Shown: positions 1 through 64,000, numbered from the stretch's first letter. The stretch is 64,000 bases of DNA from an uncultured Actinomycetota bacterium (GCA_963797455.1 CAWCPK010000001.1:1338155-1402154), one strand, 5' to 3'. Numbers and translations: made by a program. Notes: a model not told the origin generated them from the letters alone.

Positions 1-83
1 GCGTACGGTCCGCTCGAAGCCCCGCCGAGGAACCTCGGACAGCGCTCGCGGGCGCGGGGCTGATTCGAAGATCGGGGGAAGAC

Positions 84-374
84 ATGGCCTACGGCGTTGT
101 CCACCACTTCAGCGGTGGGACCAAGGAGCAGTACGAGGCGTCGGTCGCTGCCGTGCATCCGGCCGACGGAAGCTTGCCTGCCGGCCAGCTGTATCACGCC
201 GCGGGGGCGTCCCAGGATGGTTGGACCATCATCGCCGTCCATGACTCGCAGGCCAGCTGGGAGACCTTCCGGGATTCGATCCTGATGCCGCGCATGCAGC
301 AAGGCATCGACGGCGGATTCACCGCGCCGCCGGAAGAGACCGTGTTCGAGATCGTCAACGAGGTCCGCGGCTAA
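84..374 (+). CDS. small conserved hypothetical protein (96 aa)
   Basis: Clean ORF with protein-like composition; no recognisable motif. Confidence 0.45.
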   Translation: MAYGVVHHFSGGTKEQYEASVAAVHPADGSLPAGQLYHAAGASQDGWTIIAVHDSQASWETFRDSILMPRMQQGIDGGFTAPPEETVFEIVNEVRG

Positions 375-528
375 GCGCCGGATCCCGCTGCCGCTTCGTG
401 ATCTTGTTGCCGGAGGAGTGCCGGGGCAGCCAACCTGCAACAAGAACCGCGCTGACCGAGGCCGCGTTCACGTGAACGCGGCCTCGGGCACCTTCCGTCG
501 GGCGCGTCCCCGGCCTCGGCGTGCTCGG

Positions 529-813
529 CTAGTCGGAACCTTCGCCGGGACGTGCCTCGACGAGGATCACGAGGGTTTCGGGCAGCACACCGTCGTACGC
601 CATCGCCTCGCCGGCCGCCTCGGTCTGCATCGCTGCCGTGAAGGCGTCCATGTCGGCAACGTCCATCAGCACAGCAACTCGCGTCGAGTTCTGCGGGTCG
701 ACGAACGTCCGGATATTGGTGACACCGAGGGGCCCGAACAACTCTTCGCGCTTAGGCGAGGCGAGCCAATGATCTTTGTCCTTCACGTCGTGATGACCGA
801 TTACAGTCGGCAT
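529..813 (-). CDS. hypothetical protein (~95 aa)
   Basis: ORF 529..858; real start probably the internal MPTVIGHH; globular-looking sequence, divergent from the NAT gene. Confidence 0.45.
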   Translation of the reverse strand: MPTVIGHHDVKDKDHWLASPKREELFGPLGVTNIRTFVDPQNSTRVAVLMDVADMDAFTAAMQTEAAGEAMAYDGVLPETLVILVEARPGEGSD

Positions 814-966
814 GGCTCCCCCTCGTTGCCCTGGGCCGGCGGCGGTGCCGAGCCCCACGCGCGCAACGCTATACCTGAGTACCGCCTACATGTATCGGCA
901 ACTTCGTGCCGCGGTGCACCGCCGCGTTGTCGGGACCGCCGGTCTGCGGCTCGACACGATAATGGG

Positions 967-1848
967 GCGGTGTTCGCGTCGTCGGCCCCGTTGGATCCGG
1001 TGGTGCGGGAGGCGTATCTGGCCCGCTTAGGGTTGGACGCCGAACCGCCGTCGGTGGCTGCCCTGCGGTTACTGACGCGACGCCAGGTCGAGCGGGTGCC
1101 GTACGAGACCCTGTGGATCCACGCCGGCGAGGCCTGGAACATCGACCCGAACGAGTCGGCGACCCGCATCGCCCTGCACGGTCGCGGCGGCTACTGCTAT
1201 CACATGAACGGGGCGTTGGGCTTGCTGCTGAGCTCGCTCGGCTACTCGGTGCGCGGCCATATCGGCGGAGTACACGGCCCGGAAGGACCCACCGCAGCCG
1301 CCATGGGCAACCACCTGGTGCTCACAGTGGATCAGCTACCGACGGAGGCCAACCCGGCCGGCGTCTGGTATGTCGACACCGGGTTGGGCGATGCCCTCCA
1401 CGACCCGCTGCCGCTGGCCGCGGGCGGGCACGACCAGCCGCCCTTCCGCCTCGCTCTCGAGCGAGTCGACGACGGATCGACGTGGCATCTGACCCACGAC
1501 CCCGCCGGAGGGTTCAAAGGCATGACCTGGACGTCAGGTCCCGCGCGCATGGCCGACTTCGAAAACGAGCATCACTGGTTGTCGACATCACCGGACTCAG
1601 GGTTCGTCCAGGTCGCGATGGCCGAAAGCCGCGATGCCACTGGGGTGGACGTCATCCGCGGACTGATCCTGAGCCGTATCGGCGACCGTGCGCACAGCGC
1701 GGAGCCTGTGACCCGTCGGGCCGAGTGGTTCGACCTGCTCGCCGACCTGTTCGATCTCCGATTCCACACCAGCACCCCGGAGGCACGTGACCACCTATGG
1801 GCCAGCGTCGTCGGCGCTCACCGTCGCTGGTTGGCCACCCAGAATTGA
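967..1848 (+). CDS. nat: arylamine N-acetyltransferase
   Basis: RGGYCYHMNGALGLLL catalytic-Cys motif and overall NAT-like sequence; GTG start inferred inside the longer ORF 418..1848. Confidence 0.8.
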   Translation, partial: AVFASSAPLDPVVREAYLARLGLDAEPPSVAALRLLTRRQVERVPYETLWIHAGEAWNIDPNESATRIALHGRGGYCYHMNGALGLLLSSLGYSVRGHIGGVHGPEGPTAAAMGNHLVLTVDQLPTEANPAGVWYVDTGLGDALHDPLPLAAGGHDQPPFRLALERVDDGSTWHLTHDPAGGFKGMTWTSGPARMADFENEHHWLSTSPDSGFVQVAMAESRDATGVDVIRGLILSRIGDRAHSAEPVTRRAEWFDLLADLFDLRFHTSTPEARDHLWASVVGAHRRWLATQN

Positions 1849-1883
1849 ACTGAACCCGCACGAACCAGCGCGCGCGATGAGAG

Positions 1884-2762
1884 TTACAGCGACGACGCCG
1901 CATGATCCTCGGGGAACGTCATGCCGACGCGCGCACAGCGTGCTTCGCGCCGAAAAGCCGCCAGACGCTTACTCCGCGTCGGTCTCCGCGGGCTCGACCG
2001 CCTTCTTCGTCTGCTTGCGTGCGGCCGACCGGCGGGCGCCTCCTTGGGGCGGCTGATGACGACCTCGGCGAACGCGGCAAGGACGCTGTCCAGCTGCTGG
2101 ACGATGCGGCGCTCGGACTCCTGCTGCACCACCCGTAGCTGACGATCCAGCTCGCCGCGGTCCGGCCGGTCGTGCAGCGCGCCGTGCAGCTTGTCCACGC
2201 CCTGCTCGATCGAGCCGGCCAGCGTGCCGGCGTTGTTGCGCACGCTCTCGTCGACAGTGCGGATCCGATTATCGACACCCTCGACCCGCTCACCGAGCTG
2301 GTCGATTCGCGTACCCAGCCCGTCCAGGTGCCCGGTCGGGTCGACCGCCGGACGGGCGAGCACCTCGTCGAGGCGGCCGTGCAGTCGGCCCATCTCCTCG
2401 TCGAAGCGGCCGTGCATCGCGCCCATGAGCTCGTCGAGCCGGGCGTGCAGGGCCGGCATGTCCAGCGTGCCGGGCAGCGCCTCGATCGCCGCGTGCGCCC
2501 GGTTGGTGGCACCGTCGACCTCGTCGAGGCGGCCGTGCAGATGCTGCAGCCGGTCGTCCACCCCGTCCAAGCGTCCGGAGATGCCCTCGAACCGGCCGGC
2601 GACGCCGTCCAGCCGAGCCTCGATCGCCCACCCTCGTCGGGCCTCGTCCTCCTGGCTACTCTCGAAACGAGACGTCGATCGCGTTCGGAGGATCTCGGTG
2701 CCCCAGTTCCAGTACGGGCCTTGGCACGGCGGGCCCGACCCGCTCGAGCCGCCGTACGACAT
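1884..2762 (-). CDS. repeat-containing (11-residue RLDxV-type coiled-coil-like repeats) hypothetical protein; start uncertain
   Basis: Codon-position GC pattern at 2400-2440 supports the minus frame; the candidate ATG at 2762 would overlap the vWA gene start antisense. Confidence 0.4.
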   Translation of the reverse strand: MSYGGSSGSGPPCQGPYWNWGTEILRTRSTSRFESSQEDEARRGWAIEARLDGVAGRFEGISGRLDGVDDRLQHLHGRLDEVDGATNRAHAAIEALPGTLDMPALHARLDELMGAMHGRFDEEMGRLHGRLDEVLARPAVDPTGHLDGLGTRIDQLGERVEGVDNRIRTVDESVRNNAGTLAGSIEQGVDKLHGALHDRPDRGELDRQLRVVQQESERRIVQQLDSVLAAFAEVVISRPKEAPAGRPHASRRRRRSSPRRPTRSKRLAAFRREARCARVGMTFPEDHAASSL

Positions 2763-4650
2763 CCGTGCGGCGCTGGACGAGATCGGCGACGAAGTGCTCG
2801 CCGGCATGTCGCCGCGCGCCGCCCTGAACCGGCTGTTGCGCCGCGGCGCCAGCGACCGCGACGGCCTCGACGCACTCCGCCGGCGGGCCCGCGAACGCGC
2901 CCGCGAGCTGCGCCACGGCGGGCGCCTCGACGGCACGCTCGAGCAGGTCAAACAGCTGCTCGAGCAGGCCGTCGAAGAGGAACGGCGTGCGCTGTTCCCC
3001 GACCCGGACGACGCCGCCCGGATGGCCGAGGCGGAGCTGGACGCGCTGCCGTCCGACACCTCTCGCGCCGTGCGGCAGCTCGCCGACTACCAGTGGCGCT
3101 CGCCCGAGGCACGGCAGGCCTACGACAAGATCCAGGACCTGCTGCGCAGCGAGGTCCTCGACGCCCAGTTCCAGGGCATGCGCGAGGCGCTGCAGAACGC
3201 GTCCCCGCAGGATCTCGAGCGCGTCCGGCAGATGATGAGCGCGCTCAACGACATGCTCGACGCCGACGCTCGCGGCGAACACACCGCCGAAGATTTTGCG
3301 CAGTTCATGGAACGGTACGGCGACTTCTTCCCGGAGAACCCGGCCGACCTCGCCGAGCTGATCGACTCGCTCGCCCGGCGCGCCGCGGCCGCCCAGCAGC
3401 TGATGGACTCGCTCACCCCCGAGCAACGCGACGAGCTCGGCAACCTGATGGCCAACGCGCTCGGGCAGGCCGGGCTCGCCGACGAGATGGCCCGCCTCCA
3501 GCAGGGCCTGCGCTCGGCGCGTCCCGATCTGCGCTGGGGCGGCCGCACCCGGATGGACGGTGCCGAGGGCATGGGCTTCTCGGACGCCACGGGTGCCCTC
3601 GCCGAGCTCGCCGATCTCGACCAGCTCGACGAGCTGCTCGGCCAGGACTACCCGGGCGCCAGCCTCGACGACATCGACGAGGAGCTCATCGAGCGCGCGC
3701 TCGGCCGCACCGCCGTCGACGACATGACGCAGCTGCGCCGCATCGAGCGGGAGCTGCGCGACCAGGGCTACGTCCAGCGCGGCGGGGACGGGCTGAAGCT
3801 GACCCCGCGCGCGCTGCGCCGGCTCGGCAGCACTGCGCTGCGCCGGGTGTTCGACCTCGTCGAGTCACGCGGACGCGGCGGGCACGACGTCCGCGACGCG
3901 GGCGCGGCCGGCGAGGTCACCGGCGCGAGCCGCGAATGGCGCTTCGGGGACGAGCAGCCGCTCGACGTCGTCCGCACCGTCCGCAACGCCGTGCTCCGGA
4001 CGCACGGTCGCGACCTCACGCTGGCGGCCGAGGACTTCGAGGTCGTGGAGACCGAGCGCCGCGCGTCGGCCGCCGTCGCGCTGCTCGTCGACATGTCCTA
4101 CTCGATGGAGCTGCGTGGCACGTGGGGCGAGGCCAAGACGACCGCGCTGGCACTCCACTCGCTGGTCTCCACCAAGTACCCGCAGGACGCGATCGAGATC
4201 ATCGGGTTCAGCGACTACGCGCGCGTGCTGTCACCCGGCGCGCTCGTCGACCACGACTGGGACCGCGTGCAGGGCACCAACCTGCAGCACGGGCTGATGC
4301 TCGCCCGCCGGCACCTCGACAAGCACCGCGGCGCGGAGCCGGTGATCATGGTGATCACCGACGGCGAGCCCACCGCGCACCTCGCCCCGGACGGCTTCGC
4401 CGACTTCGCCTGGCCGCCCACCCGCGAGACGATCGCCGCCACCCTCGCCGAGGTCGAGCGCTGCACCCGGCGCGGCGCCACGATCAATGTCTTCATGCTC
4501 GACGACGACCCGCGGCTGGTGGCGTTCATGCAGGAGGTCGGCCGGCGCAACGGCGGGCGGGTGTTCCAGCCCAAGCGCGGCGCGCTGGGCGAGTTCGTGG
4601 TGGCCGACTACCTGTCCAGCCGCCGGGGCCGGCGCCGTGCCGCCAGCTGA
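2698..4650 (+). CDS. VWA (von Willebrand factor A) domain-containing protein
   Basis: C-terminal vWA fold with MIDAS-like LVDMSYSM and VITDGEPT; GGAGGA 8 nt before the GTG; the upstream part of ORF 2191.. is low-complexity and overlaps the real antisense gene. Confidence 0.75.
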   Translation: MPQFQYGPWHGGPDPLEPPYDIRAALDEIGDEVLAGMSPRAALNRLLRRGASDRDGLDALRRRARERARELRHGGRLDGTLEQVKQLLEQAVEEERRALFPDPDDAARMAEAELDALPSDTSRAVRQLADYQWRSPEARQAYDKIQDLLRSEVLDAQFQGMREALQNASPQDLERVRQMMSALNDMLDADARGEHTAEDFAQFMERYGDFFPENPADLAELIDSLARRAAAAQQLMDSLTPEQRDELGNLMANALGQAGLADEMARLQQGLRSARPDLRWGGRTRMDGAEGMGFSDATGALAELADLDQLDELLGQDYPGASLDDIDEELIERALGRTAVDDMTQLRRIERELRDQGYVQRGGDGLKLTPRALRRLGSTALRRVFDLVESRGRGGHDVRDAGAAGEVTGASREWRFGDEQPLDVVRTVRNAVLRTHGRDLTLAAEDFEVVETERRASAAVALLVDMSYSMELRGTWGEAKTTALALHSLVSTKYPQDAIEIIGFSDYARVLSPGALVDHDWDRVQGTNLQHGLMLARRHLDKHRGAEPVIMVITDGEPTAHLAPDGFADFAWPPTRETIAATLAEVERCTRRGATINVFMLDDDPRLVAFMQEVGRRNGGRVFQPKRGALGEFVVADYLSSRRGRRRAAS

Positions 4651-5038
4651 CGACCTGCCACGGACCGCAATCGCGCCGTCCCCCATCGCGGGAAAGGGGC
4701 TGTTCGCGACGGCACCAATCGCCGCTGGGCGGGTCGTGCTCCGGCCGGCCGACGAGGACGTGCGCCACCGGGTCAACCACAGCTGCGACCCGAACCTCGG
4801 CTGGGCCGATGACGGCACGCTCGTCGCCGTTCGCGACATCGCCGAGGGCACTGAGCTCACCGTCGACTACGCGACCCGGATCACCGACCCGGAGTTCGCG
4901 ATGGTCTGTCACTGCGAGACGTACCGGTGCCGGCAGATGATCGAGGGAAGCGACTGGCAGATCCCGCAGCTGCAGAAGCGCTACGCCGGATCCTGGGCAC
5001 CGGTGGTCCGGCGCCTGATCGACGACGCGGCACCGTAG
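4637..5038 (+). CDS. SET domain-containing protein (putative lysine methyltransferase)
   Basis: NHSCDPN motif, GKGLFAT, C-terminal Cys cluster; GTG start overlaps the vWA stop (translational coupling). Confidence 0.75.
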   Translation: MPPADDLPRTAIAPSPIAGKGLFATAPIAAGRVVLRPADEDVRHRVNHSCDPNLGWADDGTLVAVRDIAEGTELTVDYATRITDPEFAMVCHCETYRCRQMIEGSDWQIPQLQKRYAGSWAPVVRRLIDDAAP

Positions 5039-5054
5039 CTCACGACGCAGTCCG

Positions 5055-5102
5055 GATCTTGTGCGGCATCCTGCGCCCGGACGCGGCATCGCGCACAAGA
5101 TC
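5055..5102. repeat. palindromic element GATCTTGTGCGG-N25-CGCACAAGATC (same family as 44781..44889)
   Basis: Perfect 11-bp arms; loop shares CTGCGCC with the other copies. Confidence 0.8.
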
Positions 5103-5129
5103 ACGACGCGGGCCGCTAGTGTCCCCGTC

Positions 5130-5573
5130 ATGCTCAAGTTCTGGATGGCCGCCCATCTCGTCTTCGTCGTGTTCGCGATCGGCCCGCTCGTGCACGCGGC
5201 GACCACCGCCGGGCGCGGCGTCAGGCGCGGCGACGGCGCCGCCACCGCCTCGTCCTCCCGGGTGCTGCGCGTCTACGCCTACGTCTCGGTGCTGGTGATC
5301 GTCGCGGGCATGGCCCTCATGTCGCAGAAGGAGGACGGCGTCAAGGAGGGCGAGATCGGACAGACCTGGATCTGGCTCTCGCTCGTCCTCTGGGTGGTCG
5401 CGATGGGCATCGTGCTCGGCCTCATCGTCCCGACGCTGAACAAGGCCACCAAGCTGATCGCGGCGCAGGACTCGGTCGTCACGCTTACCGCGCGGGTAGC
5501 TGCGTCCGGCGGAGTCGTCGCGCTGATCTTCCTGGTGATCATCGTGCTGATGGCCTACAAACCCGGCAGGTGA
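5130..5573 (+). CDS. DUF2269-like integral membrane protein
   Basis: Four hydrophobic helices; ATG MLKFWMAAHLVF. Confidence 0.6.
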   Translation: MLKFWMAAHLVFVVFAIGPLVHAATTAGRGVRRGDGAATASSSRVLRVYAYVSVLVIVAGMALMSQKEDGVKEGEIGQTWIWLSLVLWVVAMGIVLGLIVPTLNKATKLIAAQDSVVTLTARVAASGGVVALIFLVIIVLMAYKPGR

Positions 5574-6016
5574 GCATCGAAGTCGCCGTCGTCGACGGGG
5601 CCGCGACCCGCGAACTGCGCAGGGCCGTCCTGCGACCGGGCTGGCCGGTCGGCTCGCCGATGCACGGCGACGACAACCCGGACGCCGTCCATCTCGCGGC
5701 CCTCGACGAGGACGGCGCCGTGGTCGGCTCGTGCGTCGTGCTACCGCGCGCCTGCACGCTGCGTCCGGACGAGCCGGGCGGCTGGCAACTGCGCGGTATG
5801 GCGACCGCTCCCGAGCTGCAGGGGCAAGGTATCGGCAGCCGGCTCGTCGCCGCCGCGCTCGAGGAGATCCGGCACCGCGGCGGCGGGCTCGTCTGGTGCG
5901 ATGCTCGCACCGACGCAGTCGGGTTCTACCAGCGCAACGGCTTCGCGGCCGAGGGCGCGGAGTTCCGACACGCGGAGTCGGGGATACCGCATTACCGGAT
6001 GTGGCGCATCCTCTAA
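5570..6016 (+). CDS. GNAT family N-acetyltransferase
   Basis: Q/RxxGxG/A acetyl-CoA motif (LQGQGIGSRL); GTG overlaps the upstream stop (GGTGA). Confidence 0.75.
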   Translation: MSIEVAVVDGAATRELRRAVLRPGWPVGSPMHGDDNPDAVHLAALDEDGAVVGSCVVLPRACTLRPDEPGGWQLRGMATAPELQGQGIGSRLVAAALEEIRHRGGGLVWCDARTDAVGFYQRNGFAAEGAEFRHAESGIPHYRMWRIL

Positions 6017-6077
6017 CGGAACCTACTGACGCGCTCACCTCGTCACACGGGGTAAGGGCCGGACGACTGGAGCGGCG

Positions 6078-6566
6078 TTGCGCGACGAGGAGGGGTTCCG
6101 TTCGTTCGTTGAAGCGAACGGCGCCACGCTGCTGCACGCTGCCCGGCTACTGACCGGAGACCACCACCGCGGCGAGGATCTTGTGCAGACCGCATTGATC
6201 AAGGTCTACCTGAAATGGGGACGCATCGACACACCGCTGCCGTACGCGCGGCGGGCGCTCGTCAACGCCCACATCGACCAGACCCGGCGGCGGTGGTGGG
6301 GCGAGCGGCCGACCGAAACGCTGCCCGAACACGCCGACGCCGACGCCCTCGGTGAGACGGCCGCGTCCGACTCGCGTGACGAGCTGCGCCGCATGCTGGC
6401 CGGGCTGGCGGCGAAGGAGCGCGCGGTGATCGTGCTGCGCTACTACTGCGACCTGTCCGAGCAGGACACCGCCGCGACGCTCGGCATGCCGGTCGGCACC
6501 GTCAAGAGCACCTGCTCCCGCGCGCTGGCGCGGTTGCGGGTGCAAGCAACGAGCGGAGCAAGCTGA
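6078..6566 (+). CDS. RNA polymerase sigma-70 factor, ECF subfamily
   Basis: Sigma region 2 (DLVQTALIKVY) and region 4 (LSEQDTAATLGMPVGTVKS). Confidence 0.85.
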   Translation: MRDEEGFRSFVEANGATLLHAARLLTGDHHRGEDLVQTALIKVYLKWGRIDTPLPYARRALVNAHIDQTRRRWWGERPTETLPEHADADALGETAASDSRDELRRMLAGLAAKERAVIVLRYYCDLSEQDTAATLGMPVGTVKSTCSRALARLRVQATSGAS

Positions 6567-7372
6567 TGAGTCCCAGCGAATTCGATCTTCGAGCCGCGCT
6601 GCACCACGGCGAGGGCGATGACCTGAACGTCGACCAACTGGTCCTCGGCGCCCGGGCACGTGCCGCGCAGCGCCGGGTGCGCCTGCTGTCCACCGCGGCC
6701 GTCGTGGCGGTCGTCGCCGGCGCGAGCGTCGGTATCGCGCAGCTCGCCGGCAACGACAGCGAGCAGGCCGGCTCGAACGCAGCCGGCGCCAGCAGCCCTG
6801 CTAACAACCCCAACGCGGACAGCGCGTACGGCGCAGCGGGAAGCGCAAGGTCCGCTCCCCCGCGGGTCAATGGCCCGGCGCTTCCCAGTGGGGTGGCCTG
6901 CCCCACAACACGACCGCAGTACCTGCTGCCGGGTGGGGGCAGCCCGGGCCAGTTCGGCGCGAACCAGCCGCTGTTCCGCAAGGCCGTCTCGACGGTCGTC
7001 GTCTGCGCATACGGGAGCGCGCTGCAGAAGGCGAGTGGGCCGCATTCCCACCCGGTTCGGCTCGAACTTCGGGACGGCGCGGCAACCCGCCTCGCGGCCA
7101 GCCTCGAGAACGCGGCCAAGGCGCCGCCCACCGACGCCTGCGGTGGCGCGGGCGGAGAGTACGAGTTCGCGATCATCGGGGTGACTGAGACCGAGGCTCG
7201 CGCCGGCACGGTCACTGCCGCGATCGCCGAGTCAGGGTGCGATCCGGGTGCAGTCACGAACGGCACTGCGGTCCGCTATGGCTGGTCGCCGCCGCAGGAC
7301 CTCCGGGCGCGGCTGCTGGCGCTCACTCCGGGCGGGCAACCGAAGAGCACCGCGGCGCGTCCCACAGGGTGA
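6566..7372 (+). CDS. putative anti-sigma factor / membrane-anchored Ala-rich protein
   Basis: ATGA overlap with the sigma gene; single TM after the N-terminal domain. Confidence 0.5.
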   Translation: MSPSEFDLRAALHHGEGDDLNVDQLVLGARARAAQRRVRLLSTAAVVAVVAGASVGIAQLAGNDSEQAGSNAAGASSPANNPNADSAYGAAGSARSAPPRVNGPALPSGVACPTTRPQYLLPGGGSPGQFGANQPLFRKAVSTVVVCAYGSALQKASGPHSHPVRLELRDGAATRLAASLENAAKAPPTDACGGAGGEYEFAIIGVTETEARAGTVTAAIAESGCDPGAVTNGTAVRYGWSPPQDLRARLLALTPGGQPKSTAARPTG

Positions 7373-7445
7373 GCCGAACGCCTTCGCGGCGACCTCGTCG
7401 CCGAAATGACTCGGCGGCGGGCTCCGGGAACGGCATGATGGCGGC

Positions 7446-7997
7446 GTGCACCTGAGCCAGGACGAGCTGGAGCGCGGCCTGGACCAGGTGCGCGCGTCGC
7501 CACCAGACAACGGCACCGTCGAGTTGATCGTGCGCCGCCCCGCGATCGACGAGCGCGAGGAGATCGCCGAAGCGACCCTCGACCTCCACGTAGGTCTGGC
7601 CGGCGACAACTGGCGGATGCGCGGCAGCAAGAGCACGTCAGGTGGCGCAGCGCACCCGGACAAGCAGCTGACCGTCATGAACGAGCGGGCGGCCCGGCTT
7701 GTCGCGGGCGATGCAGATCGGCGGAAGCTGGCCGGCGATCAGCTCTACGTCGATCTGGACATCAGCCCCGCGAACCTCCCGCCTGGCACCCGGCTCGCGG
7801 TGGGCTCGGCGGTGATCGAGGTGACCGAGCCACAGCACCTGGGCTGCGAGAAGTTCGCTGCTCGCTTCGGCGAGGCTGCCTTGCGATTCGTCAACTCCCG
7901 GGTCGGCCGGGAACTACGGCTGCGCGGTCTCAACGCGCGGGTCGTCAGCGCCGGCAGCGTCCGTACCGGCGACCCGATCCGCAAGCTGCCGGCCTGA
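7446..7997 (+). CDS. MOSC domain-containing protein
   Basis: Sequence resembles the MOSC beta-barrel family (conserved Cys in GCEKF). Confidence 0.7.
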   Translation: MHLSQDELERGLDQVRASPPDNGTVELIVRRPAIDEREEIAEATLDLHVGLAGDNWRMRGSKSTSGGAAHPDKQLTVMNERAARLVAGDADRRKLAGDQLYVDLDISPANLPPGTRLAVGSAVIEVTEPQHLGCEKFAARFGEAALRFVNSRVGRELRLRGLNARVVSAGSVRTGDPIRKLPA

Positions 7998-8107
7998 GGC
8001 AACGAACGGTTGTGCCGTGGCGGCACCGGGCGACATCCTTCCTGCGCCGTCAAAATCGTCGCCCACCCCTGACTGCGCCGGGGACGAGGATGGACGGACG
8101 CGTCGCG

Positions 8108-10600
8108 CTACAACCCGCGCAGCCGGCGCGGGCCGGTGTCGGCGCGCGCAGTCGGCGGCGCCACCCGCCCGGACACCGCGATGACGTGCGCGCCGATCGG
8201 GGTGGCCAGGGCGGTCAGCCGGCACTCGGCGATTTCGGGCAGCGCGTCGCCGAGCGCGGACAGCCGCAACGCAAGATCGGCCAGCGCGTCCAGGTCGCAC
8301 GGCTCGCTGCCCTGGTAGCCGGTCAGCAGCGGCGACGCGCGCGGCGTGAGGATCAGCTCCTCGGCGTCCTGGGTGGTGAGCGGTGCCGCGGCGTAGGCGG
8401 TGTCGCCGAGCAGTTCCGTGGCCACCCCGCCGACGCCGAACGAGACGAGGGCGCCGAACGAGCGGTCGTCGAACACCGACAGCTCGACCAGCACCGTCTG
8501 CGCCGGGCGCTCGAAGGACAGCACGACACCGAGGCTGCCGAGCAGCCGCCCGCCCTCCTCCGCGGTCAGCTCCCGACCGGACGGCGTCGACGCCAGCACC
8601 TCGTGGACGATGTCGCGCGCCGCGGTGAGCTGGACATCGGGTAGCTCAGGGACGGTGCCCGGCGGGGTGGAGCGCCAGATCGCGTAGCGCACCGCCCGGG
8701 CAAGCGCCCGCACCGCCCGCTCCGGTGAGGGGTAGGACGGCACCGAGCCACGTGCGGGAGCGTGCGAGCCACCGGCGGACAGCGCCTCGGGCACGCCCTC
8801 GAACCCGAGGAACGTCGAGAGCACCGGCTTCGGGCTCGTCGCCGTCACTGCCCGCACGGCGCGCGCCACCTCGTCGCCGGCACCGCGCTGCAGTGGCGGC
8901 ACGAACACGACGGTGACGGCGTCCACGTCCGGGTCCTCGACCGCACCGCGCAGCGCCGCCTCGAACGCCGCGCCGCCGGCCTCGACGCCGATGTCGTCCA
9001 GCCGGGTGAGCTGCAGCCCCTCGGCCGCGCAGGCGTTTGCGACGAGCACCCCGATCGCCGTGGAGTTGCCCACCACTGCGACCCGGTCGCCCGCCGGCAG
9101 CGGTTGCGTCGACAGCAGCAGCGCCACGTCGAACATGCCGCTGACCGTCTCGACCCGGATCACGCCGGACGCCTCGAACAGCGCGCGCGCACTCACCTCC
9201 GGCAGCTCGACGGAGGTCTGCTCGAGGCCGTGCACGAGTGCGGCCGTACCGCTCTTGACGGCGATGATCGGCTTGTGGCGGCCGAGCCGTCGGCTCAGCC
9301 GGGCGAACTTGCGCGGGTTGCCGAAACTCTCCAGATACATGAGGACGACGTCGGTGCTCTCGTCGGTCTCCCAGAACTGCAGCAGGTCGTTGCCCGAGAC
9401 GTCCGCGCGGTTGCCCGCCGAGACGAACGTCGACACACCGAGCCCGCGCCGCGCGGCCTCGCCGAGGATGGTCACGCCGAGTGCACCGGACTGCGAGAAG
9501 AACCCGACGCGACCGGGCAGCGGGGACAGCGGCGCCAGCGACGCGTTGAGCCGGATGTCGGCCTCGGTGTTGACGATGCCGAGGCAGTTCGGGCCGACCA
9601 CCCGCATGCCGTACTTGCGTGCCGACGCGACGAGGTCGCGCTGCGCCTCCCGGCCGTCCTTGCGCTCCGCCACGCCGCCGCGCTCGCCGAACCCGCCGGA
9701 GATCACGACCAGCCCGCGCACGCCACGCTTCGCGCAGTTCTCCACGACACCGGGGACGGAAGCGGCGGGCACCGCGATCACCACGAGATCGATGTCATCT
9801 GGCACGTCCAGGACGGTCGGGTAGGCGCGCACCCCACCGACGTGCCGAGCGTCCGGGTTGACCGGGTACAGCGGGCCGTCGAACCCCATCCGCAGCAGGT
9901 TCACGAACACCGCGTTGCCCAACTTGCCCTCGTCGTTGCTCGCGCCGACCACGGCGACGGACTTGGGTCGAAGCAACCGGGCGATCGAGCGAGCCTCGGC
10001 GTGCTGCTCGCGCTCGCGCATCACCGCTTCGGTGACCGCGGTCTCGTCGACGTCGAACTCGAGGGTCACCTCGCCGTACTCCATGTGCCGGGTGGTCTCG
10101 TACCCGGCGTCGCGGAACACCCGGATCATCCCGGTGTTCTCGGCGAGGACGATGGCGACGAAACGCCGGACACCCACCTCGCGCGCGGCGGCCGCGAGAT
10201 GCTCGAGCAACACGGACCCGATGCCGCGGCCCTGGTGCCGGTCCGCGACGACGAATGCGACCTCCGCGTCGTCCGTCCCTGGGTGCCGCTCGTAGCGGCC
10301 CACGGCGATGATCTCGCCGGCGAGCTCCGCGACGAATGCGACCCGGTCGTGGTGGTCGACGTTCGTGAAGCGGTACAGGTCCCGTTCGGACATTCGGGGG
10401 TACGCGGAGAAGTAGCGCAGGTAGCGGGTGCGCTGCGACAGGCCGGCGTGGAACGCCACCAGCGCTTCCGCGTCGCTCGGCCGGATCGGGCGCAGGTGCA
10501 CGGTGCCGCCGTCGGCCGCGACGACGTCGGCCTCCCAATGTGCGGGTGGGACGGGCTCGGGCTCGGCTTGCTCGGGCGCCGCCGGCAACTCGTCAGTCAC
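8108..10600 (-). CDS. bifunctional GNAT acetyltransferase / NDP-forming acyl-CoA synthetase-like protein (actinomycete PatA-type protein lysine acetyltransferase)
   Basis: N-terminal GNAT (RHQGRGIGSVLL), then CoA-binding and succinyl-CoA-synthetase-like ATP-grasp domains; 830 aa. Confidence 0.8.
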   Translation of the reverse strand: MTDELPAAPEQAEPEPVPPAHWEADVVAADGGTVHLRPIRPSDAEALVAFHAGLSQRTRYLRYFSAYPRMSERDLYRFTNVDHHDRVAFVAELAGEIIAVGRYERHPGTDDAEVAFVVADRHQGRGIGSVLLEHLAAAAREVGVRRFVAIVLAENTGMIRVFRDAGYETTRHMEYGEVTLEFDVDETAVTEAVMREREQHAEARSIARLLRPKSVAVVGASNDEGKLGNAVFVNLLRMGFDGPLYPVNPDARHVGGVRAYPTVLDVPDDIDLVVIAVPAASVPGVVENCAKRGVRGLVVISGGFGERGGVAERKDGREAQRDLVASARKYGMRVVGPNCLGIVNTEADIRLNASLAPLSPLPGRVGFFSQSGALGVTILGEAARRGLGVSTFVSAGNRADVSGNDLLQFWETDESTDVVLMYLESFGNPRKFARLSRRLGRHKPIIAVKSGTAALVHGLEQTSVELPEVSARALFEASGVIRVETVSGMFDVALLLSTQPLPAGDRVAVVGNSTAIGVLVANACAAEGLQLTRLDDIGVEAGGAAFEAALRGAVEDPDVDAVTVVFVPPLQRGAGDEVARAVRAVTATSPKPVLSTFLGFEGVPEALSAGGSHAPARGSVPSYPSPERAVRALARAVRYAIWRSTPPGTVPELPDVQLTAARDIVHEVLASTPSGRELTAEEGGRLLGSLGVVLSFERPAQTVLVELSVFDDRSFGALVSFGVGGVATELLGDTAYAAAPLTTQDAEELILTPRASPLLTGYQGSEPCDLDALADLALRLSALGDALPEIAECRLTALATPIGAHVIAVSGRVAPPTARADTGPRRLRGL

Positions 10601-11765
10601 GCGGATCGTCCGGATCGAGGCCGAGCAGCGGGAACACCGCCCGGCGGGTCGCGCCGATGGCGCCGTCCAGCCAGCCCTCGCCGCCCGGCTCCCAGGGCCG
10701 CACTTCGGGGACCGGCCGCTCCCCCATCGTCGAGGGCAGCTCGCCGCGCACGCCCCGGCTGCGCAGATGCTCGACCCAGCCGGACGGGATCGGGGTGTCG
10801 GCGTCGATCGGGCGCCCGGACGCCTCGGCGAGCAGGTGCGTCCAGGTCCGCGGGACGCAGCGGATCAGCCCGTAACCGCCGCCCCCGAACGCGACCCACT
10901 TGCCGCCGGTCACGTCATGCGCGAGCCGGTGCAGCTCGGCGATCGCGCTGCGCTGGCCGTCGATCGTCAGCTCGAGGTTGGCGAGTGGGTCCTCGTGGTG
11001 GGTGTCGCAGCCGCACTGCGTGACGAGCACGTCCGGGGCGAAGGCGCGCACGGCACCGGGCACGACGGCGCGGAACGCGCGCAGCCACCCGACGTCCCCC
11101 GTACCCGGTGGCAGGGCGACGTTCACCGCCGTCCCCTCCGCGTCGCCGGTGCCGATCTCGGTCGGCATCCCGGTGCCGGGGAACAGCGTGCGTGGATCCT
11201 GGTGCAGGCTGACCGTCAGCACGCGCGGGTCGTCGTAGAACGCGGTCTGCACGCCGTCGCCGTGGTGGACGTCGATGTCCACGTAGGCGACCCGCTTCGC
11301 CCCTGCCGCGAGCAGGGTGCGGATCGCGAGCACGACGTCGTTGAAGATGCAGAACCCGGAGGCGTAGCCACGCATCGCGTGGTGCAGGCCGCCGGCGATG
11401 TTGACGGCGTGCTCGACCTCGCCGTTCCACATCCGCAGAGCCGCCTGCACCGACCCGCCGGCGACCAGGGCGGAGGCGTCGTACATGCCCGGGAACACCG
11501 GGTCGTCGCTCGTGCCGAGCCCGAAGCCGTTGAAGGACGGGTCCTCGCTGGCACTGCGGACGGCGTCGAGATACGCCGCGTCGTGGATCGTCAGTAGCTG
11601 CCGCTCGTCGGCCGGTATCGGTGCGGTGATGTCGAGCGGCTCCAGCACCCCGAGCTCGCGGGCGAGCCGGATCGTCAGGTCCAGCCGGACGGGGTTGAGC
11701 GGGTGCTCGCCGAAGTCGTACGCGAGATAGCGCTCGTCCCAGATCGCACCCGTTCGGCACTCCAT
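10593..11765 (-). CDS. acetoin utilization AcuC / histone deacetylase family protein
   Basis: HDAC motifs (DIDVHHGDG, GGGGY); 8-nt overlap with the downstream pat-like gene. Confidence 0.8.
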   Translation of the reverse strand: MECRTGAIWDERYLAYDFGEHPLNPVRLDLTIRLARELGVLEPLDITAPIPADERQLLTIHDAAYLDAVRSASEDPSFNGFGLGTSDDPVFPGMYDASALVAGGSVQAALRMWNGEVEHAVNIAGGLHHAMRGYASGFCIFNDVVLAIRTLLAAGAKRVAYVDIDVHHGDGVQTAFYDDPRVLTVSLHQDPRTLFPGTGMPTEIGTGDAEGTAVNVALPPGTGDVGWLRAFRAVVPGAVRAFAPDVLVTQCGCDTHHEDPLANLELTIDGQRSAIAELHRLAHDVTGGKWVAFGGGGYGLIRCVPRTWTHLLAEASGRPIDADTPIPSGWVEHLRSRGVRGELPSTMGERPVPEVRPWEPGGEGWLDGAIGATRRAVFPLLGLDPDDPRD

Positions 11766-11821
11766 GCAGCGAACGGTACTTGCGACGGATTTGCACTGGC
11801 CTGCGGGCATAGCGTGGGCTG

Positions 11822-12385
11822 GTGCTGCACCCGGAGTACCCGATCGTCACGAAGCGGCTGTTGCTGCGCCCACTCGACCCGGCCACCGATGTCGATGCGG
11901 TGCACGCCTACCAGTCCCGCGAGGACGTCTGCCGCTACATCCCCTACTTCCCGCGCACCCGCGAGCAGGTCGTCGAACGGCTCGCCGATCCCGAGCGGAC
12001 CCGATCCACGATCGAGAAGGAAGGCCAGCTCGTCAGCCTCGCCGTCGTCGTACGTGAAACCGGAGATCTCGTCGGGGACGTGATCCTGGTGTGGTCCAGT
12101 GCCGAGCACCGCAGCGGTGAGATCGGTTATGTCCTCAATCCCGTCCACCAGGGCAACGGCTACGCCGCCGAGGCGTGTCAGGCGTTGCTCGCGCTCGCCT
12201 TCGACGACCTCGACCTGCACCGCGTCATCGCCAGGGTGGACGAACGCAACGCCGCGTCGGCCGCCGTCCTGCGTCGGGTCGGCATGCGCCAGGAGGCTGT
12301 CCTGCTCGAGAACGAGTGGTTCAAGGGCGAGTGGACGAACGAGATCGACTTCGCGATCCTCGCCGCCGAGTGGCGCACTCGCTGA
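11822..12385 (+). CDS. GNAT family N-acetyltransferase (RimJ/RimL-like)
   Basis: GNAT core; EIGYVL..QGNGYAAEA. Confidence 0.75.
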   Translation: MLHPEYPIVTKRLLLRPLDPATDVDAVHAYQSREDVCRYIPYFPRTREQVVERLADPERTRSTIEKEGQLVSLAVVVRETGDLVGDVILVWSSAEHRSGEIGYVLNPVHQGNGYAAEACQALLALAFDDLDLHRVIARVDERNAASAAVLRRVGMRQEAVLLENEWFKGEWTNEIDFAILAAEWRTR

Positions 12386-12395
12386 CCAGGGGCGC

Positions 12396-14571
<2,176 letters not shown>

Positions 14572-14784
14572 GCCGGACACCGGCCGGCCGGCCTGCAAGC
14601 CGCTCGCGTCGGCGGCGGCGTCCGTGCGCTTGTCCGGCCGCATGTCGCGGAATGGGGCCTGGTGCCGATCTGGCTCGTCCAGGCAGGCGCATTCCGCGCG
14701 TCCTGAAAGTCTCGCCAACCGCCCCTGTCGGCGGCGGTTCGGGTGATTTGATCTTGCCGCCGCGGAGGTACAGCGTGCCTGTCT

Positions 14785-15827
14785 GGTTCTGTACTACGCG
14801 CGTCATGCTTATCCGGTTAGGTCAGGTAGCTTGGGCAAATGCCGCGTCCTGACTTCCCCCGGACGATCGTTGAGTTCCAGCGCTGGTTTCCCGACGACGA
14901 GGCCTGCACGCAGTACCTGTTCGAGTCGCGTTGGCCGGACGGCTTCCGCTGTCCGCGGTGCGGACATGAGCACGCTTGGCCGGTGACCAAGCGCCGGGTG
15001 TTGTGGGAGTGCGCGGCCTGTCATCGGCAGACGTCGCTGACCGCGGGCACGGTGCTGCACAAGACGCGCACGCCGCTGCATCTGTGGTTCTGGGCGGCCT
15101 ACCTGATGAGCACCCCAACGCCGGGGGTGTCGGCGCTGCAGCTGCAACGCCAGCTCGGGCTGAGTCGCTATGAGACGACCTGGATGATGCTGCACAAGCT
15201 GCGCCGGGCGATGGTCAACCCCGAACGCGATCCGCTGAGCGGCGAGGTCGAAGTCGACGAGTGCTACATCGGCGGGCCCGAAGCCGGCCTGCGCGGCGGA
15301 CGCCAACATGGCGACAAAGCCCTGGTCGTGGTGGCCGTAGAGGTCCGGGGCACCGCCAGCGGCCGGGTGCGGCTGGCCGTCGTTCCCGACGCCTCCGGCC
15401 CCACCCTGACCGGCTTCGTCCGCGCCAACATCACCGCCGGCGCGATCGTGCACACTGACGGCTTCCGCGGCTACCGACCGCTGCCCAGCCACGGTTACCA
15501 GCATCGCCCGCACAGCCAACTTGCCGCTCGCGCCGCCGGTGCGGACATTGACGAGATCCTGCCCCGCGTGCACCGGGTGATCTCCAACCTCAAGAGCTGG
15601 CTGCGAGGCACCCACCGCGGCGTGTCCGGTGAACACCTACAGGTCTACCTCGACGAGTACGCCTTCCGGTTCAACCGCCGCCGCACCCCGATGGCCGCCT
15701 TCCAGACCCTGCTCGGCTTACAAGCCCAACAGCCGCCAACCACCTACCGGCAGATCGTCGCCAGACCCGAGCCCTTCCCAGCTCACCTGATCTAACCGGA
15801 TAAGCATGACGCGCGTAATACAAACCG
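14785..15827. mobile_element. IS1595-family insertion sequence (~1.04 kb)
   Basis: Terminal inverted repeats GGTTCTGTACTACGCGCGTCATGCTTATCCGGTTAG (left) and its near-perfect complement (right) bracket a single transposase ORF; no clean target-site duplication found. Confidence 0.8.
14839..15795 (+). CDS. IS1595 family transposase
   Basis: N-terminal zinc-ribbon (CPRCGHEHAW...CAAC) and DDE domain typical of IS1595/ISXO2-like transposases. Confidence 0.85.
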   Translation: MPRPDFPRTIVEFQRWFPDDEACTQYLFESRWPDGFRCPRCGHEHAWPVTKRRVLWECAACHRQTSLTAGTVLHKTRTPLHLWFWAAYLMSTPTPGVSALQLQRQLGLSRYETTWMMLHKLRRAMVNPERDPLSGEVEVDECYIGGPEAGLRGGRQHGDKALVVVAVEVRGTASGRVRLAVVPDASGPTLTGFVRANITAGAIVHTDGFRGYRPLPSHGYQHRPHSQLAARAAGADIDEILPRVHRVISNLKSWLRGTHRGVSGEHLQVYLDEYAFRFNRRRTPMAAFQTLLGLQAQQPPTTYRQIVARPEPFPAHLI

Positions 15828-15852
15828 CGACCACCACCCTCCTGCCACCGCG

Positions 15853-15872
15853 GGTGGTTCAGCTGAACCGCC
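15853..15872. repeat. 20-bp near-perfect palindrome GGTGGTTCAGCTGAACCGCC, 26 bp from the IS right end
   Basis: Direct reading. Confidence 0.8.
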
Positions 15873-16115
15873 GATGCAACTTGACCGTTCCCCGCTCCTG
15901 CCCGCCTGCACCCCGATGGACCGAGCACCCCCGGGCAAAGGTGAGCGCACACGAGAGCCCATCATCGGCGCGATGCGCACGCGCCGTCGCGCGAGTCTCG
16001 GTGCCGCGGGACCGTAGCGACCGTGCAGCGTGTCGTGCTGGTCGCGAATTCGGACCTGCCGGGGCGGCACTTTCGCGGCGTGGCCGTTGTCGGTGCCCGC
16101 GCGGAAGATGGCGCG

Positions 16116-16688
16116 GTGGTGACGATCGCGGATGCGACGGCCGAGCGCTGGGACGACGTCGTCTCCGTCATGGGCACGCGCGGGGAGGCGGCGCGCTGCT
16201 GGTGTCAGTGGTTCCGGCACAACCGTCCGGGCTTCTACGCCACGTCGCTCGAGCAGCGGCGGGCCGCACTGCAGGCCCAGACCGGCACGGCGCCGCCGCC
16301 GGGGTTGCTGGCCTACGACGCGGCGGGCGTGCCGTCAGGGTGGTGTGCGGTGGCGCCGCGGGCGGACTACCCGCGGTTGACGACGTACCCGGTCGCCGCA
16401 CCGACCGAGGACGAGGACGGCTTGTGGTCGGTGACCTGCTTCGTCGTGCGCGTGGGCGCCCGCAGGAAGGGCCTCACCGATGTGCTGCTCGACGGCGCGG
16501 TCGACCTCGCGCGCCGGCACGGGGCGCGCATCGTCGAGGCCTACCCACTCGACACGATGGTGCGGGCCGCGTCGTCGGCCGAGCTGTTCCACGGCCCGCT
16601 GTCGGTGTTCCTCGGCGCGGGCTTCCGCGAGGTGGGCCCCCGGGTCGCGCCTGCCCGCCCGGTGGTTCGCCTGGCCCTGGACCGCTGA
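16116..16688 (+). CDS. GNAT family acetyltransferase
   Basis: C-terminal RxxGxG/A-like motif (VRVGARRKGL); GTG start inferred. Confidence 0.55.
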   Translation: MVTIADATAERWDDVVSVMGTRGEAARCWCQWFRHNRPGFYATSLEQRRAALQAQTGTAPPPGLLAYDAAGVPSGWCAVAPRADYPRLTTYPVAAPTEDEDGLWSVTCFVVRVGARRKGLTDVLLDGAVDLARRHGARIVEAYPLDTMVRAASSAELFHGPLSVFLGAGFREVGPRVAPARPVVRLALDR

Positions 16689-16820
16689 CCGCCGGCGGCG
16701 AGCGGGGCCGAGTCATCGTGCCGCGGTCAGCCGGCGGTGACCTCGTCAGGATGTGTTGGCCGTTGGCGCATAAATCGTGCGCCGACGTGGGCAATGAACC
16801 TGCACATGACTGCGGCGTGA

Positions 16821-16846
16821 CCGTGCGGTTCAGCTGAACCGCACGG
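16821..16846. repeat. 26-bp perfect palindrome CCGTGCGGTTCAGCTGAACCGCACGG
   Basis: Shares the core GGTTCAGCTGAACC with the palindrome at 15853..15872. Confidence 0.85.
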
Positions 16847-16928
16847 CTCGCACGCGATCTTGTGCGGATAGCTGCGCTCGAGCGCGGCGTGCTGCACCAT
16901 CGCGGATCGTCCTGCGTCGTCCGCTCAG

Positions 16929-16995
16929 CGAGTGGCCAGTTAGGACCCGAGTGGCCGGGTATGACGGCCCACTCGGGTCCAGATGGCCCACTCGA
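16929..16995. repeat. nested inverted repeats built from GAGTGGCC / GGCCCACTC
   Basis: CGAGTGGCC..GACCCGAGTGGCC-N9-GGCCCACTCGGGTC..GGCCCACTCG. Confidence 0.75.
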
Positions 16996-17097
16996 TGCCG
17001 CAACCGGGACCAGCACGGTCATCGGCCAATACAGTCCGGTTCACCTTCACCGGCAGGCACGACGTCTAGGCGCCGACATCAACACTTCCTGCCGAGG

Positions 17098-18459
17098 TCA
17101 GCCGGCGGCGAGATGGCCGAGCAGGTCCTGCCGGGTGAGCACGCCGGCCGGCTTGCCGTCCACGTGCACCAGCAGCGCGTCCCCCTTGCTCAGCGCGGAG
17201 ACCGCGGCCGACACCGGCTCGCCCGACCCGATGATCGGCAGCGGCTCGGACATGTGCCGTTCCACCGCGTCGGCAAGCGCCGCGGTGCCGGTGAACAGCG
17301 CGTCGAGCAGCGCCCGCTCGGACACCGAGCCGACGACCTCGCCGGCCGTGACGGGTGGCTCGGCCTTCACGACCGGCATCTGCGACACCCCGTACTCGCG
17401 CAGGATGTCGATCGCCTCGCGCACCGTCTCGTTCGGGTGGCCGTGCACGAGCGACGGGGTCTCGCCGGACTTCGAGCGCAGCACGTCCGCGACCGTGGCC
17501 TCGGCCGACTCGCTCAGGAAGCCGTAGTCGGCCATCCACGCGTCGTTGAAGATCTTCGACAGGTAGCCGCGCCCGCCGTCGGGCAGCAGCACGACGACGA
17601 CGTCGTCCGGCCCGCAGCGCCCCGCGACCTCGAGCGCTGCGACGACCGCCATCCCGCACGAGCCGCCGACGAGCAGCCCCTCCTCGCGCGCGAGGCGGCG
17701 GGTCATCGCGAAGGAGGCAGCGTCGGAGACCGCGATGATCTCGTCACAGATCGTCGGGTCGTAGGTCGCCGGCCAGAAATCCTCGCCGACGCCCTCGACG
17801 AGATACGGACGGCCCGTCCCGCCCGAATACACCGAGCCCTCCGGGTCGGCGCCGACGATCCGCACCGTGCCCTGCTCCTTGAGGTAGCGGCCGGTGCCGC
17901 TGATCGTGCCGCCGGTACCGACCCCGGCGACGAAGTGCGTGATGCGCCCGTCGGTCTGCTCCCACAGTTCGGGGCCGGTGGTCTCGTAATGGGAGATCGG
18001 GTTGTTCTCGTTCGCGTATTGGTCCGGCTTCCAGCCGCCCGGCCGCTCGCCGGCCAGCCGGTCCGAGACGGAGTAGTACGACCGCGGGTCCTCGGGCGCG
18101 ACGGCGGTCGGGCAGACGACGACCTCGGCGCCGTACGCGCGCAATGTGTCGATCTTGTCCCGGCTGACCTTGTCCGGGCAGACGAAGACGCAGTGGTAGC
18201 CACGTTGCTGGGCGACGATGGCCAGCCCGATGCCGGTGTTGCCCGACGTCGGCTCGACGATCGTCGCGCCCGGCAGCAGCTCGCCGGACGCCTCCGCGGC
18301 GTCGATCATCCGGACCGCGATGCGATCCTTCACCGACCCGCCGGGGTTGAGGTACTCGACCTTCGCCAGGACGGTCGGGGCGAGGCCCGCGCTGACGCGG
18401 TTCAACCGGACCAGCGGGGTGTTGCCGATCAGCTGTACGACGGAATCGCTGAAACGCAT
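17098..18459 (-). CDS. cbs: cystathionine beta-synthase
   Basis: PLP-lysine motif (NPGGSVKDR), GNTG loop, tandem C-terminal CBS domains. Confidence 0.85.
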   Translation of the reverse strand: MRFSDSVVQLIGNTPLVRLNRVSAGLAPTVLAKVEYLNPGGSVKDRIAVRMIDAAEASGELLPGATIVEPTSGNTGIGLAIVAQQRGYHCVFVCPDKVSRDKIDTLRAYGAEVVVCPTAVAPEDPRSYYSVSDRLAGERPGGWKPDQYANENNPISHYETTGPELWEQTDGRITHFVAGVGTGGTISGTGRYLKEQGTVRIVGADPEGSVYSGGTGRPYLVEGVGEDFWPATYDPTICDEIIAVSDAASFAMTRRLAREEGLLVGGSCGMAVVAALEVAGRCGPDDVVVVLLPDGGRGYLSKIFNDAWMADYGFLSESAEATVADVLRSKSGETPSLVHGHPNETVREAIDILREYGVSQMPVVKAEPPVTAGEVVGSVSERALLDALFTGTAALADAVERHMSEPLPIIGSGEPVSAAVSALSKGDALLVHVDGKPAGVLTRQDLLGHLAAG

Positions 18460-18488
18460 GCCCGACACATTGCCACTAACCTCGGCTC

Positions 18489-19517
18489 GTGACACTGCGC
18501 CGGGCCCACCGCATCGCCCTGTTCACGGGCGGCAGCCTCGGCGGCCTCACCGTCACGGGCCTCGCCGCGCTCGTCGGGGTGATCTGGGGCGAGGTCAAGC
18601 TCGCCGAGCGCCGCATCCCGGTCGCCACGGACGCCCCGCCGGAGCACAACGACACGGTGTGGGCCGCGGCCGGCGTGAGCCGCACCCGGCCGCCGATCCG
18701 GCTCGCGATGGTCGGCGACTCGCTGGCCGCCGGCTACGGCGTCTACCGCGACCGCGACACCCCCGGTGCGCAGCTCGCGATCGGCATCTCGGAGGCCGCC
18801 CGGCGTCCCGTCCACCTCACCAACGTGGCCGTCGTCGGCGCCGAGTCCCCGGATCTGTTCGTCCAGGTCGACGCGCTCGGCCGCAAGCGGCTGGATCTCG
18901 CGATCATCATGATCGGCGCGAACGACGTCACCGAGCGGACGAAGCCCTCCGTCGCGGTCCCCTTCCTCGAGGAGACCGTGCGCCGGCTGCGGGCGATCGG
19001 CGCCGAGGTGGTCGTCGGCACCTGCCCGGACCTCGGCACGATCCGGCCGCTGGCGCAGCCGCTGCGCGCCTACGCCCGGCGCCTGTCGCGGGAGATGGCC
19101 CGCGCGCAGACGGTCGCGGTGGTGGGCGCCGGCGGGCGCACGGTGTCGCTCGGCGACCTGCTCGGCCCACTGTTCATGACCCGCCTCGAGCTGTTCTCCG
19201 AGGACCAGTTCCATCCGTCCGCGGCCGGCTACGCCGAGGCGGCGCGCGCCGTCCTGCCGTCCTGCCTGGACGAGCTGGGGCTGCGCACCCGCGCCCGCTC
19301 GGTCAGCGCGTTCACCACGCGGCGCGTCAAGACGGCGAAGCGGGCGGCCGCGCAGGCCGTGGCGCACCCGGGTGCCGAGGTCGCGGGCGCCGAGCGGTTC
19401 GGGCGCAGCGAGGGGCGCCGCGGCCCGTTCGCGCAGCTGCGCCGCCGGCTGCCGCGCCGGCCACAGGCCCGCTCGCCGGAGGACGCCATCCCGGTCAGCG
19501 CCGCGCCGTCCCTATAG
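18489..19517 (+). CDS. SGNH/GDSL hydrolase family protein
   Basis: GDS(L) block MVGDSLAAG and a C-terminal DxxH block; N-terminal TM. Confidence 0.75.
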   Translation: MTLRRAHRIALFTGGSLGGLTVTGLAALVGVIWGEVKLAERRIPVATDAPPEHNDTVWAAAGVSRTRPPIRLAMVGDSLAAGYGVYRDRDTPGAQLAIGISEAARRPVHLTNVAVVGAESPDLFVQVDALGRKRLDLAIIMIGANDVTERTKPSVAVPFLEETVRRLRAIGAEVVVGTCPDLGTIRPLAQPLRAYARRLSREMARAQTVAVVGAGGRTVSLGDLLGPLFMTRLELFSEDQFHPSAAGYAEAARAVLPSCLDELGLRTRARSVSAFTTRRVKTAKRAAAQAVAHPGAEVAGAERFGRSEGRRGPFAQLRRRLPRRPQARSPEDAIPVSAAPSL

Positions 19518-19542
19518 TTCTGGAAGACCGAAGGAGCCGTCC

Positions 19543-30697: not shown

Positions 30698-31201
30698 TCA
30701 GATGACCGGCCACGCCTCCCAGTGCTCGCTCGGGGCGTAGCGGCCGCGGTAGAAGATCAGCGGATGCCGGAGCGGGTCCGAGCGCAGCGCACGCACCGCG
30801 CCGATCACGATGGTGTGATCACCGCCGTCGTACTCGGTGGCGAGCTCGCAGTCGATCCACGCCGAGACGCCCGCGAGGATCGGCGCGCCGAGCGGGCTCG
30901 GCGTCCACGCCACGGCCGCGAACCGGTCGACTCCCGGCCGGGCGAACTGCTCGCTGAGTTCGTGCTGGTCGTGGGCCAGCACGTTGACGCAGAAGCTGCC
31001 CACCTCACGGATGTGCGGCCAGGTCGTCGACGTGCGGGCCGGGTTGAAGCTGACCAGCGGCGGGTCGAGGGACAGCGACGCGAAGGACTGGCAGGTGAAG
31101 CCGAGCGGACGCTCGCCTTCCGAGGGGAACTTGCGACCCGAGCGTGCCAGAGCGGTGACCACGACGACCCCGGTCGTGAACGTGCCGAGCACCGCGCGCA
31201 T
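30698..31201 (-). CDS. flavin reductase family protein
   Basis: FMN-binding split-barrel signature GTFTTGVVVVT; start uncertain (ORF extends to 31309). Confidence 0.7.
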   Translation of the reverse strand: MRAVLGTFTTGVVVVTALARSGRKFPSEGERPLGFTCQSFASLSLDPPLVSFNPARTSTTWPHIREVGSFCVNVLAHDQHELSEQFARPGVDRFAAVAWTPSPLGAPILAGVSAWIDCELATEYDGGDHTIVIGAVRALRSDPLRHPLIFYRGRYAPSEHWEAWPVI

Positions 31202-31333
31202 GAGGTCGGGCGTCACGTCGCCAACGTCGTCCCGGTCCACCCTGCGCGACACTACCGACCCCGACCGCGCTGGGGCTGAGCGGTCGGTGATCAACACCCC
31301 CTCAGCCACACGCCGATGTGGCTGAGGGGGTAT

Positions 31334-32668
31334 TCAGGCGTTGAGCGCGGGGGACGCCGGTCCGAGATCGGTGGATTCACTCGACCCCGATACGCCTTGC
31401 TTGATCGACTCCAGGATGGCCAGTCCCTGACCGACGAGCGAGGAGACGACCTCCGTGACGCCTTCCGATCCGTTGAGCACCGTCAGGTGTGAGCCGGCCA
31501 GGCCCTGGGCGGCCTTCTCCACGATGAGCGGCAGTTGGGCGATGAGCTGTTGATCAAGTGCGACCCGGTTGTGGGACTGGGCCGCCTCGGCGAGGATCTT
31601 GGTCCGCTCCGCGTCGGCCGCGGCGAGAATCTTGACCTTCTCCGCGTCGGCTTCCGCCGGCCGGACGACGGTGGACACGAGCGTCTGGCGGGCCAGCTCG
31701 GCCTGCTGCTGGGCGAGCGCGGTCTGCGCGTCGATGACCTGCTGCTGCGCCAGGGCGTGGGCGAGTGGGCCGGACTGGTCGGCCTTGGCTTGCGCCGCCT
31801 GGGTCTCGGCGGCGAACGCGGCCTTGGCGACGGCCGTCTGGCGGGCGAAATCGGCCTGGTTGCGGTCGGACTCCTGCTGCGCCTCGGCCGCGACCTGGGC
31901 GGCCTTGGACCGGGTCACTGCGGTCTCGGCCTCGTAGTTGGCCTGGTTGCGAGCCGACTCCTGCGCCGCCGCGGCCGCTGTCGCTGCCGCGGCGGACTTC
32001 GCAGCCTCCACGTCGGCGGCGTACTGGGCTTGGACCACCTCGGTCTGCCGGCCGTACTCGGCCTGCGCGCGCAGCGATGCCTGCTGGGCCTCTGCGGCGG
32101 CCTGGTCGGCCTGCGACTCGGCGACTTTCGCCGCGCGCTGGATGGCCGCGTTGTGCGGTGCGGCCATCGCCGCGATGTAGCCCAGTCCCATGTCGTCGAT
32201 CGACTGGATCTGCAAGGCATCGACGGTCAGGCCGATCTTGGCCATCTCCTCCTTCGAGCCGTCCAGCACTTCGGAGGCAAGCTTCTGTCGCTCGGTGACG
32301 ATCTCCTCGACGGTCATCGACCCGATGATCGAGCGAAGGTGCCCGGAGAAGATCCGTCCGGTGAGCACCGACATCTGGGTCTGGTCGGACAGAAACCGCT
32401 GTGACGCGTTGACGATCGACTCGGTGTCGTTACCCACCTTGAACGCGATCACCGCCTTGACCTTGAGGGCGATGCCCTGCTTCGTCACGCAGTTCTCCTC
32501 GACCTCGGCTTCCGACATCGACAAGGTGATGAACCGCACGTTGCGAAACATCGGCGCGACGAAGGCGCCGCGACCGGTGACCACCCGGAACGGCGCCTCC
32601 GAGCCCCGCGCCTTGCCTCCGGAGATCAGCATCGCTTCGTCGGGAGCTGGAACGTGGTAACCGAGCAT
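31334..32668 (-). CDS. SPFH/band-7 (flotillin-like) protein
   Basis: SPFH domain followed by a long Ala/Gln/Glu-rich coiled coil. Confidence 0.8.
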   Translation of the reverse strand: MLGYHVPAPDEAMLISGGKARGSEAPFRVVTGRGAFVAPMFRNVRFITLSMSEAEVEENCVTKQGIALKVKAVIAFKVGNDTESIVNASQRFLSDQTQMSVLTGRIFSGHLRSIIGSMTVEEIVTERQKLASEVLDGSKEEMAKIGLTVDALQIQSIDDMGLGYIAAMAAPHNAAIQRAAKVAESQADQAAAEAQQASLRAQAEYGRQTEVVQAQYAADVEAAKSAAAATAAAAAQESARNQANYEAETAVTRSKAAQVAAEAQQESDRNQADFARQTAVAKAAFAAETQAAQAKADQSGPLAHALAQQQVIDAQTALAQQQAELARQTLVSTVVRPAEADAEKVKILAAADAERTKILAEAAQSHNRVALDQQLIAQLPLIVEKAAQGLAGSHLTVLNGSEGVTEVVSSLVGQGLAILESIKQGVSGSSESTDLGPASPALNA

Positions 32669-32700
32669 GGCGGCTGGTTCTCCTCAGGGTAAGAAACGGG

Positions 32701-32937
32701 TCACAGTTCGAGCAGCGAATCGATCGGGTCCGACCACGGCAACACGATCACGGTGCGCGGACCCAGGGTCTGCACGATGATCACCGCCTGGCCCTTGGCG
32801 AGCGGCTCCGCAGAGCGGGCGATGAACGTCTCGGTCCCACCGCGGATGCGCACTTCGACCTCGCCGGGGCCCGCCTCGCCGCGGGTCGCTGTCGTGATTC
32901 GCCCGGCCAGGCCGATCGGGGAACTGCCGGGCGTCAT
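32701..32937 (-). CDS. NfeD-like C-terminal OB-fold protein
   Basis: Small beta-rich protein immediately upstream of the flotillin gene. Confidence 0.55.
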   Translation of the reverse strand: MTPGSSPIGLAGRITTATRGEAGPGEVEVRIRGGTETFIARSAEPLAKGQAVIIVQTLGPRTVIVLPWSDPIDSLLEL

Positions 32938-33477
32938 CCGCGGGCTGACTGCGAAGGCCCGCCGCTGATCTTCACGGGCGGGATGTTACTACCGCTTCAC
33001 CGCCTCGCCAGCGCAGGGAACCGACCGAGGGCCGAGGCGAATGCCCGGCGCCATCAGGTGGCCGTGGCGGGATCCGGGCGCGCTGCGGTGCGGCGGCGCA
33101 AGACGACCGCGGGGACGACCCGCGGGCGGTGGCGCAACCAGCGAGAGGAGTCACCGCGCGTACGCGTGCGGCGGCCGGCTTGCACGGCGCGCGCTTGCTC
33201 TGCCTGCCGCGTGAGGTCGGCGCGGTGCTGGCTGACCAGCACCCCCATGATCAGCGGCTGCATCATCATCAGTGCTCTCCTTCGTCGGACGCAGGACTGC
33301 GTCGAGCACTGACGGTATGGATCTGAGGTGCTGTGCTGCATTGGGAGATCTCCGCATGTTTCCCGATCCTGGGCTTGACAGATCCCTTAGGGGTCGTGCG
33401 CCGAGGGTCTTGAAGCAAGATCATCGGCAGTTTGGCTGACAGCGGCCGGCACCGCGGCACTGTGGGACGATCACGCC

Positions 33478-33861
33478 ATGAGCGCTGACTTGGAACTGGC
33501 CATGACCGAGTTCCAACGATGCATCGCAGAACGTGACGGCGCGGCTGCCGCCGACGTGCTCGACGCGGAGTTCGCCCTCGTGCTCGTCCAGCCGGTCGCG
33601 GCCGTAGTGCCAAGAGAACGCTGGCTGGCCACGTTGCCCGATTACGTGGTGCACTCCTATGACATTCAAGAGCAGTTGATCGATGTGGATGGCAGCGTCG
33701 CTGCGGTGCTGCACCGAGCGCAGATGCACGCGACGGTCGGCGGGGCGGACCGCAGCGGCGTCTTCATCGTGACGGATGTCTGGCGACAGCGGGACGGGCA
33801 GTGGCGGGTCTGGAAGCGGCACTCGACACCGCTCACGGCAGGCCCCGTCCCGGGCAGCTAA
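33478..33861 (+). CDS. NTF2-like (SnoaL/DUF4440) domain protein
   Basis: Codon-position GC pattern supports the frame; C-terminal DGQWRVW typical of the family. Confidence 0.6.
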   Translation: MSADLELAMTEFQRCIAERDGAAAADVLDAEFALVLVQPVAAVVPRERWLATLPDYVVHSYDIQEQLIDVDGSVAAVLHRAQMHATVGGADRSGVFIVTDVWRQRDGQWRVWKRHSTPLTAGPVPGS

Positions 33862-34304
33862 CGCTCGTAGCGCAGCGACAGCGGAACACATATTTGACCG
33901 TGCCGCGAGGAAGGCGCGGTGCCCGCAGGTGAGATCAACGACCGGGTCACGCCGAGCTCAACCGGCGGTGAGCGGCAGCTCCAGGGCGGCCAGCCGGCCG
34001 GCGTGACGATCGGATCGGGGACATGCACGTCGAGCGAGTCCTCGCGCCGGGACTTGCGCGAGCGCAACATGTCCAGGCTCACCCGACCGACGACGGTCGT
34101 CAGCCAGCCGCTGAGGTTCTCGATCGTGCTCGCGTCCGTCCGGGCGAGCGGCAGCCAGGCCTCCTGGACCGCGTCGTCGGCCTCGGACAGCGAGCCGAGC
34201 ATCCGGTAGGCGACGGCGCGCAGCCGGCCGCGGTCCGTCTCGAACCGCTCCGCCGGCCAGTCCCGTTCGCCCACCGCACCGTTCCCTTCGGAGTTGGCCC
34301 GCAC
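33858..34304 (-). pseudogene. truncated ECF sigma factor (sigma-2 region only; SigJ/ECF41-like N-terminus)
   Basis: ERFETDRGRLRAVAYRMLGSLSEADDAVQEAWL...LDMLRSRKSRRE is followed by non-protein-like sequence; no sigma-4 region in any minus frame downstream. Confidence 0.5.
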
Positions 34305-34348
34305 ACCATCTGACGTGCGCGACCGGGCATACGTAACACACTGGGTGT

Positions 34349-34753
34349 GTGATCTCTCTGCAGCTCGCCCGCGACCTGCGCGACGCCGGCCTTGGCTGGT
34401 CCCCGGCGTCCGGGGACCGGTTCGTCATACCCGACCGCGACATGGACTCCGACGTGTTCGTGCTGAGCGACATGACGATCGAGGTGCACGACCTGCCGCA
34501 CGGGACGGTGCTCGGGTTCAACGGCACCGTCGAGTGGGCACTGGACTCCGTCGACAGCGAGAAGGCCCTCTGGCTACCTCGCGAGTCACAGCTGCGCGAG
34601 CTGCTTGCCGGCACGTTCCGCGCCTTGGATCGGACGGCCGACGGCTGGCGGGTACGCACCGACGTGAACGGCGCGGCACATACCAGCGAGGACGCCGACG
34701 CCGAACAGGCGTACGGGCTCGCGCTGCTCCACCTGCTCGACTCGCTGCGCTGA
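34349..34753 (+). CDS. hypothetical protein (134 aa)
   Basis: ORF with coding-like composition. Confidence 0.45.
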   Translation: MISLQLARDLRDAGLGWSPASGDRFVIPDRDMDSDVFVLSDMTIEVHDLPHGTVLGFNGTVEWALDSVDSEKALWLPRESQLRELLAGTFRALDRTADGWRVRTDVNGAAHTSEDADAEQAYGLALLHLLDSLR

Positions 34754-34772
34754 GCGAGCGAGCCGGGCCACA

Positions 34773-35420
34773 TCAGTCCTCGGGCGGTGCGGCGTCGGCC
34801 GCGACGACGATGTCGGCCTGGCGCACGAGCGTGGACAGGACGGCCTGCTGCTCCGGCGTCAGCGACAGCACCGCGGCGAATTCGCTGCTGGACATCGTCA
34901 GCCCTGCCACGCTCAGCGCGGCCGGGGCACGGCTGGTCTCTTGCCGTTGCGCCGTCAACCGCTCGATCTCGGCGAGCGTGCGCGGATCGCCCGCTCCCCA
35001 CCCGCAAACCATCGCGACAACGTCGCGCGGCACGTCGACGAACGCGGCGAGCTGGCTGATGAGCCGGTCGACGTCCGGCACACCGCGGCACTCCTCGACG
35101 GTGGTGAGCCGGTATCCGGCGTCGAGTTGCTCGTGCTCGGCAAGGACGAACTGTTCGGTGGCGTGCTCGACCAGCGTGTCGACCACCGAGTCGAGATCGC
35201 CCTGCCGCAGCGCCACCCAAACCGAGGCGGGCAGCGCGGGCACGTCCGTGTCGACGGGCGCCGCCGCGAACCCCACCTCGAGCGCGCCGCCGGCGCCGGA
35301 TGCCTCGCGGGCCTGCGCGAGCAGCGCCAGCACGGCGGCCGCCTCCCGCGCGGCGGACAGCCGCGCGTCGTACTCACGGGCCCGCTCGCGGCTGCGCTCG
35401 TCTCGCGTCGTCCGCTCCAT
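34773..35420 (-). CDS. hypothetical protein (215 aa)
   Basis: Real start MERTTRDE inside the long spurious ORF 34773..36626. Confidence 0.5.
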   Translation of the reverse strand: MERTTRDERSRERAREYDARLSAAREAAAVLALLAQAREASGAGGALEVGFAAAPVDTDVPALPASVWVALRQGDLDSVVDTLVEHATEQFVLAEHEQLDAGYRLTTVEECRGVPDVDRLISQLAAFVDVPRDVVAMVCGWGAGDPRTLAEIERLTAQRQETSRAPAALSVAGLTMSSSEFAAVLSLTPEQQAVLSTLVRQADIVVAADAAPPED

Positions 35421-35482
35421 GGCCCCAGTCTGCACGGGGTAGGCCGTCTGTAGGGCGGTAACCGGAGCATCGTCCGGCGCGG

Positions 35483-36076
35483 TTACTCCCGCCAGACTGG
35501 GCAGCTGGAGATGTCGGCGGCGTCGGCGTAGAGCGGCAACTCGTCGACCGTCCGCTGCAGCGCCGCCGGCCCGCCGAACAGCCGGGTCGGGTCGAGGTAG
35601 TCCTCGAGGACGAAGGACTCGCTGACGATCGCCCGCACCGCCGGCGAGCCCGCGCTCAGCGTCCGCGCAACCGCGTCCCGCACGTAGCCCTGCCGACGCG
35701 GGTGCAGCGCCGCGGACGACGGCGTGTGCACGACGTGCCAGCCGTGGAAGAACTCCTCGTCCGAGAGCCGGACCGGCTTCGGGAACCAGGTCAGGTGCGT
35801 CAACAGGCCGGGCAGGTCCGCGACCGGCTGCGGCACCGACTCGGTGACGAGGTATGCGTCCGAGGGAACCTGCTCCACGATCGCCGGCCACACGTCGACG
35901 CTGTCGACCCACAACTGCACCAGGCCGGCCAGTTCGGCGCCACGCCCCATCAGCAACGTGGCGTCGGCGAGCCGCGCGGCCCGCGACACCACGACCGACC
36001 GCAGGCCAGGGACCTCCAGGCCCTTCGCTGCGTCGACCGCGCCGTCCGTCCAGGCGAGCAGGTCCAGCTTCTCCAT
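35483..36076 (-). CDS. hypothetical protein (197 aa)
   Basis: Start MEKLDLLAWT inferred; globular sequence. Confidence 0.45.
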   Translation of the reverse strand: MEKLDLLAWTDGAVDAAKGLEVPGLRSVVVSRAARLADATLLMGRGAELAGLVQLWVDSVDVWPAIVEQVPSDAYLVTESVPQPVADLPGLLTHLTWFPKPVRLSDEEFFHGWHVVHTPSSAALHPRRQGYVRDAVARTLSAGSPAVRAIVSESFVLEDYLDPTRLFGGPAALQRTVDELPLYADAADISSCPVWRE

Positions 36077-36119
36077 GCCCGCTATTGAACCGGCTCCGCC
36101 CCACGCACGTACACCGGGC

Positions 36120-36710
36120 ATGAAGCGTCGCGCGCTGCTGGCCGTCGGTGTGCTCTCGAGCGTGCTGCTGATCTCCGCGCCGGCCCGAGCGGCCACGGCA
36201 TCGGTCGCGATCCAGGGCTTCGGATTCAGCCCGCAGATCGTGAAGGTGGCGCAGGGCGACACCGTGAGGTGGACCCAACTGGACGCCGGCGTCCGGCACA
36301 CCTCCACCTCGAATCAGGGCTTCTGGCACTCGGTCCGGCTGTCGACGAACCGGACCTACAGCCAGACGGCCGCCTTCCAGAACGCCGGCGGCTACCCGTA
36401 TCACTGCGCGGTCCACCCAGACATGACCGGCAGGGTTCGGGTGCCGCTGAACGCACACGGATCGTCGGCCAACGGCTGGCGGGTGCGCTGGTCGAGCCTG
36501 GCCTCGACGCCGGCCAATCGATCCTTCGACGTGCAGCTCAGACGCCCCGGATCGACGAGCTGGGCCGCGTTCCGCACGGACACGAAAACCCGCACCGCAT
36601 TCTTCGACCCCGCCAAGACCGGGCAATACGCGTTCCGCGCCCGTACCGACAACCGCGCGAACGGCAAGGAGTCGGGCTGGTCTCCGGTCCGCGCGCTGGC
36701 CATCACGTAG
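36120..36710 (+). CDS. secreted cupredoxin (plastocyanin/azurin-like blue copper protein)
   Basis: Signal peptide; type-1 Cu ligands H...C-A-V-H-P-D-M. Confidence 0.75.
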   Translation: MKRRALLAVGVLSSVLLISAPARAATASVAIQGFGFSPQIVKVAQGDTVRWTQLDAGVRHTSTSNQGFWHSVRLSTNRTYSQTAAFQNAGGYPYHCAVHPDMTGRVRVPLNAHGSSANGWRVRWSSLASTPANRSFDVQLRRPGSTSWAAFRTDTKTRTAFFDPAKTGQYAFRARTDNRANGKESGWSPVRALAIT

Positions 36711-36723
36711 CCGCCGCGCCGGC

Positions 36724-38859
36724 GTGCGCTTTGATGGGAGCGTGTCCGACGTCGACGGCCTCCTGGTCGAGCTTGCTGCCGCCTACCGGGTGGCGAGCGA
36801 GTACTGGGACTGGCGGGGCGCGCACGTCGCGGTCGGCACCCACACCCTGACGTCGGTCCTGGCCGGACTCGGCGTCGACGCCGCGACCGAGCAGTCGCGG
36901 CGGGCCGCGCTCGATCGCCGCCGAGCCGAGGGATGGCGCGCCGTCCTCCCGCCGTACCTCGTTGCCCAGCAGGGCCGGCCGCGCACCGTCGAGGTCCACG
37001 TGGAGCACGGCGCGGGCGTCGACGTCCGGCTCATGCGCGAGGACGGCACGTTCCACGCCGACCTGGTCCAGGCCGAGAACTGGCAGCCGCCGCGCGACAT
37101 CGACGGACGGTTGGTCGGCGAGGCCAGTTTCGTCCTGCCCGCCGACGTGCCGCCCGGGTATCACAGCCTGCACGCGCGCACCGGCGGGGACGAGTACCGC
37201 TGCGAGCTGATCGTGACCCCCGCGTGGCTGGGGATGCCGGCGCGGCTGGGCAACCGCAAGGTGTGGGGGCTCGCCACCCAGCTCTACAGCGTCCGGTCCC
37301 GCCGCTCGTGGGGCGTCGGCGACCTGACGGATCTCAGCGAGCTGGCGGCCTGGGCGGGCGCCGAACACGACGCGGCGTTCGTGCTGGTCAACCCGCTGCA
37401 CGCCGCCGAGCCGGTGCCGCCGCTCGAGCCGTCGCCGTACCTTCCGACCACGCGCCGCTTCGCCAACCCGCTGTACCTGCGCGTGGAGCGTATCCCCGAG
37501 TACGCCTACCTCGACGCCGCGCCCCGCGCGGAGATCGACCGGCTCGCGTCCGAGGCCAGATCGAAGCCGGCCGTCATCGACCGGGACTCGGCGTGGACGG
37601 CCAAGCTCGCGGCGCTGCGGCTGATCCACGCCGCGGGCCTCGAGCCGGGCCGGGCGATCGCGTACCGGTCATTCTGCCGCCGGGAAGGCGCCACGCTGGA
37701 CGACTTCGCGATCTGGTGCGCGCTGAGCGAGGCGCACGGCGCCGACTGGCACGGCTGGCCGGAGCCGGTGCGGCATCCGCACAACCCGGCGGTGGCGGCG
37801 TTCGCGACCGACCACGCCGCGCGCGTCGACTTCTACCGGTGGCTGCAATGGGTGCTCGACGAGCAGCTGGCCGAGACGCAGGGCTCGGCCGTGCGGGCCG
37901 GGATGCAGCTGGGCATCGTGCACGATCTTGCCGTCGGCGTGAGCCCGGCCGGCGCGGACTCCTGGACCTGGCAGGACGACCTGGCCCGCGGCATCACGGT
38001 CGGCGCTCCCCCGGACCCGTACGCGCAGACCGGCCAGGACTGGAACCAGCCGCCGTGGCGGCCCGACCGGCTCGCGCAGCAGGCCTACGCGCCGTTCCGA
38101 GACGTGATCCGCAGCGCCCTGCGGCACTCCGGCGGGCTGCGCGTCGATCACGTCATGGGGCTGTTCCGGCTGTGGTGGATACCCGACGGTGCGGCCCCGA
38201 CCGAGGGCACCTACGTCTACTACGACCACGAGGCGCTCATCGGCATCCTGCTGCTCGAGGCCCAGCGAGCCGGCGCGGTCGTCATCGGCGAGGACCTCGG
38301 CACCGTCGAGCCGTGGGTGCGCGACTACCTGCGCGAGCGCGGCATCCTGGGCACCTCCGTCCTGTGGTTCGAGTTCGACTGGGACGCCGGCGGCGGCCCG
38401 CTGCCGCCGGAGTGCTGGCGCGAGTACTGCCTGGCCTCGGTGACAACCCACGACCTGCCGCCGACCGCTGGCTACCTCGCCGGGGACCACGTCCGGCTCC
38501 GGCACCGGCTAGGACTGCTCACCCGGACGCTGGACGAGGAACTCGCCGCCGACCACGAGGAGCAGTCGGCGTGGTTGGACCTGCTGCGTTCTCGCGGCCT
38601 GCTCGCGCCGGGCGCCGACGAGGATGCGACGACCAGCGCGCTGCACCGCGCGCTCGCCGCGACGCCGTCCCGGCTGCGCCTTCTCGCGCTCACCGACGCC
38701 GTCGGCGAGCGGCGGGCGCAGAACCAACCCGGCACCGTCGACCAGTATCCGAACTGGCGAGTGCCGCTCGGCGGCCCGGACGGGCAGCCCGTCTACCTCG
38801 AGGACATCTTCACCAGCGAGCGAGCGGCAGCGCTCGCCGAGCTCATGCGCGGCGAGTGA
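36724..38859 (+). CDS. malQ: 4-alpha-glucanotransferase (amylomaltase)
   Basis: GH77 family sequence, 711 aa. Confidence 0.85.
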   Translation: MRFDGSVSDVDGLLVELAAAYRVASEYWDWRGAHVAVGTHTLTSVLAGLGVDAATEQSRRAALDRRRAEGWRAVLPPYLVAQQGRPRTVEVHVEHGAGVDVRLMREDGTFHADLVQAENWQPPRDIDGRLVGEASFVLPADVPPGYHSLHARTGGDEYRCELIVTPAWLGMPARLGNRKVWGLATQLYSVRSRRSWGVGDLTDLSELAAWAGAEHDAAFVLVNPLHAAEPVPPLEPSPYLPTTRRFANPLYLRVERIPEYAYLDAAPRAEIDRLASEARSKPAVIDRDSAWTAKLAALRLIHAAGLEPGRAIAYRSFCRREGATLDDFAIWCALSEAHGADWHGWPEPVRHPHNPAVAAFATDHAARVDFYRWLQWVLDEQLAETQGSAVRAGMQLGIVHDLAVGVSPAGADSWTWQDDLARGITVGAPPDPYAQTGQDWNQPPWRPDRLAQQAYAPFRDVIRSALRHSGGLRVDHVMGLFRLWWIPDGAAPTEGTYVYYDHEALIGILLLEAQRAGAVVIGEDLGTVEPWVRDYLRERGILGTSVLWFEFDWDAGGGPLPPECWREYCLASVTTHDLPPTAGYLAGDHVRLRHRLGLLTRTLDEELAADHEEQSAWLDLLRSRGLLAPGADEDATTSALHRALAATPSRLRLLALTDAVGERRAQNQPGTVDQYPNWRVPLGGPDGQPVYLEDIFTSERAAALAELMRGE

Positions 38860-38967
38860 GCGCGCGGCACACTCTTCGCGATCGCCGGTGGAAGGACCTC
38901 CGGCCCTAGCCGGAACGCCCAGCCGGGAGAAGTCTGCTCTGACCGTCCCGTTCAGGTTGGGGGAATC

Positions 38968-39453
38968 ATGATCAAGATTGTTGTGTGCGCAGCATTGGCC
39001 GCGAGTGGCGCGGTGGTCGTCGGGCTGAGCGCGGCTGACGCCACGACCACCGCGACCACACCGACCTGCGCCCCCGCGCGGCTGGTGCCGGTCTTCGGCG
39101 GTCGGCAGGGTGCCGCCGGCACGTTGCAGGACACCTGGCGGCTGCGCAACGTCGCGAGCTCGAGCTGCCACCTGAGCGGGTACCCCGTCGTGCACAACTA
39201 CCGCGCGGACGGTCGGCCGCTGCCCACCTCGGTCACCCATTTGGGTACGCCGCACACGGTGCTGCTCGCGCCCGGCCAGCACGCCAGCTTCGCCCTGCGA
39301 TTCACCGACCCGGGCATCCTCAACTGCACTCCCGAGCCTGCCGCGATGCTCACCATCCGGGCGCCGGGTACGGCGCTCCCGGTCATCACGCGGCGCGGCG
39401 AGCGGGCGTGTGGCGGAAAGCTTCGCGAGACGCCCCTCGTCCACGGCGGTTGA
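38968..39453 (+). CDS. DUF4232-like secreted protein
   Basis: Signal peptide, conserved Cys pairs. Confidence 0.55.
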   Translation: MIKIVVCAALAASGAVVVGLSAADATTTATTPTCAPARLVPVFGGRQGAAGTLQDTWRLRNVASSSCHLSGYPVVHNYRADGRPLPTSVTHLGTPHTVLLAPGQHASFALRFTDPGILNCTPEPAAMLTIRAPGTALPVITRRGERACGGKLRETPLVHGG

Positions 39454-39479
39454 CCCGCGACCCGAGCACCCTCGGCGAC

Positions 39480-41159
39480 TCAATGATCGCCGAACACGAC
39501 CTCGCCGGACGCGACGGTGCACTGCACGCGCGCATCGGCGATCCGACCGTCCAGCTCGAAGATGTCCTGGTCGAGGACGGCGAGGTCGGCCCGTGCGCCG
39601 AGCGTCAGCCGCCCGCCGTCCGCGTCGTGATTGACGTACGCCGTGCCGGACGTGAACCCGGCGAGGGCGGCGTCGAGGGACAGCCGCTCCTCGGGCAGGA
39701 ACGGGGCACCGTCGCGCCCGTCGGGGTCGACGCGCCGCACCGCGACCTCCATCTGGCGTAGCGGATCGGCGGTCGTCACCGGCCAGTCGCTGCCCATTGC
39801 CAGCCGCGCTCCGGCCCGGAGGAACGACCCGAACGGGTACTGCAGGTCGCCGCGCTCCCGGCCGATCCACGGCAGGGTGTGCTCCTCCATCTGCGGCTCG
39901 TGCTGCGCCCAGTAGGTCTGGCAGTTCGCGACGACGCCCAGTTCGGCGAACCGCGCGACGTCCTCGGGCTGCACGACCTGGACGTGCGCGATGTGGTGCC
40001 GGTTGTCCGCCGAGGGGAGCTTGCGACCCGAGCTTGTTGCAGGCCCGTTCGCCGCGCGCGCCGCCGCCACGGCATCGAGCGCGGCGCGGATCGCCCGGTC
40101 GCCGATCGCGTGCATGTGCACCTGGAAACCGAGCCGGTCGAGCTCGGTGACGGCCGGCAGCAGCAGCTCGCGATCGACGTACATCAGCCCGCGGTTGGCC
40201 GTGTGCCCGCCGCAGCCGTCGCAGAACGGCTCGAGCATCCCGGCCGTCTGGTTCTCGATGATCCCGTCGACCATGATCTTGACGGTCGTGGGGTGGAGGT
40301 TGCCGAGCGCCTGCTCGCGCTGCTCCCGGAACCCGTCGATCTGGCCGAGGTCGCCGTGCCGGTCCCACCACAGGGCGCCCACGACTCGCGCGGTGAGCCG
40401 GCCGTCGCCGGCGAGCGACCGATACGCGGCCAGCGTCGCCGGCGTGACCCAGGCGTCCTGCCAGCTCGTGATGCCCAGCGAGTGCAGGTGCCGTTGCCCG
40501 GTCAGGATCGCGTCTTCCCATTCGGCCCGGGACGGCGCCGGCACCCAGTCCGCCTCGAAGGAGTATGCGGCGCCTTCGTGCAGCATCCCGACAGGTACGC
40601 CGTCGGCGTCGCGCTCGAGCCTGCCGTCCGGCGGGTCGGGCGCGCGCGCGTCGATGCCGGCTAGGGCCAGCGCGGCGCTGTTCACCCAGGCCCCGTGCAC
40701 GTCGCGGTTGAACAGGAACGCCGGCTTGCCGACGGTGACAGCGTCGAGATCGGCGCGGTGCGGCGTGCCGCCCGGGAAGTGCTCCATCGACCAGCCGCCG
40801 CCCACCACCCATTGCGTAGCGGGGTGGTCGGCGACGTAGCGCGCGATGCGGTCGAGGTAGGCCGTCCGGCTCGTGAGGTCGCGCAGGTCGACGGTGTTCA
40901 GGTTCCGGCCCGCCTGCGGGGCGTGCACGTGGGAGTCCTGGAAGCCGGGCACGACGAGCGCGCCGGCCCGGTCGAGGACCCGCGTGCGCGGACCGATCAG
41001 CTCCCGGGCTCGGGCGCCCAGTGCGACCACCCGCCCGCCGCGGACCGCCAGCGCGTCGGAGGTCGTCCCGTCCCCGACCCAGATCCGCGAACTCAGCACG
41101 ACCAGGTCGAACTGTCCATCCACAGGATTAAGCGTATCGGCGAGGATGATGATCCTCAT
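39480..41159 (-). CDS. amidohydrolase family protein (YtcJ-like, metal-dependent)
   Basis: QDSHVH near the N-terminus, HxH.., C-terminal GSDWPV. Confidence 0.8.
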   Translation of the reverse strand: MRIIILADTLNPVDGQFDLVVLSSRIWVGDGTTSDALAVRGGRVVALGARARELIGPRTRVLDRAGALVVPGFQDSHVHAPQAGRNLNTVDLRDLTSRTAYLDRIARYVADHPATQWVVGGGWSMEHFPGGTPHRADLDAVTVGKPAFLFNRDVHGAWVNSAALALAGIDARAPDPPDGRLERDADGVPVGMLHEGAAYSFEADWVPAPSRAEWEDAILTGQRHLHSLGITSWQDAWVTPATLAAYRSLAGDGRLTARVVGALWWDRHGDLGQIDGFREQREQALGNLHPTTVKIMVDGIIENQTAGMLEPFCDGCGGHTANRGLMYVDRELLLPAVTELDRLGFQVHMHAIGDRAIRAALDAVAAARAANGPATSSGRKLPSADNRHHIAHVQVVQPEDVARFAELGVVANCQTYWAQHEPQMEEHTLPWIGRERGDLQYPFGSFLRAGARLAMGSDWPVTTADPLRQMEVAVRRVDPDGRDGAPFLPEERLSLDAALAGFTSGTAYVNHDADGGRLTLGARADLAVLDQDIFELDGRIADARVQCTVASGEVVFGDH

Positions 41160-42393
41160 GCGCGTGATCTCCGAGTCCCGACTGGCCGCGGTCCTGAGCC
41201 GGCTGCCCGGCGTTCCACGCGTCGTGGCGAGCGGCAATTTCGCCACGCCGGCCCGCGCACTTGCGGTGCTCGACGCGGCGGTGGCCGAGTACCGGCTGTT
41301 CATGATGAACGCCCAGCCCGGCATCCCCGACCGGGACGGGGTGAGCCTGGAGAGTCCGTTCGTCGGCCCCGGCATGCGCGGCAAGCCGGGACTGCGCTAC
41401 TTCCCCTGCCGGCTGTCACTGGTGCCTAGCCTGCTGAAGGAGACGCTGCCGCCGGACGTCGTCCTCGTGCACACGTCCGCACCCCGCGACGGCACGGTGT
41501 CGCTCGGCGCCGAGGTGAACGTCCTGCCAGCGGCGATCGAGGCGGTCCGCAGCCGGGGTGGTCTGGTCATGGCGCAGCTCAACCCGCAGATGCCCTACAC
41601 CTACGGCGACGGCGTGTTCCACCTGGACGAGATCGACTACGCGATCGAGGTGGACGAGCCGCTGCCGACGCCGCAGCCGCGTGCGCGAGACGAGATCGCC
41701 GAACAGATCGGCGGGCAGGTGGCGCGGCTCGTCGACGACGGCGCCACGCTGCAGCTCGGCATCGGCGCGGTGCCGGACGCCGCGCTCTCGGCACTGACCG
41801 GCCGGCGCTGTCTGCGGGTCTGGTCGGAGATGTTCAGCGACGGCGTGCTGGGCCTGCGGCGTGCCGGCGCGCTGGATCCGGACGCGCCGATCATGGCGTC
41901 CTTCGTGTTCGGCAGTTCCGAGCTCTACGACTGGGTCGACGACAACCCCTCGGTGCGGCTGCTGCGTACCGAGAAGACCAACGACCCGGGGCTGATCGCC
42001 AAGCAGACCCGGCTGACGTCGATCAACAGCGCGCTCCAGGTCGACCTGTACGGGCAGGCGAACGCCAGCCGGGCGCACGGCATGATCTACTCCGGCTTCG
42101 GCGGGCAGACCGACTTCGTCGTCGGCGCCCTACACTCGGTCGACGGCAAGGCGATCATCGCGCTGCCGTCCTGGCACGCGAAGACGGATACGTCGACGGT
42201 GGTGCCGTGCCTCGCCGGCCCGGTCACCTCGTTCCAGCACAGCTTCATCGTCAGTGAGAACGGCGTGGCGGCGATCTGGGGGCAGGACTCCACCGCCCAG
42301 GCGCAGCAGATCATCGACCACGTCGCGCATCCCCGAGTCCGCGCCGAGCTGCGCGCGGCCGGGAGCGAGCTGGGTCTCCAGGTGCTCGGTTGA
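41160..42393 (+). CDS. acetyl-CoA hydrolase/transferase family protein (4-hydroxybutyrate CoA-transferase-like)
   Basis: Family III CoA-transferase-like sequence; start among ATG ATG...ATG at 41148-41160. Confidence 0.8.
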
Positions 42394-42516
42394 CCCGAAG
42401 TCCGATTACGTCGACTTCTACTGGGTCTCCGACCCCGGCGCGCGTCACTCACGCAACCTCGCCGAACGGTCGCAGGTCAGCATGGTGATCTTCGACGCCC
42501 GGGCTGGCCGATCAGG

Positions 42517-42876
42517 TCAGTCCACGCAGAGACAGAACGGATGGCCGGCCGGGTCGAGGAAGACCCGGAAGGTGCTGCCCGGCTGGGAGTCCGCCTTGGT
42601 GGCGCCCAGCCCGATCACCGCTGCCTCGCCCTCGTCGAGGTCGCCGACGATCACGTCGAGATGCATCTGCTGGGGCACCTTCTGGCCCGGCCACTCCGGT
42701 GCCTGGTAGCCCGCCACCTCCTGGAACGAGATGCAATCGCCGCCGTCCTCGGGGCGGATCTCGGCCCAGTCGCCGTCGATCTTCACCTGCCAGTCGAGCA
42801 GCGCGCCGTAGAAGGTCGCGAGCGCCCCGGGGTCGGGGCAGTCGATGACGAAGCCTGGAAATCGCGCAATTGCCAT
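42517..42876 (-). CDS. VOC/glyoxalase family protein
   Basis: Beta-alpha-beta-beta-beta module. Confidence 0.7.
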   Translation of the reverse strand: MAIARFPGFVIDCPDPGALATFYGALLDWQVKIDGDWAEIRPEDGGDCISFQEVAGYQAPEWPGQKVPQQMHLDVIVGDLDEGEAAVIGLGATKADSQPGSTFRVFLDPAGHPFCLCVD

Positions 42877-42915
42877 GTCGGCACGCTACAACCGGGCCCC
42901 TCCTTCGAGCGCGAG

Positions 42916-43098
42916 CGAGGTCTGCTGCGTACCCCCGGTAGCCGGCCGGATTCGAACCGCGTCGGTTCGAGCGAGGTCTTCCGCGTACCCCCGGTAGCCG
43001 GCCGGATTCGAACCGCGTCGGTTCGAGCGAGGTCTTCCGCGTACCCCCGGTAGCCGGCCGGATTCGAACCGCGTCGGTTCGAGCGAGGGTCTTCCGCG
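42916..43098 (-). repeat. three tandem ~56-57-bp partial copies of the tRNA 3' end (acceptor 3' strand + T-loop-like GGATTCGAACC)
   Basis: Direct repeats of GCGTACCCCCGGTAGCCGGCCGGATTCGAACCGCGTCGGTTCGAGCGAGGTCTTCC immediately 3' of the tRNA. Confidence 0.85.
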
Positions 43099-43171
43099 TA
43101 CCCCCGGTCGGATTCGAACCGACACTGGGACCCTTTTAAGGGGTCTGCCTCTGCCATTGGGCTACGGGGGC
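43099..43171 (-). tRNA. tRNA (73 nt, no encoded CCA); hand-fold gives anticodon loop CUUAAAA, i.e. anticodon UAA on a class-I scaffold; identity uncertain
   Basis: Minus-strand sequence GCCCCCGTAGCCCAATGGCAGAGGCAGACCCCTTAAAAGGGTCCCAGTGTCGGTTCGAATCCGACCGGGGGTA; 7-bp acceptor stem, canonical T-arm GTCGG-TTCGAAT-CCGAC. Confidence 0.7.
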
Positions 43172-43223
43172 GCTGGGTTGGGCGGCTGGGCGACTCCATT
43201 GTGCCGCTGCAAGACTCCTAGCC

Positions 43224-43619
43224 ATGGCAACGTGGTCCGCGCCGGTCCGTTATGGCGAAGTCGATCAGCAGGGCGTCGTGTTCAACTCGCACTACCTGCT
43301 CTACTGCGACGAGGCGATGGGCGCATTCTGCGAGCAGCGCGGCATGCGCGAGTTCGTGGCGCTCGTCCGGCTCGTCTCGTCGACCTTGACGTGGGCCGGC
43401 CCGGCCCGCTGGGGCGACGTCATCGAGGTGGACGTCCGGTGCGCGAAGGTCGGGCGGACCGGTGCGGCCCTGGCCTTCGACCTGCGCGCCGGCGGCCGGC
43501 CGTGCTGCACCGTCGAGACCACCTACGTCTACGCCGACGAGGCCGGCGCGCCGGTGCCGATCCCCGACGACGTCCGCGGGCGGCTTACCGCAGACCGGCC
43601 AGCGCTGCGGCGCGACTGA
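43224..43619 (+). CDS. acyl-CoA thioesterase (hotdog fold, YbgC/4HBT-like)
   Basis: Hotdog-fold thioesterase family sequence. Confidence 0.7.
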
Positions 43620-44367
43620 GCACCGCGTCGAGCATCGGCTCGGTGAGCCGGCCGGTGAAGGTGTTCTGCTGGCTCACGTGATAGCAGCCGAGGACGGTCC
43701 GGCCGTCGACCTCGGCTTCCACCCCGTGCGCGAACTGCGGCGGGCGCACCGGCACCGGGACATCGGCGAGCCGCAGGGTCGGCCACAGCGCCGCCCAGCC
43801 GAACCCGCCGAGGACGACGACCACGCGCAGCCCCGGCCAGACCAGCTGCAGTTCGCGCACGAGCCATGGCCGGCATGCGTCGCGCTCGTCCGGAGCCGGC
43901 TTGTTCGCCGGCGGCGCGCAGTGCACCGGTGCGGTGACGCGGACCCCGGTGAGCTGCAGCCCGTCGCCGGCCGACACCGAGGTCGGCTGGTTCGCGAGCC
44001 CGACACGGTGCAGCGACGCGTAGAGCCAGTCGCCGCTGCGATCGCCGGTGAACATCCGGCCCGTGCGGTTGGCACCGTGGGCGGCGGGCGCGAGGCCCAG
44101 GACGAGGATGCGCGGCGCGGGCACCCCGAAGCCCGGGATCGGCCGGCCCCAGTACGGCTCGTCGGCGAAGGCGCGCCGCTTGTCGAGCGCCACCTGCTCG
44201 CGCCAGTCGACGAGCCGCGGGCAGGCGCGACACACGCTCACCCGTGCGGCGAGCTCGTCCATCGTGGCGACCTGCGCGAGCTCGGCGACGTCGGTGGCCG
44301 AGCCGGCGACCGGTGTCCGGGCCGTCGCGCGGTCACCGGGCCAGCCGGAGCCAGGACGCGCTGTCAC
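43585..44367 (-). CDS. uracil-DNA glycosylase, family 4/5-like
   Basis: CRACPRL 4Fe-4S motif, [19 protein letters not shown]; start may be the internal ATG (MDEL). Confidence 0.8.
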
Positions 44368-44441
44368 GCCCGACAGCTTCGCAGGGAACGCGACTGCGGA
44401 CCTGGGTAGGGTCGACTCGACCGCGACGAACGGGAGTGGCG

Positions 44442-44765
44442 ATGGCTGTGGGTGCGAAGATCGGCTTGAAGATGATGAGCGTCGTCATCGGGATCCCCGT
44501 CGGCATCGTGACCAAGAAGGCGGTGGAGCGGACGTGGCGCGCAGCGCGGCCCGAGGACCCGCCGCGCAAGCCGTCCGAGCCAGAGGTCCGCTGGGCGGAT
44601 GCGCTCGGCTGGGCGGCACTATCCGCGGTCGGCATCGTCATCGCCGAGCTCGTGACCCGGCGCAGCGCCGAGGCGGCGTACCACGCGATCACCGGCAGCC
44701 AGCCGCCACCGCCGAAGCCCAGCAAGGACGCCAAGAAGCTCGCGAAGGCGTCCGCCGGCGCCTGA
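44442..44765 (+). CDS. DUF4235-like small membrane-associated protein
   Basis: [26 protein letters not shown]. Confidence 0.55.
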
Positions 44766-44780
44766 CCAGCGAACCGCCGG

Positions 44781-44889
44781 CGATCTTGTGCGGCCCGCTG
44801 CGCCTGAACGGTGGATGGCGCACAAGATCAATCTGAGCGCGTGATCTTGTGCGGCCCGCTGCGCCCAGGAGCAGCCTCACGCACAAGAT
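44781..44889. repeat. two tandem copies of a ~48-bp palindromic element GATCTTGTGCGG-N25-CGCACAAGATC
   Basis: Copies at 44781-44828 and 44842-44889; related copies at 5055-5102 and (degenerate) 16855-16915. Confidence 0.85.
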
Positions 44890-45064
44890 CGTCAGCTCGG
44901 TCACGATCCGAGACGCCGAGAGGTGCGAGCCGCTCGGCCACGACTCGCAGCACGCGCGGGTCGGTGCCCATGCCGGTGTGGCTCGTGGGAACCTCGACGA
45001 GACCGGGCACCGGGATGACCGGCACGAGATCAGTGGGCGCGGGCTGTGTGACCCGGCTGCCGAA

Positions 45065-45985
45065 CTAGGCGAGGCTGAGCGCGATGCCGTCGAGGATGTC
45101 GTGCTCGCTCGCGATCACGGTGTCGACGCCGGCCTCCTCGACCAGGGTGCGCAGCACGAGCGCTCCCCCGCCGATGACGTCCACCCGACCCGGGTGCATC
45201 GCCGGCAGCGCGGCGCGCTCGGCGTGCGTCATGCGCAGCAGCCGATCGGTGACCTCGTCGACCCGGCGAGCGCTGATCGGCAAGCCGTGGATGACGTCCG
45301 CGTCGTAGTGGTCGAGGCCGTGCGCGATGGCCGCGATTGTCGTCACCGTGCCGGCCACTCCGACGAACGTCGCCGTCTCGTGCAGCGGGACGTCGTGGCG
45401 GGCACGCGCGACCGCGGCGCGCACGTCGGCGACCGTCGCGTCGATCTGCCCCGGCGTCGGCGGGTCGGCGCGCAGGTGCCGTTCGGTCATCCGGACGCAG
45501 CCGACGTCCATGCTCCGTGCGCGCAACCCGCCATCGCCGTTGGGTGCGCCGAGGACGAGTTCGGTCGAGCCGCCGCCGATGTCCACGACCAGCATCGGCG
45601 CGGGCGCATCGGGCAGCACGTTCGCAGCGCCGGCGAACGTCAGCGCGGCCTCCTGGTCGCCCGTGATCACGTCGGGTTCCGCGCCGAGTTCGGCGCGCAC
45701 CATCGCGACGAAATCGGCGCGGTTGACGGCGTCCCGCGTGGCGCTGGTCGCCACCATCCGCACCCGCTCGGCACCGTGCTCACGGATCGTCGCTGCGTAA
45801 TCCGACAGCGCCATACGCGTCCGCTCGATCGCGTCAGGTGCAAGACGCCCGGTGCGATCGACACCCTGGCCGAGCCGCACGATGCGCATCTCGCGCACCA
45901 CGTCGGTGAGCCGGGCGCCGTCCGCGTCCGCGATCAGCAGCCGGATCGAGTTCGTCCCGCAATCAATGCCGGCAACGCGCGTCAT
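45065..45985 (-). CDS. ppx: Ppx/GppA family exopolyphosphatase
   Basis: GIDCGTNS actin-like ATPase start; DIGGGSTE. Confidence 0.8.
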   Translation of the reverse strand: MTRVAGIDCGTNSIRLLIADADGARLTDVVREMRIVRLGQGVDRTGRLAPDAIERTRMALSDYAATIREHGAERVRMVATSATRDAVNRADFVAMVRAELGAEPDVITGDQEAALTFAGAANVLPDAPAPMLVVDIGGGSTELVLGAPNGDGGLRARSMDVGCVRMTERHLRADPPTPGQIDATVADVRAAVARARHDVPLHETATFVGVAGTVTTIAAIAHGLDHYDADVIHGLPISARRVDEVTDRLLRMTHAERAALPAMHPGRVDVIGGGALVLRTLVEEAGVDTVIASEHDILDGIALSLA

Positions 45986-46088
45986 GCCGCTCCCTCCCCC
46001 ACTTTGACCTCCCAATCGTCGCTTTCGACGCCTTCCAGCAGCGATTGGGAGGTCAAAGTCGCGGGGAAACGGACGAAACGGACGGGAG

Positions 46089-46571
46089 TTACACGCATGG
46101 GCCGCTCGCCCACCAGTCGGGCAGGGCGGCGAGCGCCTCGTCACCGAGCGGGTTGACGCCGGGCCCGGCAGCGAGCGCGTGCCCGACGAGCACGTGCAGG
46201 CACTTCACCCGGTTCGGCATGCCGCCCGCGCTCACCCCGGCGATCTCGGGGACGTGCCCGATCTCCTCGCGGCGGGCCAGATAGCTCTCGTGGGCCGCGC
46301 GGTACGCGGCGGCGAGCGCAGCATCGGCGCGCAGCCGCGCGGTCATCTCGCGCATCAGCCCGCTCGCCTCGAGCGTGCCCACCGCGGCCGCCGCCTTCGG
46401 GCAGGTGAGGTAGTACAGCGTCGGGAAGGGTGTGCCGTCAGCCAGCCGCGGCGAGGTCTCGATGACGTCCGGGTTGCCGCACGGGCAGCGGTGCGCGACG
46501 GCGCGGATGGCCCGCGGGGTGCGGCCGAGTTGTGCCGCAACTACCGCGCCGTCGGGCGTCCCCGCACTCAC
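46089..46571 (-). CDS. DUF501 domain protein
   Basis: Conserved actinobacterial protein in the same position as its mycobacterial counterpart. Confidence 0.65.
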   Translation of the reverse strand: MSAGTPDGAVVAAQLGRTPRAIRAVAHRCPCGNPDVIETSPRLADGTPFPTLYYLTCPKAAAAVGTLEASGLMREMTARLRADAALAAAYRAAHESYLARREEIGHVPEIAGVSAGGMPNRVKCLHVLVGHALAAGPGVNPLGDEALAALPDWWASGPCV

Positions 46572-46969
46572 TTGGCGGCGGCGCGCAGGCTGTCCATGAG
46601 CCGGGTGTTCCAGCCTGGGCCGGCGGGCTGGGTCACTGCCGAGCCGGAGGTCCGCTCGATGTCCGACGTCTGCCCCTTGTCGACGACGACGTACACGGTG
46701 TCGCCGGGCATCGCGTACTGCAGGCGGGTACGGGCCTGCTGCTGGATGTATCCGGGGTCGGACCAGCGTTGCTTCTGCTTCGTCAGGTCGGCGAGCTGCT
46801 GGCGATGGTCACGCAGCTGCTGCGCGGCCTTGTTGATCTCGTGGCGGCTGCCCAGATAGCGATTGACCGGCGCCGCGAGCAGCACGACGAGCAGCACCAC
46901 GACGCCACCGAGCGCGAGTGCGCGTCCGGTGAGGACGGGACGTGTCCCGCCGCCGCTGCCGCCGGCCAT
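46568..46969 (-). CDS. septum formation initiator family protein (FtsB/DivIC-like)
   Basis: N-terminal TM then a coiled coil; overlaps the DUF501 start. Confidence 0.65.
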   Translation of the reverse strand: MAGGSGGGTRPVLTGRALALGGVVVLLVVLLAAPVNRYLGSRHEINKAAQQLRDHRQQLADLTKQKQRWSDPGYIQQQARTRLQYAMPGDTVYVVVDKGQTSDIERTSGSAVTQPAGPGWNTRLMDSLRAAAK

Positions 46970-46977
46970 CGCGCGCC

Positions 46978-48879
<1,902 letters not shown>

Positions 48880-49299
48880 GCCATCCTCGCGCAACCCGCC
48901 GATCCGGGCGCGCAGCCGCTCGGCAACCATCAGCGCCTCGACGTCGCCGGCTTCGGGCAGGCGTGTCGTAGCGGTAAGTAGCCGCCAGCTCGCCGAGCCG
49001 CGCCCGGTTCTTCTGCTCCACGTGGGCGCCGTCCTTCGGTCATGGTGAAGCAGAACTCGCCGCTGCCTCGCCCACCGCTTGCCGCTGGCTCGCCGTCAGA
49101 TCCATCCGCCGGGCGCATCTCAGCCACACGGCCCAGCAGCGGCGACGCGCCGCAACCCGGGGATTCTCAGAGGCAACGCAGCCAACAACGCGGAGCCTTT
49201 TGATGAGTCACGCCACCCCTTGTTGCGATTTGGCTACGCAACGTTATGATGGTTGCAGTCCCAGGTGGTAGCTCCCCCCGTGCTACCAGCTGGGACCTT

Positions 49300-49932
49300 T
49301 CATTGCCCGGACGCAGCGGCCTCGCGCGCGAGCATCTCGTCGCGGTAGGACCGCGCCGTTCGGCGCAGCGCCGCCTCGGGGTCGACCCCGGCCTCCACGG
49401 CTTGCGCGACGATCGCCATCAGCCGCTCGCCGACGTCGTCGACCGAGGCGGGGCGCACGTCCAAACCGGCCCGCCGGGACCGGGCCACCAGCTTGGCCGC
49501 GAGTGCCAGGGCCGGCTGGTTGAGCGGGACGCCGTCGACGGCCGACGTCCGGCCCTTCTCGTCGACCTTCAGCTGTTCCCACGTCTCGTTGAGCTGTTCG
49601 GCGCTGCCCGCGTCGGCGCCGGCGAAGACGTGCGGGTGGCGGCGGACGAGCTTCTCGACGAGATCGTCCGCGACGTCGTCGATGCCGAACGCCTCGCCGG
49701 GCGGGAGCTCGGTGGTGATGCGCGAGTGGAACAGCACTTGCAGGAGCAGGTCGCCCAGCTCTTCGCGCAGCAGCGCGACGTCGTCGGTCTCGATGGCCTC
49801 GATGACCTCGTACGCCTCTTCCAGTAGGTAGGGCGTGAGCGACTCGTGGGTCTGCGCGGCGTCCCACGGACAGCCGCCCGGCGAGCGCAGCCGATCCATC
49901 ACCTCGACCGCGCGCTCGAGCGGGGACGCCAT
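49300..49932 (-). CDS. mazG: nucleoside triphosphate pyrophosphohydrolase MazG
   Basis: EEAYEV...ELGDLLLQV MazG motifs. Confidence 0.8.
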   Translation of the reverse strand: MASPLERAVEVMDRLRSPGGCPWDAAQTHESLTPYLLEEAYEVIEAIETDDVALLREELGDLLLQVLFHSRITTELPPGEAFGIDDVADDLVEKLVRRHPHVFAGADAGSAEQLNETWEQLKVDEKGRTSAVDGVPLNQPALALAAKLVARSRRAGLDVRPASVDDVGERLMAIVAQAVEAGVDPEAALRRTARSYRDEMLAREAAASGQ

Positions 49933-49937
49933 CTTCG

Positions 49938-50588
49938 TCAGCCGGCCGGCAGGGTCGCCAGCCCGCCCTTCGACCCCGGCTGCACGGTGAGGTAACCCGG
50001 GGTTGCGACCCCGGCGTCCAACCTCAGCTTGGACGCATCCCACTGGCCATAGCGCGCACTCACCGACACTTGCACGCCGGCCTTCTTCACGAGCGCCACG
50101 AGTTCGGATATCTGGGTGAGCTGCTTCGCCCCGATGATCGCGTATTCCAGTTCCTGGACACGCATGAAGACCGGGGCGAGCTTCGCGGAGATGCCGGATG
50201 GCGGCAGCCCTTGCCTGATGCGCTTGTCGAGTTCGCGACCCTTCAGGCTGGTCTGCAGCAGGACGCTGGCGGCCTGGTCGTGCAAGGCGGCCAGCTCCCC
50301 TTCGCTCGGGACCTTTCCGAGGTACGCCAGCGTGCGCTCGAAGACTTGCTCGTCGATGAGGTACTGGAGCACCACGGACCGGGGCGACGTAACCGTCTGT
50401 TTGTTTTGCTGAGCGTTGGCGACGACGGAGGGGGCGACTCCGGCCGGGTTGACGAAGTCATTGACGTCGGACTCGGTGATGCGCTGGCCGTCGACCGTCG
50501 CAGCCGTGCCGACGTTGGTGCGGCAGCCGGCGAGTCCCGCCATGGCGACCACCGCGGCGAGGACGGCGCCGAGCGTGCGAAGTCTCAC
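49938..50588 (-). CDS. LpqU-like lipoprotein
   Basis: Lipobox LAGC; sits where lpqU sits in mycobacteria. Confidence 0.55.
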   Translation of the reverse strand: MRLRTLGAVLAAVVAMAGLAGCRTNVGTAATVDGQRITESDVNDFVNPAGVAPSVVANAQQNKQTVTSPRSVVLQYLIDEQVFERTLAYLGKVPSEGELAALHDQAASVLLQTSLKGRELDKRIRQGLPPSGISAKLAPVFMRVQELEYAIIGAKQLTQISELVALVKKAGVQVSVSARYGQWDASKLRLDAGVATPGYLTVQPGSKGGLATLPAG

Positions 50589-50652
50589 CGCGACAGAATC
50601 TCATGCACCGACCGCGCCGATCCCATCGCCCTCTGTCTCGACATGCTGCGCA

Positions 50653-51081
50653 TCACCCGACCGTCGGATTGATCCACGGCACTTCGGGAAACCGAGCGAA
50701 GTCGGTATCGGCCGAGCAGACACCGACGCCGTTCTCGACGGCCAGCGCCGCGAGGTGCGCGTCGGTGACGAGGTTGCCCCGGAGATCGCCGTCGGCGACA
50801 AGCCGTCCGAGGATCTCCGCATGTCGAGCCCCGGGCTGTGGCATCCAGCAGTTCGGTGCTGCCAGCCAGTCGGTGACGTATGACCACGCTCGAGATGGGT
50901 CGAGTGGACGTTCGAAGGCCCGTGGATTCGTCACCACGCGCTGGAAGCCCAGCACCGATGCCCATGGCAGGCCGATGCGCCGCGGTCCGTTGAGTGCGTC
51001 CTCGAGCCAGGCATGCGCGCGATCGTGATGCGGCATCGTGGGCACGACCGCGTAGATCAGAATGTTGGCGTCGACGATCAA
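50653..51081 (-). CDS. vapC: type II toxin-antitoxin system VapC family PIN-domain toxin
   Basis: MIVDANILIYA start with the PIN acidic residues. Confidence 0.8.
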   Translation of the reverse strand: MIVDANILIYAVVPTMPHHDRAHAWLEDALNGPRRIGLPWASVLGFQRVVTNPRAFERPLDPSRAWSYVTDWLAAPNCWMPQPGARHAEILGRLVADGDLRGNLVTDAHLAALAVENGVGVCSADTDFARFPEVPWINPTVG

Positions 51082-51311
51082 CGCCAGTCCGGCCCTTCGA
51101 GCTGCTCCAGCGCCTCCGCGACGTTCGACAGGTCGATCAGCGGCTTACCGAGATCGGCTGTGCGTTGCCGAAACGGCCGCGGCGCCGGGCGCGCCTGCGT
51201 GCCCGCCCGCGCGAGTTCGTTCACCGCCTGCGACAGGCTGATGTGCCGCTCACGGCGCAGCTGCTCAGCCGCGGCGGCGACGTCGTCATCGAGACGCACC
51301 GTCGTCCGCAT
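51078..51311 (-). CDS. vapB: VapB-type antitoxin
   Basis: 77 aa, 4-nt overlap with vapC, N-terminal MRTTVRLDDD typical of RHH/AbrB-like antitoxins. Confidence 0.7.
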   Translation of the reverse strand: MRTTVRLDDDVAAAAEQLRRERHISLSQAVNELARAGTQARPAPRPFRQRTADLGKPLIDLSNVAEALEQLEGPDWR

Positions 51312-51348
51312 GGGCCGAATCTAGCATCAGTGATGCGCCAAATGCGCA

Positions 51349-54910
<3,562 letters not shown>

Positions 54911-55010
54911 GACGGGGGCCTTTCTGGGCACAGCACGAAGATCCCCACACCACGAGAGGTAGGGGGATGGTTCGATCTTACGCGCGGCTGCCGACACCAA
55001 AGTTGGCCGC

Positions 55011-55048
55011 TGTGTGAGCCGCTGTGCGAGCCGCAGTGCGGGGCGGGC
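55011..55048. repeat. 3x12-bp tandem repeat GAGCCGCTGTG(T/C) just upstream of mfd
   Basis: Direct reading. Confidence 0.6.
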
Positions 55049-55292
55049 GCAATCCCGACTGACCCGGAATTGTGGCCGAATTGCGACCGATCTACGGCAG
55101 TCGCATTGATCCGTTGATTACACAGAGTATTCATCTGCGTACGGAATGCGATTGCCGGCCGCCGCGTCTTTGCCGCCGCCAACCGCACCCGTGCTCGTAT
55201 CGCGCGACGCAGTCAGGTGGCGTACGGTGGTCGCAAACGGGAGTTTCACAATTCCCGGCATCGGGGGATTACGCGCAAATCGGGGGATTAGC

Positions 55293-55709
55293 GTGCCGCA
55301 GCAGGCGCGGCTGCAGTACCGGTCACGAGCGCACGTCGCTCGGGCCGTTTTCGCATGCCTTTGCGCGATTGCCGTGATACTCGTCGGATCGCCGGGCATC
55401 GCCGGCGCAGCGTCGGCACCGTATCCGCCGGTTGCGCCCTGCCTGCCGACGGTGACCACCGGGTCGAGCTCTTCCTGCTCGGTTGCGCCGCCGACGGCCG
55501 GTCGATCGGGAACCCCGTCGCGCAGCGAAACCGCCGCCCCGCCGAGCCACGGCAGCTCATCGACCCCGCCGGACCGGGGCGGAAAGACCGAACAATCCAA
55601 CAGCGACACGACTCTGGGCACACCGGTCGCAATGTCGATCGGAATCGCAATCGGGCTGTTGATCCTGGGCTTCGCCGCCGTATGGCTGCTGACCAGGAGA
55701 TCGTCGTGA
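55293..55709 (+). CDS. small secreted Ser/Thr/Pro-rich protein with C-terminal TM + basic tail
   Basis: Signal peptide, ASAPYPP motif, C-terminal hydrophobic segment + TRRSS; preceded by ATCGGGGGATTA x2. Confidence 0.45.
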   Translation: MPQQARLQYRSRAHVARAVFACLCAIAVILVGSPGIAGAASAPYPPVAPCLPTVTTGSSSSCSVAPPTAGRSGTPSRSETAAPPSHGSSSTPPDRGGKTEQSNSDTTLGTPVAMSIGIAIGLLILGFAAVWLLTRRSS

Positions 55710-55810
55710 CCGGCCGCCCTATCGTCGGCGCGCCGAGTGGCGTAGGCTGCGGGATATCTATCGGGGGTTCTGCGCGGAAGGATCGCGCAGAAATCGGGGG
55801 AGTGTGCGTA

Positions 55811-56113
55811 ATGTCCATCATCTCTGTCATTCGTCGCCGGATGGCTTCGACGCTGGCTCTGCTGGCGTTGATCGCAACGTTGCTACTTGCATTTCCCGCG
55901 CTGGCCAACGCCGCGCCCAGTCCGTACCCGCCGTCCACGCCGTCGTCGAGCGTCGGCGCGACCTCCGCCGCGCGCACGCCGGTCACGAACACCCATTCCG
56001 GCGAGACGGCAAGCACCGGCTTCGCGGCGCTGACCGCCACCGGTATCGCCGTTGCGCTGCTCGGTGGTGGCATCGTCCTCGTTCTCGCCGGCCGCAGGCG
56101 TCGGCGGGCCTGA
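55811..56113 (+). CDS. paralogous small secreted protein with sortase-sorting-signal-like C-terminus (LTATG + TM + RRRRRA)
   Basis: Signal peptide, APSPYPP motif, C-terminal tripartite signal; upstream ATCGGGGG x2. Confidence 0.5.
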   Translation: MSIISVIRRRMASTLALLALIATLLLAFPALANAAPSPYPPSTPSSSVGATSAARTPVTNTHSGETASTGFAALTATGIAVALLGGGIVLVLAGRRRRRA

Positions 56114-56211
56114 GCCCCTGGTGAAGACCGTCCCCGAAGTTTGATCATCGGGGTGTTCTTCCTCGCCCATGCCTCAGTAGAGTCGGCTGCACCACATGTT
56201 CGAGGTCGACA

Positions 56212-58074
56212 TTGATGCGCTCCCCGTACGAGGACGCCGACGAGGAGTCCCCCGGCCCGCCCGTGCCTGATCATTCCGAAGGGAACGAGCCGACCGAGGC
56301 CCCTGCTCGATCTCCCCTCCCGCCGCGCAGTCGACGCCAGAGATTGATGGTCGCTACCGGCGTGTCGGCCCTCGCCGTACTTGCCGTCGGCTTGGTGTGG
56401 ATTGTCGTCACCGGGCTGCTCGCCCGCAGCCAGCTGACCCACGTCCGAGACGAACTGCCGCGGCTGCGGCAAGCGCTGGTGAGCGGTGACCTGGACAAGG
56501 CGCGTTCGCTGGCTGCCGACATCCAGCAGAGCGCGCGCCGGGCTCATGAGCTCACGACCGGTCCGGCGTGGTGGGTCGCCAGTTCGCTTCCGTTACTGGG
56601 CTCACCGCTCGACACGAGCCGGGTGATTGCCGCGCAAGGCGACCGGCTCAGCGTGCACGTGCTTCCTCAGGTTCTGGCGCTGGCCCAGGAGGTCGACGGT
56701 TTGCATCTCGGCAAGGCCTCCGTCGACCTTGCCGAACTGCAGCGCCTCGAACCCAGCGTCGACGACGCTGCACGCGTGGCGCATGACGTCAACGCCAAGA
56801 CTGCGGCCACCAGCTCGTCGTGGTTGCCGGCGGTGTCCTCGGCGCGCGAGTCGCTGCTCAACCAACTGCAGACGGTCGACAGCGAGCTGACCGGCGCGCA
56901 ACGCGCGCTGAGTATTGCCATCCCTATGCTGGGCGCGAACGGACCCCAGCGCTATTTCGTCGGCTTCATGAACGAAGCCGAGTCCCGCGGCCTGGGTGGC
57001 ATCCCCGGAGCGTTTGCGATTGCGACGGCCGACCGCGGGCACCTCACGTTCGATCACTTCGGCTCGGACACCGAGATGAAGGACGTGCGCGCCGACGTCG
57101 ATCTCGGCGCCGACTACCAGGCGCTCTACGGTCAGGACGACCCGACCGGGACGTTTCCCAACTCCGACATCAGTCCGGACTTCCGCGACGCCGCGCAGAT
57201 CTGGGCCGGCATGTGGCAGGCCAAGACCGGCCAGCGCATCGACGGTGCGATCGCGATCGACCCGACGGCACTGAGCTACCTACTGGCCGTCACCGGCCCG
57301 GCGCAGCTCGCCGACGGCAGCGAGGTGAGCAGTGGCAACGTCGTCGCGCTCACCCAGCGCGACCTGTACCGCCGCTTCGGTGGTGGCTCGAAGGCCGACG
57401 ATGCCGCCCGCAAGCGATACGTGGTCGGCCTCTCCCGCGCCGTGTCGAGGAAGCTGGCCGATGGCGGCAGCCCGCATCGGCTCGTGCAGGCGGTGTCGAG
57501 GGCGGCGACCGAGCGGCGCTTCGTCGTGTGGAGCGCCGACGCCCCAGCCGAGCGAGACCTGCGCACGGCGGGGTGGGCCGGGGCCGTGGAGGCGCCGGCC
57601 GGCACGCCCTATGCCGGTCTCGTCGTCAACAACGCCGCCGGGAACAAGCTCGACTACTACCTGGACCGGTCGCTGACCTACCGTCGTGCCAGTTGCACGA
57701 CCGGGAACGCGACGGCGACGATCCGGCTCACCAACGCGGCACCGGCCGGCCTGCCGCCGTACGTGACCATCCGCGCTGACACACGCGACCACGCGACGCG
57801 TGCCGGCGACAATCGCCTGCTCGTCGCGTACTACGCGAGCCCCGGTGCCCGCATTCGATCGGTCACCGTCGACGGCCGGCCGCAGCAGTCGGCGACGTTG
57901 GTGCAGAACGGGCTGACCGTGGTGACACTCGACGTCGAGCTGCCGCGCGCCACGACGACCACGATCAGGATTCGGCTCGTCGAGCCGGCGGACACCGCCG
58001 CCGCGCCGTCCGTGCTGCGCCAGCCCCTCGTGCGACCACTGGTCGTCACAGTCGATGCCCCGGCCTGTGACTGA
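56212..58074 (+). CDS. DUF4012 domain-containing membrane-anchored protein
   Basis: N-terminal TM then a large extracytoplasmic domain. Confidence 0.65.
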   Translation: MMRSPYEDADEESPGPPVPDHSEGNEPTEAPARSPLPPRSRRQRLMVATGVSALAVLAVGLVWIVVTGLLARSQLTHVRDELPRLRQALVSGDLDKARSLAADIQQSARRAHELTTGPAWWVASSLPLLGSPLDTSRVIAAQGDRLSVHVLPQVLALAQEVDGLHLGKASVDLAELQRLEPSVDDAARVAHDVNAKTAATSSSWLPAVSSARESLLNQLQTVDSELTGAQRALSIAIPMLGANGPQRYFVGFMNEAESRGLGGIPGAFAIATADRGHLTFDHFGSDTEMKDVRADVDLGADYQALYGQDDPTGTFPNSDISPDFRDAAQIWAGMWQAKTGQRIDGAIAIDPTALSYLLAVTGPAQLADGSEVSSGNVVALTQRDLYRRFGGGSKADDAARKRYVVGLSRAVSRKLADGGSPHRLVQAVSRAATERRFVVWSADAPAERDLRTAGWAGAVEAPAGTPYAGLVVNNAAGNKLDYYLDRSLTYRRASCTTGNATATIRLTNAAPAGLPPYVTIRADTRDHATRAGDNRLLVAYYASPGARIRSVTVDGRPQQSATLVQNGLTVVTLDVELPRATTTTIRIRLVEPADTAAAPSVLRQPLVRPLVVTVDAPACD

Positions 58075-58077
58075 CCA

Positions 58078-58965
58078 TCACAACCACGGGAAGCTGCGTC
58101 CCGTGAGCTGCTCGAGCCGCTCGTTGTGCGGCGCGAACCGCGCGGCGAGCCGCTCGCGGATCTCCGGATCCAGCTCGTCGCCTGCCGCGGCGTTGCGGAC
58201 GTCGCCGGATGCGATTGCCTCAGCGGGCAGCCCCAGGAAGGTCGTCGCCACAGTGAGCTGGAGCAACGGGTCGGCGTAGTACTCCTCGCTCGACAGGACC
58301 AGAATCTGCTCGCGAGGGTAGTGCGCGTACCAGCGAGTGAGGGCGGTGTCGTACTCGCTTTGCCGGGCATAGGACTGCTGCTCGTGCGCATAGCTTTGGA
58401 ATGACGGGTCCTGAGTCAGCCGCATCTCGACATCTCCGATGCGGGCGTCTTCGGCGGCCAGTGCAGTGGCAAAGTCAAGCTCTTCCATGTCGTTGCGCCG
58501 GCGCTCTTTCCAATGGCTGTGGGTGCGCATTACGGGGTCGCGAAGCACGGCGATGATCTTCGCGTTGGGAAACATCCTGGCGGCACGCTCAGCCGCGGCC
58601 GGGTGGAAGAGGTAGTACGGCGACGCCTCGCCGGTGACGATAGGCGCGCCGACGCGACGCTCCTGCCGCCTGCGAACGAACGTCGACGGCAAGTGGCCGC
58701 GGTACCAACGTTCACCGCGCCAGTAGTTCTGGTCGAAGTAGTGGATCCCTTTTGTGGCCGCGGCCTTCGGCAGGAGGTTCGGTCGCGGAAAGAGCGGAGC
58801 AACGTGACTGTGCCGCAGTAGATCGAAGTAGAACGACGTGCTGCCACCTCGCTTCGCGCCGATGATCAGGAAGTCGGGATCGGGTCGCCAGCTGGCGGTG
58901 ATCCGCGCGTAGCCGTAGATCGTGGCGCGGCCGGCGCCGACGAACGGGCGGAGCGGATCAGGCAC
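58078..58965 (-). CDS. sulfotransferase family protein
   Basis: PAPS 5'-phosphate-binding loop KRGGSTSF and a 3'-phosphate-binding RDP..R region. Confidence 0.7.
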   Translation of the reverse strand: MPDPLRPFVGAGRATIYGYARITASWRPDPDFLIIGAKRGGSTSFYFDLLRHSHVAPLFPRPNLLPKAAATKGIHYFDQNYWRGERWYRGHLPSTFVRRRQERRVGAPIVTGEASPYYLFHPAAAERAARMFPNAKIIAVLRDPVMRTHSHWKERRRNDMEELDFATALAAEDARIGDVEMRLTQDPSFQSYAHEQQSYARQSEYDTALTRWYAHYPREQILVLSSEEYYADPLLQLTVATTFLGLPAEAIASGDVRNAAAGDELDPEIRERLAARFAPHNERLEQLTGRSFPWL

Positions 58966-59926
58966 GGAGGGCCTCCAGCATGGCGGTCGTCAGCCGCTGC
59001 TCCCGGTCGGCGATGCGTCGGCCCTGGACGATATCGGCCCAGTACAGGCGCGCCTCGGCTGCGCCAGGCGCGCGCAGTCGCGCGTCGCGGCGCCTGCCGC
59101 GCAGCGCAGCAGCGGACGCGAGGAAGTACGTGGTATCCGCGTGTGGAGGCGCCCACCGCACGTCCTCCCAGTCGATCAGCCACAGCTGGCCCTGTGCGCG
59201 GCGTAGGTTCCACGGCGTGAGGTCACCGTGCGCGCCACGCCAGTGCGCAGCCGCATCCCGCGGCCTCGGAACGACTCGTTCGACCAACTCGGTGATCTCG
59301 TTGGTCAATTCGTCGGCGCAGTGCAAAACGGGTCCGTGTGGACGGCGCGCCATAACCTCGTAGCCGGTCCACGACCAGCCGCCCGCACTGCCCTCGCCGA
59401 CGAGCTGCGGCACGCGGAACCGGGCGGGCTGCTGCTCGGCAGCCGCCTGGCTGATTGCCTTCTCGGCAGCCAGCTCAGCGGCATCGCGCCGAACCCGGAT
59501 CAGCATCGGTCGCCGTGGGGTGCACAGCAGAAGAACTATCCCGGTGCGAAAGCCTTGCGGCCGGCGGTAGACGGCGAACTCCGTGCGAGCGCCGCCGATC
59601 GCCGCACGCCATTGCCGAGACAGCTCGGCGAACACGTCGGCGTCCAAGGGGGGATTCCACTGTTCGCGGACTCCCGGGACGAGCCGCATCGCGCCGGCCC
59701 GAGCGAGAACCCACGTCGCGCGCTGCAGCATCAGCGGGACGGGGCGCGACGCGGTATAGAGGGTCAGTCCGAGCGCCGCTGCCGAAGCCGGCGCCTCCGG
59801 CACGAGGACATGTCCCTGCCCTGGCGGGTACTGCACGTGGGCCACGGCATCGAGTATCTCCTGGTCAGTTTGTGAATGTGCCGATGTGGCGTGTGCCCGT
59901 GGGCACGCCGATCGCGGCGGCGACAT
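58958..59926 (-). CDS. aminoglycoside-phosphotransferase-like (APH/kinase fold) protein
   Basis: HGDLTPWNL catalytic loop and IDWE (DxE/D) motif. Confidence 0.6.
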
Positions 59927-62561
59927 CGCTCGTCAGGGGGACTGCCGCTGCGTCACCGGGTGAGGCGAGCGTTGTAGTGGAGTCCTGCAGATTCGTCCAG
60001 GTCTTGTTGAGCCCGAGGTCCAGGGCCTGCGGCGTCCGGTACTTCGTAACGGTCACATTGTCGTCCCCGCCCCACCCGACCATGACCGTGGACGTCGAGG
60101 TTGCGTAGAACTCGTTTCCGTCGATGGTCACGTTCATGTCGCGGACCGCGGTGTTGGTCGCCTTGTCGAGAGCGTAGAACTGGAACATCGCCGTGCTGTC
60201 GGAAATGTTGTCAGCGACGATGATGTTGCGCACGATCCACGGGTCGGCAGTCGAGGTCGCGGGATCGGTGTTGCGGCGAGCGTCCTGGGTAAGGCCGATG
60301 TCCCACACCGAGTTGCCGCTGAATGCGTTGTTGTAGACCTTGACATTTCCGGTATCGAATGCCGTGTAGCCGTAGTTCGCGCCGGACACGGTGTTATTGG
60401 CGACGATCCCGGTATCCGAGAGTTCGGTAATGATGCCGTACTTGCCGTCGTTCCCGGCCACCACGTTGCCGACGATGGTGAAGTGGCTGACCGTCACGTC
60501 GGTCCAGATGCCGTTCACGCCTAGGTTGTTTTGGCTGACACTGTCCCGGATCGTCACGCCGTCGGCGTTGGTCACCTTGATCCCGGCGGCCGCGGGCGCG
60601 GCGTTGAAGTGCTGAGTGTTGTTTCCCTGCATGAGCGAGTCGGCCACGAGTAGTCCACTGCCATGATTCGAGTGGATACCGGTCATCCCGTTGTCTTCGG
60701 CGGTGACGTGCACGAGACGGCAGTCGTGGGTGCCCGCCGAGATGCCCTGCGTGGCATTGTCCCTGATCACGACGTTCTCCACCACGTCGCCACCGGTGCT
60801 GCCGCCGAAGTAGACGGTCCCTATCTGCGGGAGTGAGGTCGCGTACCGGCGAACGCCGACGCCACGGAGCGTGAGCTGTCCACTCACCACGAAGGCCTGC
60901 TGCAGGTCGCTTGCCCGTACCTCGTGTCCGGCGGGATTGCTACCCATCGTGATCGTCGCCGCCGGGTAGTCGACCGCAAACTGGCCCGCGCCAGGGTTCG
61001 ACGACACCTGATCGAACTGGACGCCGTCGACGAACAACTGGTCCGGCCAAGCGGCCATCGGGTACTGCGAGTTGACGAAGCCGCCGGAGTTCGAGCCTCT
61101 GGTAAAGCTGGCCGAGTGGTCGAACTGGTAGGTCCAGCCAGCGTGGACCCAGGTCGTGCCCTGCTGGACCCAGCCGGTAACCGGCACCGATCCGTCGAAC
61201 CACGCAGCCTCGCCCGGGTAGTTCTCGATCGTCACCGTCTTCGAGACAAACAAGCCTTCGTGGTAGCTGCCGGCACGCAGGACGATCACCTGTCCGCTCG
61301 CTGCCTTTGAGACAGCGGTCTTCACCGTGCGCAGCGGGCTCGAGGCGGTCCCGGTGGCGCTGTCGTTGCCAGTGCTGGAGGAGACATAGAGCGCGTTGCT
61401 CGGCACCGGGTAGACCGCAGAACCCACCGGGAGCGATCCGGGACTCGTCGGCACCGGCGTGGGCGTCGGCGTGGGCGTCGGCGTGGGCGTCGGCGTCGGC
61501 GTCGGCGTCGGCGTGGGCGTCAGGGAGGGCGTCGGCGTGGGCGTCGGCGTGGGCGTCGGCGTCGGCGTCAGGGAGGGCGTCGGCGTGGGCGTCGGCGTCG
61601 GCGTCAGGGAGGGCGACGGCGTGGGCGTCGGCGTCAGGGAGGGCGACGGCGTGGGCGTCGGCGTCGGCGTCAGGGAAGGCGACGGCGACGGCGACGACGT
61701 GGGCGACGACGTGGGCGACGACGTGGGCGACGACGTGGGCGACGACGTGGGCGTCGGCGTCGGCGTCGGCGTGGGCGTCGGCGTGGGCGTCGGCGCTGGA
61801 CTCGACGCCTTGCGCTGCTTAGCGAGCCGCCAGGACTTGAGATTGTAGAAGCGCACCCACATCCGGTGCTTGGTGCCGGACTGGTTAGCGGCGTACACGC
61901 CGACATCGCCCGCCGCTGTGATCGCGCCGCGGGCGCGGTCGAGCGCAACGAACCAACGAGTGTGGCGCCCGCCGGGCAGCACGACGCGCGCCTTGACCAC
62001 GTCGGCGCGCGCGACCGCCTCGAGCCGTATCACCTGGCGCCCTACTGCCGGCACCCGGTGCCACGTGAGGGTGCGGGTCAGCCCGTTTCCGTCGCGGCGG
62101 GCGATCTCGAGAGCGCGCGCACCGCGTCCGGACACCCGCACGAGCACGAGGTAGCCGGCTCCGTTCGATTTCGTGCGCAGCACAATGCCGGCCGCGAATC
62201 CCCACCCTCGGACCGGCCGGACCCGCGGCGCATTCAGCACGAGTTGAGCGCGTACGTCCGCGGTGGGAGTCTTCGGCAACAGCTGCTCTATCCTACGGCC
62301 CGGAAGTAGCGCGCGGATCGACGTATAGGGACGGCGTGCGGCAGACGACGTGGCGGTTGCGCGCTGGGTAGCGCCGGCGAGCAGCACCCCCCAGTTCCGA
62401 CTTGTCGGCCGCGAGTCGGAGGCAATGTGTCGTTGCTGGGGGCTCGCCGAAGCCTCGGCAGAGAGTGCGGCTGTCGCAACCAAGGCACCTGCAATGAGGG
62501 CTGCGGCGGTCAGGAATGCGCACGTGACGCGCCTGACAACTATCGGTGGGCGGGAGGGCAC
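59865..62561 (-). CDS. secreted right-handed parallel beta-helix protein with a long Pro/Thr/Ser linker
   Basis: Signal peptide, ~110-aa PT/SPTS repeat region, C-terminal beta-helix repeats (NxxGxxxxG/VxxN periodicity). Confidence 0.7.
61430..61800. repeat. tandem 6/12-bp DNA repeats (GGCGTGGGCGTCGGCGTC...) encoding the PT linker
   Basis: Direct reading; spurious antisense GVGVGV ORFs. Confidence 0.85.
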
Positions 62562-62741
62562 GGGGCGTCCTCTAGGGCTCGGGGCTCGCTCCCCAGCCAG
62601 CGGAGCCGTCTGATCCCCGCCTAGACCCCCGTCATATTTCTATACACGGACTTTACATGATTCTCCGGCGTCTGACTACTCTTCGTAGTCGAGAAGTAAC
62701 GCGTTGCACACTCCTGGTGATCTAACCTCAAAGAAGACACG

Positions 62742-63350
62742 GTGACGGGGGAGTTTGACGTGCCGGTGCAAGATCTCAGGCCGCTGGTTCTGTTCGTGTG
62801 CACGGCGAACCTCTGCCGCTCTCCACTCGCCGAACACCTCATGCGCGCCCGCCTGGGGCGAGGCGGACCGGCCTGGGACGTCGCGTCGGCGGGCGCGGCC
62901 GCGCGTGGCGGGCAGGAGTTACTCGAGGCCACGGCGTCGGTGCTCCGTGAGATGGGGGTCGTACCAGCACAAACTTGGCGCACCACCCGGTTGCGCAGGG
63001 ATGAAGCCAACCGCGCCGACCTCGTCCTGACCGCCGAGGCGGCGCATCGGCGGGCCGTGGTGGCCCTAGCGCCTGCGTGTATCAACCGCACGTTCACGCT
63101 GCTCGAGTTCGCAGCGCTGCTTCGGTTGGCAGACATGGAACCGAACGCCGAAGGATCTGACGACGGAGTGCGCGCACTGCTGAGCGCCGCGTGGACGGCA
63201 CGGGGCCAACCTCAACGCCGCGAGCACCGGCTTCTCGACATCCCGGATCCCATCGACCGGGGCATCGGCGCGATGCGCGAGACCTCGCAGATCATCCTCG
63301 GGGCCATCGACGAGATCACCTTGGCGCTGAGCAGATCGACCGTCGGTTAA
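62742..63350 (+). CDS. low-molecular-weight protein-tyrosine phosphatase
   Basis: C(X)5R P-loop VCTANLCRSP and a DP (DIPDPI) general-acid loop. Confidence 0.8.
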   Translation: MTGEFDVPVQDLRPLVLFVCTANLCRSPLAEHLMRARLGRGGPAWDVASAGAAARGGQELLEATASVLREMGVVPAQTWRTTRLRRDEANRADLVLTAEAAHRRAVVALAPACINRTFTLLEFAALLRLADMEPNAEGSDDGVRALLSAAWTARGQPQRREHRLLDIPDPIDRGIGAMRETSQIILGAIDEITLALSRSTVG

Positions 63351-64000
63351 GGCGTATCTCCGGAATCGCGCACCGGTTCGAGCGACTCGCGCAGATGATC
63401 GTCGATGTTGTCCTCCGGCGCGGATGGCCCGGGGGAGGGCCGCCTCGGCGCGGCGCGCGGACGGCGTCGAGGGACCCGGGCCCATAGGTTTCGGGTGCGC
63501 AAGCCGTATTTGGCGCGCGCGGCCGCCAGAACGCCCGTGCCACCGGGCATATCCGCACCCTGCGCGCTGCGATAGTAATCGGATCGGTAGGCCGCATCGA
63601 GGCCCCTGGTCGGCCGCATAGTCAGGACCACGCCTAGTACGCGGGCATTCACGGTTTCCAGACTCTGCAGCGACGCTCGCAGTTGTGGGCGTTTGACCTT
63701 GCCGTGCCGAGCCAACACGACGACCCCCGCACCGTGGGTGCTCAACAGGGCGGCGTCCGTGACCGGCAACAGCGGCGGCGCGTCCATGATCACCACGTCG
63801 AACCGCGACCGCAGCTCATCGAGAACCTGCCTCATCCGGCTCCCGCCGAGCAACTCGGACGGGTTCGGGGGTAGCGGCCCGCTGGCCAGTACCTGGAGAC
63901 CGTTCGCCCCCCAGCTCTGGAGCACGTCGTCGAGCGAGGCGGCCCCGGTCAACACGCTGGTGAGCCCGCTGGCCCGTTCCAGACCCAGGTAGTCACTCAG
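63347..64000 (-). CDS. polysaccharide biosynthesis tyrosine autokinase (BY-kinase), C-terminal part; gene continues past the window end
   Basis: Walker B-like VVIMDAPPLLPVTDA; frame stays open to position 64000. Confidence 0.7.
   Translation of the reverse strand: MSDYLGLERASGLTSVLTGAASLDDVLQSWGANGLQVLASGPLPPNPSELLGGSRMRQVLDELRSRFDVVIMDAPPLLPVTDAALLSTHGAGVVVLARHGKVKRPQLRASLQSLETVNARVLGVVLTMRPTRGLDAAYRSDYYRSAQGADMPGGTGVLAAARAKYGLRTRNLWARVPRRRPRAAPRRPSPGPSAPEDNIDDHLRESLEPVRDSGDTP

Follow-up and report, generated by a model that had tools for sequence, protein, structure and literature searches.

In the gap between two convergent genes (DUF4235 and Ppx/GppA) of an uncultured Actinomycetota bacterium, two perfect palindromes lie one behind the other, and the question raised by this locus is what such elements are and what spreads them or keeps them in place. 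The original prediction, made for the 64,000-nucleotide stretch of DNA which contains the pair (hereafter, the window), described a family of intergenic palindromes of about 48 bp and offered three readings: a miniature mobile element, a binding site, or a small structured RNA reused at several loci. The binding site and the miniature mobile element fit the data best, because the palindromes bracket a nuclease gene and because one site occupied in the window is empty in a relative. The small structured RNA is not supported, since there is no consistent strand preference and since neither a promoter-like site nor a U-tract terminator was found at the three intact copies of the window. We consider it rather probable that the 48-bp palindromes represent a REP-like family of high-GC Actinomycetota and serve as the cognate sites of a protein which joins an AbiEi-like part to a DUF559/Vsr-like nuclease.

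The family itself is real. Three perfect 48-bp palindromes of the form GATCTTGTGCG-N26-CGCACAAGATC (copies A, B, and C) can be read directly from the sequence of the window, and a fourth copy (D) is decayed (Table 1). The 11-mer, with one mismatch at most, occurs 10 times in the window against 1.25 +/- 1.1 expected, and none of 100 shuffles reached 10. In the three full copies the 11-mer arms are perfect, the total length is 48 nt, and CTGCGCC occupies an identical offset; the 12 + 25 + 11 geometry given originally amounts to the same 48-nt total as 11-mer arms around N26. Two tandem copies do lie at the place predicted (44781-44889), which was set one base too low, and the third copy was located exactly. 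The statement that all copies have perfect 11-bp arms holds for A, B, and C and fails for copy D, in which the left arm is intact and the loop contains CTGCGCT, as expected, while the right arm (CTGCACC---ATC) bears a 3-nt deletion and substitutions; this copy is also shorter here than the 16855-16915 suggested for it. The three full copies of the window were among 29 family members used to build a covariance model, which found no convincing copy in the window beyond these four.

Table 1. Positions of the palindromes and of other features in the window, counted from its first nucleotide.
Feature	Coordinates	Strand	Basis
Copy A, full, solo	5055-5102	.	sequence; covariance model, 60.8/58.9 bits
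IS1595-family insertion sequence	14772-15840	transposase 14839-15795 (+)	DDE_Tnp_IS1595 and Zn-ribbon domains
Copy D, decayed	16856-16904	.	sequence; covariance model, 20.6 bits, E = 0.02
Copy B, full, first of tandem pair	44782-44829	.	sequence; covariance model, 54.6 bits
13-nt spacer AATCTGAGCGCGT separating B and C	44830-44842	.	sequence
Copy C, full	44843-44890	.	sequence; covariance model, 55.1 bits
Remnants of an alpha/beta-hydrolase gene, intact in L037-L039	44906-45064	-	tblastn with the L037 hydrolase; alignment

Copies A-C fold individually at about -28 to -30.5 kcal/mol with z about -3.5 (copy A at -29 to -30.5 kcal/mol, with a similar z), and the + strand of copy D still folds at -32.8 kcal/mol. 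According to Pfam, copy A lies, as predicted, between a SET-domain gene and DUF2269, 16 nt past the stop of the former (5038) and 27 nt ahead of the start of the latter (5130). Copy B begins 16 nt after the DUF4235 stop (44765), and the gap that it shares with copy C is closed on the other side by the convergent Ppx/GppA gene (stop at 45065); copy D is flanked by an unassigned ORF and a convergent cystathionine-beta-synthase-like gene. The sequences which follow the window copies are ACGACGCG, AATCTGAG, and GTCAGCTC. The short spacer between B and C gives a 61-nt period, which matches the arrays in related genomes. The left halves of these two copies are identical and the right halves differ, so that copy C looks chimeric, which suggests recombination between copies. 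Directly upstream of copy D there is also a perfect 26-nt palindrome, CCGTGCGGTTCAGCTGAACCGCACGG (16820-16848), unrelated in sequence to the 48-bp family.

The element is reused beyond the window, as had been supposed. An exact-pattern scan of one genome per species gave 36 loci, with about 7 matches estimated to occur by chance, and a looser scan of soil metagenomes gave at least 120. The coherent actinobacterial set from the genome scan comprises Catellatospora, Actinoplanes, MAGs of Jatrophihabitans and Pseudonocardiales, and unclassified Actinomycetota MAGs, with a total length of 47-50 nt (nearly always 47-48). Together, the two scans contain at least 117 distinct copies in DNA of 60% G+C or more, whose named sources are Actinomycetota; among the matches listed, 101 of the 117 copies have a folding energy of -24 kcal/mol or lower, and a length of 47-48 nt is found in 92 of these 101. 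Most matches outside Actinomycetota (in proteobacteria, Acidobacteriota, and a Bacteroidota MAG) were off-register and 40-44 nt long, with one per genome, and were treated as chance.

All copies are built on a common plan: conservation covers the outer 9-11 bp, pairing persists in an inner stem which differs between lineages, and the central ~10 nt are hypervariable. In one subfamily of 18 distinct copies, conservation is 0.9-1.0 at most stem positions and 0.3-0.7 in the central ~10 nt. The CTGCGCC loop, which was originally regarded as a common mark of the family, is present in copies A, B, and C and characterises the subfamily of this genome, not the family as a whole. Inner pairs covary, with a score of 0.208 against 0.106 for shuffles and no more than 0.099 for slid partners in an alignment of 29 copies, where only the interior counts as evidence because the arms are fixed by the search pattern, and where orientation was set by folding energy, which may inflate G-U pairs and not Watson-Crick covariation. 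Compensatory changes occur within the arms as well (..GTGAG/CTCAC.., ..GCAG/CTGC..), as seen in covariance-model matches with diverged arms. Tandem arrays with a 61-62-nt period contain two copies in the window, four in L034, four in L023, and at least five in L016. Other genomes have 1-7 exact-arm copies each, far below the tens to hundreds of classical REP populations; the four copies of the window within 64 kb would imply a large palindrome population in its source genome.

Several loci show peculiar arrangements. In Actinoplanes italicus, two paralogous loci (L007, 239-492; L033, 256-500) carry three palindromes each around a common segment of ~79 nt, and the number of copies per side differs, a sign that copies have been gained, lost, or rearranged locally. 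At the end of the four-copy array in L023 (260-330), the right arm (CCGGCCGCACAAGATCCA) occurs by itself three times in a row at a ~20-nt period, suggesting slippage at the element. A metagenome contig of low GC content (41%; L143, 375-1437) has five tandem copies ~203 nt apart, with one interval of 406 nt; every copy contains a hairpin of 49 nt built on the GATCTTGTG/CACAAGATC base of the family. Finally, a Bradymonadales MAG (JBBAEA01, 48% GC) contains on five contigs (L002, L003, L008, L012, L036) a MITE-like nested-palindrome repeat of ~190 nt, in which the arms of the central hairpin (ATCTTGTGCG/CGCACAAGAT) are the same as in the 48-bp family, with a 10-mer in common. No nuclease homologue was found near these repeats, and we set them apart as a separate ~190-nt repeat, the resemblance being possibly coincidental.

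The context which connects these palindromes with a protein is a gene that they bracket. At three loci, two palindromes stand 1033-1042 bp apart around one ORF of ~300-340 aa, and the three ORFs are homologous; homologous ORFs between two copies 1014-1057 bp apart are present in L020, L092, L110, L022, and L026. Using tblastn, we found the same gene beside or between palindromes in L022 (Catellatospora sichuanensis) and, as a pseudogene, in L026, and partial palindrome-nuclease units in L124, L142, L062, and L030. The unit of ~1.0-1.1 kb is composed of a palindrome, an ORF of ~300 aa, and a second palindrome. The only gene that the palindromes bracket recurrently is this DUF559-type nuclease.

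Since exact-pattern scans ascertain the conserved base, its conservation is informative only at loci retrieved by protein and at orthologous sites. To remove this bias, eight loci (L160-L165, L168, L169) were taken by protein homology alone, from Micromonospora viridifaciens, Phytohabitans rumicis, Catellatospora aurea, three metagenome contigs, and two long assembly contigs (1.4-2.2 Mb). Behind the stop codon, a palindrome begins within 0-91 nt at every one of the eight. At six of them a second palindrome precedes the gene by 18-247 nt, counted from the called start; at some of these loci the upstream palindrome overlaps the called start, which is there probably miscalled. The palindromes are thus associated with the nuclease gene, and the base varies with the nuclease lineage. 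The canonical base is common to nuclease proteins just ~35-40% identical, and more distant lineages keep the geometry and have a different base: GATCTTCCTGCG in L168, GATCTAGTTGCG in L169, and CTCTTCGGGTGCAG in M. viridifaciens (L160). The two flanking copies in M. viridifaciens are inverted relative to each other, and comparison of the loops by hand suggests the same for L022 and L165.

No nuclease homologue was detected by tblastn within the 64 kb of the window. Most likely, its genome encodes the homologue P0256 (305 aa) outside the window; among the loci retrieved, the closest relatives of P0256 are 69-76% identical to it and are flanked by canonical GATCTTGTG palindromes. The host is a Jatrophihabitans-like actinomycete, and the Ppx of the window is 100% identical to P0001. 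The nuclease gene is chromosomal, each protein cluster is seen on few contigs, and our impression is that the gene is single-copy. Its synteny is partly conserved, as it lies near lysX in Micromonospora and Phytohabitans, and no homologue of the protein was found among the PLSDB plasmids. Two pattern matches in viral contigs are weak-folding, in DNA of 42-50% G+C, and were read as chance. In L020, L092, L164, and L169, the nuclease unit adjoins a gene for a Tam-like (trans-aconitate-type) SAM methyltransferase, which may reflect synteny alone or a functional partnership of the kind that links Vsr to Dcm.

The product of the bracketed ORF combines an AbiEi-like winged-helix DNA-binding part at the N-terminus with a DUF559/Vsr-like PD-(D/E)xK nuclease at the C-terminus. 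The first ~160 residues match AbiEi both by structure (PDB 6y8q) and by profile, including the PADLOC AbiEi profiles (up to E = 4e-11). The Pfam DUF559 model matches 46 of 60 homologues at E <= 0.1 (best E 1.3e-6), with matches of the window-lineage proteins lying below the curated threshold, and database labels for the homologues read "DUF559 domain-containing", "endonuclease domain-containing", and "very-short-patch-repair endonuclease". The partner protein has both the Vsr-like fold and the conserved acidic/His motif (YxD...ExDG..H...D..RQN): D237, E251, D253, H257, and the RQN segment are invariant or nearly so in the 60 homologues, which argues for an active enzyme. No match to Y1_Tnp was obtained for the flanked gene product. 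An AbiEii partner was found at none of the loci examined; the genes around them have housekeeping roles, and no nucleotidyltransferase is annotated among them.

Comparison of insertion-site occupancy between relatives, which had been named as a check, provides information on the history of the sites. In L037-L039 (Ppx 79% identical), the DUF4235 gene shares 4 nt with the alpha/beta-hydrolase gene and palindromes are absent; the window has ~125 nt between the DUF4235 stop and a 3' remnant of the hydrolase, with copies B and C inside. Residues 224-255 of the hydrolase match 45001-44906 and residues 36-58 match 45064-44996, while residues ~59-223 are lost; these remnants mark one edge of the site of the tandem pair and belong to its context, not to the element. 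The DUF4235-Ppx locus is therefore an occupied site in the window and an empty one in L037-L039, with boundaries blurred by the ~15-20% divergence of the genomes; palindrome loss in L037-L039, instead of a gain in the window, would be the less likely reading.

Other sites persist for a long time. L044, whose SET and DUF2269 proteins are 66% identical to those of the window, also carries a palindrome between these two genes, and its distance from the SET stop is again 16 nt. When this palindrome is compared with copy A by hand, all 22 arm bases are identical, the interior is ~46% identical, and the rest of the spacer is unalignable. The same pattern of a kept base and a scrambled interior is seen in L109, L113, and L120 (flanks 82-83% identical). 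Since neutral decay of dead mobile DNA cannot produce a base conserved beside a scrambled interior, the base must be either selected or actively restored. Long-term conservation at orthologous sites would fit a host function as well as mobility. The orthologous palindromes of L109 (573-620), L113 (4664-4711), and L120 (852-899) overlap the 5' end of an ORF whose product, as far as its N-terminal sequence can tell, resembles a UbiA/MqnP-like prenyltransferase. The left arm contains an in-frame GTG, and the 48 nt correspond to 16 codons; the element may supply the N-terminal coding region or sit inside it.

As for genomic placement, 113 of the 117 copies among the matches listed are intergenic by a simple, crude GC3-based gene caller. 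Where both neighbours could be resolved (76 copies), 32 copies occupy convergent gaps, which are enriched, 40 lie between co-directional genes, and 4 are in divergent gaps, which are depleted. The 3' end of a gene is faced by 94 of the 113 intergenic copies, at a median distance of 27 nt (interquartile range 12-111 nt). Neighbours of solo copies are functionally unrelated housekeeping genes, and no neighbour gene is common to them. The flanks show no target-site duplications or direct repeats and no conserved motif (the commonest base does not exceed 0.50). Scans for U-tract terminators and sigma-70-like promoters gave no site in the two stretches of the window which contain copies A-C. Folding energy does not favour the strand of the upstream gene in any consistent way, and because the copies disagree in this respect, RNA-specific selection is not supported. 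The earlier failure to recognise a named family was confirmed: only tRNA passes the Rfam gathering threshold in the whole window, leaving the palindromes unmatched, and a permissive search of 44700-45000 gave as its best hit a chance match to mir-4888 (15 bits, E = 5.3).

For these elements we propose a tentative scheme, which we regard as a serious possibility: they would form an unrecognised repeat system, widespread in soil Actinomycetota, in which palindromes are spread and/or kept from decay by an apparently single-copy, chromosomally inherited nuclease with AbiEi and Vsr-fold parts, which reads the half-sites and acts at the hypervariable centre. Such a system would be a PD-(D/E)xK analogue of REPIN-RAYT. 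The compact palindrome-ORF-palindrome unit (~1.0-1.1 kb) may have been the founding context of the family. The nuclease would bind the palindrome as a symmetric dimer, its DNA-binding domains reading the outer half-sites GATCTTGTG and CACAAGATC at fixed spacing and its nuclease domains cutting or nicking at or near the unconstrained centre. We infer protein binding and cleavage from the anatomy of the element, by analogy with the homing endonuclease I-Bth0305I and with the binding of inverted repeats by AbiEi antitoxins; the mode of spread or mobilisation is likewise deduced. Presumably, this interaction spreads the copies into intergenic DNA at gene 3' ends or keeps them there, and its possible outcomes are transposition-like spread, homing-like copying, or Vsr-style biased repair preserving the motif. 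As for REPs, effects on the RNA (termination, 3' stabilisation) may arise as a by-product, and they cannot explain the sequence-specific conservation of the base.

Nevertheless, the same observations can be considered from the RNA side. The palindromes could act as hairpins in the transcript, either as intrinsic terminators devoid of a U-tract ("I-shaped") or as stabilisers of mRNA 3' ends, with spread by duplication and with the nuclease gene bracketed for insulation only. Their frequent position shortly behind gene 3' ends and in convergent gaps, the stability of the hairpins (-25 to -40 kcal/mol), and the better folding of copies B and D on the strand of the upstream gene agree with this. 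However, a stable stem suffices for a terminator, and 9-11 specific base pairs identical across orders are left unexplained, as is the base kept at orthologous sites amid scrambled surroundings; moreover, folding energy has no consistent strand bias across loci, and U-tract terminators are absent around copies A-C. The base variants also differ between nuclease lineages, which could still be a secondary effect, as for REPs. All in all, we find this explanation unlikely. Even less likely, in our opinion, is a regulon controlled by the AbiEi-like protein, which would work chiefly as a transcription factor on palindromes serving as operators at many loci, its nuclease domain being inactive or irrelevant. 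AbiEi antitoxins are autoregulators which bind inverted repeats near their own genes. The N-terminal part resembles 6y8q in structure, most units have a palindrome 18-247 nt upstream of the called start of the nuclease gene, and half-sites at fixed spacing are typical of dimeric binders. Solo copies, however, overwhelmingly occupy convergent gaps and the 3' ends of genes rather than promoter regions (just 4 of 76 lie in divergent gaps), tandem arrays of 3-5 copies are not operator-like, and the near-invariance of the nuclease motif in 60 homologues argues for a working active site.

Two further explanations concern the origin of the copies. A conventional MITE, that is, the terminal inverted repeats of a DDE-type IS collapsed to 48 bp and mobilised in trans, is suggested by arms which resemble such repeats (they hold TGTG...CACA), by the dispersal of the copies, by presence/absence at one site, and by an IS1595-family transposase in the window. 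Yet the inverted repeats of this IS1595 element (14772-14827, 15785-15840) are unrelated in sequence, and the palindromes are accompanied by no transposase, no target-site duplications, and no conserved flank. In addition, the sole recurrently bracketed gene encodes a DUF559-type nuclease, which has no homologue in PLSDB, the two viral-contig matches are weak-folding DNA of 42-50% G+C, and the perfect base beside a scrambled interior is not a product of neutral decay; a MITE of this kind is therefore very improbable. That the copies are small RNA genes, or recurring instances of a cis-regulatory RNA motif, is hardly credible at all: the hairpin is conserved and its pairs covary, but Rfam has no match, copies A-C have no promoter-like site beside them, the near-palindromic element stands in both orientations relative to its neighbours, the neighbouring genes are functionally unrelated, and the copies around the nuclease gene are mutually inverted.

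Returning to a nuclease with cognate palindromes, the closest parallel is the REP/REPIN-RAYT system of Pseudomonas and E. coli, where REPs flank single-copy, vertically inherited RAYTs (PMC3116915; bioRxiv 10.1101/2021.07.10.451892). Both systems have short extragenic palindromes at gene 3' ends, often clustered, with a stem better kept than the tip, long-lived sites, and a repeat sequence which tracks the enzyme lineage; in both, the associated gene is chromosomal, syntenic within lineages, and bracketed by two inverted copies. The enzyme described here, however, is an AbiEi-wHTH protein with a DUF559/Vsr-like PD-(D/E)xK nuclease and not an HUH/Y1 transposase. The 48-bp family lacks a GTAG-type tetranucleotide at the foot, its conserved part being inside the basal stem, and it is strictly 47-48 nt long, has few exact-arm copies in most genomes, and resides in Actinomycetota. 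The palindromes are thus REP-like, yet they belong to no named family, since their features depart from those of REP-RAYT, MITEs, canonical terminators, attC sites, and Rfam families.

The nuclease part has its own relatives. I-Bth0305I, a homing endonuclease of the EDxHD/Vsr fold, is a homodimer with a footprint of about 60 bp on a pseudopalindromic site (PMC3239194), which by analogy would be a direct precedent for a dimer reading the two outer half-sites of a 48-bp palindrome whose centre is unconstrained. The gene of this enzyme lies within a group I intron, and its homing target is a single conserved gene. The nuclease gene considered here, by contrast, stands alone between complete palindromes, with neither an intron nor an intein and with no sign of multi-copy homing, and solo palindromes occur dispersed. 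With the AbiE type IV toxin-antitoxin system (PDB 6y8q), in which the antitoxin is paired in one operon with an AbiEii nucleotidyltransferase toxin, the protein described here shares the AbiEi-like N-terminal part; it differs in its nuclease fusion, in the lack of an AbiEii partner at the examined loci, and in sites which are dispersed genome-wide and mostly downstream of genes. Integron attC sites are likewise imperfect palindromes with conserved outer boxes and a variable paired centre, but the GATCTTGTG...CACAAGATC arms contain no RYYYAAC/GTTRRRY core sites, the tandem copies are just 13 nt apart, and neither an integrase nor gene cassettes occur in the contexts examined. Vsr repair is linked to the over-representation of its motifs, namely CCWGG in E. 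coli and, hypothetically, HIP1 in cyanobacteria. By the same principle, a sequence-specific Vsr-fold nuclease could preserve its recognition sequence via biased repair. This would account for a base kept perfectly next to an interior that is scrambled, and it would leave without explanation two inverted half-sites spaced by a constant 30 nt, as well as tandem arrays.

An incomplete literature search, in which DUF559-palindrome, AbiEi, Vsr-like, and I-Bth0305I topics were included, gave no description of such palindromes, and full-text occurrences of the arm sequence were unrelated primers only. So far, REP/REPIN-RAYT is the textbook example of a short-repeat population served by one domesticated enzyme, and it is essentially proteobacterial. 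If our scheme is true, this repeat-enzyme lifestyle would have evolved convergently in Actinomycetota with a mechanistically unrelated Vsr-fold nuclease. It would provide a function for the many "DUF559/endonuclease domain-containing" proteins which at present lack an assigned one and an explanation for conserved intergenic palindromes of high-GC genomes, which annotation pipelines ignore. A natural DNA-binding nuclease with a long site and half-sites at fixed spacing might also become a tool. The kept base and scrambled interior of orthologous sites make the question of selection or biased repair directly testable.

Other repeats of the window deserve mention. Imperfect inverted repeats of 56 nt, which have no relation to the palindrome family, form the ends of the IS1595 element. 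Directly next to the gene for tRNA-Leu(taa), its 3' part is repeated in tandem as three 56-nt copies with 97-100% identity (42912-43088, 43098-43171), which look like stacked attachment-site relics of integrative elements. A second conserved motif of ~30 nt, CAYGCTCGGGTCGCAAGYTCCCCTCGG, for which Rfam has no match, is present three times, at 22646-22676 (+), 31114-31153 (-), and 40005-40047 (-). Finally, a long run of 12-nt (partly 18-nt) tandem repeats at 61362-61853 is located inside a large ORF (59865-62561, - strand) and implies a repetitive protein segment.
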